DNA from: Bacteroidota bacterium
Lineage (GTDB): Bacteria; Bacteroidota; Bacteroidia; Flavobacteriales_F; PHOS-HE28
Assembly: GCA_014584605.1 (NCBI GenBank)
Contig: JACTMO010000053.1
Span: forward strand, 25,792-89,791
Direction of reading: 5' to 3'
Length of the DNA: 64,000 nucleotides
Made by a program: the position numbers and the translations under genes
In this document: in pieces, positions 1 to 64,000 of the stretch
Position numbering within the stretch: position 1 is the first letter of the stretch
Layout: the number at the start of each line of letters is the position of its first letter
Notes under the pieces: generated by a model
The model's database searches: none
Told to the model about the DNA's origin: nothing
The model's input: the letters and a program-made list of their open reading frames with translations, nothing else

Positions 1-403
1 CGGCCTCCTCGGGCTTGAGCTCATTGAGCGCCCTGGCCGCATCGTTGAAATAGGTCTTGGCCAGGAAGTCGTGGGCCTGGGCGGCATTGTCCGCATAGGT
101 CCCGGCGCTGTCGAAGGTCAGGCAGCGGTCCAGGCTCGCCAGCGCACTGTCCCGGTCGGCCTCCCCCTTGGGCGTACCGCTTCCCGCCTTGTACAGGTCC
201 TTGAGGATGAAGCCGCGCAACAGCCAGGCCTCCGGGTCGCGCTGGTGGGACGGCTCCAGCACGGCCTCATCCACCAGCGCCCTCGCCTCGTTGAGGGCCC
301 CGGTCTGATACTTGCGCAGGGCTTCGCTCAGCAGGTCCGACTGGGCCCGGCCCGTCGCCGCCAGGGCGATCATCAGCAATGCGGTATGGAGGCGGCCGCT
401 CAT
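1..403 (-). CDS. Secreted TPR-like helical protein (5' part; runs off the left edge)
   Basis: Not in the ORF track; read manually from ATG at 403: MSGRLHTALLMIALAATGRAQSDLLSEALRKYQTGALNEARALVDEAVLEPSHQRDPEAWLLRGFILKDLY. Signal peptide ending in AQ, followed by TPR-like helices; directly downstream of the YfiR-like gene. Confidence 0.7.
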   Translation of the reverse strand, partial: MSGRLHTALLMIALAATGRAQSDLLSEALRKYQTGALNEARALVDEAVLEPSHQRDPEAWLLRGFILKDLYKAGSGTPKGEADRDSALASLDRCLTFDSAGTYADNAAQAHDFLAKTYFNDAARALNELKPEEA

Positions 404-404
404 G

Positions 405-989
405 TCATTCCACCGCCCGGTGGGCCAGTTGTTTCAAGGTGAGCGCCACCTCCAGCTTGTGTTTGCGGGCGTTGGCCACGCTCAGTTCGTACTTCAAGGT
501 GTTCGCCACCTTCACGAAGTTCGCCACGGCCCCGTCCTCCAAAGCATCGGCATATTCAGTGACGATCAGGGTGGGCTTGTCGGCCAGGTTGCGGTAGATC
601 TCGGGCATCAGCGCCAGGTCCGAACGGCCCACGAAGAGGATGTGACAGCGGGCCACATCGGCGGACCGCGGCAGCTTGCGCACCTCGATCGGCTGCTTGC
701 CGATGGCCTTCGTGCTGTACTTCCTGATCAGCTCCTGGTACAGGTTGGAGCCACCGATCACCCCGATCACGAAGGTGCCCGAGCTCATCGCCGGGTCCTT
801 CCACTCCACGAGCTTGGCGATGTTGTAGATGTAGCTGGCCTGCACAATGGCCGAGGTGTCCTTCTCGGTGTCCAGCTGGGGCGGTGCGGCAGCGATGGCG
901 GGCCAGGCCAGGACCAGGGCCAGCACCCGCCACATCCGGGCAGGGGGACTGTGCGGGCTACCTTTGCCCGCCCGGTGCAGCATGGCCAT
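405..989 (-). CDS. YfiR/HmsC family periplasmic protein (start 989, 983 or 935)
   Basis: ASYIYNIAKLVEWKD...FVIGVIG...CHILFVG...TLIVTE...ANFVKVANTLKYELSVANARKHKLEVALTLKQLA matches the YfiR pattern; signal peptide present. Confidence 0.8.
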   Translation of the reverse strand: MAMLHRAGKGSPHSPPARMWRVLALVLAWPAIAAAPPQLDTEKDTSAIVQASYIYNIAKLVEWKDPAMSSGTFVIGVIGGSNLYQELIRKYSTKAIGKQPIEVRKLPRSADVARCHILFVGRSDLALMPEIYRNLADKPTLIVTEYADALEDGAVANFVKVANTLKYELSVANARKHKLEVALTLKQLAHRAVE

Positions 990-1016
990 GATCGTCCCCA
1001 ACAGCGGGCAAAGTAG
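959..1016. promoter_or_regulatory. Overlapping divergent Bacteroidota -7 promoter elements
   Basis: TACCTTTG at 959-966 (+) and a CTACTTTG variant at 1009-1016 (-) flank the palindrome CATGGCCATG (981-990). Confidence 0.5.
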
Positions 1017-2460
1017 ATGCCGATCCCTGGCAGCGGCGGCGCTGGTCCTCGGCATCTGTCCACACCCCGGTGTTCAAGGGCAGGTGGACGCGCTGCGGCG
1101 TTTCGAGGTTGAGGCCCGGGAGAACGCCCGGGGATTCGAGTGGTTGAACTGGAGCAGCGCCCACATCGGCCACCGGCTCACCGGCAGCCCGCAGGGGGTG
1201 CGTGCCGAGGAGGTGGCCGACAGCCTGTTCCGCCTGTGCGGCCTGCCCCGGGTCTCTTTTCATCCGTTCAACGCCGTGGCCTGGTCGCGCGGCAGCGTGA
1301 TGCTCCGGCTGAGCGACGGTACGGACACGGAACATCTGGCGGCCGTTGCCCTGGCCCAGACCCCGGACAGCGCCGATGTGGAGGGCGAGCTCGTGGACCT
1401 GGGCAACGGCCTGGCCGAGCACTTCGCCCGCCTCAAGGACCGCGTCGCAGGCCGGGTGGTGCTGATGAACATCGGACTGGTGGAGGCCCCGGAAGGCACG
1501 GGCAACCTGCACCGCAGTGAGAAGGCCGCGCTGGCCATCCGGCACGGTGCCATCGGCATCGTGTTCGTGAACAATGTGGAGGGCGGGGTGCTGCTCACGG
1601 GCACCGCCTCGGTGGACGGGGCGCCCATCGCGGTGCCGGCGGCCTGCATCGCCTCGGAGGATGGCCAGCGCATCCGGGAGCGGCTGCGCGCCGACGCCCC
1701 GCTCCGCATGGGCCTGCGCATGACCAACCGCACGGGCAACGTGCAGGCCCGCAACGTTGTGGCCGAGGTCCCCGGCAGCGACCTGGCACATGAGGTGGTG
1801 CTGGTGGGTGGGCACCTGGACAGCTGGGACCTGGCCACGGGCGCCACCGACAACGGGCTGGGCGCGTTCTCCATCGTGGACATGGCCCGGGCCGTGGTGG
1901 CCAGCGGCCATCGCCCGCGGCGAACCCTGCGTTTTGTGCTGTTCATGGGCGAGGAACAGGGCCTGCTGGGCTCTGCGGCCATGGTTTCCGACCTGCAGGC
2001 TGCGGGTGAACTGGCGCGCGTGCGCTGCATGATCAACCTGGACATGACCGGTGACCCCTTCGGTTTCGGCGTGGCGGGGCCGGAGGGCTGGGCCGCCACC
2101 CTGGATCCCCTGATGGACCCCATCCGTGACCTGGACACCGCCTTCCGGAGCACCCTGCGGGAGGCCGCCTGGTTGCACAGCGACCACCAGCCCTTCCTGC
2201 TGGCGGGCATACCGGTCATCCTTCCCCTGTGCGACCTGGGCGGGCACGTGTACGGCTGCTACCACAGCAGCTGTGACGACGTGCATCTGGTGGACCCCAT
2301 GGACATGGTGAACAACGTGCGCTTCGTGGGGGCGCTGTTGCTGCAATTGGCCGATGCGCCCACCCTGCCGCAGGTCTTCACCGAAGCGGAACTCGGTGCC
2401 CGGCTGCGCGCCGAAGGGCTCGAAGAGAAGCTTCGTATGGCCGGGCTGTGGCGGTGGTGA
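982..2460 (+). CDS. M28 family zinc peptidase with PA domain (carboxypeptidase Q-like)
   Basis: VLVGGHLDSWDLATGATDNGLG, FMGEEQGLLGS, SDHQPF and YHSSCD motifs; start moved from ORF 847 to ATG 982/988. Confidence 0.9.
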   Translation: MAMIVPNSGQSRCRSLAAAALVLGICPHPGVQGQVDALRRFEVEARENARGFEWLNWSSAHIGHRLTGSPQGVRAEEVADSLFRLCGLPRVSFHPFNAVAWSRGSVMLRLSDGTDTEHLAAVALAQTPDSADVEGELVDLGNGLAEHFARLKDRVAGRVVLMNIGLVEAPEGTGNLHRSEKAALAIRHGAIGIVFVNNVEGGVLLTGTASVDGAPIAVPAACIASEDGQRIRERLRADAPLRMGLRMTNRTGNVQARNVVAEVPGSDLAHEVVLVGGHLDSWDLATGATDNGLGAFSIVDMARAVVASGHRPRRTLRFVLFMGEEQGLLGSAAMVSDLQAAGELARVRCMINLDMTGDPFGFGVAGPEGWAATLDPLMDPIRDLDTAFRSTLREAAWLHSDHQPFLLAGIPVILPLCDLGGHVYGCYHSSCDDVHLVDPMDMVNNVRFVGALLLQLADAPTLPQVFTEAELGARLRAEGLEEKLRMAGLWRW

Positions 2461-2472
2461 CCGCACCGGGGT

Positions 2473-2991
2473 TCACACCCCGCCCTTGCCCCCCTGGCCC
2501 GGGGCCACAAGCCCCTCCAGGTCGCGGTCAAAGAGATACAGGCCGCCCTTGTCGTTCCCGATCAGGTTCAGCTTGTCGATAAGGGTACGCGCCAGGGCCT
2601 CCTCCTCGATCTGCTCGCTGACGTACCACTGCATGAAGTTGTGCGTGGTGTAATCCTTCTCCTTCAGGCAGGTGTCCACCACCTGGTTGATGGTGGCCGT
2701 GACGTGCGTCTCGTGCTCGAACAGGCTGCTGAAGATGTCGGTGATGCTCTTGAAGTCCGTCGAGGGCCGTTTGAGCGCAGGCACCACGGCGCGGCCACCC
2801 CGCTCGTTCACGAAGCGGATCAGCTTGAGCATGTGCATGCGCTCCTCATCGCTGTGGCGGTAGAGGAAAGCCGCAGTGCCGCTGAGCCCCTGGTTCTCGG
2901 CCCAGCTGGCCATGGCCAGATATGCCTGGCTGCTGTCCGCCTCAATGGCGATCTGTCCGTTGAGGGCGGTCTCGATCTTCTTGGAAAGCAT
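2473..2991 (-). CDS. ftnA: Ferritin
   Basis: ALNGQIAIEADSSQAYLAMASW...EERMHMLK...HETHVT...WYVSEQIEEE ferroxidase residues. Confidence 0.95.
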   Translation of the reverse strand: MLSKKIETALNGQIAIEADSSQAYLAMASWAENQGLSGTAAFLYRHSDEERMHMLKLIRFVNERGGRAVVPALKRPSTDFKSITDIFSSLFEHETHVTATINQVVDTCLKEKDYTTHNFMQWYVSEQIEEEALARTLIDKLNLIGNDKGGLYLFDRDLEGLVAPGQGGKGGV

Positions 2992-3021
2992 GGTGTAAAG
3001 GTAGTTGGAGGGCCGGGTCGT

Positions 3022-3585
3022 TCAGCGGTTGTTGAAGTGGTTCATGGCCTGGGCAACGCCCAGCAGGCCCACCTGCACCACGGCCTTGGCGGCCACCTCC
3101 ACCCGGTCGGGAAGGGCGGCAGATTCCTCCGGGGTCCAGCGGCCCAGGACGAAATCGCTCTGCCGCCCCCTGGGAAAAACACTGCCGATGCCGAACCGCA
3201 GCCGGGGGAAGGCCTCCGAGCCGAGCACCTCGATGATGTGGGTGAGCCCGTTGTGCCCGCCGGCACCACCGGAGGAACGCAACCGCACCTTGCCGAACGG
3301 CAGGGCCAGGTCGTCGCTCACCACCAGCACGCGCTCCAGAGGCACGTCCTCCTGGTCCATCCAATAGCGAACGGCCTTGCCGCTCAGGTTCATGAAGGTC
3401 TGCGGCTTGAGCAGGATGAAGGTGCGGCCCTTGTGCCGGAACTCGGCATGGTCCGCGTACCGAGCGGGAGTGAAGCGCACCTCGAAGGTGCGTGCCAGGT
3501 GGTCCAGGACCTCGAACCCTGCGTTGTGCCTGGTGCCGGCGTATTCCGGACCGGGGTTGCCAAGGCCGACGACCAGGTGCTTCAT
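3022..3585 (-). CDS. pth: Peptidyl-tRNA hydrolase
   Basis: LVVGLGNPGPEYAGTRHNAGF, KPQTFMNLSG and GGHNGL motifs. Confidence 0.97.
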   Translation of the reverse strand: MKHLVVGLGNPGPEYAGTRHNAGFEVLDHLARTFEVRFTPARYADHAEFRHKGRTFILLKPQTFMNLSGKAVRYWMDQEDVPLERVLVVSDDLALPFGKVRLRSSGGAGGHNGLTHIIEVLGSEAFPRLRFGIGSVFPRGRQSDFVLGRWTPEESAALPDRVEVAAKAVVQVGLLGVAQAMNHFNNR

Positions 3586-3600
3586 GGGCTGCCATGCACG

Positions 3601-3624
3601 CGGACCCCGTTGCAGCGGGGTCCG
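3601..3624. terminator. GC-rich hairpin between rplY and pth (possible attenuator or mRNA stabiliser)
   Basis: CGGACCCCG-TTGCAG-CGGGGTCCG inverted repeat; no U-tract. Confidence 0.4.
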
Positions 3625-3657
3625 GGCGGGGGGTGTGCGGCCAGGATGGCCGGTTCA

Positions 3658-4314
3658 CTATTTCTTGGCGGCGGGCTTGGCCTCGGGCTTCTTGGCGTCC
3701 GCAGCGGCGGGCGCGGCAGCGGGGGCGGCGCCTGCGGCAGGGGCGGCAGCGGCGGGCGCGGCTTCGGCCTCCTTCTTGGGCATGCTCACCTTCAACACCA
3801 CCTCCTCGGGCTTGTTGAGCAGTTCCAGACCGGAGAACTTCAGGTCTCGCACACGCACGTTCTGGCCCAGTTCCACGTGTTCCACGTCGTACTCCAGGTG
3901 CTCGGGCAGCTGCCCGGGGAGACCCTTCACCTCCAGTTTGCGGAGGGTCTGGTTCAGTTTGCCACCCTTGCGCACGCCGGCGGGCTGCCCCTTCAGGCGC
4001 AGGCTCAGCGACACGCACGCAGGCTTATCCTCATCCAGTTCGATGAAGTCGGCGTGGAGGATCTTGTCGGATACCGGGTGGAACTGGGTCTCTTGTAGTT
4101 TGGCCATCAGCTTGCGACCGCCCAGGTCGAGCTCGATGCGATAGACCTCGGGAGTGAGGACCACTTCGCCCAGAGCGGCCTCATCGGTGGCGAAGTGGGT
4201 GACCTTGCCGCCGCCGTACAGCACGCAAGGCACCTGCTTCGCACGGCGCAGCTGGTCGGCGTTCCGGGTGCCGGTGGCGGTGCGCACGGCGCCGGTGAGT
4301 TCTACCTTCTTCAT
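3658..4314 (-). CDS. rplY: 50S ribosomal protein L25/Ctc
   Basis: LRRAKQVPCVLYGG, QFHPVSDKILHADF and GVRKGG motifs; Ala/Pro-rich tail; prs-rplY-pth synteny. Confidence 0.95.
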   Translation of the reverse strand: MKKVELTGAVRTATGTRNADQLRRAKQVPCVLYGGGKVTHFATDEAALGEVVLTPEVYRIELDLGGRKLMAKLQETQFHPVSDKILHADFIELDEDKPACVSLSLRLKGQPAGVRKGGKLNQTLRKLEVKGLPGQLPEHLEYDVEHVELGQNVRVRDLKFSGLELLNKPEEVVLKVSMPKKEAEAAPAAAAPAAGAAPAAAPAAADAKKPEAKPAAKK

Positions 4315-4326
4315 GGGTCGGGGGTG

Positions 4327-5274
4327 TTAGGCGATGATGAAATGGCTGCTGATGCTCTCGTGGCTGCGCACGCGCTGGATGACGTTGGCGAACAGGCCGG
4401 CCACTGTGAGTTGCTTGATCTTGCTGGTGCGGGCCAGCTTGTCGGGCCCGATGGGGATGGTGTCCGTGACGATGAGCTCCGCCAGGCTGGAGCGCTCCAG
4501 CCGGTCGCAGGCATCGCCGCTCAGCACGGCGTGCGTGCAGACCGCGCGCACGCTCTTGGCGCCCAGTTCGGTCATCATGCCGGCGGCCTTGGTCAGCGTG
4601 CCGGCCGTGTCCACCATGTCGTCGATCAGCACCACGTCCTTGTCCTTGACGTCGCCGATCACGGTCATCTTCTCGATCTGGTTGGCCACCTTGCGCTGCT
4701 TGTAGCAGATGGCCATGTCGCAGCCCAGGTGCTTGCTGTAGGCATTGGCCCGCTTGGTGCCGCCGGTATCCGGGGCGGCCATCAACAGGTCCTTGAGGCC
4801 CAGCTCCTTGATGTGGGGCAGGAAGATGCTGCTGGCGAACAGGTGGTCCACCGGCACCTCGAAGAAACCCTGGATCTGGTCGGCATGCAGGTCCATGGTC
4901 ATCACGCGGTCCACACCGGCGGCCGTGAGCATGTTGGCCACCAGCTTGGCGCCGATGCTCACACGAGGTTTGTCCTTGCGGTCCTGGCGGGCGAAGCCGA
5001 AGTAAGGCATGACGGCCACGATGCGCTTGGCGCTGGCGCGCTTGGCGGCATCCACCATCATCAGCAGCTCGAACAGGTTGTCGCTGGGTGGAAAGGTGCT
5101 CTGCACGATGAAGACCAGCTGGCCGCGCACGGTCTCCTCGAAGCTCGGCTGGAACTCCCCGTCGCTGAACCGGCTGACGGTCACGTCCCCGAGCCGCTCG
5201 CCGGAACTCTGGGCGATCTTCTCGGCCAGGTACCGCGTGGCGGTCCCACTGAAGATCTTGGCCGGCTCGATCAT
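4327..5274 (-). CDS. prs: Ribose-phosphate pyrophosphokinase
   Basis: FSDGE, PYFGFARQDRK, DLHADQIQGFF and LIDDMVDTAGT motifs. Confidence 0.97.
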   Translation of the reverse strand: MIEPAKIFSGTATRYLAEKIAQSSGERLGDVTVSRFSDGEFQPSFEETVRGQLVFIVQSTFPPSDNLFELLMMVDAAKRASAKRIVAVMPYFGFARQDRKDKPRVSIGAKLVANMLTAAGVDRVMTMDLHADQIQGFFEVPVDHLFASSIFLPHIKELGLKDLLMAAPDTGGTKRANAYSKHLGCDMAICYKQRKVANQIEKMTVIGDVKDKDVVLIDDMVDTAGTLTKAAGMMTELGAKSVRAVCTHAVLSGDACDRLERSSLAELIVTDTIPIGPDKLARTSKIKQLTVAGLFANVIQRVRSHESISSHFIIA

Positions 5275-5393
5275 GGCATCCCGCTAAGGGGCTGCAAAGT
5301 TAGAGATCTTCCGCAGGTTATCAACGATCGTTGGTGGAACCTTGCCGGCGCCGCTGCGGCTTTGAACGACCTTCGCCACCGACCCACCACCGG

Positions 5394-7574
5394 ATGCCCT
5401 CCCGAAGCCCCTCCCCCACCCCGGGCGACCTGGCCGCACGTGTGCTGGCCGCCGTGCGGCGGTCCGGCCACGCCGGCGTCACCAGCCAGCAATTGGCCCT
5501 CCAACTGGGCTTGCGCGACAAGGACCGCCGCTACCTGCTGTACGACGCGCTCGAGGCCCTGTTGGACGAGGGGCGCATCCGCAGCGGCAAGAAGGGCCGC
5601 TACATCGCTTCCGGCGGGACCGACACCCTGGAGGGCAGCATCGATATCATCGGCAGCGGCGGGGGCTACGTGCGGCCCGACCCCGCCCTCGGCGCGGACC
5701 AGGGGGATGTGTTCGTGCATCCGCGCAACGTGGGCACGGCCCTGCACGGCGACGCGGTGCGCGTGAAGCTGGTCGGCGGGCGGGGCCTTCGGCCCGAGGG
5801 CCGCGTGCTGGAGGTGCTGCGCCGCCGCCGCACCGAGTTCGTGGGCACCGTGCATCTGAAGCAGGGACGGTTGATGCTGGTGGCCGACGACCAGCGGGTG
5901 CAGCGGCCCTTCCTGATCCCCGCCAACGAAGGCCGGGGCGTCCGCGAAGGCGACAAGGCCATCATCGCCCTGGGCGAGTGGAAAGATGCGCGCGACCTGC
6001 CCCGCGGCCGCGTGGTCCGTGTCCTGGGCCGGGCGGGCGAGCATCAGGTGGAGATGCACGCCATCCTGGCGGAGTTCGGCCTCCCGCTGGAGTTCCCGGA
6101 GAGCGTGCTGGCGGCGGCGGTCGACATCCCCGACGGATGCACCCCCGAGGAGGTGGCCCTGCGTCGCGACGTGCGCGGCATCCCCACCCTCACCATCGAC
6201 CCCGACGATGCCAAGGACCTGGACGACGCGCTGAGCGTGCGTCCGCTCGCGAACGGTCACTGGGAGGTGGGGGTGCACATCGCCGATGTGAGCCACTACG
6301 TCCGGCCCGGCTCGGTCGTCGACCTGGAGGCGGCGGCACGTGCCACCAGTGTTTACCTGGTGGACCGCGTGGTGCCCATGCTGCCCGAGCGGCTCAGCAA
6401 CGACCTGTGCTCGCTGAACCCCCACACCGACAAGCTGAGCTTCAGCGCCATCTTCGAGCTGGACGAAAGGGCACAGGTGAAGGCCGAATGGTTCGGCCGG
6501 ACCGTCATGCGCGCGCAGCGTCGTTTCGCCTATGCCGAGGCCCAGGCCATCATCGACGGCAAGGGCGAGGGCCCCCTGCGGGACGAAGTGCTGCTGCTCC
6601 ACCGGCTGGGGCAGGTGCTGCGCAAGGACCGCATCGCCAACGGCGCCCTGGAGATCGGTGGCAACGAAGTGAAGTTCCGGCTGGACGAGAAGGGGCGGCC
6701 CCTCGAGGTGTACGAGAAGGTGATGGGGCCCGCCAACTGGCTCATCGAGGAGTTCATGCTGCTGGCCAACAAACGCGTGGCCGCATGGGTGGGCCGCCGG
6801 CGCAAGGGGGGTGTTCCGCCCTTCGTGTACCGCGTGCACGACCTGCCCGATACCGAAAAGGTCGAGCAGCTTCGCGCCCTGGCGCGAAGCTTCGGGCACG
6901 AGCTCCACATCGGCAAGGGTGAGGAGCTGCCCCATGCGATCAACCGGCTGCTGCGCGCCGTGAAGGGTCGCGAAGAGGAGAACATCATCAAACAGGTGGC
7001 GATCCGCAGCATGGCCAAGGCCATTTACAGCACCGACAACATCGGCCACTACGGCCTGGCCTTCGAGCACTACACGCACTTCACCAGCCCCATCCGGCGG
7101 TACCCGGACCTGCTGGTGCACCGGGCCCTGGCACACTACCTGGGCGGCGGCCGCCATCTGGACAAGGAACAGCTGGAGGTGAGCTGCCGGCACAGCTCCA
7201 ACATGGAAAAGCGGGCCGCCGACGCCGAGCGGGCGAGCATTCGCTACAAACAGGCCGAATACCTGCTGGCCCGTGTGGGCGAGCGGTTCGAGGGCACCAT
7301 CAGCGGGCTCACCAACTGGGGCGTCTACGTGGAGCTGAAGGCCAACCACTGCGAGGGCATGGTGCCGCTGCGCGAACTGCCCGGCGATGCCTACCGCTTC
7401 GACCCCGAACGCTATCAGGTGGCGGGCCAGCGCACCGGTCGGCGTTTCCGGCTGGGCGACGAGGTGGCCGTGCGGATCAAGGCGGTGGACATGGACCGCC
7501 GCACCGTGGACCTGGTGCTGGACGAGGCCCGTGCGGCCCGACCTGCCGGGCGCGGCCGCGCTAAACGAGCTTGA
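5394..7574 (+). CDS. rnr: Ribonuclease R
   Basis: TIDPDDAKDLDDALS, HYTHFTSPIRRYPDL and a C-terminal S1 domain; start at ATG 5394. Confidence 0.95.
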   Translation: MPSRSPSPTPGDLAARVLAAVRRSGHAGVTSQQLALQLGLRDKDRRYLLYDALEALLDEGRIRSGKKGRYIASGGTDTLEGSIDIIGSGGGYVRPDPALGADQGDVFVHPRNVGTALHGDAVRVKLVGGRGLRPEGRVLEVLRRRRTEFVGTVHLKQGRLMLVADDQRVQRPFLIPANEGRGVREGDKAIIALGEWKDARDLPRGRVVRVLGRAGEHQVEMHAILAEFGLPLEFPESVLAAAVDIPDGCTPEEVALRRDVRGIPTLTIDPDDAKDLDDALSVRPLANGHWEVGVHIADVSHYVRPGSVVDLEAAARATSVYLVDRVVPMLPERLSNDLCSLNPHTDKLSFSAIFELDERAQVKAEWFGRTVMRAQRRFAYAEAQAIIDGKGEGPLRDEVLLLHRLGQVLRKDRIANGALEIGGNEVKFRLDEKGRPLEVYEKVMGPANWLIEEFMLLANKRVAAWVGRRRKGGVPPFVYRVHDLPDTEKVEQLRALARSFGHELHIGKGEELPHAINRLLRAVKGREEENIIKQVAIRSMAKAIYSTDNIGHYGLAFEHYTHFTSPIRRYPDLLVHRALAHYLGGGRHLDKEQLEVSCRHSSNMEKRAADAERASIRYKQAEYLLARVGERFEGTISGLTNWGVYVELKANHCEGMVPLRELPGDAYRFDPERYQVAGQRTGRRFRLGDEVAVRIKAVDMDRRTVDLVLDEARAARPAGRGRAKRA

Positions 7575-8316
7575 GGCGGCGGGACAGGTCGTCCTTGTAG
7601 CTGCCGCCGATGGGGATCACCTTCTTGTCGTTCTCCAGGATCAGGTTGGGCTGCTCGATGGCCACGATCTTGTCGATGCGCACGATGAAGGACCGGTGCA
7701 CCCGCACGAACTCGCTCTCGGGCAGCTTGCCCTCGATGTCCTTCATGGTGCTGTGCACCGTGTACCGGGCGTTGAGCGTGTTGATCACCACGTAATCCTT
7801 CAGCGCCTCGATGAAATAGATGTCGCTGATGCGCAGCTTCACCAGGCGGCTGTTGCTCTTCACGAAGAGCAGGTCGTTGGCGCTTCCCTGGTTCTCCACC
7901 AGGTTGAAGAGCAGGTCGCGCTCCTTGAGCACCTCGGCCTCCTTCTTGTGCTTGTACAGCGCCATCTCGATCGACGTGTGGATGTCGATCTCCTTGAATG
8001 GCTTGATGATGTATCCGTAGGGTTGGGTGACCTTGGCTTTGTTGAGCGTGCTCTCGTCGGCGTACGCCGTGAGGAAGATCACCGGGATGTTGGTCTCCTG
8101 CCGGATCTGGGTGGCGGCCTCGATGCCGTTCATCTCCCCCTTGAGCATGATGTCCATGAGGATGATGTCCGGCTGTGCCTCCACGGCGAGCTTCACGGCC
8201 TGTTCGCCCGTGGCGGCGGCGCCCACGACATTGTAGCCCAGCTTCTTCAGGCTGTGCTGGATGTCCTTGCTCACGATGCTCTCGTCCTCAACGACCAGGA
8301 CATTGGTCTGGGCCAT
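7561..8316 (-). CDS. Response regulator with REC and LytTR domains
   Basis: VVEDE...DIILMDIMLKG...FLTAY...IIKPF receiver; FVRVHRSFIV LytTR motif. Confidence 0.93.
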   Translation of the reverse strand: MAQTNVLVVEDESIVSKDIQHSLKKLGYNVVGAAATGEQAVKLAVEAQPDIILMDIMLKGEMNGIEAATQIRQETNIPVIFLTAYADESTLNKAKVTQPYGYIIKPFKEIDIHTSIEMALYKHKKEAEVLKERDLLFNLVENQGSANDLLFVKSNSRLVKLRISDIYFIEALKDYVVINTLNARYTVHSTMKDIEGKLPESEFVRVHRSFIVRIDKIVAIEQPNLILENDKKVIPIGGSYKDDLSRRLKLV

Positions 8317-8325
8317 GTGCGCGAA

Positions 8326-11300
8326 CTACTTGATACGGTCAAAAGTAAGGAAATAGCGCACCCCGGGGCCATCGTGGCGATCCAGCCGCGCATCGAGCTG
8401 TTCGGTCAGGGAGGCCACCAATTGCAGGCCGAGGTTGGCATCCCGTCCGGGATCGAACCCCTCGGGCATGCCGATACCGTCGTCGACCACGCCGATGGTG
8501 ACGCGGCCACCGGCGCTGACAAGACTGATCTCGATGGAGCCTCCGGCACCATCGGGGTAACCGTGCTTGAGGGCGTTGCTGATGAGCTCGTTGAGGATCA
8601 GCCCGCAGGGTATGGCCTGGTCCAGCACCAGGTCCACCTTTTGCAGGTCGGTGCGCAGTTCCACCTTGCCGCCGAGGCTGTAGCTGATCACCAGGTTGCG
8701 GGCCAGCCGGTCGATGTAGGTGGCCAGGTCCACGCTGCTGAAGGTCTTGTTCTGATACAGGCTTTCGTGGATGAAGCTCATCGAGCGGATGCGGTCCTGG
8801 CTTTCGCGGATCAGGTCGAGCATGCGCTGATCGTGCCCCACGTAGGCGGTCTGTAGGTTGAGGATGCTGCTGATGATCTGCAGGTTGTTCTTGACACGAT
8901 GGTGGACCTCCTTGAGCAGCACCTCGTTCTCCCGGAGGCGCTCGATCAGTTGTTGCTGGGCCTCCTTCTTGTCGGTGGTGCCGTACGCCAGGCAGCTGAT
9001 CTCGGCCACCTGTCCGTCCACCCGGATGGGGTTCAGGAAGTTCTCGACCCAGCGACTGTGGCCGTCGTTGTCGCGCATCTCCACCTCGAACTGTCTGGGC
9101 CGGCCCTTCATGGCGGCCTCATAATGGGCGCGGATCGCACGGCGCTCGGCCGGTGCCACGCGCTCCAGCATGTGCTCCAGGAAGGCATCGCCCACCTGCG
9201 GGGTGTAGCCCAAGGCCTCCGTGCTGCTGTCGCGGAAATGGTCGTTCAGCGCGGTGATCCGGAAATCGCGGTCCAGGGTCCAGACCATCATGTTGGCGCT
9301 GTTCTCGAAGATCGCCGTGAGGCGGGCGGCCTGTTCGCGCACCGTGCGCTCGGCCAGCTTCTGCTCGGTGATCTCGTGCCCCACACCGAACACCTCGCGC
9401 ACCTTTCCGTCGGCGCTGAGCACCGGGCTCAGAAAGACCTCGTTGCTCACGAACCGCCCCTGGGCGTCCGCGAGCTCGGTCTCGAAACGAAGCGGCTTCC
9501 CGGCGAAGGCCTCCCTGTACTTCGCCTCCCAGAAGGCGTGGTAGGTGTCGTTGGCGAACCGTTTGCGGGGGCCCTTGCCGTCGGGGTCCAGTTCGGGGCT
9601 CCTGCCGTACAGACGCACGATCATCTGCTCATAGCCCTTGTTGAAGCTGGTGAGCGCGATGCGCTCATTCACGCTCCAGAACATGTGCTCGCTGCTCTCG
9701 AACAGGGCCCGCAGCTTGGCCTCCTGCCGTTCGGCCAGCCTGCGGGCCTCCTCCTCCCGGGTGACGTTGCGATAGATGCCCCGGGTGGCCACCGGGCGCC
9801 CGTCCACCATGCGCACGCTGCGACCGCCCTCCACAGTGACCTCGCGCCCATCCCGAGCAACGAGCACCGTGGTGACCGGACCGCCCGCGCCGCCCTTGAG
9901 GTCCTCCTCGAACCGGGTGCGGTACGCGTCGCGATAGGCCGGATGCACCACGTCCCACACGGTGAGCGCGGCGACCTCCTGTTCGGTATAACCGAGGGTG
10001 TCACGCCAGGCCTTGTTCACATACTCGAACCGCCCGTTGGGCGTCACGCTCTGGATCAGGTCGGTGGCGTTCTCGAAGAGATCGCGGTAGCGTTCCTCGC
10101 TGGCGCGCAGAGCCTCCTGGTCGCGCTTGGCGTGCGTGATGTCGCGGCTCACACCCATGCTGCCGAGCAGGGTTCCTTGCTCGTCGTACAGCCGGGATGC
10201 GGCCAGGAAGGTGAGGAAGACCTCGCCCTGGCGATCGATGTTCTGGACCTCGCCGGCAAAGGCCCCGTGCGCGTTGAGCTCGGCCTGGACGCGTTGGTAG
10301 TCCTCCGGACGGGCATAGAGCATGCGCGAATGCCTGCCCATCACCTCTTCGGCCTCGTAGCCGAAGCGCACCATGGCGGCCGGATTGAACTCGCTGATGT
10401 GCCCGGCCTCGTCGACGGCGATGATCATGTCCAGGGAGCTGTCCACCAGGCTTCGCGCAAAGCGGCGTGAGCGGCGCAGCTCCTCCTGGGTGCGGCGGTG
10501 GTCCATGATCTCCTGCCGCAGCACCCGGTTCACCTCCTCGGCCATCTGGGCGCGTAGTCCCACCGCCAGGGTGGCGCGCATGCGCACGGCATCGTGCAGC
10601 TGGACCTGCAGGGCCTCGGCACCCTCGTGGAAACTGCGCGCGGCCGACAACAGCACCAGCGAGGTGGACCCGTTGGCGCGCAGCATCTCCAGTTCCACGG
10701 CAGGGCTTTCGCCGCTGTGGTACGCCTCCTCCAGGTTGGCGGCCAGGGCCTCGCGATGTGCGGGCTCCACCGCGTCGGACAGCCATGTTCCCGTGAACGC
10801 GCGACCCACCAGTTGATCGGCGGCCGGGTTGGCATAGCGCACCCGGCCTTCCTGCACGATGAGGATGCCCTCCGGGGCCTTTTCCACCAGGCGCCGGTAG
10901 TTGTCCAGCAACGCCTGCTGCTCCAGCTCGGCCTGTACCTGATGGGAGCGGTCGATCAGCGTTCCGGCGATGGTGGTGGTCCCCTCCTGCGATCGGTCCA
11001 GGAACACGTTCTCCAGCACATGCACGGTACGACCGCTGGCATGACGCAGACGGATGGTGTGGTTGATGAGATGGCCCCGGTCGGTGAGCTCTTCCAGGTA
11101 CTCCGCACGGTCCCTTTCATCCACGTACAGGGTCCGTGCATCCACGCGCATCAATGCCTCGCGGTCCGCGTAGCCCAGGATCCGTGCCATCGAGGCATTA
11201 CATTCCAGGAACCTGCCGTCCAGTGTGGTCCGGAAGACCCCCGCCATGTTGCGTTCCACCAGGTCCTCGTACTGCCTGCGCAGGTACATATAGACCTTGG

Positions 11301-11346
11301 CCAGCTCCTGGCTGCGCTCCCCATCGCCTCCATCCCGTCGGCTCAT
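8326..11346 (-). CDS. Cytoplasmic multi-PAS sensor histidine kinase (HisKA_2 type)
   Basis: About six PAS/PAC repeats; [19 protein letters not shown]-box, NELISNALKH and DDGIG motifs. Confidence 0.92.
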   Translation of the reverse strand: MSRRDGGDGERSQELAKVYMYLRRQYEDLVERNMAGVFRTTLDGRFLECNASMARILGYADREALMRVDARTLYVDERDRAEYLEELTDRGHLINHTIRLRHASGRTVHVLENVFLDRSQEGTTTIAGTLIDRSHQVQAELEQQALLDNYRRLVEKAPEGILIVQEGRVRYANPAADQLVGRAFTGTWLSDAVEPAHREALAANLEEAYHSGESPAVELEMLRANGSTSLVLLSAARSFHEGAEALQVQLHDAVRMRATLAVGLRAQMAEEVNRVLRQEIMDHRRTQEELRRSRRFARSLVDSSLDMIIAVDEAGHISEFNPAAMVRFGYEAEEVMGRHSRMLYARPEDYQRVQAELNAHGAFAGEVQNIDRQGEVFLTFLAASRLYDEQGTLLGSMGVSRDITHAKRDQEALRASEERYRDLFENATDLIQSVTPNGRFEYVNKAWRDTLGYTEQEVAALTVWDVVHPAYRDAYRTRFEEDLKGGAGGPVTTVLVARDGREVTVEGGRSVRMVDGRPVATRGIYRNVTREEEARRLAERQEAKLRALFESSEHMFWSVNERIALTSFNKGYEQMIVRLYGRSPELDPDGKGPRKRFANDTYHAFWEAKYREAFAGKPLRFETELADAQGRFVSNEVFLSPVLSADGKVREVFGVGHEITEQKLAERTVREQAARLTAIFENSANMMVWTLDRDFRITALNDHFRDSSTEALGYTPQVGDAFLEHMLERVAPAERRAIRAHYEAAMKGRPRQFEVEMRDNDGHSRWVENFLNPIRVDGQVAEISCLAYGTTDKKEAQQQLIERLRENEVLLKEVHHRVKNNLQIISSILNLQTAYVGHDQRMLDLIRESQDRIRSMSFIHESLYQNKTFSSVDLATYIDRLARNLVISYSLGGKVELRTDLQKVDLVLDQAIPCGLILNELISNALKHGYPDGAGGSIEISLVSAGGRVTIGVVDDGIGMPEGFDPGRDANLGLQLVASLTEQLDARLDRHDGPGVRYFLTFDRIK

Positions 11347-11391
11347 GGGGTCGAACTTACGCCACAGACCTGCGGGATCGGAAAGGTCTTC

Positions 11392-12921
11392 TCAGGGCGC
11401 CACATCATCGGTGCCGTAAGGCGGCGGCACCCGTGTACCATCGATGCGCACCTCCTGGCCGTCCTTGTACCGGATGGTGATCAGCAGCTGGCCTTCGGGC
11501 GACCAGTGCTCGAAATCGCCCTGCTGCAGGCCCATCGCATAGCGGCCTTCCAAGCGCAACTGGCCGTTGGGCCACCAGGAGCGGTGGCGGCCGTTGGGCT
11601 CGCCGCCCACGTAGGAACCCTCGAAACTGCGTTTGCCGTTCTCGTAGGTGTGGCGCCACTCTCCTTCCTTGAGGCCGTCCCTGTACACACCTTCCTCGGT
11701 GTGGTCGCCCACCCGGTAGAACCACTGGCCTTCGCGTTTGCCGTCGATGTACTCGCCCTGGGTGATCACCCCGCCCTCCTCGTCGTACTCCACGGATGCA
11801 CCGTCCTCACGGCCCTTGCGATAGTTCTCTTCACGGTGGAGCTTACCGCTCTCGTAGAACCACTTCCATAGGTTCTGGGCCATGCCCGCCTGGTACCGAC
11901 CCTTCTGCTCCACGGCACCACTGCGGTGAAAGAAGGTCCACTCCCCTTCCCGCTTGCCGTCCTTGTACTCCCCTTCAGCCCGCTTCTCGCCGGTGGCATA
12001 GTACTCCGTCCAGGCACCCTGGGGCACACCGCGCTCGTCCACCGGTCCCTCCCGCATCAGCCTGTCATCGGTGTAGATCGCGGCCGTGCGCACATGGCCC
12101 TGCTCATCGAACTCCCGGAAGAGCCCTTCGCGCCTACCCTGCTTGCTGTAACTTCCGATGCTGGCCACACGACCGTTCGAGTGGTAGGTGTTCTTGATCG
12201 TGAGCGTCATGGCCGCACGGGACCCGGAATCCACCTGGTCCTGGTCGTACTTCACCATCTGCTTGAGGCTCCCGGCGCTGTCATACTCTTTGTAGATGCC
12301 CTGACGCTTGCCGTCCACATAGGTGCACTCCCATTTCACCTTGCCGTTGGGATGGAACTCCTTCCACGGTCCCTGCCTCAGGCCGGCCTCATCGATCCGG
12401 TTGATCGCCTCACGCTTGCGCAGCATCCCCGCGCCATAGGTCAGCAAGGCCACCAGGCGGCCATCCTCGGCGTATTCGTAGCCACGGCCCTCTTCCAGAC
12501 CACCCTTGTAGGGCACCACCTTGTGCACCTGCCCGTTGGGATGGAAATAGCTGCTGTTCCCCTCGCGCACATCGTCCACGAAAAGCTCCTCGCTCACCAG
12601 GACGCCCGAAGCATCGTACTTGCGCTGGGCACCGTTCTTGCGGCCGTCGGCGTACTGGATCGTGGAGCTCAACCAGCCCTCCGGTGCGTAGAACTTCCAA
12701 AGGCTGTCCAGTTGGAACCGTACGCGGCCTCCTTCGGACCGCAACACCCCGTTCTCGTAGTAGGTCTTCCAGTAGCCCTCCGGCTTGCCGTCCACCAACA
12801 TCCCTTCGCTGCTGACGGTTCCATTGGCGTGGTGGTATTGCGTGTAGCCGTCCTGACCGGCCGCCACAAAGGTGTGGCTCAGCGCTCCGATGGCGACGAT
12901 CACCCGAATTCTTGCAAGCAT
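11392..12921 (-). CDS. Exported MORN-variant repeat protein (YwqK-like)
   Basis: Many GxWxxYYENG/EGxYxDGK repeats after the signal peptide MLARIRVIVAIGALSHTFVAAGQ; start moved to ATG 12921. Confidence 0.85.
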   Translation of the reverse strand: MLARIRVIVAIGALSHTFVAAGQDGYTQYHHANGTVSSEGMLVDGKPEGYWKTYYENGVLRSEGGRVRFQLDSLWKFYAPEGWLSSTIQYADGRKNGAQRKYDASGVLVSEELFVDDVREGNSSYFHPNGQVHKVVPYKGGLEEGRGYEYAEDGRLVALLTYGAGMLRKREAINRIDEAGLRQGPWKEFHPNGKVKWECTYVDGKRQGIYKEYDSAGSLKQMVKYDQDQVDSGSRAAMTLTIKNTYHSNGRVASIGSYSKQGRREGLFREFDEQGHVRTAAIYTDDRLMREGPVDERGVPQGAWTEYYATGEKRAEGEYKDGKREGEWTFFHRSGAVEQKGRYQAGMAQNLWKWFYESGKLHREENYRKGREDGASVEYDEEGGVITQGEYIDGKREGQWFYRVGDHTEEGVYRDGLKEGEWRHTYENGKRSFEGSYVGGEPNGRHRSWWPNGQLRLEGRYAMGLQQGDFEHWSPEGQLLITIRYKDGQEVRIDGTRVPPPYGTDDVAP

Positions 12922-12929
12922 CCCATGAA

Positions 12930-13330
12930 CACTTTTCTTAAAAAAGAATGGTGATATGATAGGGGCTGTGGACAAGGTGGATGATCCGTTGGTGCCTGGC
13001 TTGCAGGAACGGGTTATCAAAAGTAGTTCACCGGTACGGTGGGTCCCTGTGGAAAGCGAGGTCTTCTGCAAGGCAAGGTGGACGCGGAACAGGCATCGGT
13101 CATCCATGATCGTGGAGAACCGGGCCGATGGCCCATGGTGGATAACTCAGTGGCATGCATCCGTGCTCCGGCGGTGCATGATCCGGTGGACATCGCGGTA
13201 GAAGTTCCGCTTGCTGTTGACAAGGGGATCGCTTATGGCGATGTGGAAAGATCACCGGCCACAAAAGTTGCTGGTCTTTCATCAACAGGGGTCCACCGCG
13301 ATCGACAGGGGGATCGTGGACAAGTGCTCC
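12930..13330. promoter_or_regulatory. Putative chromosomal replication origin (oriC)
   Basis: ~420-bp intergenic region with an AT-rich block (12931-12961) and about 10 DnaA-box-like 9-mers (e.g. TGTGGACAA 12967, GGTGGATAA 13137, TGTTGACAA 13215, TGTGGAAAG 13048 and 13242, CGTGGACAA 13315); multiple GATC sites; parS sites and mnmG 6-8 kb away. Confidence 0.7.
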
Positions 13331-13346
13331 GGGGTATCTTTGAGGC

Positions 13347-13784
13347 ATGGCACAACACATCGCCATTGGCGGCGACCATGCGGGCGTGGACCTCAAGCAC
13401 GCGGTGAAGGATCACCTGCGTGCCCGGGGTGCGGAGGTGATCGACAAGGGTACGCACATACGGGAGAGCGTGGATTATCCGGACCATGCCCATGCCGTGG
13501 CCGCCGCGGTGGCCGGGGACCAGGTGGAGCTGGGCATCCTGATCTGCGGCAGCGGCAACGGGGTGGCCATCACCGCCAACAAGCATAAGGGGGTGCGTGC
13601 GGCCCTGGCCTGGACCCCCGAACTGGGGCGGCTGGCCCGTGAACACAACAACGCCAATGTGCTGGCCCTGCCTGCACGCTTCGTGACCACCGAGCAGGCC
13701 CTGGCCATCGTGGACGCATTCCTTGACGCGCATTTCGAAGGTGGCCGCCATCAATTGCGGGTGGCGAAGATCGAGCCGGCATGA
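13347..13784 (+). CDS. rpiB: Ribose-5-phosphate isomerase B
   Basis: IAIGGDHAG, SVDYPD, GILICGSGNGVAITANK, HNNANVL and FEGGRH motifs. Confidence 0.96.
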   Translation: MAQHIAIGGDHAGVDLKHAVKDHLRARGAEVIDKGTHIRESVDYPDHAHAVAAAVAGDQVELGILICGSGNGVAITANKHKGVRAALAWTPELGRLAREHNNANVLALPARFVTTEQALAIVDAFLDAHFEGGRHQLRVAKIEPA

Positions 13785-15343
13785 AGGGCTGCTCGAGGTG
13801 GGTCTTGGTCCTGCTGACCTTGGCCGGCCTGCCGGCAACGGCACAGGTGGACAGCGCTGCGCTGCGCTATGCGGGCACCATCACTGCGGGCGACCTGATG
13901 CGCCATCTCGAGGTGCTGGCCAGCGATGCCTACGAAGGGCGGGAGACCGGCCAGCGGGGGCAGAAGATGGCCGCCGAATACCTGCGCGAGCAGTTCCGGT
14001 CCTACGGCATTCCACCGGTACCCGGTGGCGATACGCTGGGCGTTGAGGAAGGCTATTTCCAACCCTTCGTGCTGGAAGTGCGGCGCCCGGGCGGTGTCCT
14101 GCTTACCGTGGCGGGACGTCCCTATCGGTTCATGGAGGGCATGTTCTATTTCAACGAGCGGTTGGAAGGGGAATTGCGGGTGCAGGAACTGGTGGTCGTG
14201 GTGGCTACTGCGGCCCGACCTTCAGAGCTCCTGCAAGGTGTGGACCTGAAGGGCAAGGGACTGCTGGTGCTCCAGGACGGTCGCAACCGGGAGCAGGTAC
14301 TGAACGTGCTCAGCAACTGGACCGCGGCGGCCGAGACGGCCGGAGCAGCGGCATTGCTTTTTGCACCCGATCGGTACGATGCCCTGCACGCCACGTACGA
14401 GCACTACCTCACCGGCCCGCGCATGCGCCTGGCCGGTGAGGATGGGGCTGCTGGGAAAAAGGACCAACGGCCCGCGCTGCAGGCCCTGATCGTGGACGCG
14501 GCGCTCCGCGATGCGCTGTTGGAACGTCTCGGGCTCGAGCATCGGCGCCTGCTGCGCAAGGCCCGGCGAAGACCCGTCGCACAAAGCGGCCCGATCGACC
14601 TGACGTTGTCCGGCACACCGCTGCGGAGCAGGCTCATCAGCGAGAATGTGCTGGCCTATGTGGAAGGGAGCGACAAGAAGGATGAGCTGGTGGTGGTCAC
14701 TGCGCACTACGACCACATCGGCAAGGACGGTGGCGAGGTGTACAACGGAGCGGACGATGATGGCAGCGGCACGGTGGCCGTGCTGGAGATGGCCGAGGCC
14801 TTCGCCTGGGCGAAGGCCGAAGGGCATGGGCCCCGGCGCAGCGTGCTTCTCATGCCGGTGAGCGCCGAAGAGAAGGGCCTGCTCGGCTCACAGTATTACA
14901 GCATGCATCCGGTCTTTCCCCTGGAGCGCACCGTGGCCAACCTGAACATCGACATGATCGGGCGACGGGACAGCGCGCATGCCGCCAGCTCCCCTTATGT
15001 GTATGTGATCGGCAGCGACCGCATGAGCAGTGAACTGCACGCGATCAACGAGCGGGCGAACAGCACCTACACCAGCCTGGAATTGGACTACACCTTCAAC
15101 GCGCCGGACGATCCCAACAAGTACTACTACCGGAGCGACCACTACAATTTCGCCCGCAACGGGGTGCCGGCCATCTTCTATTTCAGCGGGGTCCACGAGG
15201 ACTACCATGGCCCGCACGACGAGGTGGACAAGATCCTGCCGGACCTGCTGGAACAGCGCACCCGCCTGGTGTTCCACACAGCCTGGTTGCTGGCCAACCG
15301 ACCGGAGCGGATCGTCGCGGACCGGCCCGAGGGCGGCCGGTGA
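13781..15343 (+). CDS. M28 family peptidase (exported)
   Basis: TAHYDHIG, NGADDDGSG, SAEEKGLLGS, RSDHYNF and HEDYH motifs; signal peptide. Confidence 0.92.
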   Translation: MKGCSRWVLVLLTLAGLPATAQVDSAALRYAGTITAGDLMRHLEVLASDAYEGRETGQRGQKMAAEYLREQFRSYGIPPVPGGDTLGVEEGYFQPFVLEVRRPGGVLLTVAGRPYRFMEGMFYFNERLEGELRVQELVVVVATAARPSELLQGVDLKGKGLLVLQDGRNREQVLNVLSNWTAAAETAGAAALLFAPDRYDALHATYEHYLTGPRMRLAGEDGAAGKKDQRPALQALIVDAALRDALLERLGLEHRRLLRKARRRPVAQSGPIDLTLSGTPLRSRLISENVLAYVEGSDKKDELVVVTAHYDHIGKDGGEVYNGADDDGSGTVAVLEMAEAFAWAKAEGHGPRRSVLLMPVSAEEKGLLGSQYYSMHPVFPLERTVANLNIDMIGRRDSAHAASSPYVYVIGSDRMSSELHAINERANSTYTSLELDYTFNAPDDPNKYYYRSDHYNFARNGVPAIFYFSGVHEDYHGPHDEVDKILPDLLEQRTRLVFHTAWLLANRPERIVADRPEGGR

Positions 15344-15346
15344 GGT

Positions 15347-16597
15347 TCAGGGGGTGGGAGCTGCTTCGGCCAGCAGGTCCTGCAGAAAGCGCTCCAGGTT
15401 GCGCTTGTAATGGGTGTAGTGCTCCCCAGTGCCCGGTCCGTAGAAACCCGTCCGGATGCGCCTTACCCGGCCGCCGCGGTCGATGAAGATGCAGGTGGGA
15501 TAGCCCATCACATGGTCCAGGAAGGGCAGTTTGGCACTGGCCACCTCCTTGTTGGCATTGCCGGCGTAAACGATGGGGTATTGCACGCCGAGGCGGTCGC
15601 GGAAGTGCCGCAGGGCGTTCAAGGAGCGCGCCTCGTCCTCATACTTCTCGAAGGCGATGGCGATCACCTCCAGGCCTGCGGTCCGGTACTTGCCGTAGAG
15701 CTCGTCCAGCAGCACGGTCTCGTCCACACAGTTGGGGCACCAGCTGCCCATCACCTGCACCATGAGCACCTTGCCGGCGAAACGCGGGTCCTTGGGGCTC
15801 ACCGCTCCCCCATCGATGGACGGGAAACGGAAGTCCACCATGGCGTGGCCCTCCTTCAGGAAGGTGAGCGAATCGGGATCGCGCAACCGGAAGTCCGGGT
15901 CGCGTACGGCCAACCAGGGCTCCTGCCAGTGGGTGCCGCTCCAGTAGCGGCCCAGCAGGCTGTCGTTGCGCATCACGGCCTTGAACAGGAAGGCGTGCGA
16001 CCCGTCGAAGCAGGAGAGCTTCAGGGAGTCGTGGTCCACCACGCCCTCCAGGAAGCGATAATCACCTGTTTCCGTTCCGAAGGTGCCGGTGAGGTGGTCG
16101 TGGTCCTGGGTGAAGAGCCCCAGCGCATCGTAGGCCTCGGGCGATCCCGGGCTGAAGCGGGTACGCCATTGCCCGGAGAGGTCGCCCACAGGCCGGGCCA
16201 CCTCGGTGAACCGCGTGGCGTCGCCGGCCCGTGCGGTAAAGGCGATGCGGTAGTCGGGTCCCTTGAGGTGGTTGTGCCAGAACCCGGTGATGGTGCTGTC
16301 GTTCGGCAGATGGCCCCGGAACTCCGAATCGAAGAGGGGCATGCGCACCCGGATGGAATCGCCGAGCAGGGCGATGTCGTCCACGACGATGCGCTCCTCA
16401 CCGTTATGCACCACCATGCGCCATGCGCCGCTGTCCTGATGCAGGTCGAACAGGAAGGGCAGTTCCTCTCCGTTCAGGTCGAGCACCATGCGCCAGGGGC
16501 CGGTGCGCGGTGCCGGCAGCTGCCGGGTGGCCACGGAGGTGCAGCCGCCCAAGGCCAGGGCGAGGATGAGCGGGAACAGAGCGGTGTTCGGGGCCAT
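15347..16597 (-). CDS. TlpA-family thiol-disulfide reductase lipoprotein
   Basis: Lipobox LALGGC; GSWCPNCVDE thioredoxin motif; start at ATG 16597. Confidence 0.85.
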   Translation of the reverse strand: MAPNTALFPLILALALGGCTSVATRQLPAPRTGPWRMVLDLNGEELPFLFDLHQDSGAWRMVVHNGEERIVVDDIALLGDSIRVRMPLFDSEFRGHLPNDSTITGFWHNHLKGPDYRIAFTARAGDATRFTEVARPVGDLSGQWRTRFSPGSPEAYDALGLFTQDHDHLTGTFGTETGDYRFLEGVVDHDSLKLSCFDGSHAFLFKAVMRNDSLLGRYWSGTHWQEPWLAVRDPDFRLRDPDSLTFLKEGHAMVDFRFPSIDGGAVSPKDPRFAGKVLMVQVMGSWCPNCVDETVLLDELYGKYRTAGLEVIAIAFEKYEDEARSLNALRHFRDRLGVQYPIVYAGNANKEVASAKLPFLDHVMGYPTCIFIDRGGRVRRIRTGFYGPGTGEHYTHYKRNLERFLQDLLAEAAPTP

Positions 16598-16667
16598 GGA
16601 CCGGGCGGCAAAGCTATCCGAGCATGGTGCACGGGCCATGCACGCAAGTGGGGGGCACCGTGGAAGG

Positions 16668-18227
16668 CTACAGGTCGAAGCTGATGCCCTGGGCCAGCGG
16701 CAGCTTGGTACCGTGGTTGATGGTGTTGGTCTGGCGACGCATGTAGGCCTTCCAGGCGTCGCTGCCGCTCTCGCGGCCGCCGCCGGTCTCCTTCTCCCCA
16801 CCGAAGGCGCCCCCGATCTCTGCTCCGCTGGTGCCGATGTTCACGTTGGCGATGCCGCAATCGCTGCCGGCCGCGCCCAGGAAGCGTTCCGCCTCGCGCA
16901 GGTCCAGCGTCATGATGGCGCTGCTGAGGCCCTGCTTCACGTTGTTCTGGATGGCGATGGCCTCGTCGAGGTCGCCGTTGTAACGCAGCAGGTAGAGGAT
17001 CGGTGCGAAGGTCTCCTCCTGCACGATGGCCATGTCGGCCGTGGCCTCCACCACGGCGGGCTTCACGTAACAGCCGCTCTCATAGGGGCCGCCGCTCAGC
17101 ACAGCGCCCGGCACCACCAGGCGCCCACCCTGTTGTTCGGCGGCCTGCAAAGCGGCCTGGTACATGGCCACCGCCGCCTTGTCGATCAGCGGGCCCACGT
17201 GGTTGCGTTCGTCCAGCGGGTCGCCGATGCGCAGCTGCCCGTACGCGTTCACCAGTTTCTGTTTGAAGCTGTCGTACACCTTGTGGTGGATGATCAGGCG
17301 GCGGGTGCTGGTGCAGCGCTGGCCGGCGGTGCCCACCGCGCCGAACACACAGCCGATGAGGGCCATGTCCAGGTCGGCCTTGTCGCTGATGATGATGGCG
17401 TTGTTGCCCCCCAGCTCCAGCAACGCACGGCCCAGGCGTTGACCCACGGCGGCGCCCACGGCTTTGCCCATGCGCGTGCTGCCGGTGGCGCTCACCAGCG
17501 GGATGCGCACGTCATGGCTCATCCATTCGCCCACCTCGCGGCCGCCGTTGACGATGCAGCTCACCCCCTCCGGCACGCCGTTGCGTGCGAAGACGCGGGC
17601 GGTGATCTGCTGGCACGCAATGCTGCACAGGGGCGTCTTTTCGCTGGGCTTCCAAAGGGTGACATCGCCGCAGACCCATGCCAGTGCGGTGTTCCAGCTC
17701 CACACGGCCACCGGGAAGTTGAAGGCCGTGATGATGCCCACCGGTCCCACCGGATGCCATTGTTCGTACATGCGATGATCGGGGCGCTCGCTGTGCATGG
17801 TGAGTCCGTGCAGCTGGCGGCTCAAACCCACGGCGAAGTCGCAGATGTCGATCATCTCCTGAACTTCGCCCAGCCCCTCCTGGTAGCTCTTGCCCATCTC
17901 GTAGCTCACCAGTTTGCCCAAGGCGGTCTTGTGCTGCCGCAGCTCCTCGCCCAGCTGGCGTACCACTTCGCCGCGCTTGGGCGCGGGCCACTTGCGCCAT
18001 GCAACGAACGCCTGTTGCGCAGTCGTCAGCACCTGTTCGTACTCCGCTCGCGAAGCGCCGCGCACCGTGCCGATCAGTGCGCCATCGACCGGGCTGTGGC
18101 TCTCCAGCCCCTCGCCGGCGCCAGGCAGCCAGGTGTTCCCGGTGGACACGCCGGAGTTCAAGTCCTGAACGCCGAGGGAGCGAAGCAGGTCGCCGATCCG
18201 CTGGTCGGGGAGGGTGATGGTGGACAT
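16668..18227 (-). CDS. Aldehyde dehydrogenase family 7 (piperideine-6-carboxylate dehydrogenase-like)
   Basis: ITAFNFPVAVW, LELGGNNA, GTAGQRCT and GGEKETGGGRESGSDAWK motifs. Confidence 0.92.
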   Translation of the reverse strand: MSTITLPDQRIGDLLRSLGVQDLNSGVSTGNTWLPGAGEGLESHSPVDGALIGTVRGASRAEYEQVLTTAQQAFVAWRKWPAPKRGEVVRQLGEELRQHKTALGKLVSYEMGKSYQEGLGEVQEMIDICDFAVGLSRQLHGLTMHSERPDHRMYEQWHPVGPVGIITAFNFPVAVWSWNTALAWVCGDVTLWKPSEKTPLCSIACQQITARVFARNGVPEGVSCIVNGGREVGEWMSHDVRIPLVSATGSTRMGKAVGAAVGQRLGRALLELGGNNAIIISDKADLDMALIGCVFGAVGTAGQRCTSTRRLIIHHKVYDSFKQKLVNAYGQLRIGDPLDERNHVGPLIDKAAVAMYQAALQAAEQQGGRLVVPGAVLSGGPYESGCYVKPAVVEATADMAIVQEETFAPILYLLRYNGDLDEAIAIQNNVKQGLSSAIMTLDLREAERFLGAAGSDCGIANVNIGTSGAEIGGAFGGEKETGGGRESGSDAWKAYMRRQTNTINHGTKLPLAQGISFDL

Positions 18228-18472
18228 GGGGATGCAAAAAGGGCCGCAAAGGTAATCCCATCCGGCAGGGGTCTCCGGAAGGCGACGGCATCAGGACCCG
18301 TCCGGTTCGACCCGATCGCGGAGCATTTCGCTTAATTTACTGAGGTTCAACGAATTATATCATTTTATAGGGCGCCGTCCAGATCGCGCCAGGATCACCG
18401 AACGAGCACGGTTAATAGGTGCACCACTACCCCGGGGCCTCGAACGCGGCAAACGCGAGAAAAACGACCTTA

Positions 18473-19402
18473 TCAGCGAGCCGACTTCCTGAAGAGGTAC
18501 AACGAGCTGGATGTTGGTCGCTCCGTGAACGCGCTCTTTAAGTTGGACCATGCGCCCAAGAGCACACCGCGCAGCAGGGCCATCACCGGGCCGTGGCCGC
18601 GATAGCGTTCGCTGAGCATGGCGATGTAAGGTGCGTCCAGCCACATGCGTCGCATCGCGACGAGCTCGAATCCATGGGACGACACCAGCCGGAGCATGTC
18701 GCTTCGACGGAAATGCGAGAGGTGGCGCGGTACGTCGTAGGCGGCCCAGTCCGGGCCGTAGTACGCCGCATCCCAGCTGTCGCGATCGGGCACCGCGATC
18801 AGCAGCAGGGCTTGATCGGCCGAGAGCGCATAGAGCCGCTTCAGGGTGCCGCGCAGGTCGGGCAGATGCTCGAGCACATGCCAGAGCGTGACCACATGGA
18901 ACTGTTCGAGCCCGGGTACCAGGTCCAGGCTCGGCACGACCGGGATCGCGTGGTGGGCGATGGCTTGTTCGCGGGCCTTGAGAGCAGGCTCCACCCCGGT
19001 AACGAGATAGCCTTTGCGCTTGAGGTGCCCGAGGAATTCGCCGGTACCGCAACCCACATCGAGCACACGACCATGGGGTCGGTGCTGGGCGACCAGGGCG
19101 TGTTTGCGGTTCAAGGCCCAGCGTCGGGCCAGCTTGTAAAGGCGGTCGCCGAGGGAGCGGCTGCTGTTGCTGTGGCTGATGTAGTCGTCGCTCTCGTAGT
19201 AGCGACCGAGCGCCTGGGCGGCGGGGCGGGGAGAGGTGGAACGAAAGCCGCAGCTGGCGCAGTCCACCAGCTGGAAGCGCTCATGCGAAACGGTGTGGTC
19301 CTCCACCTCGAGCGAGGGCCGTAGATGTTCCGCCTCGCAGAGAGGGCATTGGACCAGGGATTCCAGGCCAGGCGGTTCCACGTGGAACGATCGGTCGTTC
19401 AT
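18473..19402 (-). CDS. Class I SAM-dependent methyltransferase with N-terminal Zn-ribbon
   Basis: CPLC...[22 protein letters not shown] and YDVPRHL motifs; overlaps the mnmG stop (ATGA). Confidence 0.9.
19375..19388. promoter_or_regulatory. parS site (within methyltransferase CDS)
   Basis: Perfect palindrome GTTCCACGTGGAAC. Confidence 0.85.
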
Positions 19403-21279
19403 CGGCCCATGTAAACGAGCAGGACGCTGATATCGGCGGGAGAGACTCCGCTGATCCGGCTGGCCTGTCCCAGAGTGGTGGGCCTGACCCGGTCCAGCTT
19501 CTGCCGCGCCTCGATGCTCAGCGAACTGAGTTTGTTGTAATCCAGGTCCACATCGAGGGGAACGTGCTCCAGTCGGCTGAGGCGTGAGGCCAAGTCGCGT
19601 TCACGCTCCAGATAGCCCTCGTACTTCACCTGGATCTCCACTTGTTCGATGGCCTCCTCGGCCAGATCTCCTGCCTGGTTGCGCCATTCGGAACGCTGTT
19701 CGAACAGGGGCTCCAGGTCGGCGAAGGTGAGCTGGGGTCGGGCGAGCAGGTCGAACAGGCGTGTGCGTTGTTTCACCGCCGTGGTTCCACGTGGAACGAT
19801 CACGGCGTTGGCGTCTTCCGCCGCAGGGCTTTCGGCCTTGAGCCCGGCCACCAAGGCCTTGCTGAGCCGCTGTTTGTGTTCCACCCGCCGCATGCGCGCG
19901 TCGTCGGCCAGGCCGAGCGCGTGGCTCCGGGGGGTGAGCCGCAGGTCGGCATTGTCCTGGCGCAGCAGGATGCGGAACTCGGCCCGGCTGGTGAACATGC
20001 GGTAGGGTTCCTCGGTGCCCTTGGTGATCAGATCGTCCACCAGCACGCCGATGTAGGCCTCATCCCGGCCCAGCACAAAGGGGTCCGTTCCCCGCACCTT
20101 CAAGTGTGCATTGATGCCCGCCATCAAACCCTGGCAGGCGGCCTCTTCGTAGCCGGTGGTGCCGTTGATCTGCCCGGCGAAGTAGAGCCCGTCCACCAGT
20201 TTGGTCTCCAGGCTGTGCCGCAGCTGGGTGGGGGGAAAATAGTCGTATTCCACGGCATACCCGGGTCGGAACATCCGTGCGTGGGCAAAGCCCGGGATCT
20301 TGCGCAAAGCGGCCAGCTGCACCTCTTCGGGCAGGCTGGTGCTGAAACCGTTGATGTAGGTCTCCACCGTATCCCAGCCCTCCGGCTCCACGAAGATCTG
20401 GTGTCGGTCCTTGTCGGCGAAGCGGTCGATCTTGTCCTCGATGCTCGGGCAATAGCGGGGGCCGATGCCCTGGATACGCCCGTTGAACATGGGGCTCCGG
20501 TCGAAGCCCGTGCGCAGGATGTCGTGCACCTCGGGGCTGGTGTAGGTCATCCAGCAGCTCAACTGCCGCTCCAGCGGTCGGGTGGCGGTGGAGTAGCTGA
20601 ACTTGCCCGGTCGCTCATCCCCGGGCTGTTCCTCCATGGCCCGGTGGTCGATGCTTCGGCCGTCCACCCGGGGGGGGGTGCCGGTCTTCATCCGCCCCGC
20701 CTCGAAGCCCAGCCCCACCAACTGCTCGGTGATGCCGTGGCTGGCCTTCTCGCCGGCGCGTCCACCCCCGATCTGGCGCTCACCGATGTGCATCACCCCG
20801 TTCATGAAGGTGCCGCTGGTGAGCACCACGGCCCGGCAGGGGATCCGCATGCCCAGCCCGGTGACCACACCCGCCACACGACCAGCCTCCAGGAGTATCC
20901 GGGTCACCGTATCCTGCCAGAAATGGACGTTGGGGGTTTGCTCCAGCAGGCGGCGCCATTCGGCCGCGAAGCGGTTGCGGTCGTTCTGGGTGCGGGGGCT
21001 CCACATGGCGGGGCCCTTGCTGCGGTTCAGCATGCGGAACTGCACGGCGCTGCGGTCGCTGACGATGCCGCTGTAGCCTCCCAGCGCATCGATCTCCCGC
21101 ACGATCTGCCCCTTGGCCACACCGCCCATGGCGGGGTTGCAGCTCATCTGCCCGATCACCCCCATGTTCATGGTCACCAGCAACACGCGCGAGCCCAGGT
21201 TGGCCGCTGCGGCAGCGGCCTCACAGCCGGCGTGCCCGCCACCCACCACCACCACGTCGTAGCCTTCGGTCCAGCTCAC
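19399..21279 (-). CDS. mnmG: tRNA uridine-5-carboxymethylaminomethyl modification enzyme MnmG (GidA)
   Basis: [29 protein letters not shown] and [14 protein letters not shown] motifs. Confidence 0.98.
19784..19797. promoter_or_regulatory. parS site (within mnmG; encodes VPRGT)
   Basis: Perfect palindrome GTTCCACGTGGAAC. Confidence 0.85.
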
Positions 21280-21303
21280 GGTTCGATCGTGGAAAACCCG
21301 GTG

Positions 21304-21319
21304 TGTTCCACGTGGAACG
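21304..21319. promoter_or_regulatory. parS site (upstream of mnmG)
   Basis: TGTTCCACGTGGAACG, flanked by degenerate half-sites (CGTGGAAAA). Confidence 0.85.
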
Positions 21320-21396
21320 ATCGTGGAAAACCGAAGGAGGACGGTTGGTCGAACACCGTTGTGCGGGACGTGGTCATGGGGTGTCCAGCCGGTGGA

Positions 21397-21930
21397 TCAA
21401 CGGCTGTGGTAGAAGATGAGGCTGGCTTTGGCCAGGGTGTTCGCCCAGAGGTTGAAGCTCACCATGGCAGGGCCGGCCTGGGCGTCCAGCCCAAGACGTT
21501 CCACGCCCAAGGCAAACACGGTGATCACGTACCGATGAGTTCCATGCCCCGGGGGCGGGCAGGGTCCACCATACCCCGGTTCGCCGTAGTCGTTGCGGAC
21601 CTGTATGGCCGAGGCGGGCAGGTCCGTGCTGTCGGGGCTTCCGGCCCCGGTGGGCAGGGTGTTGGTGGTGGCGGGCAGATCGAAGACCACCCAGTGCCAC
21701 CACCCGCTGTCGGTGGGCGCATCCGGGTCGTGGATGGTCACCGCAAAGCTCTTGGTACCGGCCGGGGCGTTGGCCCAGCTGAGTTGTGGGCTCAGGTTCC
21801 GGCCGTTGCAGCCCGACCCGTGGTACAGGTGCGGTTCGGTGGCCTGGCCGCCGAGGTCTGCGCTGCTGAGGGTGAAGGTCGGTTGCGGGGTGGGGGACTT
21901 CGCGGGTGGGTTGGCCGGTGGGGCGGGCAT
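21397..21930 (-). CDS. YbhB/YbcL family (PEBP/Raf-kinase-inhibitor-like) protein
   Basis: GCNGRNLSPQLSW, HDPDAPTDSGWWHW and YGGPCPPPGHGTHRY motifs; start uncertain. Confidence 0.9.
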   Translation of the reverse strand: MPAPPANPPAKSPTPQPTFTLSSADLGGQATEPHLYHGSGCNGRNLSPQLSWANAPAGTKSFAVTIHDPDAPTDSGWWHWVVFDLPATTNTLPTGAGSPDSTDLPASAIQVRNDYGEPGYGGPCPPPGHGTHRYVITVFALGVERLGLDAQAGPAMVSFNLWANTLAKASLIFYHSR

Positions 21931-21984
21931 GGTCGGCGAATGGATCCCCGAAGGTAAACCGTCCGGCCCGAGCGTACCGGAGCC

Positions 21985-22065
21985 AAGAGGGGCGTTGGCG
22001 GAATGAAGCCCCCTCCTGTCCGGCAGAACCCTCCGCCGGACCTGGCAAGGAGGGGCCGGGATGGG
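21985..22065. repeat. Solitary REP-like arm of the same family as the 50.8-51.9 kb array
   Basis: CGGAATGAAGCCCCCTCCTGTCCGGCAGAACCCTCCGCCGGACCTGGCAAGGAGGGG, nearly identical to 50949-51005. Confidence 0.85.
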
Positions 22066-22078
22066 ACCCCGGCGTGCA

Positions 22079-23716
22079 TCACAGGATCTCCGCAGGGTCA
22101 TCGACCAGGCGGAAGCTGTCGCCGTCGAAGAGGCCCCGGTCGCTCAGCTTCAGGTGGGGGATCACCAGCAGCGCCATGAAGCTCAGCGTCATGTACGGCG
22201 CAGCGAGGGTGCTGCCGAGTTCCCGGGCCTCGCGGTCCAGCTCGGCGTAGGCGTCGGCCACGGTCCAGGCGTCCGCATCGGTCATGATGCCGGCCACGGG
22301 CAGGGGCAGCACACGGTGGTGGGCACCGTCGGCGAGACTGATGCCGCCCTGGTGCGCGATCACCTGGTTGATGGCGGCACAGAGGTCGTGGTCGTTGGTG
22401 CCCACGGCCACGATGTTGTGGCTGTCGTGGGCCACGCTGCCGGCGATGGCACCGCGCTTGAGCCCGAAGTTGGTGACCCAGGCCACCGCCGGGGGAGCAT
22501 CGCCGTAGCGGTTCACCACGGCGATCTTCAGCAGGTCCTTGGCCGTGTCGGTCACGCATCGACCTTCGACCACGGTGGGGGGCATCCAGCGTTTTCGCGT
22601 GATCAGCTGGCCGTCCAGGACCTCGATCACCAGCAGGTCGCTGGCGCAGGCCGCCACTGCGAAGTCCTCGGGCCGCTTGGCCGTGCAACGGAAGTGGTTG
22701 GGCCGGTCGGCGGGCACGCGGGCAATGAGGCTCCGGCCCTGTTCGGCCACCAGCTGCCCGCGCACCCAGGTGCGTTGTACGCGGAAGTCCGTCAGGTCCT
22801 GCACCTGGATGAGGTCGGCGCCATCGCCGGGGCGCAGCAGGCCCACCGGCATGCGGTAGTGCTCCACGGGGTTGATGCAGGCCGCGCGCAGCACCTGGAA
22901 CACATCGTGGCCCAGGGCCACCGCGCGTGCGCACAGCCGGTCGATGTGACCGGCCACCAGGCTGTCCGGATGTTTGTCGTCGCTGCAGAACATGAGCCTG
23001 GGCGCATGGTCGTGCAGCAGGCCGATCAGCGCCTCGAAGTTCCGGGCGGCGCTGCCTTCGCGCACCAGGATCTTCATGCCGCAGGCCAGCTTGTCCAGCG
23101 CCTCCTCGCGGGTGACGCATTCGTGGTCGGTGCTGATGCCGGCGGCGATGTAGCGCCGGGCCAGCTCACCGCGCAGGCCGGGGGCGTGGCCGTCCACAGG
23201 CTTGCCCAGGCGGTGGGCGTGCGCGATCGCGGCCATCACGCCGGGGTCGCCGTTGAGCACCCCGGGGAAGTTCATCATCTCGGCCAGGTAGCCGATGTCG
23301 GGATCGGCCAGCAGGTTCCCGATCGCCTCCGCGTCGATGCGGGCGCCGGCGGTCTCGAAGGGCGTGGCCGGCACGCAGCTCGGTGCGCCGAAGTGGAAAT
23401 GAAAGGGCACACGCTTGCCGTTGGCGATCATGTACGCCACGCCTTCCGTGCCCAGCACGTTGGCGATCTCGTGCGGGTCGCTCACGGTGGCCACGGTGCC
23501 GTGCACCACCGCCACCCGGGCGAACTCCGAGGGGATGAGCATGCTGCTCTCCACGTGCACATGGGCATCCACGAAGCCCGGCAGCAGGTAGCCCTCCACC
23601 GGCCCGGGCAGCTCGGTGATCGCCGCGATGCGCCCTTCCGCCACGCGCAGCTCCACCGGCACGATGCGCCGTGCGGGGATGTCCACCAGGTTGCCGCGGA
23701 CGGTGAGCTCGGACAT
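22079..23716 (-). CDS. ade: Adenine deaminase
   Basis: FVDAHVHVESSM, DPHEIANV, LAEMMN, DGHAPG, CSDDKHP and SVAHDSHN motifs. Confidence 0.95.
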   Translation of the reverse strand: MSELTVRGNLVDIPARRIVPVELRVAEGRIAAITELPGPVEGYLLPGFVDAHVHVESSMLIPSEFARVAVVHGTVATVSDPHEIANVLGTEGVAYMIANGKRVPFHFHFGAPSCVPATPFETAGARIDAEAIGNLLADPDIGYLAEMMNFPGVLNGDPGVMAAIAHAHRLGKPVDGHAPGLRGELARRYIAAGISTDHECVTREEALDKLACGMKILVREGSAARNFEALIGLLHDHAPRLMFCSDDKHPDSLVAGHIDRLCARAVALGHDVFQVLRAACINPVEHYRMPVGLLRPGDGADLIQVQDLTDFRVQRTWVRGQLVAEQGRSLIARVPADRPNHFRCTAKRPEDFAVAACASDLLVIEVLDGQLITRKRWMPPTVVEGRCVTDTAKDLLKIAVVNRYGDAPPAVAWVTNFGLKRGAIAGSVAHDSHNIVAVGTNDHDLCAAINQVIAHQGGISLADGAHHRVLPLPVAGIMTDADAWTVADAYAELDREARELGSTLAAPYMTLSFMALLVIPHLKLSDRGLFDGDSFRLVDDPAEIL

Positions 23717-23754
23717 GGGGCCAAGGTATCCCGGAACGGGGTGGGTAAGTTCGC

Positions 23755-26185
23755 GTGGTACAGGCGGTGCATCTGCTGCCCGTGGGGGGCGTGGCGGACG
23801 ACCCCATGCGGTACAAGCGGATCCAATACCGCTACGACCTGATCAGCGGCAAGGTGCGGGAGGTGAAGTACCAGGAGGGGCACCACGACCAGTTCTTCCA
23901 CCGGTACGGGTACGATGCGGACAACCGGATCACCAAGGCGGAGACGAGCCTGGACGGCAGCCTGTGGCACACCGACGCGGAGTACTTCTACTACCCGCAC
24001 GGCCCGCTGCAACGGGTGGAACTGGGCGAGCAGAAGGTGCAAGGCATGGACCATGCCTACACCCTGCAGGGCTGGCTGAAGGGCATCAACAGCGAGCTGC
24101 TGACCCCGGAGAACGACATGGGTCTGGATGGCGTGGTGGGAGGCGGGAATGCCAACGAACTCGTGGGCCGGGATGCCTATGGCCTGAGCCTCACGTATCA
24201 TGGCAACGACTATCGCGCCATCGACAATGCCCGCTGGGACAATACCAATGCCCACCGGCCCTTTGCCCCGCAAGCGTGGACCACGCCGGACTGGCATCCG
24301 CTCTACAACGGGAACATCGCCGGCACGGTGCACAGCCTGCAGCCCTTCGGGGTGGGCGGCTGGCAGGGCACGGCGGGCGAAGTGGGGCAGGCGCTGGCGG
24401 GGCTGTACCGTTACGACCAGCTGAACCGCCTCCGCGAGATGCGCACCCGCGCCGGGCTTGACGATGCGACGAACGATTGGACCACACTGCCCACGCCCAC
24501 CGGGCCGGATGCCGAGAAGTACCGCAGCAGCTACACCTACGACGCCAACGGCAACATCCGCACGGCCGACCGCTGGGACCAGGCCGGAGCGCCCTACGAC
24601 GCGCTGGCGTACGGCTACAAGGAAGCCTCCGGGGCCAAACTGCTGCGCAACCGCCTGTACCAGGTGGACGACCTGGCCGACCCGACCAACGCGCTGGTGA
24701 ACGCCGGCCCCGGGGAGCAGGCCGTGGACATCCTCCACACGGGGCCCACGGGCTTCGATCCGCAGGACCAGAACATCGAGACGGCCTACAACTACCGCTA
24801 CGACCAGCTGGGCAACCTGACCCACGACGTGGCGGCGCACATCGACGCCATCGCGTGGACGGCGGCGGGAAAAGTGAGCACTGTGGACCACGCCGCGGGC
24901 CAGGGTCCCGACCTGGCGTTCGGGTACGGGGAGGGCGGGCATCGCATCAGCAAGCAGGTGGGCGGCACGGTGGGCGACCCGGGCACCTACAGGGAGCATT
25001 ACATTCGGGATGCGCAAGGGAACCTCATGGCCACCTACCGGCTGCACCCCAACGGGGCCTTCCGCGTGCAGGAGCGGCCCATCTACGGCAGCAGCCGGGT
25101 GGGCCTTTACGCGGGCAAGGTGGACCTGTACCCGGCCACGCAGCTGGTGCCCATGCCGCAGGTGATCCCGGTGTTCGATGCCTTGCTGCGCTACGAGCTC
25201 ACCGACCACTTGGGCAACGTGGCGGCCGTGGTGACAGGCCGGTTGTTACCGGGTGATGGCGCCCCGCACGAGGCGGAGGTGATCAGCGCGCAGGGGTATG
25301 AACCGTTCGGTTCCCTGTTGCCCGGACGCAACTACAGCAGCGACGCGTATAGGTTCGGGTTCCAGGGGCAGGAGAAGGACAACGAGGTCTATGGAAGCGA
25401 AGGCACCAGCTACGCCTTGGACTACCGCATGCACGATGCCAGGGTCGGAAGGTTCCTGAGCATCGATCCGCTGGCGTTCCTGTTCCCTTGGAATTCACCC
25501 TATGCCTTCAGCGAGAATCGCGTCTTGGACACGGTGGAACTTGAAGGATCGGAAGCGGTACCGACCCCGGACAAGGCAGAAGACCCCAAGTGGGGCCTTC
25601 CTGATGGAGGTGAAGGCTGGACGGAGGGGGGCTCATACGACGACGGGAACGGCTTTTCTTTCAAGAGCTTCAAAGGGCCACGACCGGATCCCGGTGCTGG
25701 GGAGCCCTCGTCTTCGCCTTCTGCGGGGAATGCGCCAAGTCTGTTCCCCAGCGGAAAGCCACCCATTCCTAAGCCCGGGGGAGGCGGAGGCTTCGTGGGC
25801 TGGCGATCTCACAAGGGAGGCCGAACTTTTCATTCAACTACACGCCGCCATCGTCGCCGTTCAACAACCCTTGGATGAGTGGAGCTAACGATGTGAACAC
25901 AGGAATTGGGATAGGCACCGGAGTGGGGAGGCATGTTTGGATACGTCTCAAAACCGGCCCCCCTCAGGTATGCCAGGAACGTCAATGGTGTAACACGTTC
26001 GGCCCCTGTTCTAACGCGAGCGCATACGATCACATCCCTTCGTGCTGCTGCGAAACTGTCGCGGCTGAATGTGATCACCTCAGTACTTGGCACGGGATAC
26101 ACGTTTGGTAAGATCAACCGCGATTATCAACGTGGGGGCTGGAACAATATCAGCAACTGGGATCTATTGGATGCTGCCCTTGGTG
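23755..26185 (+). pseudogene. Rhs-repeat protein fragment: core plus C-terminal extension, N-terminally truncated and frameshifted
   Basis: YELTDHLGNV, YRFGFQGQEKDNE and ARVGRFLSIDPL...SPYAFSENRVLDTVELEG Rhs core. No signal peptide; starts mid-domain. Stop at 25878 arises from indels at G-runs; lower GC after ~25.3 kb. Confidence 0.8.
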
Positions 26186-26920
26186 GCCTTGGCGGCCTCC
26201 CTGCTCACGTTCGTGAGCGGCTTCGGGCTGGGCACCCTGCTGCTGCCGGCCTTCGCGCTCTTCCTGCCGTTGCCGCAGGCCGTGGCGCTCACCGCGGTGG
26301 TGCATCTGCTGAACAACGTCTTCAAGTTCACGCTGCTGCGCCCCCACGTGCACCGGCCCACCCTGCTGGCCTTCGGGCTGCCGGCCATCGCCGGCGCCTT
26401 CCTGGGGGCCTGGCTGCTGGGGCGGCTGGGCACGCTGGAACCCCTCTACCACGGCGCCCGCCACGCGGTGGGGCCCTTGCAGGTCACCATCGCCCTGCTG
26501 ATGGCGCTCTTCGCCCTGCTGGAGCTATCGCCTGCGCTCAAGGGCCTGCGCTTCGATGCGCGCTGGCGCACCGTGGGCGGGCTGGTCAGTGGCCTCTTCG
26601 GCGGGCTCAGCGGCCACCAGGGGGCGCTGCGCAGCATGTTCCTCGTACACGGGGGGCTGACCCCGGAGGGTTACGTGGCCACGGGCACGGCGATCGCCCT
26701 GTTGGTGGACCTGGCGCGCATCCCGGTGTACCTCGCGGCGCTGGACATCGCGGCGCTGCGCTTGCATGCGGGGCTGCTTGCGGTGTGCGTGCTCGCCGCC
26801 TTTGCTGGCGCATGGTGGGGACGCAAGCTGCTGCCCTCCCTCACGTACCGCGGGGTGCAGCTCGCCGTGGCGGTGCTGCTGCTGGCCATCGCCGCAGGCT
26901 TGCTGGCGGGGCTGATCTGA
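26171..26920 (+). CDS. TauE/SafE (TSUP) family membrane transporter
   Basis: AASLLTFVSGFGLGTLLLP and SGLFGGLSGHQGALRS motifs; about 8 TM segments. Confidence 0.85.
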   Translation: MLPLVALAASLLTFVSGFGLGTLLLPAFALFLPLPQAVALTAVVHLLNNVFKFTLLRPHVHRPTLLAFGLPAIAGAFLGAWLLGRLGTLEPLYHGARHAVGPLQVTIALLMALFALLELSPALKGLRFDARWRTVGGLVSGLFGGLSGHQGALRSMFLVHGGLTPEGYVATGTAIALLVDLARIPVYLAALDIAALRLHAGLLAVCVLAAFAGAWWGRKLLPSLTYRGVQLAVAVLLLAIAAGLLAGLI

Positions 26921-26923
26921 GGC

Positions 26924-28465
26924 CTACAGCGGGATGTTCCCGTGCTTCTTGCGCGGCAGGCGGTCCACCTTGTTGCGGAGCATGCGCAGGGCGTGCATCA
27001 CCTTGATGCGCGTTTCGCTGGGGCGGATCACCTCGTCCACGTAGCCGCGTGCCGCCGCCTCGTACGGATTGGCGAACTGCTCCTTGTACTCGGCTTCCTT
27101 CTCCTGCCATTTGGCCTGGGGGTCCTTGGCCTTGGCGATCTCGTTCTTGAAGATGATCTCGGCGGCACCCTTGGCTCCCATCACGGCGATCTCCGCACTG
27201 GGCCAGGCGTAGTTCATGTCGCAGCCGATGTGCTTGCTGTTCATCACGTCGTAGGCGCCCCCGTAGGCCTTGCGGGTGATGACGGTGATGCGGGGCACGG
27301 TGGCCTCGCTGAAGGCGTAGAGCAGCTTGGCGCCGTGGTCGATGATACCGCGCCACTCCTGGTCCGTACCGGGCAGGAAGCCGGGCACGTCCACGAACAC
27401 GAGCAGGGGGATGTTGAAGGCGTCGCAGAAACGCACGAAGCGCGCGGCCTTGATGCTGGCATCGATGTCGAGCACACCGGCGAGCACGGCCGGCTGGTTG
27501 GCCACACAGCCCACGGTGCGGCCCTCCACACGGGCGAACCCGATCACCATGTTGCGGGCGTAGTCGGCGTGCACCTCCATGCTGCTGTCGGGGTCGATCA
27601 CCGCGTTCATCACCTGGCGGATGTCGTAGGGCTGGTTGGGGTTGGCCGGGATGATGCTGTCGAGCTCGGGCCGCCGTTCGTCGCCGGCGGTGTAGGGGAG
27701 CGCGGGCGGCTCCTCCTCGCAATTGCCGGGGATGAAGGACACCAGGCGGCGCAGGGCCTGCAGCGCCTCCAGCTCGTTGGGCGCGGTGAAGTGCGCCACC
27801 CCGCTCTTGCCGGCGTGGGTGGCGGCGCCGCCGAGCTCCTCGGCGGTCACCGTCTCGTGCGTCACGGTCTTCACCACGTTGGGCCCGGTGACGAACATGT
27901 AGCTGGTGCCCTCCACCATGAGCACGAAGTCCGTGAGCGCCGGGCTGTACACCGCGCCGCCGGCACAGGGCCCCATGATGGCGCTGATCTGCGGCACCAC
28001 CCCGCTGCTGCGCACGTTGCGGAAGAAGATGTCCGCGTAGCCGCCCAGGCTCACCACGCCTTCCTGGATGCGGGCGCCGCCGCTGTCGTTGAGGCCGATC
28101 ACCGGGGCCCCGTTCTGCATGGCCAGGTCCATGATGCGGCAGATCTTCTCGGCATGCGCCTCGGCCAGCGAGCCGCCCAGCACGGTGAAGTCCTGGCTGA
28201 AGACGTACACCAGGCGCCCCTCGATGGTGCCGTAGCCGGTGACCACTCCGTCGCCCAGGAACACCTGGTCGGCCAGCCCGAAGTTGGTGCTGCGGTGGGT
28301 CACCAGCTGGCCGATCTCCTGAAAGCTGCCCTCGTCCAAGAGCATGTCCACCCGCTCGCGCGCGGTGAGCTTGCCCTTCTTGTGCTGGGCGGCGATGCGG
28401 TCCGGGCCACCGCCCTGGAGGGCCTGCTCGGTGCGTTCGGCGAGGGTCTTGAAGGCGTCGTTCAT
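26924..28465 (-). CDS. pccB: Acyl-CoA (propionyl-CoA) carboxylase carboxyltransferase beta subunit
   Basis: [38 protein letters not shown] and KKHGNIPL motifs; start at ATG 28465. Confidence 0.9.
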
Positions 28466-28544
28466 CGGCGGGGCGGGATGCAGGGGCGGCCAAGTTAACG
28501 GGCGGGGGCATGGCCCGGCGTGCCGCGTCGCGTACTTTGCGGGC

Positions 28545-30461
28545 ATGTCGTGGCGCTTTGCGGACCTGCGGGTGCGCACCAAGCTGCTGATCACCCTGGG
28601 CATCCCGGTGGCGGGCCTGGTGCTGCTGATCGCCAAGCAGGTGGACGGCAGCCTCAAGCGGCGCGATGTGCTGAGCTACATCAACCTGCAGGCGCGCAAC
28701 ATCGGGCGGTTGAGCAGCCTGTTGCACGAGCTTCAGGAGGAGAACGCGGCGGCCATGGCCTACCTGTCGGGCGTGCAGGAGAACCAGGCGCGGCTGGCGC
28801 TGCAGTACGTCCGCACCGACGGGGCGGCGGACGCCCTCGACGATCCGGAGCTGGTGCTGGGCCAGGATGTGGAGGGCGCGGCCTCGCTCGCGGGCCTGGG
28901 CCTGCTGCGCCAGCGGATACAGGAGCGGCGGATCTCCAGTGCCGACGCGGACATGGCCTACCGCACCATGCGCGCCGCCCTGCTCAACGACCTGAGCCGC
29001 GTGGCCAAGCTGGCGTTGGACCCCGAGACCAAGGACCGCCTGTACTCACACCTCAGCCTGCTGAACGCGATCGATGCCCAGGCGGGGGTGTGCATCACCC
29101 TGGGGCGCGGCTTCGGCAAGGGCTGGCTGGCGATGGCCGAACTGGGTGCGGTGGGGGATGCCCTGGCGCGCTACGCCACCAACCTGTACCTCTTCGAGCG
29201 CGACGCGCCCGCCGAGGTGCTGGCGGCCTACCAGCGGACCTTCCAGGGCCCCGAGGTCAACTTCGTGCGCACCGTCATGGGCACCGTGCAGGAGAAACGG
29301 GCGCTGGAGGGCCTCAACGTGGACCCTGCGGAGTGGCGCACCAGCAGCGATCGGGCCGTGACCCTGCTGAACACGGTGGCCGCCTTGTCCCTCGCCCGGA
29401 TCGTGGAGTCCACCGAGGTCAACCGGCGCGACGCCGAGCGGCGGCTCGGACTGGTGGTCGCGGCCTTCTTCGGGGTGCTGGTGGCGGTGGTGGCCATGGC
29501 CTGGGCGCTGCTGCAGGGCATGCAGCGCACCGTGAACGAGGTGACCCGGGCGGCGGGCGCCCTGGCCGAAGGGGACATCCGCGCGAAGGTGCCCGTGACC
29601 AGCAACGACGAGTTCGGCAGGATGGCCCGCAGCTTCAACCGCATGATCGAGAACGTGGGCGCCTTGAGCGCCAGCGCCGAGGCCATCGGCAAGGGCAACT
29701 ACGGCACGGTGGTGCCGGTGCGCGGCGCCGCCGACGTGCTGGGCGTGGCGTTGACCCGCATGAAGGAGAACCTGCGCACGGCCCGCGACCTGGATGCCGA
29801 GCAGAAGAAAGCCCTCGAGGAGGAGAAGGCCAAGCTGCAGCAGGCCAACGACCGCATCAACGTGCTCATCAAGGAGATCCACCACCGGGTGAAGAACAAC
29901 CTGCAGGTGATCGCCAGCCTGCTGCGCCTGCAGCGCGCCACCATCGACGACGAGCGGCTGCAGCATGTGTTCGACCAGAGCCAGAGCCGGGTGGCGTCCA
30001 TGGCCCTGATCCACGAGAAGCTCTACCGCGGCGACGAGCTGGTGCATCTGGACCTGGCCCAGTACATCCGGGAGCTGTTCGCCGAGCTGGTGCAGCTGAA
30101 CAACGTGCGCGACACGATCACCTACAAGGCCGAGGTGGACCCCGGGGTCACCTTCGACCTCACCACCATGGTGCCGTTGGGGCTGGTGCTCAACGAGCTC
30201 ATCACCAACTCGTTCAAGCACGCCTTCAAGGACCGGCCTGCGGGCCGGATCGTGCTGGCCGTCCGGCGGGTGGGCGAGCAGGCCTTCGACCTGCTCTATA
30301 CCGACGACGGGGTGGGCATCCCGCCGCACCGGATCGGGGGCGACGGCAGCACCCTGGGGGTGAGCCTGATCGAGAGCCTCGTGGAACAGATGAACGGCCT
30401 GCTCACGGTGGAGAGCGATGCCGGGGGCACGCGGTACCACATCCGCTTCCGGCCGCGGTAG
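28545..30461 (+). CDS. Membrane sensor histidine kinase: NIT-like periplasmic domain, HAMP, HisKA_2
   Basis: [13 protein letters not shown]...AYLSG (NIT-like)-TM; two HAMP-like segments ([13 protein letters not shown]); [11 protein letters not shown] and [10 protein letters not shown] motifs. Confidence 0.85.
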
Positions 30462-30465
30462 GGCC

Positions 30466-31218
30466 TCAGCCCTGGGCCAGCTCGGCCTCCACCTCGTCGG
30501 TGAGCTCCATGTTGTGGAAGACGGCGTTGACGTCGTCGTCCTCCTCCAGCATGTCGATCAGCCGCATCACGTTGCGCGCCGTGGCCAGGTCCACCGGGAT
30601 GGTGGTCAGGGGCAGGCGCTTGAGCTCGGCGCTCTTGCTTTCCACGCCCAGCTGGTCCAGCCGTTGTTGCATGGCGCCGAAGCCCTGGAAGGGCACGTAC
30701 ACCACGAAGCCCTCCTCGTCGCGCAGCACATCGTCGGCCCCCGCGTCGATCAGCTCCATCTCGAACTCGTCGGCATCGCGCCCCTTGAGCGCGGCCGCTT
30801 CGATGACGAACTCTCCCTTGCGCTCGAACACGTGGGCCAGCGAGCCGTTGGTGCCCAGGTTGCTGTCGCACTTGCTGAAGTAGCTGCGCACGTTGCCCAC
30901 CGTCCGGTTCACGTTGTTGGTGCTGGCGTCCACGAAGAGGGCCACCCCGCCGGGCGCGTAGCCCTCATAGGTGACCTCGGTGTAGTCCGCCTCGCCACCC
31001 CCGGCCGCCTTTTTGATGGCGCGCTCGATGTTGTCCTTGGGCATGTTGGCCCCGCGGGCGTTCTGGATGGCCATGCGCAGCCGCATGTTGGCCTCCGGGC
31101 TGGGGCCTCCGGCCTTCACGGCCATGGAGATCTCCTTGCCGATGCGGGTGAAGAGCTTGCTCAGCTTGGCGTTGCGCGCGAAGATCTTGTGCTTGCGTTT
31201 CTCGAAGATGCGGCCCAT
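30466..31218 (-). CDS. yebC: YebC/PmpR family protein
   Basis: MGRIFEKRK, NMPKDNIERAIKKA, YEGYAPGG and EEDDDVNAVFHN motifs. Confidence 0.95.
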   Translation of the reverse strand: MGRIFEKRKHKIFARNAKLSKLFTRIGKEISMAVKAGGPSPEANMRLRMAIQNARGANMPKDNIERAIKKAAGGGEADYTEVTYEGYAPGGVALFVDASTNNVNRTVGNVRSYFSKCDSNLGTNGSLAHVFERKGEFVIEAAALKGRDADEFEMELIDAGADDVLRDEEGFVVYVPFQGFGAMQQRLDQLGVESKSAELKRLPLTTIPVDLATARNVMRLIDMLEEDDDVNAVFHNMELTDEVEAELAQG

Positions 31219-31499
31219 GGTGCGGTGATGGATGAGGCGTGTAACGCACGTGCACGTGCGCACAAAGGGTCGCAAAGTTAGGAACGACCCCACGAACCCC
31301 GGGCCGCAGCCCAGGGCAAGGACCCTTGCGGACACCCGGACCGATGATGGCGATCACGAGGGCTTGCGGGACCGGCCGTACCCCGCACCACAAGGACCAT
31401 GCTGACCGGCAAGGGCACGTTGACCACGAATGCGAAGCAGCTCATTCATGGCAATATGGGCTTACTATTACGGTACCGAAAGGCCAACACCATCCGCCG

Positions 31500-33197
31500 A
31501 TGCGTGCAAAGGGTGTGAGCTTGCTGTTGCCTCTGGTCGTAGCGGTACTGCATGCCACGGCCCAGGACCTCGCCACGCTGGGCCAGCAGGATAACTTCCG
31601 CCTGAGCGCGGGTCTGCAGGCGCAGTTCACGTTCTACCAGGCGCACGGCATCGATCCGCGGCGCACGCCCTGGTCCTGGTCGCTCAGCGGCACGCCCACG
31701 GCCACCATCGCCGGGGTGGACCTGCCCTTCCTGCTGGTGATCGGCGACCAGCAGCGCTCGTTCCAGCAGCCCTTCAACCAGTTCGGCATCAGCCCCAAAT
31801 ACAAATGGGCCAAGCTGCACCTGGGCTATCAGGACGTCAGCTTCTCCAAGTTCACCATGGCGGGCTATCGCGCGCTGATGGCCGGCGTGGAGCTGAACCC
31901 GGGGAAGTTCCGCTTCGGCTTCCTCTACGGCCGCTTCCAGAAGGCCGTGGAAGAGGACACCACCGCGGTGTACGACCCCTCGAAGTTCATCAGCGACGTG
32001 CCCGTGGCGGCCTATGAGCGCAAGGGCTTCGCGGTGAAGGTGGGCGTGGGCACCGAGGAGGAGCACGTGGACCTGGTGCTGCTGCGCGCCAAGGACGACC
32101 CGCGCTCCATCCGGCGGCCGGTGCGTACCGCCCTGGCCCCTGCGGGGAACCTGGTGGCCGGGCTGAAGGGCCGGGTGAAGCTGGCCAAGGCCCTGCATTG
32201 GGACTTCGATGTGGCGGCCAGCGAGTACGTGCGTGACGTGGAGGCCCCGGCGCTCACCGGCGATGCCGGGCCCATCACCACGGCCTTGTCCGGCATTTTG
32301 GGGCCGAACACCAGCAGCCAGAGCCTGATGGCCTTGGAGACCGGCCTGCAGCTGAAGCGCAAGCGCGCCCGCTACAAACTCACCTACCGCAGGGTGGACC
32401 CCGACTTCAAGAGCATGGGTGCCTACTACCTGCAGACCGATGTGGAGCAGGTGACCGGCACGGTGACGGCCACCCTGCTCAAGGGCAGGCTCAGCACCAA
32501 CCTCACCGCGGGCTGGCAGCACAACAACCTGAAGAAGCTGCGGGAGTCCACGGCACGGCGCATCATCGGCAACCTGAGCCTGAACTATACCGCCAAGAAG
32601 GTCTTCGGCTGCCTGGTGAACTACACCAACTTCGGCATCACACAGACGCCGGAACGCCGCAGCGTGAACGATACCACCCTGCTGGAGCAGGTGAGCCAGA
32701 ACCTGCTGGTGCAGCCGCGTGCCCGCTTCGCCGCAGCCAATGGCGGCCACATGGCCACATACACGTTCAACTATTTCGCGCTCAGCGACCGCAGTGAGAA
32801 CGCCTTCAGCAGCGCCCAGCTCACCGGCTTCCACAACGACCTGGCCTACACGCGCAACTGGAAGCGGGCACAGGCCATGCTCGGCGGCGGGTTGATCTGG
32901 CGCCGTACGGAGAACTTCATCGGGCGCATGGAAAGCCGGGGCGTACATGCCGAGGCCGGCCGCGCCTGGCTGAAGAAGGACCGCCTGCGCACCGAGCTGC
33001 GCACCAGCTTTCTGGCCAACACGCTGCCCGCCGGTGGCGACGGCAGTACCTGGCAGCTGGACCTGCGCGCCACCTGGCAACTGGACAAGCTCGCCATCTC
33101 GCTCACCGTGGGCCATCAGGAAAACCGGAGCCGTGATGCCACCGTGCCCTCCTTCACCGAGGACCTGGGGCAGCTCGGCGTCAATTACCGCTTCTGA
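31500..33197 (+). CDS. Outer-membrane beta-barrel protein
   Basis: Signal peptide ending in AQ; alternating amphipathic strands; C-terminal GVNYRF beta-signal. Confidence 0.8.
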   Translation: MRAKGVSLLLPLVVAVLHATAQDLATLGQQDNFRLSAGLQAQFTFYQAHGIDPRRTPWSWSLSGTPTATIAGVDLPFLLVIGDQQRSFQQPFNQFGISPKYKWAKLHLGYQDVSFSKFTMAGYRALMAGVELNPGKFRFGFLYGRFQKAVEEDTTAVYDPSKFISDVPVAAYERKGFAVKVGVGTEEEHVDLVLLRAKDDPRSIRRPVRTALAPAGNLVAGLKGRVKLAKALHWDFDVAASEYVRDVEAPALTGDAGPITTALSGILGPNTSSQSLMALETGLQLKRKRARYKLTYRRVDPDFKSMGAYYLQTDVEQVTGTVTATLLKGRLSTNLTAGWQHNNLKKLRESTARRIIGNLSLNYTAKKVFGCLVNYTNFGITQTPERRSVNDTTLLEQVSQNLLVQPRARFAAANGGHMATYTFNYFALSDRSENAFSSAQLTGFHNDLAYTRNWKRAQAMLGGGLIWRRTENFIGRMESRGVHAEAGRAWLKKDRLRTELRTSFLANTLPAGGDGSTWQLDLRATWQLDKLAISLTVGHQENRSRDATVPSFTEDLGQLGVNYRF

Positions 33198-33199
33198 CC

Positions 33200-36100
33200 A
33201 TGAGACACAGGATCCCCTCCTTGATCGCCACGGCCCTGGTCACTGCCGCTGCCATTGCACAGGCGCAGGTCTCGGTGATGCCCGTGATCACGCCGCCCTA
33301 CAGCACCCACCTCAGCGACTACCAGGGCGCGCTGATCGTGAACCTCACCAACACCACCAACGAGCAGGTGGCCTTGAAGCTGATCGGCACCCTCACCGGC
33401 GACAACGGTTGCAGCGGCCACACACGCAGCACCTACGCGCCCCCGGCACCGGTGGTGCTGGGCCCGCTGGAGACCCGCGTGCTGCAGGCCAATTCACAGG
33501 CGCTGGACTTCATCGACCGCAACAACTTCGAGGTCAACGCGCCGCAGCAGGTGCAGAACGCCGTGATCCAGACGGGCATCCTGCCGGAGGGTAATTACGA
33601 GCTCTGCGTGCAGGCCGTGGACTACCAGACGGGCGAGCCCTTGTCCGCCGAGGCGCCCGCGGGCTGTCTCTTCTTCCTCATCACCTACGCCCAGCCGCCG
33701 GTGCTCACCTTCCCCTGGTGCGACGGCACCGTGGGCGATCCCTGGCCGGTGTTCACCTGGAGCCCGCCGGTGGGTGCCATCAACATGGCCAACGTGCGCT
33801 ACGACCTCTACGTGCTGGAGGTGCTGCCTGGGCAGAACCCCGCGAACGCGATGATGCTGGCCATGGACGGCGTGGCCGGCAACCCCATGGTGCGCACGGA
33901 CCTGATGGTGCCTTCCTATCCGTGGCAGCCCTACGATCCACCCTTGAAGGAGAACACCCTCTATGCCGTGGGCGTGGTGGCTCGCGACGTGACGGAAAGC
34001 GTCCTCTTCGAGAACCGGGGGCGGAGCGAGGTGTGCACCTTCACCATCCAACCGCCGACCCCGACCACCGGCACGGGCGCCCCCGTTACCGATCAGGGCA
34101 TCAGCACGGTTGTCCCGGCGATCACCTTGCCCATCGGGCCGTTGCCGGATACCCATGTGAAGGGGCGATTGCTGTACCGCTTCAAGGAAAGCACGCGCCC
34201 GGGCTGTGATCCGGCGGGGCCGCTTTCGATCGCCCACATGGACGGCGTCGTCCTTTCACCGGTGAATGCAACGGGCCTGGTCGGCCTTTCCCCATCCGGC
34301 GGTACTGCGCCATCCGGCGGTACCAACGCGGCCATCACCGGGCCGTTGATCAACACCCTGGGTGCGGGTCCGGCCAGTGGCACCTTTACCATCGGCGGGT
34401 TCATGGACGCCTTCAACCAATCCGGTGGCTCCATCGGTTACAGCATGGGCGAGAGCATGAATGCGCCGGCCGGTTTGGAATTGGCCAGCTTGTTTCCGGA
34501 GGAGAAGTGGAAGGACCCCTTCCCGGTGAGCACCACCGGTGCGAAGCCGCTGAAGAACATCCCCATCAAACTGGTGGAACGCGTGGTGCTCACCGGAGTG
34601 ACCGTGTACCAGGGCAAAGGCCAGCAGACGCAATATGACCGCTTGATCCTCGGTGTGGATTCCCTGCCTTTCATAGGGGGTGCGCTCACCGGCCAGCAGG
34701 GCGAGGCGGTGGAATGGCACTACGGCAAGGTGGTGGCCACGGGAACCACCGACGGCAACGGTCATTTCGACCTCTTCTACCACCAGCCCAGCTACACGGG
34801 CATCTTCCTGGGCAGCTCATCGGCGGGGATCAACAGCCTGATCATCGACCCCATCAGCCAGGAGCCGATCATGATGGGCGCCATCGATGCCTATAACAGC
34901 TCCAAGGTGCTGATGATCGAGGTGGCCTCGCCCTACTACTGCAGCCCCGACCTGGAGATCTATGCCCAGCCCGGCGATGTGGTGGACCTGCCCGAACAGG
35001 CATGCTATGTGCGCAGCTACGACCTGAAGGTGAGCGTGCGCCAGGGCGATTGCGCCATGCAGATGGGCGGCACCGGGTCGCCGATGGGGAACGTGCAGGT
35101 GAGCGTGATGCGCCCTGCGGACCATGCCTCCGAGGAGATCCCGGATGACGAGGGCCAACATCTGGACCAAAGCATGCCGATGCCGGGCCTGGGCGATGTG
35201 CCGCTGATCGCCCGCTGCGCCACCAAGTCCGGCGACGGCAGCGCGCTCTTCCACAACATGGTGGTGCACAGTAACGCCGCTCCCGACGATTATCTGCTGG
35301 ACTGCCGCACCAGCACCGAACGCGGGCTTTACCACTACCTGTCGTGGAACAAGGCCTGGCCCAACTGGTACGGCCAGCCGCCCGTGGTGCTCCACGGCGC
35401 ACGCAGCCCGCTGAACAGCCAGCTGGGCGACATCCCCGTGTACGAGGTGCCCGTGGACCTGGTGCCGCTGCAGCCCCGCGTGATGGGCCGCGTGATGGTC
35501 TCCGCCACCGAGCCGCTGCCCAATGCCAAGGTCACCCTGAAGCTGGCCTATGATGAGGCACCGGGCAACGTGTCCCCGGTGATCGTGGGCTGCGACCAGA
35601 ACACCGGGGCCGCCGACTTCACCTACCTGGAGTACACGCGGCTCACCGATCCGAACGGCTTCTTCGATTTCACCGGCATCCTGGTGAAGGGCTCGGAAGA
35701 CGGCATGTTCTTCCTGGGCCCTCACGCCAGCATCATCGTGAGCAAGCCGGGCTATTGGCCTGCCGTGCGGCCCTTGGCCGGTGAACCACCCGGCGTGCCA
35801 CCCGGGCAGGTGAACAACAGCAACCCCGCAAGCCCCAAGGTGGACCTGAAGATGGGCCTGCAGTGGGACATGACCAGCGGCATCCTGATGAAGCCCGTGG
35901 GCTGGGTGAAGGGCCTGATCCAGGATGAGGAAGGCGAACCGGTGCGTTGCGACGTGCAGGTGGGTGACGGGCCGTGGGGCCGTTCGGAACTGATGATCGA
36001 AGTGGTGGGCAGCGCAAGCAGTGGTCAGTCGCAATCGGGTGGAAATACGAGCACACCGCAGATCCAGATGGGGGACCCGATCATCCCTTGGTTCTTCCAG

Positions 36101-39100
36101 GTTCCCGGTGCGGGCGGCGGCGGGCAGACCGTGCAACAGGGGGCACCACTGGGGCAAGCCCAGGTACTGCCACCCGCCCCGCCGGTCCAGATCGGCTCCA
36201 TCATGACCTACAAGGCCACGGAGCAGTTCATGGTGCATGGCCCTTCCGGCATGCAGCAGGTGAAGCTGGTGCCGCTCAGCGACCAGTATTTCCCGCTCAC
36301 CGTGACGCGCAACGTGCCGTTCCCGGTGGGTGATCAACCCGTGGACCTCGGCGCGTTCACCGTGAAGGAGAAGCGCCACCGCCTCCGCGTGAAGCTCATT
36401 TCGCCATTGGGGCCCGTGGCCGGTGCGGTGGTGCGCGTGGATGACCGCCAACAGGTATCCGGCAGCGACGGCATCGCCTACTTCGAGTTCCTCTCCGCCG
36501 CCTCCGAATTCCGCTTGCGCGTGCAGCCGTCCGGAAGCCTGATCCCGGTGGACCGCATCATCGTGAATGAGGTGTCGCCCGAACCCGTGACGCTGGAGCA
36601 GTACGTGGAAAGCGGCACCCAGCTCATCGGTCATGTGGTGTCCATTCCCGGCAACGTGCCGGTGCCCGGTGCGCGGGTGTGGGTGGAGACCGGCAGCGAT
36701 CAATACGGCCCGCAGATCAACCAGACCACTTCCGATGCCGAGGGCAACTTCACGCTGTCCGGCGTGCCCATGGGGCCGATCACGGTGAATGCCGCCAAGT
36801 CGGACCCCCAGGATAGCTACATCGGCACATCGCAGCAAGTCACCTACATGATGGTGCCCGGCCTGCCACCGGACTTCGGCATGGTGCCCAAGATGCCCGA
36901 GGTGACGCTGGAGATGCAACGCGTGGACGACCTGGACCTCACCACCCTGCTCGGCTTCCCGGTGGAGGTGACCGCACGGACCAAGAACAACGACGGCAGC
37001 TCCACCATCAGCGGGGCCTTCGTCAACCTGCCGGCCAACCCCAACTTCCGCCTGTACGATCCCGCGCAGCGCATCCTCTTCAGCGCCATCATCGTGGACC
37101 CCGGCCCGCCCGGCCCCGGCGGCAAGCCGCGCGCCGTGCCCCGCGACGGAAAGGTGGTGACGGACATGGCGCAGGTACCGCTCGGGCTTTACACCGACCT
37201 GCGGGCCAGCCTGAAGGGCCTGCCCTTCTCCTTCTTCCCGGGGCGCGTGGAAGTGCATGGCACACCCGGCGGTGGCGAGGTGCGCGGCACGGTGAGCAGC
37301 GAGCTCTCCTCCTTCAACTTCTCCTACGACTTCACCGGCCGCTTCTACCTGGGCGATGGCGCGGAGCAACCCTTGATCACCGCCTTCCGCAACGGCGCAC
37401 CGCTGCCCCAGCGCACCTACAACCTGATGACGCTGGCCTACGGCGGCGGCATGTTCGGCACCTGGCAGCCGTCGGACGCGCAGTTCTCCCTCCGCGGCTT
37501 CCCCGCCCGCAGCGACCGCACGCGCTCGGTGGTGGAGCCCGACGTGTTCCGCATCGCCACGGTGATCCAGGTGAAGGATGTGCCCGACATCACCCCGGCC
37601 GTGCTGGACCTGGACGTGGGCGAGATCCGCGTGAACGCCACCACCATCGAGGGCATCCAGGGCGGCGGCAGCACGCTCAACTTCAAGCTCAACGACTGGA
37701 GCTTCAGCGCCACCAGCCCGTGGACCTTCAACAACGAACTGGCCGCCATCGTGATCCCCAGCGGCGTGCTGGACATGAAGCTGGCCAAGGCCGACATGAG
37801 CCAGGTGATGATCCGCCCCAATGCGCTGGAGATGGCCGCGAAGAACCTGGGCGAGGTGCGACTCGGCGGCGTGGCCCCGCTGCAGCCCGCACCGGGCACG
37901 GCGTGGACCTTCGGCTATGATCCCGGCTACATCTTCCAGGGCAAGGCCGGTGCCTGGCGCTTCGGCGCGCTCACCGCCGGGTCCGCTTCGGTGGCCACCA
38001 TCCAGGGCCCGCCGCAACTGGTGCCCGCACAGGTGGAACTCTCCAGCTTCTCGCTCTTCAGCCGCGGCATGCCCCTGGCCGAGGTGCGCGCTCGCAGCTA
38101 CCGCTACCAGGACATCGTGGACCTGGTGCCCGTGGGCGCCATGCAGTTCACGCCCGATGGCGTGGACCTGCTGGCCAACTGCTCGCTGGCCATCCACGGG
38201 CTGCCGCAGACCACCGGCTTCTTCAGCTTCTACAAGGAGAACGGCCAGCCCACCAGCCGCCTGAAGCCGCTCGGCGGCACCATCACCACCGGGCGCGGCA
38301 ACGTGTACTTCAAGCTGGACGACCGCATGGCCTCGCAGGAGATCACGCCCGGCCGTTTCACCTGCTACGGCCGCTTCCGCATCGACCCGGGCAATGGCGA
38401 AACCGGCGATCCCGTGTACGCCTACGGCTTCCTGGACCACAAGGCGAGCAACACCTTCATCGACCTGATCCGCGTGGACGCGCAGAACTACAAGGGATCC
38501 ACGCGCCAGGCCATCGCCTTCGGCAGCGACAAGAAGATGCTGCTCAACAGCGGAAGGCAGACCATGGGCAGCAGCCAATGGGACGAGCTTTCCTTCAAGG
38601 GCAACCTGGTGAACATGGAAGGCATCGCCGATGCGCCCGCGAACGAACTCTCCTTCACGGTGAAGGGCGCCGTGAGCCTGCAGGACGGCAAGATCGGCAT
38701 GGACCAGCTGGCCACGCCCTTCGGCAACATGGCCATGAGCTACGATTTCGAGCATGCACGCCTGGTGGGCAGCCTGGACCTGCACAACAACAACTTCGGC
38801 GCGGTGAACATCGTGGATGCGCAGCTCGGCCTGCTGGTGGACAAGGGCGGCTTCCTGGTGAGCTGCTACGATGCGCACGTGATCGTGCCGCCAGTGCCCT
38901 GGCCCCTGCAGGACCACCATCCGGCTTTCCTGATCGGTGCGCACAACAGCATCCCGGACACCCTGCTCGGCAACATGATGGCGAACTTCCGCCTGAAGAG
39001 CCTGCCCGCGCACATGGCCGGCAAGAAGATCCAGGGCCTGTACCTGCAGGATAAACTGAGCCTCGTGGACCTGTCCGTGCCGAGTGTGGACCTGCTGCTG

Positions 39101-39442
39101 TTGGGCGTGGAGGGCCACGCCAGTTGCGCGGTGGAAGGCCGCAATTGGGTGGACCTCAGCGGAAGCATCGGCTTCGGGGGCATGGCCTACGCCGATGCGG
39201 GCCTCAACTTCTGGCTGCTGAGCCCGATCCCCAACTGCGGCAGCCTGGACATCTCGACCAGTGCCTCGGCGCTGTTCGAGGCCTCCCTCCAGAACGGCAG
39301 CTTCGCGCTGGATGCCTGCGGCTCCACCGGCGCCAGCGCCTCCATCTGCGGCGTGGGCGACAGCTACACCTTCACCGTGAAGGCCGGTGTGGGAAGCGGC
39401 GGTTTCACCTTGCAACGGATCGATGGGTCCTGCGGACAATGA
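33200..39442 (+). CDS. 2080-aa exported protein with N-terminal TANFOR-like domain, CarboxypepD_reg-like Ig domains and a beta-rich C-terminus
   Basis: Signal peptide; QVSVMPVITPPYSTHLSDY...LPEGNYELCVQAVDY (TANFOR-like, recognised by eye); GRV...PLPNAKV...TDPNGFF and PVPGARV...SDAEGNFTLSGVP repeats. Confidence 0.75.
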   Translation: MRHRIPSLIATALVTAAAIAQAQVSVMPVITPPYSTHLSDYQGALIVNLTNTTNEQVALKLIGTLTGDNGCSGHTRSTYAPPAPVVLGPLETRVLQANSQALDFIDRNNFEVNAPQQVQNAVIQTGILPEGNYELCVQAVDYQTGEPLSAEAPAGCLFFLITYAQPPVLTFPWCDGTVGDPWPVFTWSPPVGAINMANVRYDLYVLEVLPGQNPANAMMLAMDGVAGNPMVRTDLMVPSYPWQPYDPPLKENTLYAVGVVARDVTESVLFENRGRSEVCTFTIQPPTPTTGTGAPVTDQGISTVVPAITLPIGPLPDTHVKGRLLYRFKESTRPGCDPAGPLSIAHMDGVVLSPVNATGLVGLSPSGGTAPSGGTNAAITGPLINTLGAGPASGTFTIGGFMDAFNQSGGSIGYSMGESMNAPAGLELASLFPEEKWKDPFPVSTTGAKPLKNIPIKLVERVVLTGVTVYQGKGQQTQYDRLILGVDSLPFIGGALTGQQGEAVEWHYGKVVATGTTDGNGHFDLFYHQPSYTGIFLGSSSAGINSLIIDPISQEPIMMGAIDAYNSSKVLMIEVASPYYCSPDLEIYAQPGDVVDLPEQACYVRSYDLKVSVRQGDCAMQMGGTGSPMGNVQVSVMRPADHASEEIPDDEGQHLDQSMPMPGLGDVPLIARCATKSGDGSALFHNMVVHSNAAPDDYLLDCRTSTERGLYHYLSWNKAWPNWYGQPPVVLHGARSPLNSQLGDIPVYEVPVDLVPLQPRVMGRVMVSATEPLPNAKVTLKLAYDEAPGNVSPVIVGCDQNTGAADFTYLEYTRLTDPNGFFDFTGILVKGSEDGMFFLGPHASIIVSKPGYWPAVRPLAGEPPGVPPGQVNNSNPASPKVDLKMGLQWDMTSGILMKPVGWVKGLIQDEEGEPVRCDVQVGDGPWGRSELMIEVVGSASSGQSQSGGNTSTPQIQMGDPIIPWFFQVPGAGGGGQTVQQGAPLGQAQVLPPAPPVQIGSIMTYKATEQFMVHGPSGMQQVKLVPLSDQYFPLTVTRNVPFPVGDQPVDLGAFTVKEKRHRLRVKLISPLGPVAGAVVRVDDRQQVSGSDGIAYFEFLSAASEFRLRVQPSGSLIPVDRIIVNEVSPEPVTLEQYVESGTQLIGHVVSIPGNVPVPGARVWVETGSDQYGPQINQTTSDAEGNFTLSGVPMGPITVNAAKSDPQDSYIGTSQQVTYMMVPGLPPDFGMVPKMPEVTLEMQRVDDLDLTTLLGFPVEVTARTKNNDGSSTISGAFVNLPANPNFRLYDPAQRILFSAIIVDPGPPGPGGKPRAVPRDGKVVTDMAQVPLGLYTDLRASLKGLPFSFFPGRVEVHGTPGGGEVRGTVSSELSSFNFSYDFTGRFYLGDGAEQPLITAFRNGAPLPQRTYNLMTLAYGGGMFGTWQPSDAQFSLRGFPARSDRTRSVVEPDVFRIATVIQVKDVPDITPAVLDLDVGEIRVNATTIEGIQGGGSTLNFKLNDWSFSATSPWTFNNELAAIVIPSGVLDMKLAKADMSQVMIRPNALEMAAKNLGEVRLGGVAPLQPAPGTAWTFGYDPGYIFQGKAGAWRFGALTAGSASVATIQGPPQLVPAQVELSSFSLFSRGMPLAEVRARSYRYQDIVDLVPVGAMQFTPDGVDLLANCSLAIHGLPQTTGFFSFYKENGQPTSRLKPLGGTITTGRGNVYFKLDDRMASQEITPGRFTCYGRFRIDPGNGETGDPVYAYGFLDHKASNTFIDLIRVDAQNYKGSTRQAIAFGSDKKMLLNSGRQTMGSSQWDELSFKGNLVNMEGIADAPANELSFTVKGAVSLQDGKIGMDQLATPFGNMAMSYDFEHARLVGSLDLHNNNFGAVNIVDAQLGLLVDKGGFLVSCYDAHVIVPPVPWPLQDHHPAFLIGAHNSIPDTLLGNMMANFRLKSLPAHMAGKKIQGLYLQDKLSLVDLSVPSVDLLLLGVEGHASCAVEGRNWVDLSGSIGFGGMAYADAGLNFWLLSPIPNCGSLDISTSASALFEASLQNGSFALDACGSTGASASICGVGDSYTFTVKAGVGSGGFTLQRIDGSCGQ

Positions 39443-41001
39443 ACGGCACTGCGATGAAACCGATCCTCTTCACCCTCCTGCTGTTGGTCGCTGCTCCCGC
39501 ATTGGGCCAGCAAGCCGCCACACCGAAACCCGCACGTGGGGCCTGTGCGCTGGCCCCGATGCATGCACAGGGCAACGGCCCCCGGATCCAGGTGACCTGG
39601 GCCGCGCCCGCCTGCACCATCGCCAAGGTGCGCATCTACCGCCGCCGCCAGCACGTGGGCAGCGAGGCGGTGATCCATCCCGTGGTCCTTATCGGACACC
39701 GCCACGACAGCACCGTCGTGCAGTGCTGGGACAGCACCTTCACCGCATTGGGCATCTACGAGTACCGCGCCGTGCCGGTGGATTCCACAGGCCGCGAAGG
39801 CACGAGCTCGGCCTGGATCTCCGCCAACAACCTGGACGATGAGGTGCGGCCCTGGATCAGTTCCGCGAGGGCCGAGGACCTGCCCGGGCAACGCGCCATC
39901 CGCTTGCGTTGGAAGGTGATGAACGGGGTGCGCGTGCGCGGCATCGTACTGCACCGCGCCGACCGGTTCGACGGGCCGTACACGCCCATCGCCGACCTGC
40001 CGCCCACCGACAGCAGCTACACCGACCACGTGCAGCGCGTGAAGGAGACCTACTTCTACCGCATCGAGCTGGTGGACGTGGTGGGGCGCTCCACCGTGGG
40101 CATGCCCGTGCAGGGCCTGAGCAACGACGAGCCCAAGGTGATGCCACCCGCCGCGGTGACGGCGGAGGCCACGCCGCACGGCATCGTGCTCCGCTGGCAG
40201 GCCGGAGGTCCCGATGTGTCGTTCTACCAGGTGGAGCGCGGCGCGCCGAAGGACACCGCCTTCGCGTTGGCCGCCACCGGCATCCGCGCCCCGGCGCAAG
40301 GCCCCGTGCAATGGACCGACAGCCTGGCCACCGACAACGCCCTGCGGCGGTACCGCGTGCGGGCCGTGAGCATCGGCGGGCCGGTGAGCGCGCCCTCCGT
40401 GGTGGCGATGGCGCAGGCCTTCGATGGCCGGGTACCGAGCACGCCCACCGATGTGGCCGTGCGTGACGTGGATGGCGTGGCGTTGGTGAGCTGGCGCGAT
40501 CCCTGGGCCGGAGATGAAGGCCTCTTCGAGGCCGATGTGGAGCGCGCCGGTGCGGGTGATACGGTCTTCCGCGTCGTGAGTGCCGCACCGCTCCCGGCGG
40601 GCACCACCGTGTTCCGGGACAGCAGCATCGTGGCGGGCCGCGCCTACCGTTACCGCGTGGTGGGCCGCTCGATCAATGGCCTGCGCGGCAAGCCCTCCAT
40701 GCCTGCGGAATGGCATGCCCCCCAAGGAGGGATTGCTGGCCCACGCCTGTTGACCGCAAAGCGCACGGCCGAGGGCATCGCCTTGGAATGGGCCGCCCGC
40801 GCCTGGGAGGGCAAGGAGCTCCGCCTGTACCGCTCGGTGAACGGCGCCGCGCCAACCTTGTTGAAGACCTTGCCACTTGATGCCGCCAGCTACACCGATC
40901 GCCAAGCGGTGAAGGGCGCGTTCAACCAGTACGTGTTGCGGCTGTTGCGCGCCGACGGCACCGAGAGCGGGCCGAGCGAAGCGGTGGGCTTGCGCTGGTG
41001 A
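39439..41001 (+). CDS. Exported fibronectin type III repeat protein
   Basis: Signal peptide; about 5 FN3 units (IRLRW...YTD...YFYRI, IVLRW...WTD...RYRVRAV); overlaps the upstream stop (ATGA). Confidence 0.85.
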   Translation: MNGTAMKPILFTLLLLVAAPALGQQAATPKPARGACALAPMHAQGNGPRIQVTWAAPACTIAKVRIYRRRQHVGSEAVIHPVVLIGHRHDSTVVQCWDSTFTALGIYEYRAVPVDSTGREGTSSAWISANNLDDEVRPWISSARAEDLPGQRAIRLRWKVMNGVRVRGIVLHRADRFDGPYTPIADLPPTDSSYTDHVQRVKETYFYRIELVDVVGRSTVGMPVQGLSNDEPKVMPPAAVTAEATPHGIVLRWQAGGPDVSFYQVERGAPKDTAFALAATGIRAPAQGPVQWTDSLATDNALRRYRVRAVSIGGPVSAPSVVAMAQAFDGRVPSTPTDVAVRDVDGVALVSWRDPWAGDEGLFEADVERAGAGDTVFRVVSAAPLPAGTTVFRDSSIVAGRAYRYRVVGRSINGLRGKPSMPAEWHAPQGGIAGPRLLTAKRTAEGIALEWAARAWEGKELRLYRSVNGAAPTLLKTLPLDAASYTDRQAVKGAFNQYVLRLLRADGTESGPSEAVGLRW

Positions 41002-41134
41002 GGTATCACGCCAGTGCTGACGCCGGCGCGTTCACGGCGTTCATCGCGTTCTACGCCCGGATGCCTTGGAAGGGATCCACAGCGAGCTTCTTGCGGGTCC
41101 CTTCGCCCGGCCCCTTCTCGTATTTTCGTCCCAA

Positions 41135-41734
41135 ATGATCGTTGCGGGAACGGATCGATCGGCCATCGTGATCATGATGGTGCTGTGCTGTCCCGCGTGC
41201 ACAAAGGACCCGACCCTGGATCCACCGGCCGACGCTTCGGAAGAGGCACTCTCCAACATCCTCCATCTCGACCCCGAACCCGACCCGTTCACTACGGCGC
41301 CCTGGTGGGGCCCGGTGGTCGTTGACATCGATCTCGATTCGGTCGCGGACCTTGAGCTTCGCGTATTGTACGAGGATGACACGACCACGCCCTGGCCTGA
41401 TGCGCTCTGGGGAACCCAGGTGGTCAGCATGCACGATAGTGTAGAGGTCTCGGTCGGCTCGCTCGATGGGTCGTGGTCGCTCCTTTCCCCGGGCGACCCC
41501 ATAGACGGTGACCTGTACTGGATGCGAACATTGGGGCTCCACAGCCAGATCCCTGGATACTCCGAAATGTGGTCGGGCGTATCCAGCGGGTATATCGGAG
41601 TGCGCAAGCGAAATGGTGATGTGAACTATGCTTGGGTACAGGTGCATTCAGGCGTTGACGACATCGCTTACCAGCAAAGCGGGTTCGAACGCACGTTGAA
41701 CCTTCCGATCCATGCCGCAGATACGGGGGAATAG
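41135..41734 (+). CDS. Hypothetical lipoprotein
   Basis: Hydrophobic N-terminus with PAC lipobox-like Cys; acidic beta-rich body (IDLDSVADLEL, GYIGVRK, YAWVQV); lower GC than its neighbours. Confidence 0.6.
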   Translation: MIVAGTDRSAIVIMMVLCCPACTKDPTLDPPADASEEALSNILHLDPEPDPFTTAPWWGPVVVDIDLDSVADLELRVLYEDDTTTPWPDALWGTQVVSMHDSVEVSVGSLDGSWSLLSPGDPIDGDLYWMRTLGLHSQIPGYSEMWSGVSSGYIGVRKRNGDVNYAWVQVHSGVDDIAYQQSGFERTLNLPIHAADTGE

Positions 41735-41891
41735 GTCGCGCCATCGGCAATGACGGATCCTGATCCGCCAGAAGCGCGCTACCCGATCCCTTTTCCGGGG
41801 ACCGTCCTTGGCCGCTCCGGCACCTGCCGCCGCATGCGCGGCTTCCTGTTCCCCGCTTCGCGGTGAGACCTCCCATCCTGCTGGAAAGCAA

Positions 41892-41919
41892 GCAGGGCCG
41901 CCGGGAACGGCGGCCCTGC
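41892..41919. terminator. Hairpin between convergent genes
   Basis: GCAGGGCCGCCG-GGAA-CGGCGGCCCTGC, perfect 12-bp stem. Confidence 0.6.
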
Positions 41920-41965
41920 ACGGGCGGTCGCGGACGTATCCCCTCGTCGCGGTGCCCGCGTTCCT

Positions 41966-42958
41966 TCAGAAGCTCACCAGGGTGAGTCCCGCGTTCACCG
42001 GTACCAGTTCGGGCCCGCGGTCCTTGCGGAAGAGCGGCGTGAGGGCGTATTCGGCGAAGAGGTTGAGGCCCGCCCAGCCCACCTGGACCCTGGCGGCCAG
42101 GCGGTGGTCCAGCAGCTGGAAGGAACCCTTGCTGCGCTCCTTCTCCACCGCGCCGTCCTGGCGGTACTTCACCTTGTACATGGTATCGAAGTACCAGCTG
42201 CCCACCAGGCCGAAGGCCAGATGGAAGTTGTTCTTGCGGGAGAAGCCGTGGTCCTTCCAGCTCCCGCTGCGCAGCGCCTCCTCGGTGGGCAGGGGCGAGC
42301 GCCTGGTGTTGAACTCCAGCATCAGGGGCACGCGCAATCCGATCTGGCGCAGTTTGTTCTTCCGCAGGTCCGGGTCCACCACCACCTGCCCGAACACCGA
42401 GTCGGCATCGTACGCCAGGCGCACGTTGTTGCTGAGCCGGTAGTTCACGAACTCCAGGCCCACGCCGGTGAACAGGCCCGCGTGGTGGCTCCCGAACTCC
42501 ACCTTGTACGCGGCGGCATTGATGGCGAAGAACCGCGAATTGGCGTCCTCCAGCTGCAGGAAGCGGGCCTTGTCCGGCAGGTCGAAACCGCCGTCGGGGT
42601 TCATGTAGTTATTGAGGCCGATCTCCACCCCGGTCCAGTAGGTGAAGGCGTTGCGGCGCGAGCGCCGCAGTTCGCGCAGCCGTTTGGCGGCCGCCACGCC
42701 CGTGGTGTCCAGCACCTTGTTCGCCGAGAGGATGGTGATGATCTTGCGCCTGGTCTGGAAGGTGATGGTGTCGGGCCGGTCCTCGCTGGCTGTGTCGTCC
42801 TTGCCCTTCACCCCGGCGTACGGCCCCCGCTCGCTGTCCACCCCGATCTCCAGGCGGTTGCGGTGGGTGCCGGTGCTGTCGTCCTGTGCCCGCAGTGCCG
42901 ACCGGTGCAGCAGGAGGGAGGCCACCGCGAGGGTGGCGAAGGCTGTCGCGTTGCGCAT
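41966..42958 (-). CDS. Outer-membrane beta-barrel protein (PorT/OmpA-barrel-like)
   Basis: Signal peptide; WTGVEIGLNNY, GVGLEF, LRVPLMLEF and LFAEYALTPLF strands; C-terminal F. Confidence 0.75.
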   Translation of the reverse strand: MRNATAFATLAVASLLLHRSALRAQDDSTGTHRNRLEIGVDSERGPYAGVKGKDDTASEDRPDTITFQTRRKIITILSANKVLDTTGVAAAKRLRELRRSRRNAFTYWTGVEIGLNNYMNPDGGFDLPDKARFLQLEDANSRFFAINAAAYKVEFGSHHAGLFTGVGLEFVNYRLSNNVRLAYDADSVFGQVVVDPDLRKNKLRQIGLRVPLMLEFNTRRSPLPTEEALRSGSWKDHGFSRKNNFHLAFGLVGSWYFDTMYKVKYRQDGAVEKERSKGSFQLLDHRLAARVQVGWAGLNLFAEYALTPLFRKDRGPELVPVNAGLTLVSF

Positions 42959-43003
42959 GATCTTGCTGTGCGGCGGCGGCCTGGTGGCCGCCTGCAGACA
43001 TAG

Positions 43004-43029
43004 GACGGGTCACCGGGCCCGTTGTTACA
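43004..43029 (-). promoter_or_regulatory. ECF sigma promoter TGTAAC-N16-CGTC
   Basis: Minus strand TGTAACaacgggcccggtgaccCGTC upstream of the beta-barrel gene. Confidence 0.7.
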
Positions 43030-43057
43030 GCGCCGCAAGGAATAGGGTGTGGAAAGG

Positions 43058-43093
43058 GCGAAGGGGCCGCCCCTTTCAAGACGACCCCTTCGC
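43058..43093 (-). terminator. Probable intrinsic terminator
   Basis: GCGAAGGGGCCG...CGACCCCTTCGC stem just after the stop of 43116-43490. Confidence 0.5.
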
Positions 43094-43115
43094 TGCGGGC
43101 GTACAAAGCGCGGCG

Positions 43116-43490
43116 TCAGACCTTCTCGGGACGGAAGACGAAGCGGACCCGGGTGGTGCGCCAGATGCCGTCCAGGTTATCGCCCACATCCACCTTGGCC
43201 AGCTTTTCCAGCACGTACTGGCGCAGGGCCTCGTTGGTGGACCAGGAGTCCAGGACCACGATCCGGCCCTCGCTGTTGACCACGAAGCTGGCGGTGACCT
43301 CGCCGGTCATGTCGTGCGTGCGCTCCAGGACGGGGAACACCATGTGGCGGTTCAGCTGGCGCTCCAGGGCGCGCTCCAGGGTGGTGGTGTTGTCATGCGC
43401 GGTGCGCAGGGGTTCGGCGGCGCGGGTGTACCCGTAGGTGAACACGGTGGCGAGCAGCAGGAGGCTCTTCTTGAGGGTGGCGGCGTTCAT
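43116..43490 (-). CDS. Small exported TonB C-terminal-like protein
   Basis: Signal peptide MNAATLKKSLLLLATVF; FP...GEVTASFVVNSEGRI...RVRFVF TonB_C-like pattern. Confidence 0.65.
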   Translation of the reverse strand: MNAATLKKSLLLLATVFTYGYTRAAEPLRTAHDNTTTLERALERQLNRHMVFPVLERTHDMTGEVTASFVVNSEGRIVVLDSWSTNEALRQYVLEKLAKVDVGDNLDGIWRTTRVRFVFRPEKV

Positions 43491-43517
43491 GGCGGTGGTG
43501 TTTGTCTGTGCCCATGG

Positions 43518-43544
43518 GACGGGCCCCGGCCGTCCGCTGTTACA
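43518..43544 (-). promoter_or_regulatory. ECF sigma promoter TGTAAC-N17-CGTC
   Basis: Minus strand TGTAACagcggacggccggggccCGTC upstream of the TonB-like gene. Confidence 0.65.
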
Positions 43545-43608
43545 GTTTGACGGGCATCCTGTGATGAGCGGAAGCGGTGCCGGGATGAGCGGCGTGGACC
43601 CGGGCCGA

Positions 43609-44937
43609 TCAATGACCCCGGTTGGCCGATACGGCGAGGCCGGCGCCCAGGCGCAGGTCGAAGCGGGTGATGCGCCTGCCCCGGCGCTGTACCGCAAGGC
43701 CGGCCGCCTCCCCGCCGATCCGCCGGAGGCCCTTGTCCACCACGGCCAGGGCATCGCCCTCATCCAAGGGGCGGGCATCGGCCCCGGGCTGGTCGAGCAC
43801 CTTGTTCCGCAGGCGCTGGGCGATCAGCCCGCCCAGGGTGGGCGGCGCGGCCGCGGTGGCAACGGCCAGGAACTCGTCGGGCGTGGGCACCGAGGCTGCA
43901 AGCGGCGCCGGGTCCACGGGGATGGGGTTCTGTGCCCTGGTTCCGATGGGGTGGTGCCGCAGAGGCTCCATGTGTGCCAGCAGGGTGCGCTCCCGTGCGT
44001 CCTCCGTGGTTCCGGCGGGATCGCGCAACGTTCGCTCGTTCGTTCGATGGTCCCCGTGCGTTGTTGCGGACCGTTGGGGCGGGTCCTGCGGACCGCCGGG
44101 GAGCGCTGCGGGACGCTGGGCCGATCCACCGGTCGGGGCTGGAGCTCGCTGTTCCGGCCGTTGCGGGGCGGCGGGTGCTTCCCGGAGCTCCGCCAGGCCT
44201 GCGCGGTCGGGGTCAGGACGGTCCAGGAGCGCCCACAGGCCGAGGCCCAGCAAGAGGGCTGCGGCTGCGGCGTAGCGGTAAAAGGCCGGGCGGTGGAAGA
44301 GCGGAAGCACCCGGCCCCGGCCCCGGTACAGCGCGTCCCTTGCCGGGAAGCGCACGGCCTCGGGGCGCAGGCGTGTGGCGGCCACGAGCCTGCGTTCGCG
44401 TTCCGCTTCAGGGTGTGCGGCAAGGAAGGCCTGGAGGGCGGCGCGGCCCCCGGCATCGAGCGTTCCTTCCAGTTCGGCGATCAGGAAGTCGGTGAGCCGG
44501 TGGCGGTCCACGGCGCCGGTGGGTGGGAAGGTGCGCCGCAGGGTCTCGCGGGTCGGCATGGGTTCCGGCGGCGGCGTCAGGCGGGCCAGCGCCATCAGGC
44601 GGGCATCGTTCCGGGCTTCGGGGTGCTGGTCCAGGTATTCGGCGAGCGCGCGCTGCTGTTGCGGGTCCAGGTCGCCCTCGCCAAGGGCCACCAGGAAGTC
44701 CGGCAGGGTGGTCGGGGTGGGCAGGCCCTGCGGGGGCAGGGTCCGCTTCAGGGAGGCCTTGTCGTCAAAGCCCGGGTCTTCGGCACGGAGCATCGGCGGG
44801 TCGCCGTGCGGGACCTCGGCCGCCAGGTCGGGGTTGGCGCGCAGGAAATCGTCGAGCTCCCGCAGTTGTGCGGGGCTGAGCGTGCCTTCCATGCGGTCCA
44901 GCAGCCAGGCTTCGTAGGTGGTGCGGTCCAGTTTCAC
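43609..44937 (-). CDS. Membrane-anchored anti-sigma factor with three tandem N-terminal helical modules
   Basis: Translationally coupled to the ECF sigma gene; three xxLLDxxEGxLxxxxxxxLxxFLxxHPE repeats; single TM (YAAAAALLLGLGLW); Pro-rich linker. Confidence 0.7.
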   Translation of the reverse strand: MKLDRTTYEAWLLDRMEGTLSPAQLRELDDFLRANPDLAAEVPHGDPPMLRAEDPGFDDKASLKRTLPPQGLPTPTTLPDFLVALGEGDLDPQQQRALAEYLDQHPEARNDARLMALARLTPPPEPMPTRETLRRTFPPTGAVDRHRLTDFLIAELEGTLDAGGRAALQAFLAAHPEAERERRLVAATRLRPEAVRFPARDALYRGRGRVLPLFHRPAFYRYAAAAALLLGLGLWALLDRPDPDRAGLAELREAPAAPQRPEQRAPAPTGGSAQRPAALPGGPQDPPQRSATTHGDHRTNERTLRDPAGTTEDARERTLLAHMEPLRHHPIGTRAQNPIPVDPAPLAASVPTPDEFLAVATAAAPPTLGGLIAQRLRNKVLDQPGADARPLDEGDALAVVDKGLRRIGGEAAGLAVQRRGRRITRFDLRLGAGLAVSANRGH

Positions 44938-45420
44938 AGCACGAGCTCCAGTTGTCCGATGTGATCCTTCAGTGCGGTGCGCCCCCGGTAAATGTAGACC
45001 TTGACCTGTGCGAGGTTCAGCCCGGTGAGCTGGGCGATCTCCTCATAGCTGTAGCCTTCCAGGTCGCGCAGGAGCACCACGCTGCGTTGGACCTGGGGAA
45101 GCCGGGCAAGCCCGGTCTCCAGCACCTTCTGCAGGTCGGGTTCCGACTGGACGCTCCAGCGCAGGTCCTCGTGGTGTTCCTCGAGGCGCGTGCTGCGCCC
45201 CCCCTTTGCGCGCCTCGTCCACCAGCAGATGGTGCGCGGTGGTGAACAGGTAGCTCTTGCTCTTGGCGGCCTCCACCTCGTCCACCCTGGCCCACAGCCG
45301 GGCGAAGCTCTCCTGCACGACATCCTTGGCCACGTCCGCATCGCGCAGATGTTTCAAGGCGAAGCGAAAGAGCCCGTCGGCATGGGCATCCACGGCGCTG
45401 TTGTATTCGTCGGCGGTCAC
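44934..45420 (-). pseudogene. ECF RNA polymerase sigma factor, split by a +1 frameshift at a G7 run
   Basis: Region 2 (LFRFALKHLRDADVAKDVVQESFARLW...KSYLFTTAHH) and region 4 (LPQVQRSVVLLRDLEGYSYEEIAQLTG...VKVYIYRGR) are in different frames, joined at C7 (45198-45204). Confidence 0.85.
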
Positions 45421-45447
45421 GAAGGTGGTGGTCGTCGCTGCTGATGG

Positions 45448-45473
45448 GACGTTCGGGTGCAAGGAAAGTTACA
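45448..45473 (-). promoter_or_regulatory. ECF sigma autoregulatory promoter TGTAAC-N16-CGTC
   Basis: Minus strand TGTAACtttccttgcacccgaaCGTC upstream of the sigma GTG start. Confidence 0.7.
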
Positions 45474-45571
45474 GGCTCCGGTGGGTGCGCGGGATGCCCG
45501 GCACCCGCCCAAGCTTGTTGACCGCCCCTGCCCGGATCCAGTAAATTGCCCACCCTCAGACCCCGCACCCC

Positions 45572-47773
45572 TTGAAAACCGCGACGCACGCCCTTTCGTT
45601 CCTCATGACCGGCCTTGTGGCCGGCGCTCTCCAGGCCCAGTCCTTCACGCGGAACACCACCCCGCTCACCAACGAGAGCGCCCGCTCGGGCGGCTGTGTG
45701 GGGATCACCGACATGGACGGCGACGGGCTGGACGACCTGATCCTGCTCCACCAATCGGAGAACCTGTACATCGATTACCAGAACCCGGACGGCAGTTTCA
45801 CCTCGTTTTCCTACGGATCGGTGAGCTCCAGCGACCAGTGGGGCATGGCCGTGGGCGACGTGGACAACGACGGGCACAAGGACTTCGTAAGCGGTGGCAA
45901 CGGCGATGGGGTTCACTTCGTGGAGATCAGCGGACGTGGCGTGTACACGCCGGTCACCAACCTGAACAACGGTTCCATGTTCATGCAGTGCATGAACATG
46001 GCCGACATCAACAACGACAGCTGGCTGGACGTGTTCGGCTGTGGCGACACCGGCCCGAACAAGATCTGGCTGAACAACGGCAGCGGTTCCTTGAGCTACA
46101 ACAACTACATCAATTTTGCCACCACGCCGGCCACCGACATGAGCGGCAACTACGGCAGCACATGGACCGATTTCGACAACGACGGGGACATCGACCTGTA
46201 CATCACCAAGTGCCGACAGGGGGTGAACAGCCCCACCGACCCGCGCCGCTGGAACCGCCTGTTCGTGAACGACGGCAGCAACAACTACAGCGACCTGGCC
46301 GACACCTATGGGGTACAGAACCAGGAGCAGTCCTGGTCCAGCGACTTCGCCGACATCGACAACGACGGCGACCTGGACCTGATCACCTCCAACCACAGCA
46401 CCACGATCCAGTTGTTCCTGAACGACGGCACGGGGCATTACACCAACGCCACCAGCGGCAGCGGGCTGGAATACACCTCCTTCTTCCTACAGACCAAGTG
46501 CGAGGACCTGGACAACGACGGGTTCGTGGACCTGATCACGTCCGGCGGGGAGTATTACTTCCACGGCAACGGCGACGGCACCTTCACCCGCATCCTGAAC
46601 ATGCTGCCCGAGCCCGGGAGCTACACGCTGCACACCTTCGCCCTGGGCGACATGAACCACGACGGGTTCATCGACGTGTATGCCGGCTACGGCAGCAGCT
46701 ACGTGACGCCCAGCAGCAGCCGCGACGATGAGCTCTACCTGAACAACGGCAATGCGAACCACTTCCTGAACTTCCAGCTGACCGGGCAGGAGAGCAATCG
46801 GGATGCGGTGGGCGCTCGCGTCACCCTGTACGGCCCGTGGGGCATCCAGATCCGCGAGGTGCGGGCCGGGGAGAGCTACGGCATCGTCTGCTCCTCCACC
46901 TGCCATTTCGGGCTGGGGGGTGCCGTGGAAGCCGACAGCGCGGTGGTGCGCTGGCCCAGCGGCACGGTGGACAGGCTGTACAACGTGGCCGCGGACCAAT
47001 GGGTGGCGCTGGAAGAAGGCCAGACCACGCGCGGCGTGGTGGCCATCAAGGCCATGCTGGGCGGGCCGTACGACCAGGGCTCGGGCCTGATGACCGATGG
47101 CCTGCGCAACCTGGGCCTGCTGCCGCTCACCGAACCGTACACGGGACTTGGCCGCACCATCACCGGTCCGCCTGCGCTGCGCATCATCCCCGCGTCGGTG
47201 CTGGCCACCACGGGGGCCAACGCCATCGTGGACTGGGTGTGGGCCGAGCTGCGCGACCCGTCCACTCCGGGCGTGGTGCTGGCCGCCAAACCCGCCTTGG
47301 TGCAGCGCGACGGCGATGTGGTGGGCCTGGACGGGGAGCTCCCCGTGGCCATGGGTCTGGCTGACGGTAATTACCACGTGGCGCTGCGCCACCGCAACCA
47401 CCTGGGCGTGATGACCGGCGCGGCGCTCGCCCTGAGCGGAACGCCCACCGCGCTCGACCTCACGTTGCCCGCCACGCCCACCTGGGGCACGGCCGCGCGC
47501 AAGGATGTGAACGGCACCGCGGTGCTGTGGGACGGGAACGCCCGGGCCACGGACGGGGTGGTGAAGTACGCCGGAGGCAGCAACGACCGCGACCCCATCC
47601 TGGTGGCCATCGGCGGGGCGGTGCCCACGGCCACCACCACCGGCTACTTGCTGGAGGACGTGAACATGAACGGCGCCGTGAAGTACGCCGGTGGCGGCAA
47701 CGACCGCGACCGCATCCTGGTGAACATCGGCGGCTCGGTGCCCACCGGCACACGCACCGAACAGTTGCCCTGA
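45572..47773 (+). CDS. Exported FG-GAP/ASPIC-UnbV (CRTAC1-like) protein with dockerin-like C-terminal module
   Basis: Repeated DxDNDGxxD motifs; SNRDAVGARV...HFGLG...VRWPSG ASPIC; duplicated C-terminal VKYAGxxNDRDxILVxIGG. Confidence 0.85.
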   Translation: MKTATHALSFLMTGLVAGALQAQSFTRNTTPLTNESARSGGCVGITDMDGDGLDDLILLHQSENLYIDYQNPDGSFTSFSYGSVSSSDQWGMAVGDVDNDGHKDFVSGGNGDGVHFVEISGRGVYTPVTNLNNGSMFMQCMNMADINNDSWLDVFGCGDTGPNKIWLNNGSGSLSYNNYINFATTPATDMSGNYGSTWTDFDNDGDIDLYITKCRQGVNSPTDPRRWNRLFVNDGSNNYSDLADTYGVQNQEQSWSSDFADIDNDGDLDLITSNHSTTIQLFLNDGTGHYTNATSGSGLEYTSFFLQTKCEDLDNDGFVDLITSGGEYYFHGNGDGTFTRILNMLPEPGSYTLHTFALGDMNHDGFIDVYAGYGSSYVTPSSSRDDELYLNNGNANHFLNFQLTGQESNRDAVGARVTLYGPWGIQIREVRAGESYGIVCSSTCHFGLGGAVEADSAVVRWPSGTVDRLYNVAADQWVALEEGQTTRGVVAIKAMLGGPYDQGSGLMTDGLRNLGLLPLTEPYTGLGRTITGPPALRIIPASVLATTGANAIVDWVWAELRDPSTPGVVLAAKPALVQRDGDVVGLDGELPVAMGLADGNYHVALRHRNHLGVMTGAALALSGTPTALDLTLPATPTWGTAARKDVNGTAVLWDGNARATDGVVKYAGGSNDRDPILVAIGGAVPTATTTGYLLEDVNMNGAVKYAGGGNDRDRILVNIGGSVPTGTRTEQLP

Positions 47774-47914
47774 CGGGGCTGGTCTTGCGAAGCCTCCAGC
47801 CCGGCGGTGCTGCTGTCCCGCGACGGGCTGGCCGCCGGGCGTACACCGTGCAGGGGGGTGACCGTGGTCGGGGATGTACGGCCGCTGGCCTGCATCCCCG
47901 ATGAACGCAGCGGT

Positions 47915-49702
<1,788 letters not shown>

Positions 49703-49962
49703 GGCCGGGTCCGGAAAAGGCGTGCAAAGGTAGCCCTTGGCCTGCTGGCCGCCCTGCGATCCGGATGACGGCGCAAATGGCACCTTCGAGCATCCACCTC
49801 CTTCCCCGTGCGCATGCATCGCCATCATGGGATCCCGGCCGCCGACGGGAAGCGGGGAACGCGGTTCACATGAAAGTGGTATTGCCCGCCGCAGCGCTTC
49901 CGGCGGAGCTTTGTACACCCGCCCGGAATTGCGGCGAGGACCACCATCCACCGACCCATACC

Positions 49963-50523
49963 ATGAAGCGCGCGATCCTCTTGTTCTCGGTCCTGACCCT
50001 GGCGGCCTGCCAGAAGGAAGAAACCGCTCCGACCCCGACGGGTGGGAGCGACCCGAACGCATGGACCCCGCCGACCACCAGCTATTGGAAGATCAACGGG
50101 GTGGCCAACGGCAGCAGCATGGACGCGGTGAGCGTGAACATCACCGGGAACAACATGGGCTTGGCCAAGCCCTTTCCGGACCTTGGCTTCGGCTACTGCC
50201 AGCTGCGTGTTTTCTCGGACAACAACAACCTCAATATCCGGGACAGCGTACCGGAAGGTGGCTACATCACCCTGCCCATCACCATCAACAGCACCTCCAA
50301 CAACGACTCCATCCGCGTGGAACTGGACGTTGAGGATAATAACAGCGGTACCCAGGGCAACTACTTCTACCGGGCCACCGGCGGCACGGTGTACATCTCG
50401 AAGTCGGGCGGCAAGCTGCGCTATACCAGCAACGGCACCCTGGCCATGGAAGGGGTGAAATACCCAGACATGCAGAGCTACATCTACACCTGCCAGCTTT
50501 CCTTCAGCCAGGTTCAGCCGTAG
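49963..50523 (+). CDS. Hypothetical lipoprotein
   Basis: [16 protein letters not shown] lipobox followed by QKEE; beta-rich body. Confidence 0.8.
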
Positions 50524-50789
50524 GTCCCGGTCCGCACCGTGTGGTGCGAGGGGGCATTTGCCCAATGCAGCGAATGCTGGGCATCCGGTGGCGTTCATGG
50601 GACTCGACGAGAGTGCGCGGGGCACCATGGGGAACATTGCGGCACCACTCGGCCTTGTGCTCCCTTTTGCAAATTCGAAGGTCCTGGCCAGGACTCCTGT
50701 GGCCGGGCCGCTGTATTTTCCGCCCTGAACGGTCCTCCCATGCGTTTTCTGGTCGTTGTTCTGCTGTTCTGCTGCGTGCAAAGAACCGA

Positions 50790-51110
50790 TCAAGTCCCCT
50801 CATGTCCGGCGGAGCACTCCGCCGGACCCGGCAAGGAGGGGTACGGGGTGGTTACCGCTGATGGGGAACAAGATCCCTGAGTTGAAACCTCCCCCGGCCC
50901 CTCCTTGTGCGGCGCGTGGAGGGTTCCACGCGCAGGAGGGGAGTTGAACGGAATGAAGCCCCCTCCTGTCCGGCGGAACGCTTCGCCGGAAATGGCAAGG
51001 AGGGATACGGGGTGGTTTCCGTTGATGGGGAACAAGATCCCTGAGTTGAAATCTCCCCCGGCCCCTCCTTGTGCGGCGCGTGGAGGGTTCCACGCGCAGG
51101 AGGGGAGTTG
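50790..51110. repeat. REP-like array, left block: two 164-bp units, each an inverted pair of 58-bp arms
   Basis: Arms L1 50796-50853, R1 50886-50943, L2 50960-51017, R2 51050-51107; core CCCCTCCT..hairpin..AGGAGGGG. Confidence 0.9.
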
Positions 51111-51130
51111 GATTGCGTCAAGGGTCCTCG

Positions 51131-51514
51131 CTAAGTGCGATCGCTGGACGGCTCTTCCGCGAGTGTCGTGCGGATCATTTCCAGCACACCCTCCGGATCC
51201 TTCAGTAATTCCCGGTTCTCGATCCGAAGGACCCGGATCCCCAATGCACGCAGGAGCTCATCCCGGGCGCCGTCGTTCGCGTCGCCGAGCACCTCAAAGT
51301 GCTCTGCGCCATCCAGTTCGATCGCCAGTCGCTTGGCCGGACAATAGAAGTCCAGGACGATCGAGCTGCCGATGCTGTGCTGCCGACGGAACTTGAATCC
51401 ATCGAGTTTTCGTCCGCGGATCAACGACCACAACGCATCCTCCGCGGCCGTGGACGCCGCCCGAAGCCCGCGGCGAATTTCGAGGAGTTCCGGCCTGTTG
51501 TGGATACTGGTCAT
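51131..51514 (-). CDS. DUF559 (Vsr-like) endonuclease domain protein
   Basis: RRGLRAASTAAEDALWSLIRGRKLDGFKFRRQHSIG..LDFYCPAKRLAIELDGAEH...DGARDELLRALGIRVLRIEN is the canonical DUF559 signature. Confidence 0.92.
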   Translation of the reverse strand: MTSIHNRPELLEIRRGLRAASTAAEDALWSLIRGRKLDGFKFRRQHSIGSSIVLDFYCPAKRLAIELDGAEHFEVLGDANDGARDELLRALGIRVLRIENRELLKDPEGVLEMIRTTLAEEPSSDRT

Positions 51515-51546
51515 CCCGGTCGTGTTGTGGTGGATGAAGGTATGGG

Positions 51547-51866
51547 CTGAGTTGAAACCTCCCCCAGCCCCTCCTTGTGCGGCGCGTGGAGTATTCCACG
51601 CGCAGGAGGGGAGTTCCGCGATCAAGCCCCCTCCTGTCCGGCGGAACACTCCGCCGGACCCGGCAAGGAGGGGTACGGGGTGGTTACCGTTGTTGGGGAA
51701 CAAGATCCTGAGTTGAAACCTCCCCCGACCCCTCCTTGTTCGGCGTGTGGAGGGTTCCACACGCAGGAGGGGAGTTGGATCGGTTGTGCGGCGCGTGGAG
51801 TATTCCACGCGCAGGAGGGGAGTTGAACGGAATGAAGTCCCCTCCTGTCCGGCGGAACGCTCCGCA
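51547..51866. repeat. REP-like array, right block
   Basis: Arms R3 51556-51613, L3 51628-51685, R4 51717-51774, partial R5 51784-51822, partial L4 51839-51865. Confidence 0.9.
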
Positions 51867-51982
51867 TTCGGGTCTTCTTGCACTGGAGCTCCTGCCGGTC
51901 GGGTCGTGCGCCACGAACGACAACAAGGAAAAAATTCACACAGAACGCCGATCATTCAAGGAACGTGGATACTTTTCCACCA

Positions 51983-52714
51983 GTGAACCCCACGGTATTC
52001 ATTGTAGAGGATGAGCCGCAGGCCCGCGAGCTGATCCGCGCGTTGTTGACCAAGCGGCATCCACGCGTCAAGCTGGTGGGCGAGGCGGGCGATGTGCATA
52101 GCGCCGCGGACGCGATCCGTGCCGCAGTGCCGCAGGTGCTCTTCCTGGACGTGGACCTGGGCGGGCTGGACGGGTTCGACCTCCTGCGTCGTATCGTGCC
52201 GGTGGAGCCGTTGGTGATCTTCACCACCGGCAAGGCTGAACACGCGGTCCAGGCCTTCGATGTGCGGGCGGTCGACTTTCTGGTGAAGCCCATCAGCGGT
52301 CCGCGCTTCGACGAGGCCGTGCTGCGCGCCCTGGAGCAGTTGGAACGGCGGGCACCCCAGGTCCCCCCGGGCATGGTGGTGAGCGACCGCCGCATTGCAC
52401 TGCCCGACGCGCGGGGGCTGACGCTGCTTCCGCTGGACGAACTGCTGTACTGCGCCAGCGACAACAACTACACCCTGGTGCACCGGCGCGGCGAGGCGCG
52501 GCCACTGGTGGTGAGCCGAGGCATTGTGGCGTTCGACGACGCGCTGCACGACCAGGGCTTCGTGCGCATCCACCAACGGTACCTGGTGAACCGCAAGCAC
52601 ATCCAGCGCTACATCAAGGGCGAGGGCGGCGAGGTGATCATGAGCGATGGCGCCAACCTGCCTGTGAGCCGCCGCCAGAAGGCCGACCTGATGGAGGCCC
52701 TGGAGCGGCTCTGA
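51983..52714 (+). CDS. LytTR family response regulator (no adjacent kinase)
   Basis: IVEDEPQARE, LFLDVDL, DFLVKP, SDNNYT, FVRIHQRYLVN and LPVSRR motifs; GTG start at 51983. Confidence 0.9.
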   Translation: MNPTVFIVEDEPQARELIRALLTKRHPRVKLVGEAGDVHSAADAIRAAVPQVLFLDVDLGGLDGFDLLRRIVPVEPLVIFTTGKAEHAVQAFDVRAVDFLVKPISGPRFDEAVLRALEQLERRAPQVPPGMVVSDRRIALPDARGLTLLPLDELLYCASDNNYTLVHRRGEARPLVVSRGIVAFDDALHDQGFVRIHQRYLVNRKHIQRYIKGEGGEVIMSDGANLPVSRRQKADLMEALERL

Positions 52715-52722
52715 ACCGAATT

Positions 52723-52751
52723 CACGATCACAACCGCCACGAACACGATCA
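52723..52751 (+). promoter_or_regulatory. Putative LytTR-binding direct repeat
   Basis: CACGATCA at 52723 and 52744 (21-bp period), upstream of 52809. Confidence 0.5.
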
Positions 52752-52808
52752 TCCATCCGGCCTCGCCCGGCACCACCCACCTTCGGCCCACGAACAACAC
52801 ACTAACCC

Positions 52809-53888
52809 ATGAGAACATTCTTCCTTCTGGCCCTTGCGCTCGTTACCAGCATGATGGCGAACGCCCAAGGCGTGATCACGCGCCAGTTGAACGGGCAATC
52901 CTTCTTCTACTATGCCGGAGAGCTGCAACAGGTCTTCGACGATGCCGAGCAGTCCGCTGGCCAGGATACGGTGATCCTTGCGGGCGGTCAGTACATGACG
53001 GCCACCGACCTCTTTATCCGGACGCCGATCGTGCTCATGGGCAGTGGGGTGTACCCGGACAGTGTGACGGCCTACGGCGGGCGGACAACGATATCCGGCA
53101 GTGGATTCAGGTACCTGCGCATCATGGAGGATGCAGATGGCACGCAACTCCACGGGATCGCCTTCATGGGAAGCATTGGTGTGACGATCGGAACCTCGCT
53201 GAGCACATCCGATGCAGATGGTGTTGTGGTGTCCCGTTGTGAACTTGAAGTGCTGTACCTGGGCTCCGGCTCATACGGGTCCAATGCGAACGACCCCTTG
53301 GTTGAACAGTGCATCATCACCAACCTGGACTTGAATGAATGCACCGATCCCACGATCCGCAATTGTGTGATCGGCAGCATGGATGGGGGGATACCGACCA
53401 CCGACGCGCGGGTCGAGCAATGCATGTTCTTCAACTTTGCGCTGAACAGCAACACAGGCAACGAGTACACCAACTGCATCTTCATCCGCAATCAATCGAA
53501 CGCCTTTGTGGCCAACGAAACGGGCGCCATCTTCCGCAACAACCTTTTCGTGGGCCAGAGCGGATTCTCCTTCAGTATCGGTCCAAATGCCACGGACGGA
53601 GGCGGCAATGTGAGCGACAGCCCGATCAACACCGTGAACGGCGCATTTCCGCAGCTAACGTCCACCAGCTACACCGTCTTTGCTCATGGGGACAACTACA
53701 CGCCGGCCGTGCAATGGTTGACCGCCGGTCTGGGCGGCACCCAGGTGGGGATCCATGGTGGTGCGCGACCCTGGAAGGATGGGCTGCTGCCGTTCAATCC
53801 GCATTGGATCCAGTTGATCGCACCGAGCACCACGGTGAACGGCACTTTGCAGGGGGTGCAGATCAAGGCCAGCGCACAGCAACCCTGA
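52809..53888 (+). CDS. Exported parallel beta-helix-like protein
   Basis: Signal peptide; DTVILAGGQY; repeated xxxVEQCI/IRNCVI/YTNCIF/FRNNLF coils; VGIHGG..PWKDG C-terminus. Confidence 0.7.
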   Translation: MRTFFLLALALVTSMMANAQGVITRQLNGQSFFYYAGELQQVFDDAEQSAGQDTVILAGGQYMTATDLFIRTPIVLMGSGVYPDSVTAYGGRTTISGSGFRYLRIMEDADGTQLHGIAFMGSIGVTIGTSLSTSDADGVVVSRCELEVLYLGSGSYGSNANDPLVEQCIITNLDLNECTDPTIRNCVIGSMDGGIPTTDARVEQCMFFNFALNSNTGNEYTNCIFIRNQSNAFVANETGAIFRNNLFVGQSGFSFSIGPNATDGGGNVSDSPINTVNGAFPQLTSTSYTVFAHGDNYTPAVQWLTAGLGGTQVGIHGGARPWKDGLLPFNPHWIQLIAPSTTVNGTLQGVQIKASAQQP

Positions 53889-53891
53889 GCC

Positions 53892-55142
53892 ATGGGACGC
53901 GCGCTCTTGCTTCTGGTGCTTCTGGCTCCGATGTGGGCCACGGCACAGGTGCCGGACCTTTCCGGATACGAGTACTGGTTCGATCAGGCGGATGCGGACA
54001 ACGAACGGGTGTTCGTTCCCTTCACCGCGCCCGGCCAGGTGGTGAGTTTGAGCAGCGAACAACTCGCTGCGGCGGCACTTGGCGTGGGTCAGCACCGCCT
54101 GCACATCCGCCTGCGCGATCAGGCGGGCCGCTGGAGCAGCACCTTGTTCCGCTCGTTCCTGATCCATCCGGCCGGCCCCTTCGCGGTGATCTCCGGCGAA
54201 TACTGGTTCGACCAGGACGATGCGAACCGGCAATCCTTCAACCTGACACCGGGTGGCAGCGTGTCCATCACCCTGAACACACCGGCCGGAGGACTTTCGA
54301 CGGGCCAGCATCGCGTTCACTACCGCCTGCGCGATGACCACGGGGTATGGAGCAGTGTGCTGGCACGGAAGTTCCTGGTGACCACGGAAGGCCCGCACGA
54401 GCTTGTGCTCCTGCGCTACTGGAGCGAACCCGTTCCACAGAACCCCAGCGACATGACCGAGGTACCCATCACACCCGCCGTGCAGGTGCTGGACATCGTC
54501 GATGACGTGCTCTTCTGCAACTGGAGCAGCACGGGGCAGACCGATGTGTATTTCCAACTACAGGACAACCACGGGCAGTGGAGCTCGGTGATCACGCGCG
54601 GCATCGACGTGGATGCGGTGAGCGCGCCTCCTGCAGCGACCACGATCTCGGGCCCAGCCCTGGTGCTGGACAACAGCGCGCAGACCTACACGGCCACCAC
54701 GGTACCCGGCGCCTCGTACTATGTGTGGACCCTGCCGACGGGATGGTCGGGGACCAGCACCGGCAATTCGATCAACGTAACGACAGGCGCGCCCGGCGAG
54801 GATGGATGGGTGGTCGTGACCGCCGGCAACGGATGCGGCCTTGGAGATCCGGACAGCCTGTTCGTGACGATCACCGGCACGGGCATACCGATTGACGGAA
54901 CGACAGGCATCTTGCTTTTCCCCAACCCCACCACCGGCCTGATGACCATCGCGCTGCCGGATGCCGAAGGAGCGGAGCGCCTCCAAGTGTTCAACGCGCA
55001 AGGTGCCGTGGTGCGCGATGAACACCCGGCGCCTTCCGATCGCCTGACGCTGGACCTCCGCGGCGCGGCTGAGGGCCTCTACACCGTTCGTCTGCATCGC
55101 GATGCGCAGATCACCGACCTGCGGGTGATGCTGCGGCGATGA
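53892..55142 (+). CDS. T9SS type A sorting domain protein with EYWFD repeats and a PKD-like domain
   Basis: Three (E/R)YW(FD)...RLxDxxGxWSS modules; C-terminal LFPNPTTG...VFNAQG...GLYTVRL T9SS CTD. Confidence 0.85.
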   Translation: MGRALLLLVLLAPMWATAQVPDLSGYEYWFDQADADNERVFVPFTAPGQVVSLSSEQLAAAALGVGQHRLHIRLRDQAGRWSSTLFRSFLIHPAGPFAVISGEYWFDQDDANRQSFNLTPGGSVSITLNTPAGGLSTGQHRVHYRLRDDHGVWSSVLARKFLVTTEGPHELVLLRYWSEPVPQNPSDMTEVPITPAVQVLDIVDDVLFCNWSSTGQTDVYFQLQDNHGQWSSVITRGIDVDAVSAPPAATTISGPALVLDNSAQTYTATTVPGASYYVWTLPTGWSGTSTGNSINVTTGAPGEDGWVVVTAGNGCGLGDPDSLFVTITGTGIPIDGTTGILLFPNPTTGLMTIALPDAEGAERLQVFNAQGAVVRDEHPAPSDRLTLDLRGAAEGLYTVRLHRDAQITDLRVMLRR

Positions 55143-55180
55143 GTTCTTCTTCATCACTCACCCCGGAACCCCAGGCCCTC

Positions 55181-56143
55181 ATGAACCGATCGATCCTGCT
55201 GACACTGGGCGCCACCGTGGCCCTCAGCGCCAGCGCACAACGCAAGAAGACCCCCACGGTCTACACCCCGCTCACGGGGGTCAGTACCGAGGAGGTACTG
55301 CCCGTGGCCGCCTATATGATCAAGACCTATTACAAGGGCGACATCGACTACCTGGCCTGGGGCGATCGGCATTTGCGTTCGTACTGGATCAACTACTACT
55401 GGGGCCTCGGCACCCAATGCCACCTGAAGGCCAACTTCAAGGTGGATGCGTCCAACGGGTTGGAGATCATCATGGACCCCGTGGAGATGTACGACACGGA
55501 CAGCCACCGGTGGATCGGCGCCCGGGAGGACAAACGTGAGCTGAACATCAAGATCGAGATGGTGGAGCACATCCGGGCGCGGCTGGCCGTGCCGGACAGC
55601 GTGCAGAAGGCGAAGGACTGGTTCTACACGGATCTGCGGGTGAACGCCTGCTTCTTCGAGACGGCGACCGAGCTGGCCGGTCAGCGCTGGTTCGAGGCCT
55701 ACCTGCGCGACAAGGCCGTGCAATGGACCGTGCCCTTCGATGACGTGAAGGCCAACGCGGTGGAGGGGTACAAATACGCCGAGCATTACAGCGCGGACAT
55801 CTCCAATACCGCGCTGGACCCCAATGCCGATGTGGTGAAGCGCTTCCAGATCGTCAAGTACACCAACTCGGACAAGAACGTGATGAGCAGCAAGGGGTCC
55901 AACCTGAAGGTGTCGGGATACTTCCGCTCCTTGACCTTCTCGAACGACCAGTTCCTCATCACCATCACCGAGGCATTGAACGACCCGCTGCCCAAGACCT
56001 CGGCGCAGGCCACGGAGAGCAAGGGCGGCGGCGCACTGGAGAACGCCGACAAGCTGAAGAAGCTGAAGGAGTTGCTGGACGCGGGCATCCTGACGAAGGC
56101 CGAGTATGACGCCGAGAAGAAGAAGCTGCTCGGCCCCCCCTGA
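55181..56143 (+). CDS. Exported protein with C-terminal SHOCT domain
   Basis: Signal peptide ending SAQ; ADKLKKLKELLDAGILTKAEYDAEKKKLL SHOCT motif. Confidence 0.85.
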   Translation: MNRSILLTLGATVALSASAQRKKTPTVYTPLTGVSTEEVLPVAAYMIKTYYKGDIDYLAWGDRHLRSYWINYYWGLGTQCHLKANFKVDASNGLEIIMDPVEMYDTDSHRWIGAREDKRELNIKIEMVEHIRARLAVPDSVQKAKDWFYTDLRVNACFFETATELAGQRWFEAYLRDKAVQWTVPFDDVKANAVEGYKYAEHYSADISNTALDPNADVVKRFQIVKYTNSDKNVMSSKGSNLKVSGYFRSLTFSNDQFLITITEALNDPLPKTSAQATESKGGGALENADKLKKLKELLDAGILTKAEYDAEKKKLLGPP

Positions 56144-56167
56144 CCTCACCGCGCCCATCCCAGGCAC

Positions 56168-57820
56168 GTGACCCGCCTGCTGTCGCCCCTGCTCTTCGCC
56201 GCTGCGCTGACCTGCCTGTTCCTGGGCTTCGCCGAGCTACGCACGGCCGAGGGCCCCGTGGGCCAACAGAGCGGCTGGGACCGTCTGCTGGGCCGGGTGC
56301 CCGACCTGAGCGCGTGGGCCACCGGAGAGGAGGTGGACGAAGCGGAGGTGGGCGCTCCGGAGGTCGTGTCCCCGCCCGAGCCGAACGAAAGCACCGCCGA
56401 CCGGGCCCGGCGCCTGTTGCGCGAGCAACGGTCCGCCCCGCCGACCAACCCGGACGCGGCGGTACCGGTCGTGTCGAACGAAGAACCGGGGGTTCCGATG
56501 GACCCGTGGACGGCCGTGGCGGTGCTGTGCGCACTGCTCGGCCTGGTGGGTGTGGCACTTCGCACGACCTGGGTACCAGTAGCCTCCTCGGCACTGGGCA
56601 TCGTGGGAGCCGGTGCGCTGGCGATCGGCCATTGGCAATGGGCCACGCAGCTGGCGGAGCAAGGGCTGCCCGCGTTGCGCATCGACGCCGGGGCGGTGGA
56701 AGCCCTGCCGGTCGCCGGCCTGTGGGCCGCGGTGGGCTTTCTGGTGGCCGCCGCCATCGCCGGTCTTGTGCCCCTGCTGCTGCACGAACGTCCGTCCTCC
56801 ACCTCACCGGCGACCCGCGGACGATCGGGCCCGTCGCCACGTCCCGTTCCGCACGCCGCACCTACCGCGCGTCCCCTACCCGATCCGCCCAAGGCCCCTG
56901 TGTCCTCCGTGCCGGTACGAGAAACCAGCGGACCCTCGGCGAGCGCCAGCGCGCCGTTACGCCCTGCTGATCGTCCGGGTGTCCCACCTTCGGGAGAAGG
57001 ATCACCCCCTGCACCCTCTGCACTTCTGGGTGCGACCAGCGTTCCCTCCGCGAGCGCTGGCGTGCCCCCGCCGCCCCCCGCGCGCCCCACTGTCCCCTCG
57101 GAAGAAGCCCCCCACCCTGCGTCCTCCGCGCCTCTACGTGAGGCCCGGCCCGAAAGCCTTTCTCCTGCCACTGCCCCCAACCCACCTCGCATGGATCCTC
57201 AGCACGCCCACCACAGCACACCGCCGCCGGCCGCCGCCTCGCCGCTGGACCACTTCACCGGCTTCGCACGGCCCTACTTTGCCCTGATCGATGGCGGCGC
57301 GTTGTTCCGAAAACCCTTCCGCTTCCTGTACATGGTGCTGGCCGCCCTCAACCTGCTGGCCATCCTGGGGGTGCTGGCGGTGATGTTCAAGGGCGGTGTG
57401 GGCGGCATCCTCATCGGCCTCTTCGGCATCTTCGGGCTGTGGATCGGCTTCCAGCTCTGGTGGGACCGCAAGGACCGCATCAACCAGTATGTGAGCCCGG
57501 GGTCGGAATTCGTGGCGCTGCCGGTGTTCGCCCATTTCTTCCAGACCTGCGGCGAGTGGTTCGGCACCCTGATGGCCATCGTGGGCACGGGCGCTTCGTT
57601 GGTGATGGCGTTGTTGGGCCGAAGCGGTGGGCATGGCCGCAGCCCCCTGGACATGTTCACGGCCATGGCCGGTGACGCGCCGTTGGTGGGGCTGATCGCC
57701 AGTCCGTTGCTCGGCTTCCTGATCATCATCCTCACCCGCGCCATCGCCGAGCAGATCCGGGCGCTGGTGGCCGTGGCCAACAACACCAAGGCCATCGAGG
57801 TGAACACACGCAAGGGCTGA
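56168..57820 (+). CDS. Hypothetical membrane protein: two TM bundles joined by a Pro/Ser/Ala-rich linker
   Basis: Hydrophobic segments at both ends; low-complexity central region; internal ATG at 57191 may start a separate protein. Confidence 0.6.
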   Translation: MTRLLSPLLFAAALTCLFLGFAELRTAEGPVGQQSGWDRLLGRVPDLSAWATGEEVDEAEVGAPEVVSPPEPNESTADRARRLLREQRSAPPTNPDAAVPVVSNEEPGVPMDPWTAVAVLCALLGLVGVALRTTWVPVASSALGIVGAGALAIGHWQWATQLAEQGLPALRIDAGAVEALPVAGLWAAVGFLVAAAIAGLVPLLLHERPSSTSPATRGRSGPSPRPVPHAAPTARPLPDPPKAPVSSVPVRETSGPSASASAPLRPADRPGVPPSGEGSPPAPSALLGATSVPSASAGVPPPPPARPTVPSEEAPHPASSAPLREARPESLSPATAPNPPRMDPQHAHHSTPPPAAASPLDHFTGFARPYFALIDGGALFRKPFRFLYMVLAALNLLAILGVLAVMFKGGVGGILIGLFGIFGLWIGFQLWWDRKDRINQYVSPGSEFVALPVFAHFFQTCGEWFGTLMAIVGTGASLVMALLGRSGGHGRSPLDMFTAMAGDAPLVGLIASPLLGFLIIILTRAIAEQIRALVAVANNTKAIEVNTRKG

Positions 57821-57914
57821 GCCGCCGTTCTCCCGATCGGGGCCGCCGCCTTCACACCGGCGCATGCCGAGGGCGCCCCTGGGGTCGGTGCTTTGGGGCA
57901 TCAACACGAACGCC

Positions 57915-58340
57915 ATGAACCCCAAGCCCCTCCTCGCCGCCCTACTGCTGTCCACCGGTATCCCCGCCGCCGCTCAGGTGACCCTGGCCCCGCTGCCCAC
58001 CCACGCACCCCAGGGCCTGGCCACCCAACTACAGGCCGCGCTGACCCCGGCGCTCGCGTCCATGGCGCCCTGCACGGTGCGGGTGGCGGAGGTCGCTGAA
58101 GGCCGCCACGGCAGCGGGGCCGCGCTGGTGATGGGACAGGCCCCGGCCCTTTGGCTGGTGCTGACGGTGGAGTGGATGGATGCCCGCGGACAGGCCCGGC
58201 GCACCGAACTGTATGCACAGGGCCGGGACAGCAAGGACCTGATGGAGGCGCTGGCCGACCGGATGGAGGCCTCTTTCGGGACCTGGACCCCCGTCCCACC
58301 GGCTGTCGAAGAGCCCGTTCAGGCCCGCCGCGAACGGTGA
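57915..58340 (+). CDS. Hypothetical exported protein
   Basis: MNPKPLLAALLLSTGIPAAAQ signal peptide. Confidence 0.6.
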   Translation: MNPKPLLAALLLSTGIPAAAQVTLAPLPTHAPQGLATQLQAALTPALASMAPCTVRVAEVAEGRHGSGAALVMGQAPALWLVLTVEWMDARGQARRTELYAQGRDSKDLMEALADRMEASFGTWTPVPPAVEEPVQARRER

Positions 58341-58413
58341 TACACGATGAACTGTGGATCAAGTCCAGCGGAAGTCCCGTTCGATGTGGAATGATCCCGC
58401 GAACTTTGGCTGG

Positions 58414-61400
58414 ATGTGCCGTTCCGCATACCACCGCACGATCCTGGTGTTCGTGCTGCTCCTGGTCGGCACGGCGCGGGAGGTGGTGGCGCAATGCACC
58501 GTGACGATCAACAATCCGGTCGCTTCACCTTGCCTGGGCGACACGCTTGCCCTTTCGGCAACGGCGAACGGCCAGACCGGACCGTTCATCTTCGCCTGGA
58601 CGGTGACCGCGGGATCCGGGGTGTTCTCCTCCACGACCACGTCCAACACGCTCTTCAGTCCGTCGACCTCGGGCACGGTGACCGTGCAGGTGAGCGTGAC
58701 GGACACCAACGGAACGGTCTGCGCCACGGACCTTAACAGTTGGAGCGTGACGAATGCCTCGGTGGCGTCGCTGACCTGTACGAACGCACCATCGGTGACC
58801 TTCGATGGCCTGACGACATTCAGGAACTGTACGCCACAGAACCAGTTCCTGTTCAATTTCCAGGAGAACGGGTCCATCCTGGGCAACGCGCAGGTGACCA
58901 TCGACTGGGGCGATGCGAGCCCGGTGTTCACCTCGACCGGGGCTTGGCCGCCACAGGGGCACCTGTATTCGCCTCCGGGTCTGTACACCATCACCTACAC
59001 GGTGGATGATGGTGTGTGCGAGGACACGCAATTCTACAACGTGTTCCTGGGGGTGAATCCTGGCGCCCAGTTCGGCCGGCCGAACAACGCGCCGGTCTGT
59101 GACGGGGCCACGGTGGACTTTCTGATCACGCCGGACGCCACGAACGTGCCGGGCACCACGTACACGGTGTACTATGGTGATGGGTCGAGCGCGGTGTTCA
59201 CCCACCCGCCACCCGCTACGGTGAGCCACACCTACACGGCCAGTTCGTGCACGGGCGGGCCTTACACGGTGACCTGCGGCGGCAGTCAGTTCCCGGTGGT
59301 GCCCGCGGCGAACACCTTCACGGCCTGCTTGTGCGTGGAGAACCCCTGCGGCGGTTTTCCTCCGACGGCGCCGAACATCATTGTGCACGAGGCGGCCAAT
59401 GCCGGCTTCAATGCGCCGACGACGGCCTGCACCACGACCGGGGTGGCCTTCAGCAGCACCAGCACCGGCGGGGTGATCGGGGCACCGTGCGGCACGCCCT
59501 ACCACACCTGGTCGATCAGCGGCCCCGGCGCCTACAACCTGCAGGCGGGGAACCCGGGACCGTTCGGGTCGACTGGCCTCACCGTGCAGTTCCCCGTGCC
59601 CGGTGTGTACACCGTTTCCTTGACGGCCGAGGGGGAGATCTGCCCGGCGGACACGTACGATCAGCAGATCTGCATCGAGCCGCCCCTGGTGCCCACCTTC
59701 GACACCACGCAGGTGGGGCTGTGCAATCCGGTGACGGTGGCCTTGCAGAACACCACGGACCTGACGGACAACTGCAGTGTGCAGTGGGACTGGGTGGTGA
59801 GCGGTTCGGGCTTCTGCGGCGCCACGGCCGCCTGGCAATGGACCAACGGCAACGCCACGAGCGCATCGCCGAGCATCCAGTTCACCGCGCCGGGCACCTA
59901 CACCATCCGGCTGCGCGCCCTCAATAGCTGCGGCTGGCAGCAGAGCGCGCCGGTCACCGTGACGGTGTTCGATGACCCGCAGATCCAGATGGGCGCCGCG
60001 CTCTCGCTCTGCGAAGGGGACGGGGCCAACCCCACGGCCACCTACACTACTTGCGGCACACCGATCACCAGCTACCTGTGGAACATGCCGTCGGCCACGC
60101 CCTCGAGCTCCAACCTTCCGCTCCCCGGTCCGGTGACGATCAACTCAAGTGGAACTATCTCCGTCACCGTGACGAGCGTGTGTGGATCGGTGACGGCCAG
60201 CAACCCGGTCGTCGCTAACCCGGACCCACCGGCGAGCACGGTGCCGCCCGGGCCGATCTCCATCTGCCAGGGACAGCCGCTCACCCTCGGCGCCACGAAT
60301 GTGCCTGGTGCCACCTTCGTGTGGACCTCTCCCTTGGGCGTCACCTATGCCATGGATACGGTGGTGATCCCGGCCGCAGGACCGGCAGAGGACGGGCTGT
60401 GGACCGTGGTCGCGTTCCTGGGTGTGTGCGAGGGGCCGCCCGCCACAGTCGACGTGAGCATCATCCTGGCACCCGTGCTCGGCGTGGTGGCGAACCCATC
60501 GTCGATCTGCGTGGGTGACAGCAGCACGTTGGTCGCGGTGAACGCCACCAGCTACGCGTGGACCATCGGCACCACGCCCGTGGGTACGGGCAGCACCTTG
60601 GTGGTGGCGCCGACAAGCACCACCACGTACACCGTGGAAGGCGATGTGGGCGGCTGCATCAGTGAACTGGATGTCACCGTCACCGTGAACCCGCTGCCTG
60701 TCGTGAACGCCGGTCCGGACCTGAGCCTCTGCGACCAGCCCATCCCCGAACTGCTGCAACCGGTGACCGCTGGCGGTACATGGGGCGCACCCGTGGTGGG
60801 CGGCCAATACACGCCCAACGGGCAGGGCGTGTTCGAGGTGGCTTACGACTACACGGATGCCAACGGCTGCTTCAACAGCGACACCATCACCATCACCGTC
60901 GGTCCGCCCCCCGCGCCGGTCACCGCCGGTCCGGACACGCTGATCTGCCTCAACAGCGGCACCGTGCAACTGGTGGCCGACCAACCTGGCGGAACATGGA
61001 GCAACAGCGTGTGGGTGAACGGTGCGGGCGAGTTCACCCCGGGAGCGGTGTCCACGGAACTTGTGGTGTACACAGTGGGCGCCGGTACCTGCGCGGTGGA
61101 CGATACGGTGCAGGTGCAGGTGGTGCCGGGCGCCACGGTGGAAGCAGGACCGAACGACCAGCTGTGCGTGAACGACCAGGCGCTGCAGCTGGTTCCGAAT
61201 CCGCTGGGCGGCAGCTGGAGCGGCAACGGCGTCAGCATCACCGGCCTCTTCGACCCCGCGCAGGCCGTGATCGGGCCCAACGTGCTCACCTACACCTACC
61301 CGGACCCGAACGGCTGCATTGTGGTCGACCAGCTCACCATCCAGGTGGATCCGCTGCCTGTGCTCACCGTCACGAGCGACACCACCTTCTGCGTGTCGCC

Positions 61401-64000
61401 CATCGCGCAGCAGATCACGCATGCCCCGACGGGCGGTACGTGGAGCGGCCCGAACGTGGATCCTGTGAGCGGCCAATACACGCCGGTGGCCACCACGCCG
61501 ATCGGTTCGCCGGACGTGCTGGTGTACACCTACACCGACGGCAATGGCTGCACGAACACCGCCTCCGTGCAGGTGACGGTGATCGACCCGCCCTTCGTGG
61601 CCTTCGCGGGCAACGACACGGCGGCCTGTGTGGGCGATGCACCGTTCAACCTGCAGGGAGCTCCCGCCGGCGGCACGTGGTCGGGCATCTGGGTGAACGG
61701 GGGTGCCTTTGACCCGGCGTTGGTGGGCACCTGGACGCTCACCTACTCGGTTGGCTCGGCCTCCTGCGAAACACAGGACCAGGTGGACATCACCGTGGAC
61801 CCGCTGCCGCCCAGCTTCGCCGGCGCACCGCTCACCGTGTGCGTGTACGATCCCGTGCAGACGCTGCAAGGCACGCCCGCCGGCGGCGCGTGGGACCGGC
61901 CGAACACCTTCGATCCGGACACGATGCAGCTTGGCCCCACCACCTTCTGCTACACCTACACCGACCCGATCACCGAGTGCGACAGCACGCACTGCACCAC
62001 CGTCACCGTGGAGCCCATTCCCGCAGCGGACTTCAGCCTGCCCGACAGCGCGTGCGTGAACACGCCGGTGAACTTCACCAACATCACCGCCTGCGGCTGC
62101 ACCTGGACCTGGGACTTCGGCGACCTCAGCCTACCCAGCACGCAGCAGGACCCGCAGCACACGTATGGGGCCACCGGCACGTACACCGTGCAGCTGGTGG
62201 CCACCTCCGGTGCCGGATGCAGCGACACCATCACGCACGCCCTGGTGATCACCGAGGCGCCCACCGCGCAACTCACCTGGACCGTGGCCGACAGCTGCGG
62301 GGACGGCCTGGTGCTGGTGACCAACGACCTGGTGATGGCCAACACCACGCACACCTGGTGGGTGAACGGAACGGTCGTGAGCAACGCGGTGCAGCCCGGC
62401 ACCTTCGCCCTGCAGGGCCCGGTGCTGGCCGACACGCTGTACACCCTGGTGTATGAACAGGCCAACTTCTGCGGCGCGGACCGCGATACGCTCCTGGTGA
62501 CGCTCTACCCGCTTCCGGTGGCCTCCTTCGGCACCGACCAGTTGATCTATTGCCTGGCGGACACGGTCTTCATCGGCAACGACAGCTACGGGATGGTGGA
62601 TTCGGCCTTCTGGCAGCTCGGCGACGGCACCGTCAGCACCAACGGCTCGCCCACCTGGTACCACCAGTACGTGCAGGACAGCACATGGACGATCACCCTC
62701 GAGGTGTACAACGAATGCGGAGCGGACACCGCGAGCTGGAGCGTGACCGTGCTGCCCAACCAGGTGACGGCCTTCTTCAGCACCGACACGGTGATCGGCT
62801 GTGCGCCCCTTACCAGCACTTTCACCAATTTCAGCGTGGGCGACACGGCGAGCATCTGGTACTTCGGCGACTCGTTGAACACCACGAGCATCAGCACGAA
62901 CACCGGCTTCACCTACACCGACCCCGGCACCTACACCGTGCAGCTGGTGGCCCTGGGCTGCGGGGTGGACACGGCCACGCAGGTGATCGAGGTGCTGGCC
63001 CTCCCAGTGGTGGACGCGCTGAGCGACCCCTCCGTGTGCCTGGGCGATGCGGTGAGCTTCAGCGCGAGCGGCGCAGGCCTCGTGGGCCTGCTGTGGTCCT
63101 TCGGCGACGGCAGCTTCGACTCCATCCCCAACCCCACACACACCTATGCGAACGCCGGCATCTATGACGTGATCCTCACGGTGGTGAGCAACATGACGTT
63201 GTGCCCTTCGGCGGACACGGTCCAGGTGGAGGTGGTGGAGGCGCCGGTGCTTTCCCTGAGCGCCGCGGACACGGTGTTCTGCGTGCCCTTCGACCTGGCC
63301 CTGAGCGCCGCCGGCACCACGGGCAGCAACCTCGCCTACGTGTGGACCCTGGGCGGAGACACGGTGTCGTACAGCCCGAACCCGTTGCCGCAATCGATCC
63401 CCGACCCGGGCAGCTACGTGCTCGCGCTCACCGTGGAGGACCTCCTCACCGGCTGCACCGACAGCACCGGCTTCACGGTGGTGGGCCTGGAGACGCCGGT
63501 GAGCGGCCTGCTGCTGGACCCTTACGACCCCTGTGGCGACCCCGCCCAGCTGGTGGCCACCAGCACCGCCACACCGCCGCAGGCCACGCTCGCCTGGAAC
63601 ATCAACGGGCAGCTCGTGGGGCAGGGGCCCGTGCTCGCCACCGCCTACAGCACGCCCGGCACACACACCCTGGCGCTGATCGCCGAGCTGCCCGGTCCCT
63701 GCGCGGACACGGCCACCACGACCTTCACGCTGCTGGAGCGCCCGCTGGCCGGCTTCGACACGGGCCCCGCCTGCCTGGGGCAGGCCATCCCGATCACGGA
63801 CAGCAGCAGCAATGCGGTGGCCTGGTGGTGGTACCTCAACGGGGCCTTCGTGGGCAATGACCCCGGCGGCAGTGGCATCGTGCCCTCCTATCTGGGTAAC
63901 GACACCATCGCCCTGGCGGTGACCAGCCCTGACGGCTGTCGGGACAGCACCTGGGTGGTGGTGGACGTGAACGACCCGCCCCTGGCCGAGCTGCTGGCCG
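58414..64000 (+). CDS. Large PKD/Ig-repeat surface protein (runs off the right edge)
   Basis: Not in the ORF track. Open frame from ATG 58414 with a signal peptide, then many WDFGD/WSFGDG...HTY...GxYxVxL and GGxWSG...YTYTDxNGC repeats; probable T9SS cargo. Confidence 0.9.
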   Translation, partial: MCRSAYHRTILVFVLLLVGTAREVVAQCTVTINNPVASPCLGDTLALSATANGQTGPFIFAWTVTAGSGVFSSTTTSNTLFSPSTSGTVTVQVSVTDTNGTVCATDLNSWSVTNASVASLTCTNAPSVTFDGLTTFRNCTPQNQFLFNFQENGSILGNAQVTIDWGDASPVFTSTGAWPPQGHLYSPPGLYTITYTVDDGVCEDTQFYNVFLGVNPGAQFGRPNNAPVCDGATVDFLITPDATNVPGTTYTVYYGDGSSAVFTHPPPATVSHTYTASSCTGGPYTVTCGGSQFPVVPAANTFTACLCVENPCGGFPPTAPNIIVHEAANAGFNAPTTACTTTGVAFSSTSTGGVIGAPCGTPYHTWSISGPGAYNLQAGNPGPFGSTGLTVQFPVPGVYTVSLTAEGEICPADTYDQQICIEPPLVPTFDTTQVGLCNPVTVALQNTTDLTDNCSVQWDWVVSGSGFCGATAAWQWTNGNATSASPSIQFTAPGTYTIRLRALNSCGWQQSAPVTVTVFDDPQIQMGAALSLCEGDGANPTATYTTCGTPITSYLWNMPSATPSSSNLPLPGPVTINSSGTISVTVTSVCGSVTASNPVVANPDPPASTVPPGPISICQGQPLTLGATNVPGATFVWTSPLGVTYAMDTVVIPAAGPAEDGLWTVVAFLGVCEGPPATVDVSIILAPVLGVVANPSSICVGDSSTLVAVNATSYAWTIGTTPVGTGSTLVVAPTSTTTYTVEGDVGGCISELDVTVTVNPLPVVNAGPDLSLCDQPIPELLQPVTAGGTWGAPVVGGQYTPNGQGVFEVAYDYTDANGCFNSDTITITVGPPPAPVTAGPDTLICLNSGTVQLVADQPGGTWSNSVWVNGAGEFTPGAVSTELVVYTVGAGTCAVDDTVQVQVVPGATVEAGPNDQLCVNDQALQLVPNPLGGSWSGNGVSITGLFDPAQAVIGPNVLTYTYPDPNGCIVVDQLTIQVDPLPVLTVTSDTTFCVSPIAQQITHAPTGGTWSGPNVDPVSGQYTPVATTPIGSPDVLVYTYTDGNGCTNTASVQVTVIDPPFVAFAGNDTAACVGDAPFNLQGAPAGGTWSGIWVNGGAFDPALVGTWTLTYSVGSASCETQDQVDITVDPLPPSFAGAPLTVCVYDPVQTLQGTPAGGAWDRPNTFDPDTMQLGPTTFCYTYTDPITECDSTHCTTVTVEPIPAADFSLPDSACVNTPVNFTNITACGCTWTWDFGDLSLPSTQQDPQHTYGATGTYTVQLVATSGAGCSDTITHALVITEAPTAQLTWTVADSCGDGLVLVTNDLVMANTTHTWWVNGTVVSNAVQPGTFALQGPVLADTLYTLVYEQANFCGADRDTLLVTLYPLPVASFGTDQLIYCLADTVFIGNDSYGMVDSAFWQLGDGTVSTNGSPTWYHQYVQDSTWTITLEVYNECGADTASWSVTVLPNQVTAFFSTDTVIGCAPLTSTFTNFSVGDTASIWYFGDSLNTTSISTNTGFTYTDPGTYTVQLVALGCGVDTATQVIEVLALPVVDALSDPSVCLGDAVSFSASGAGLVGLLWSFGDGSFDSIPNPTHTYANAGIYDVILTVVSNMTLCPSADTVQVEVVEAPVLSLSAADTVFCVPFDLALSAAGTTGSNLAYVWTLGGDTVSYSPNPLPQSIPDPGSYVLALTVEDLLTGCTDSTGFTVVGLETPVSGLLLDPYDPCGDPAQLVATSTATPPQATLAWNINGQLVGQGPVLATAYSTPGTHTLALIAELPGPCADTATTTFTLLERPLAGFDTGPACLGQAIPITDSSSNAVAWWWYLNGAFVGNDPGGSGIVPSYLGNDTIALAVTSPDGCRDSTWVVVDVNDPPLAELLA

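Follow-up and report, generated by a model that had tools for sequence, protein, structure and literature searches.

The window analysed here is a stretch of 64,000 nucleotides from the genome of a Bacteroidota bacterium (66% GC). At positions 51131..51514 it carries, on the minus strand, a gene for a 127-aa DUF559 protein with a predicted Vsr/EDxHD nuclease fold, whose closest named homologue is labelled Flavobacteriales. A preliminary description of this DNA had proposed the gene without giving its strand, and a Pfam match to DUF559 (PF04480; E 2.4e-29, 101.8 bits against a curated cut-off of 20.6) bears the assignment out.

Seven full and two partial repeat arms surround the gene. Arm L1 (50796..50853, plus strand) consists of a pyrimidine stem, an inner hairpin, a purine stem, a TAC loop and the mirror strand GGGGTGGTT, with 7/8 Watson-Crick pairs and 9/9 triads. 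A 32-nt spacer (50854..50885) separates it from arm R1 (50886..50941, minus strand; loop CCG, mirror strand GGGGAGGTT, 8/8 pairs, 9/9 triads). The second doublet is formed by L2 (50960..51017, plus; 7/8 pairs, 8/9 triads), its spacer (51018..51049) and R2 (51050..51105, minus; 8/8 pairs, 8/9 triads), which lies directly 3' of the DUF559 gene. Directly 5' of the gene, and in the same orientation as R2, lies R3 (51556..51611, minus; 8/8 pairs, 9/9 triads), followed by L3 (51628..51685, plus; 8/8 pairs, 9/9 triads), a spacer shorter by one base (51686..51716) and R4 (51717..51772, minus; 8/8 pairs, 9/9 triads). The array ends in the truncated R5' (51784..51822, minus), which lacks purine stem and mirror strand, and L4' (51839..51865, plus), of which the pyrimidine stem and a portion of the inner hairpin remain.

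Mapping of the arm coordinates confirmed the proposed order, L1-R1-L2-R2-gene-R3-L3-R4-R5'-L4', and the proposal that L and R arms have a common scaffold on opposite strands. The metrics of the preliminary description hold in part: its 58-bp arm length fits the L arms while the R arms measure 56 bp, its 164-bp doublet period occurs once (L1R1 to L2R2, 90% identity) with the third doublet 668 bp further on, and its conserved spacer GGGGAACAAGATCCCTGAGTTG is found in the three local doublets (minus one C in the third) but differs in dispersed copies. The gene does stand, as had been claimed, in the place of a link, an L arm and a spacer between R2 and R3, and it is therefore bracketed by direct copies of R. 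A tentative promoter-like element, TACCTTCA, was read from the sequence at 51535..51542 on the minus strand and resembles the Bacteroidota -7 box; a counterpart, TATCTTCA, lies upstream of the DUF559 copies of two related genomes, G105 and G122.

To the left of the array, the first nine or so codons of a TPR/histidine-kinase gene remain on the plus strand (50740..50766); by blastn, 50713-50766 matches the start of this gene in the sister genome G098 with 78% identity across 54 nt (E 1e-6). In G098 the kinase is intact (786 aa) at the same site, between the same lipoprotein and LytTR genes and with no arms; here only its first codons are kept, and the array occupies the place of the rest. G122 and G020 show decay of the kinase as well, with no arms at the site, so that this deletion need not have been caused by the element. 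The LytTR response regulator gene at 51986-52714 has lost its adjacent sensor kinase.

The array is neither a chance arrangement nor, piece by piece, an assembly artefact. The L1-R1 fold has a z score of -6.8, none of 200 shuffles folding equally well, and a strict scan for hairpin plus mirror strand found 33 arms in the genome and none in the reversed or the complemented genome. Contigs from three sequencing runs (X1, X3 and X5, belonging to three studies, one of them possibly the source sample) match 51081-51576, comprising the gene and both junctions, and further pieces of the array with no differences; no piece spans the whole array, so this independent confirmation extends to the parts and not to the copy order. 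One contig of a further run, X10, joins R1 to R5' (50923>51803) and skips the gene. Since 35 letters are common to both sides of this joint and gene-bearing contigs also occur in X10, the joint is possibly an assembly-graph artefact and was not counted as an empty allele.

Architecture and motif class of the arms

The full arms follow one plan, in which a pyrimidine stem CCCCTCCT is followed by a 28-30-nt loop with a hairpin of its own, a purine stem AGGAGGGG and, beyond a loop of 3 nt, a mirror copy of that stem. Under the antiparallel triad rules G.G-C, A.A-T and T.A-T, 8-9 of 9 triads are satisfied in 7/7 full arms. Among 112 distinct hairpins from 35 loci of the genus, a mirror strand was present on exactly one side in 80, on both sides in none and on neither in 32. 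The mirror-strand base that faces the A was T or A in 74 of 75 cases, in keeping with the purine-triplex rule. Each of the three local doublets pairs an L arm (loop TAC) with an R arm (loop CCG or TCG), giving inverted pairs of two second-loop types.

These properties are those of the BoxC/PIT/TMECO repeats. According to the accessible text of a 2015 study, such repeats have been recognised from the 1990s onwards, are found in large numbers in hundreds of genomes, mark unstable loci and occur in E. coli as pairs in inverted configuration with TTA and CCG second loops (PMC4666352). The likeness comprises the C-rich stem, the G-rich stem, the 3-nt second loop and the mirror G-rich strand; the inverted pairing of two loop types (TTA+CCG in E. 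coli, TAC+CCG/CTG/TCG here); and a mostly intergenic location linked to deletions and variable loci. The arms differ in their first loop, 28-30 nt with its own hairpin against 3-6 nt, and in their CCCCTCCT/AGGAGGGG stems, and the exact TMECO consensus (9-nt stems, first loop 3-6 nt) had no match in the locus or the genome. Judged by sequence, the arms are thus a long-loop variant of the described BoxC/PIT/TMECO intrastrand-triplex motif, and triplex folding is predicted for them. For TMECO itself, the same accessible text reports a block to polymerase in vitro by the element alone, no triplex in duplex DNA or in in vivo footprints, and that purine-motif triplexes do not form in RNA (PMC4666352).

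The arms had been described as REP-like, a label that is not retained here, as they are hairpins with a mirror strand of the BoxC/PIT/TMECO kind and not canonical REPs. REPs are defined by a GT[AG]G guide at the foot of the hairpin (PMC6006769); no such tetranucleotide stands 0-2 nt 5' of the hairpin in the arms, which are preceded by AAG(C/T) or AACT. A known ncRNA family was also considered and rejected, an Rfam scan of 50500-52000 having returned only weak hairpin matches and no family at gathering score.

The DUF559 protein and its linkage to the arms

By sequence, the protein matches 3HRL (E 9e-16). A predicted model (mean pLDDT 81) matches in fold both 3HRL and the homing endonuclease I-Bth0305I (3R3P; E 4e-4, TM 0.56 by query length). 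Ranks 4-9 of the same fold search are mitoribosomal proteins, which we take to be RAP domains. Eight residues (E25, Q45, D55, E66, D68, G69, H72 and D81), all of them present here, do not vary across the full set of 84 aligned homologues. The pattern formed by E25, D55, H72 and D81 is like the EDxHD motif common to Vsr and I-Bth0305I, as given in the accessible text of PMC3239194. Modelled fold and conserved E, D, H and D thus place the protein with the Vsr/EDxHD-type nucleases, with nuclease activity as a prediction. In the accessible parts of two surveys (PMC1189080, PMC3424549), DUF559/YcjD is listed as Vsr-related with no function given. Against the G105 and G122 copies, dN/dS is 0.09-0.12 (121 codons, with synonymous sites near saturation), which at the codon level shows purifying selection on the gene. 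A look-up of transcript data for the locus listed no RNA run that contains it. In three alphaproteobacterial loci (L009, L011, L019) the DUF559 domain is C-terminal in a 640-aa open frame that, judged by eye, is RecQ-like with an HRDC-like end. Matches to DUF559 were found in 39 of 72,556 plasmid records and 3 of 50,697 phage records, all below 60% identity.

An enrichment of arms beside other DUF559 genes, anticipated in the preliminary description, was found across phyla and among relatives. An arm lay within 250 nt of the gene in 21 of 34 GTDB loci (all those returned by the search, from several phyla) and in 35 of 50 related-genome loci (24 of 30 tool-picked and 11 of 20 hand-picked, some picked after the arms had been seen), and arms stood on both sides in 11 and 25 of these loci, respectively. 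The strict detector, which recovers six of the seven full focal arms, found no arm at 13 of 34 and 15 of 50 loci, about one third. Arm density at these DUF559 loci was 3.0/kb close to the gene, falling to 0.13-0.14/kb at distances above 700 nt. Many bacterial lineages share this combination of gene and repeat.

Arms were present within 400 nt at none of 30 Y1_Tnp loci, Y1_Tnp being the one alternative enzyme family compared, and at none of seven neighbour-gene control loci. With this result, and with the unrelated flanks of the genome's single Y1_Tnp match, RAYT/IS200 was set aside as the cognate enzyme. Two outcomes had been named beforehand as counting against the pairing, a lack of enrichment at DUF559 genes and a tracking of the arms with RAYT; since the arms are enriched at DUF559 and not at Y1/RAYT genes, both tests favour the earlier reading. 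Within the genus, Y1_Tnp (RAYT-like) genes are flanked by repeats of their own, of the GACCCCGAAGGGGTC or GTAGGGACGCGAT type (L119, L121, L125, L126 and L131, among eight loci displayed).

Presence of the gene also goes with presence of the arms. Of 131 genomes in the genus, 13 have a close stand-alone homologue, and 10 of these carry at least two long-loop arms, as against 6 of the other 118, in a table whose arm pattern and E-value cut-off were chosen after seeing the data. The covariation of arm and protein that had been suggested was also found, protein identity and arm-loop similarity giving a Mantel r of 0.41 (p 0.0005) over 18 of 19 loci, one having been dropped for no detected arm, and of 0.36 (p 0.009) over 13 loci, one per genome; as kin are not independent, the 2x2 table and the Mantel p values overstate the association. 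The two closest homologues, in G105 (78%) and G122 (74%), are found in the same R>gene>R cassette within different gene neighbourhoods, that is, at non-orthologous sites, and they group with the focal protein at 100/98 in a tree of 39 rows. The whole cassette aligns to that of G122 at 72% over 1012 columns. Between this genome (G000) and G122, dS is about 1.6 for the DUF559 gene and 0.19 for part of lepA (178 codons), a difference that fits separate acquisition, although lepA is codon-biased.

Gene and arms also occur apart. The five nearest hosts (LepA 97-98%) all contain the arm family, with a close stand-alone gene only in G122, and the stand-alone gene is missing from 6 of 16 arm-bearing genomes (G020, G139, G005, G123, G068 and G129). 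No DUF559 match was found in G020 (22 arms, 99% complete, 50 contigs), and only an in-frame and a weak match in G139 (40 arms, 3 contigs); because the PF04480 search also misses the control E. coli, despite the annotation of K-12 ycjD as DUF559, these absences mean 'not found'. Arms may thus be maintained, and perhaps increase in number, where the gene is missing; alternatively, the gene was recently lost or is unassembled. Tandem arm arrays without the gene are present in G139, G122 and G024.

A perfect TMECO lies some 170 nt downstream of ycjD, the E. coli K-12 member of the family; by our own arithmetic, with 23 copies per genome, the chance of a TMECO within 200 nt of ycjD is about 0.002. 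The gene is present in 3378 of 5426 E. coli genomes, at a median of one place per genome, and lies between fabI and sapF in 25 of 25 listed records holding it, a single fixed place at which it is not visibly jumping. According to the accessible text of PMC12817139, where repeats are unmentioned, ycjD stands where the eef efflux operon has been lost at least twice. In the fabI-sapF interval (L067, L234, L235), a segment with ycjD and the TMECO was observed in place of a TetR and RND efflux locus, and the efflux-bearing allele contains, by eye only, a degenerate G-rich arm-like stretch near the breakpoint.

Taken together, we consider it very probable that DUF559 and the arms are a real cognate pair. 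The repeat and the protein family have each been described; the pairing is new with respect to the literature found, in which no link of DUF559 or ycjD to BoxC, triplex or palindromic repeats was met, subscription papers and the supplement of PMC4666352 lying outside the scope of that search.

Dispersed, junction-associated and in-frame arms

The genome-wide copies suggested by the preliminary description exist at ten other loci. A profile search gave 26 arm matches, eight at the focal locus and 18 elsewhere, against none in the reversed genome; the ten dispersed loci, all gene-less, comprise eight doublets (seven of eight in the L-R orientation) and two singles. A single L-type arm lies within the window at 22006..22060 (contig C65:47797-47851, plus strand), at the junction of about 4.3 kb missing relative to G098, and G122 supports the longer state. 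Comparison of five sites (C16, C32, C71, window 22 kb and the focal site) with sister species yielded no clean empty site or target-site duplication, the intergenic DNA being too diverged, and the lepA neighbourhoods of G123, G020, G139 and G122 are rearranged and allowed no empty-site mapping.

Dispersed arms on four contigs (C47, C16, C77 and C32; L205, L203, L207 and L202) lie just 3' of genes for secreted proteins, whose C-terminal domain we take to be T9SS-like. Some of these genes form a family of paralogues whose 3' ends are highly conserved over 450 bp; the multicopy stretch had been considered as a larger mobile element and was rejected as such, being the coding 3' end of the paralogues.

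Two DUF559 lineages are present in the genome, each with its own arms: the stand-alone gene with long loops, and a domain in frame in LeuRS with short loops. In the 39-row tree, long-loop stand-alone proteins and in-frame proteins fall on the two sides of a 97/97 branch. The LeuRS gene (C29, L001) contains a whole DUF559 domain together with short-loop arms in frame. Short-loop arms were also observed in frame in three other genes, whose names were judged from their sequences: IleRS-like (three places), cation-ATPase-like and urocanate-hydratase-like (C7:5992-7622, C62:1895-1937 and C64:15577). Such in-frame arms yield peptides of the SPSPSERGPGGEG type.

A candidate mechanism and its alternatives

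The nearest experimentally tested analogue is the GIY-YIG nuclease Ssn with its repeat SRM, followed by RAYT/REP. The preliminary description knew of no mechanistic account of such a system and did not consider that a small nuclease outside the HUH class, with hairpin repeats of its own on either side, is already known from experiment. As reported in the accessible text of PMC11893778, from which DUF559 and Vsr are absent, SsnA is a 94-aa GIY-YIG nuclease that lowers transformation and cleaves ssDNA close to the hairpin repeat that flanks its gene, and 71% of ssn homologues have an SRM nearby, 42% on both sides. Both systems comprise a small single-domain hydrolytic nuclease gene (predicted here) flanked by an oriented, dispersed hairpin repeat of its own, with a non-palindromic tail that orients the repeat and with comparable flanking rates (62-70% and 32-50% for DUF559). 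They differ in the enzyme, GIY-YIG there, a domain not found here, and Vsr/EDxHD-fold here; in the repeat, which is unrelated and has a triplex-type mirror strand only here; and in that nuclease activity is shown for Ssn, while DUF559 is known here from its sequence and a model.

With REP/REPIN/BIME elements and their RAYTs, the system shares the placement of one enzyme gene among inverted doublets, further doublets without the gene at other sites, and tandem arrays. The flanked gene, however, has no HUH/Y1 domain and could not transfer strands by the HUH route, the arms lack the guide of REPs, and the Y1_Tnp genes of the genus have other repeats. I-Bth0305I and Vsr have the same nuclease fold and a matching acidic/His residue pattern (PMC3239194, accessible text), and homing spreads genes through cut-and-repair; in contrast to I-Bth0305I, the DUF559 protein is an intergenically encoded 127-aa single domain, with no N-terminal NUMOD DNA-binding region and no intron or intein, and unlike Vsr its gene has no cognate cytosine methyltransferase beside it. 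Its proposed target would be a repeat instead of a unique site or a T:G mismatch. Although it works like a REPtron or an Ssn element, the DUF559-arm system belongs to neither.

Judging from the analogous Ssn/SRM and RAYT/REP systems, the DUF559 protein probably binds or cuts the arms specifically. We propose a model in which the enzyme would recognise the folded single-stranded arm and nick beside it, and the host, in repairing these nicks by recombination, would produce arm copies at further sites, transfer the gene from one array of arms to another and cause deletions. Unlike an HUH transposase, a hydrolytic Vsr-type active site is unable to rejoin DNA, and the host would therefore have to supply the joining step. 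In support of the model we count the cassettes and arms at deletion junctions in this genome and the position of ycjD in place of eef in E. coli. The complete scheme, with nicking of single-stranded arms by the nuclease and the spread of arms and gene by host recombination, we regard as evenly balanced, and the same holds for its step from arm cutting to spread; for that step and for a single-stranded or triplex substrate we rely on inference.

Clearly less probable, yet to be taken seriously, is a domesticated role resembling that of Ssn, in which the enzyme would cut at arms as a tool of the host, restricting or tuning incoming ssDNA or creating variability at arm-marked loci, while the arms multiply by slippage and ordinary recombination for which the enzyme is dispensable. 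The precedent of SsnA and its similar flanking rates (PMC11893778, accessible text), the purifying selection on DUF559, the fixed site of ycjD, the gene-less tandem arrays of G139, G122 and G024 and the several dispersed arms 3' of variable secreted-protein genes would all suit such a role, whereas the patchy distribution (13 of 131 genomes), the non-orthologous sites and the high dS between close hosts look more selfish, and the in-frame copies inside tRNA synthetases bring no obvious host benefit. It is unlikely that the DUF559 genes are passengers, riding by recombination between arms which they do not recognise and which another agent spreads, be it an unknown transposase or replication errors at triplex-prone DNA. 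The arm-rich genomes without a close gene, the direct R repeats around the gene, the X10 contig that joins R1 to R5', and the polymerase block by TMECO alone and its marking of unstable loci (PMC4666352, accessible text) agree with this reading, but a linkage specific to one gene family across several phyla and missing from all 30 Y1_Tnp loci, the covariation of arm and protein, and catalytic residues conserved in 84 of 84 copies argue against it.

Least probable is a system acting on RNA, with the arms as structured RNA in transcripts flanking the gene and the protein binding or cutting RNA. Vsr-fold RAP domains do bind or cut RNA. The mitoribosomal proteins in the fold search and the stable fold of the doublet are in line with such a system, as is the reported action of a Vsr-like FASTKD4 on RNA (PMC11879112). 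However, arms occur in both orientations around DUF559 homologues, the best structural matches are DNA nucleases, and the mirror strand is conserved by a purine-triplex rule whose triplexes do not form in RNA (PMC4666352, accessible text).

If the enzyme recognises and nicks the arms, as is likely, DUF559, a very common family of unknown function, would be the missing partner that spreads the long-unexplained BoxC/triplex-motif repeats; in the accessible text of the 2015 TMECO study, no enzyme is named as a partner of TMECO and no mobility genes are reported in its neighbourhood (PMC4666352). A single small protein and synthetic oligonucleotides would make both old questions testable in E. coli K-12, where the family has its member ycjD. 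The link could yield a structure-specific ssDNA or triplex nuclease, and it would account for the proline/glycine-rich in-frame inserts and for the occurrence of DUF559 domains within tRNA synthetases and further core proteins. More speculatively, and in our view doubtful as a whole, DUF559 might be a nuclease that reads intramolecular triplexes, the autonomous partner of BoxC/PIT/TMECO and a third class of repeat-spreading enzyme after HUH RAYT and GIY-YIG Ssn, one that needs no transposase to move, takes the place of adjacent genes and enters essential proteins in frame.

Other small repeats were observed in the course of the analysis. A second family, GACCTGTCCCGCC..GCGGGA with CACATG runs (L221, L223, L224, L149; C49:4777, C73:5173), occupies in sister genomes the same intergenic sites as the arms. 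An MITE-like element of about 150 bp with inverted ends of the GTGTGGTGGCCCCTAAGTT type follows the genome's only Y1_Tnp match (L003, C43) and recurs on C30 near 99830-99990.
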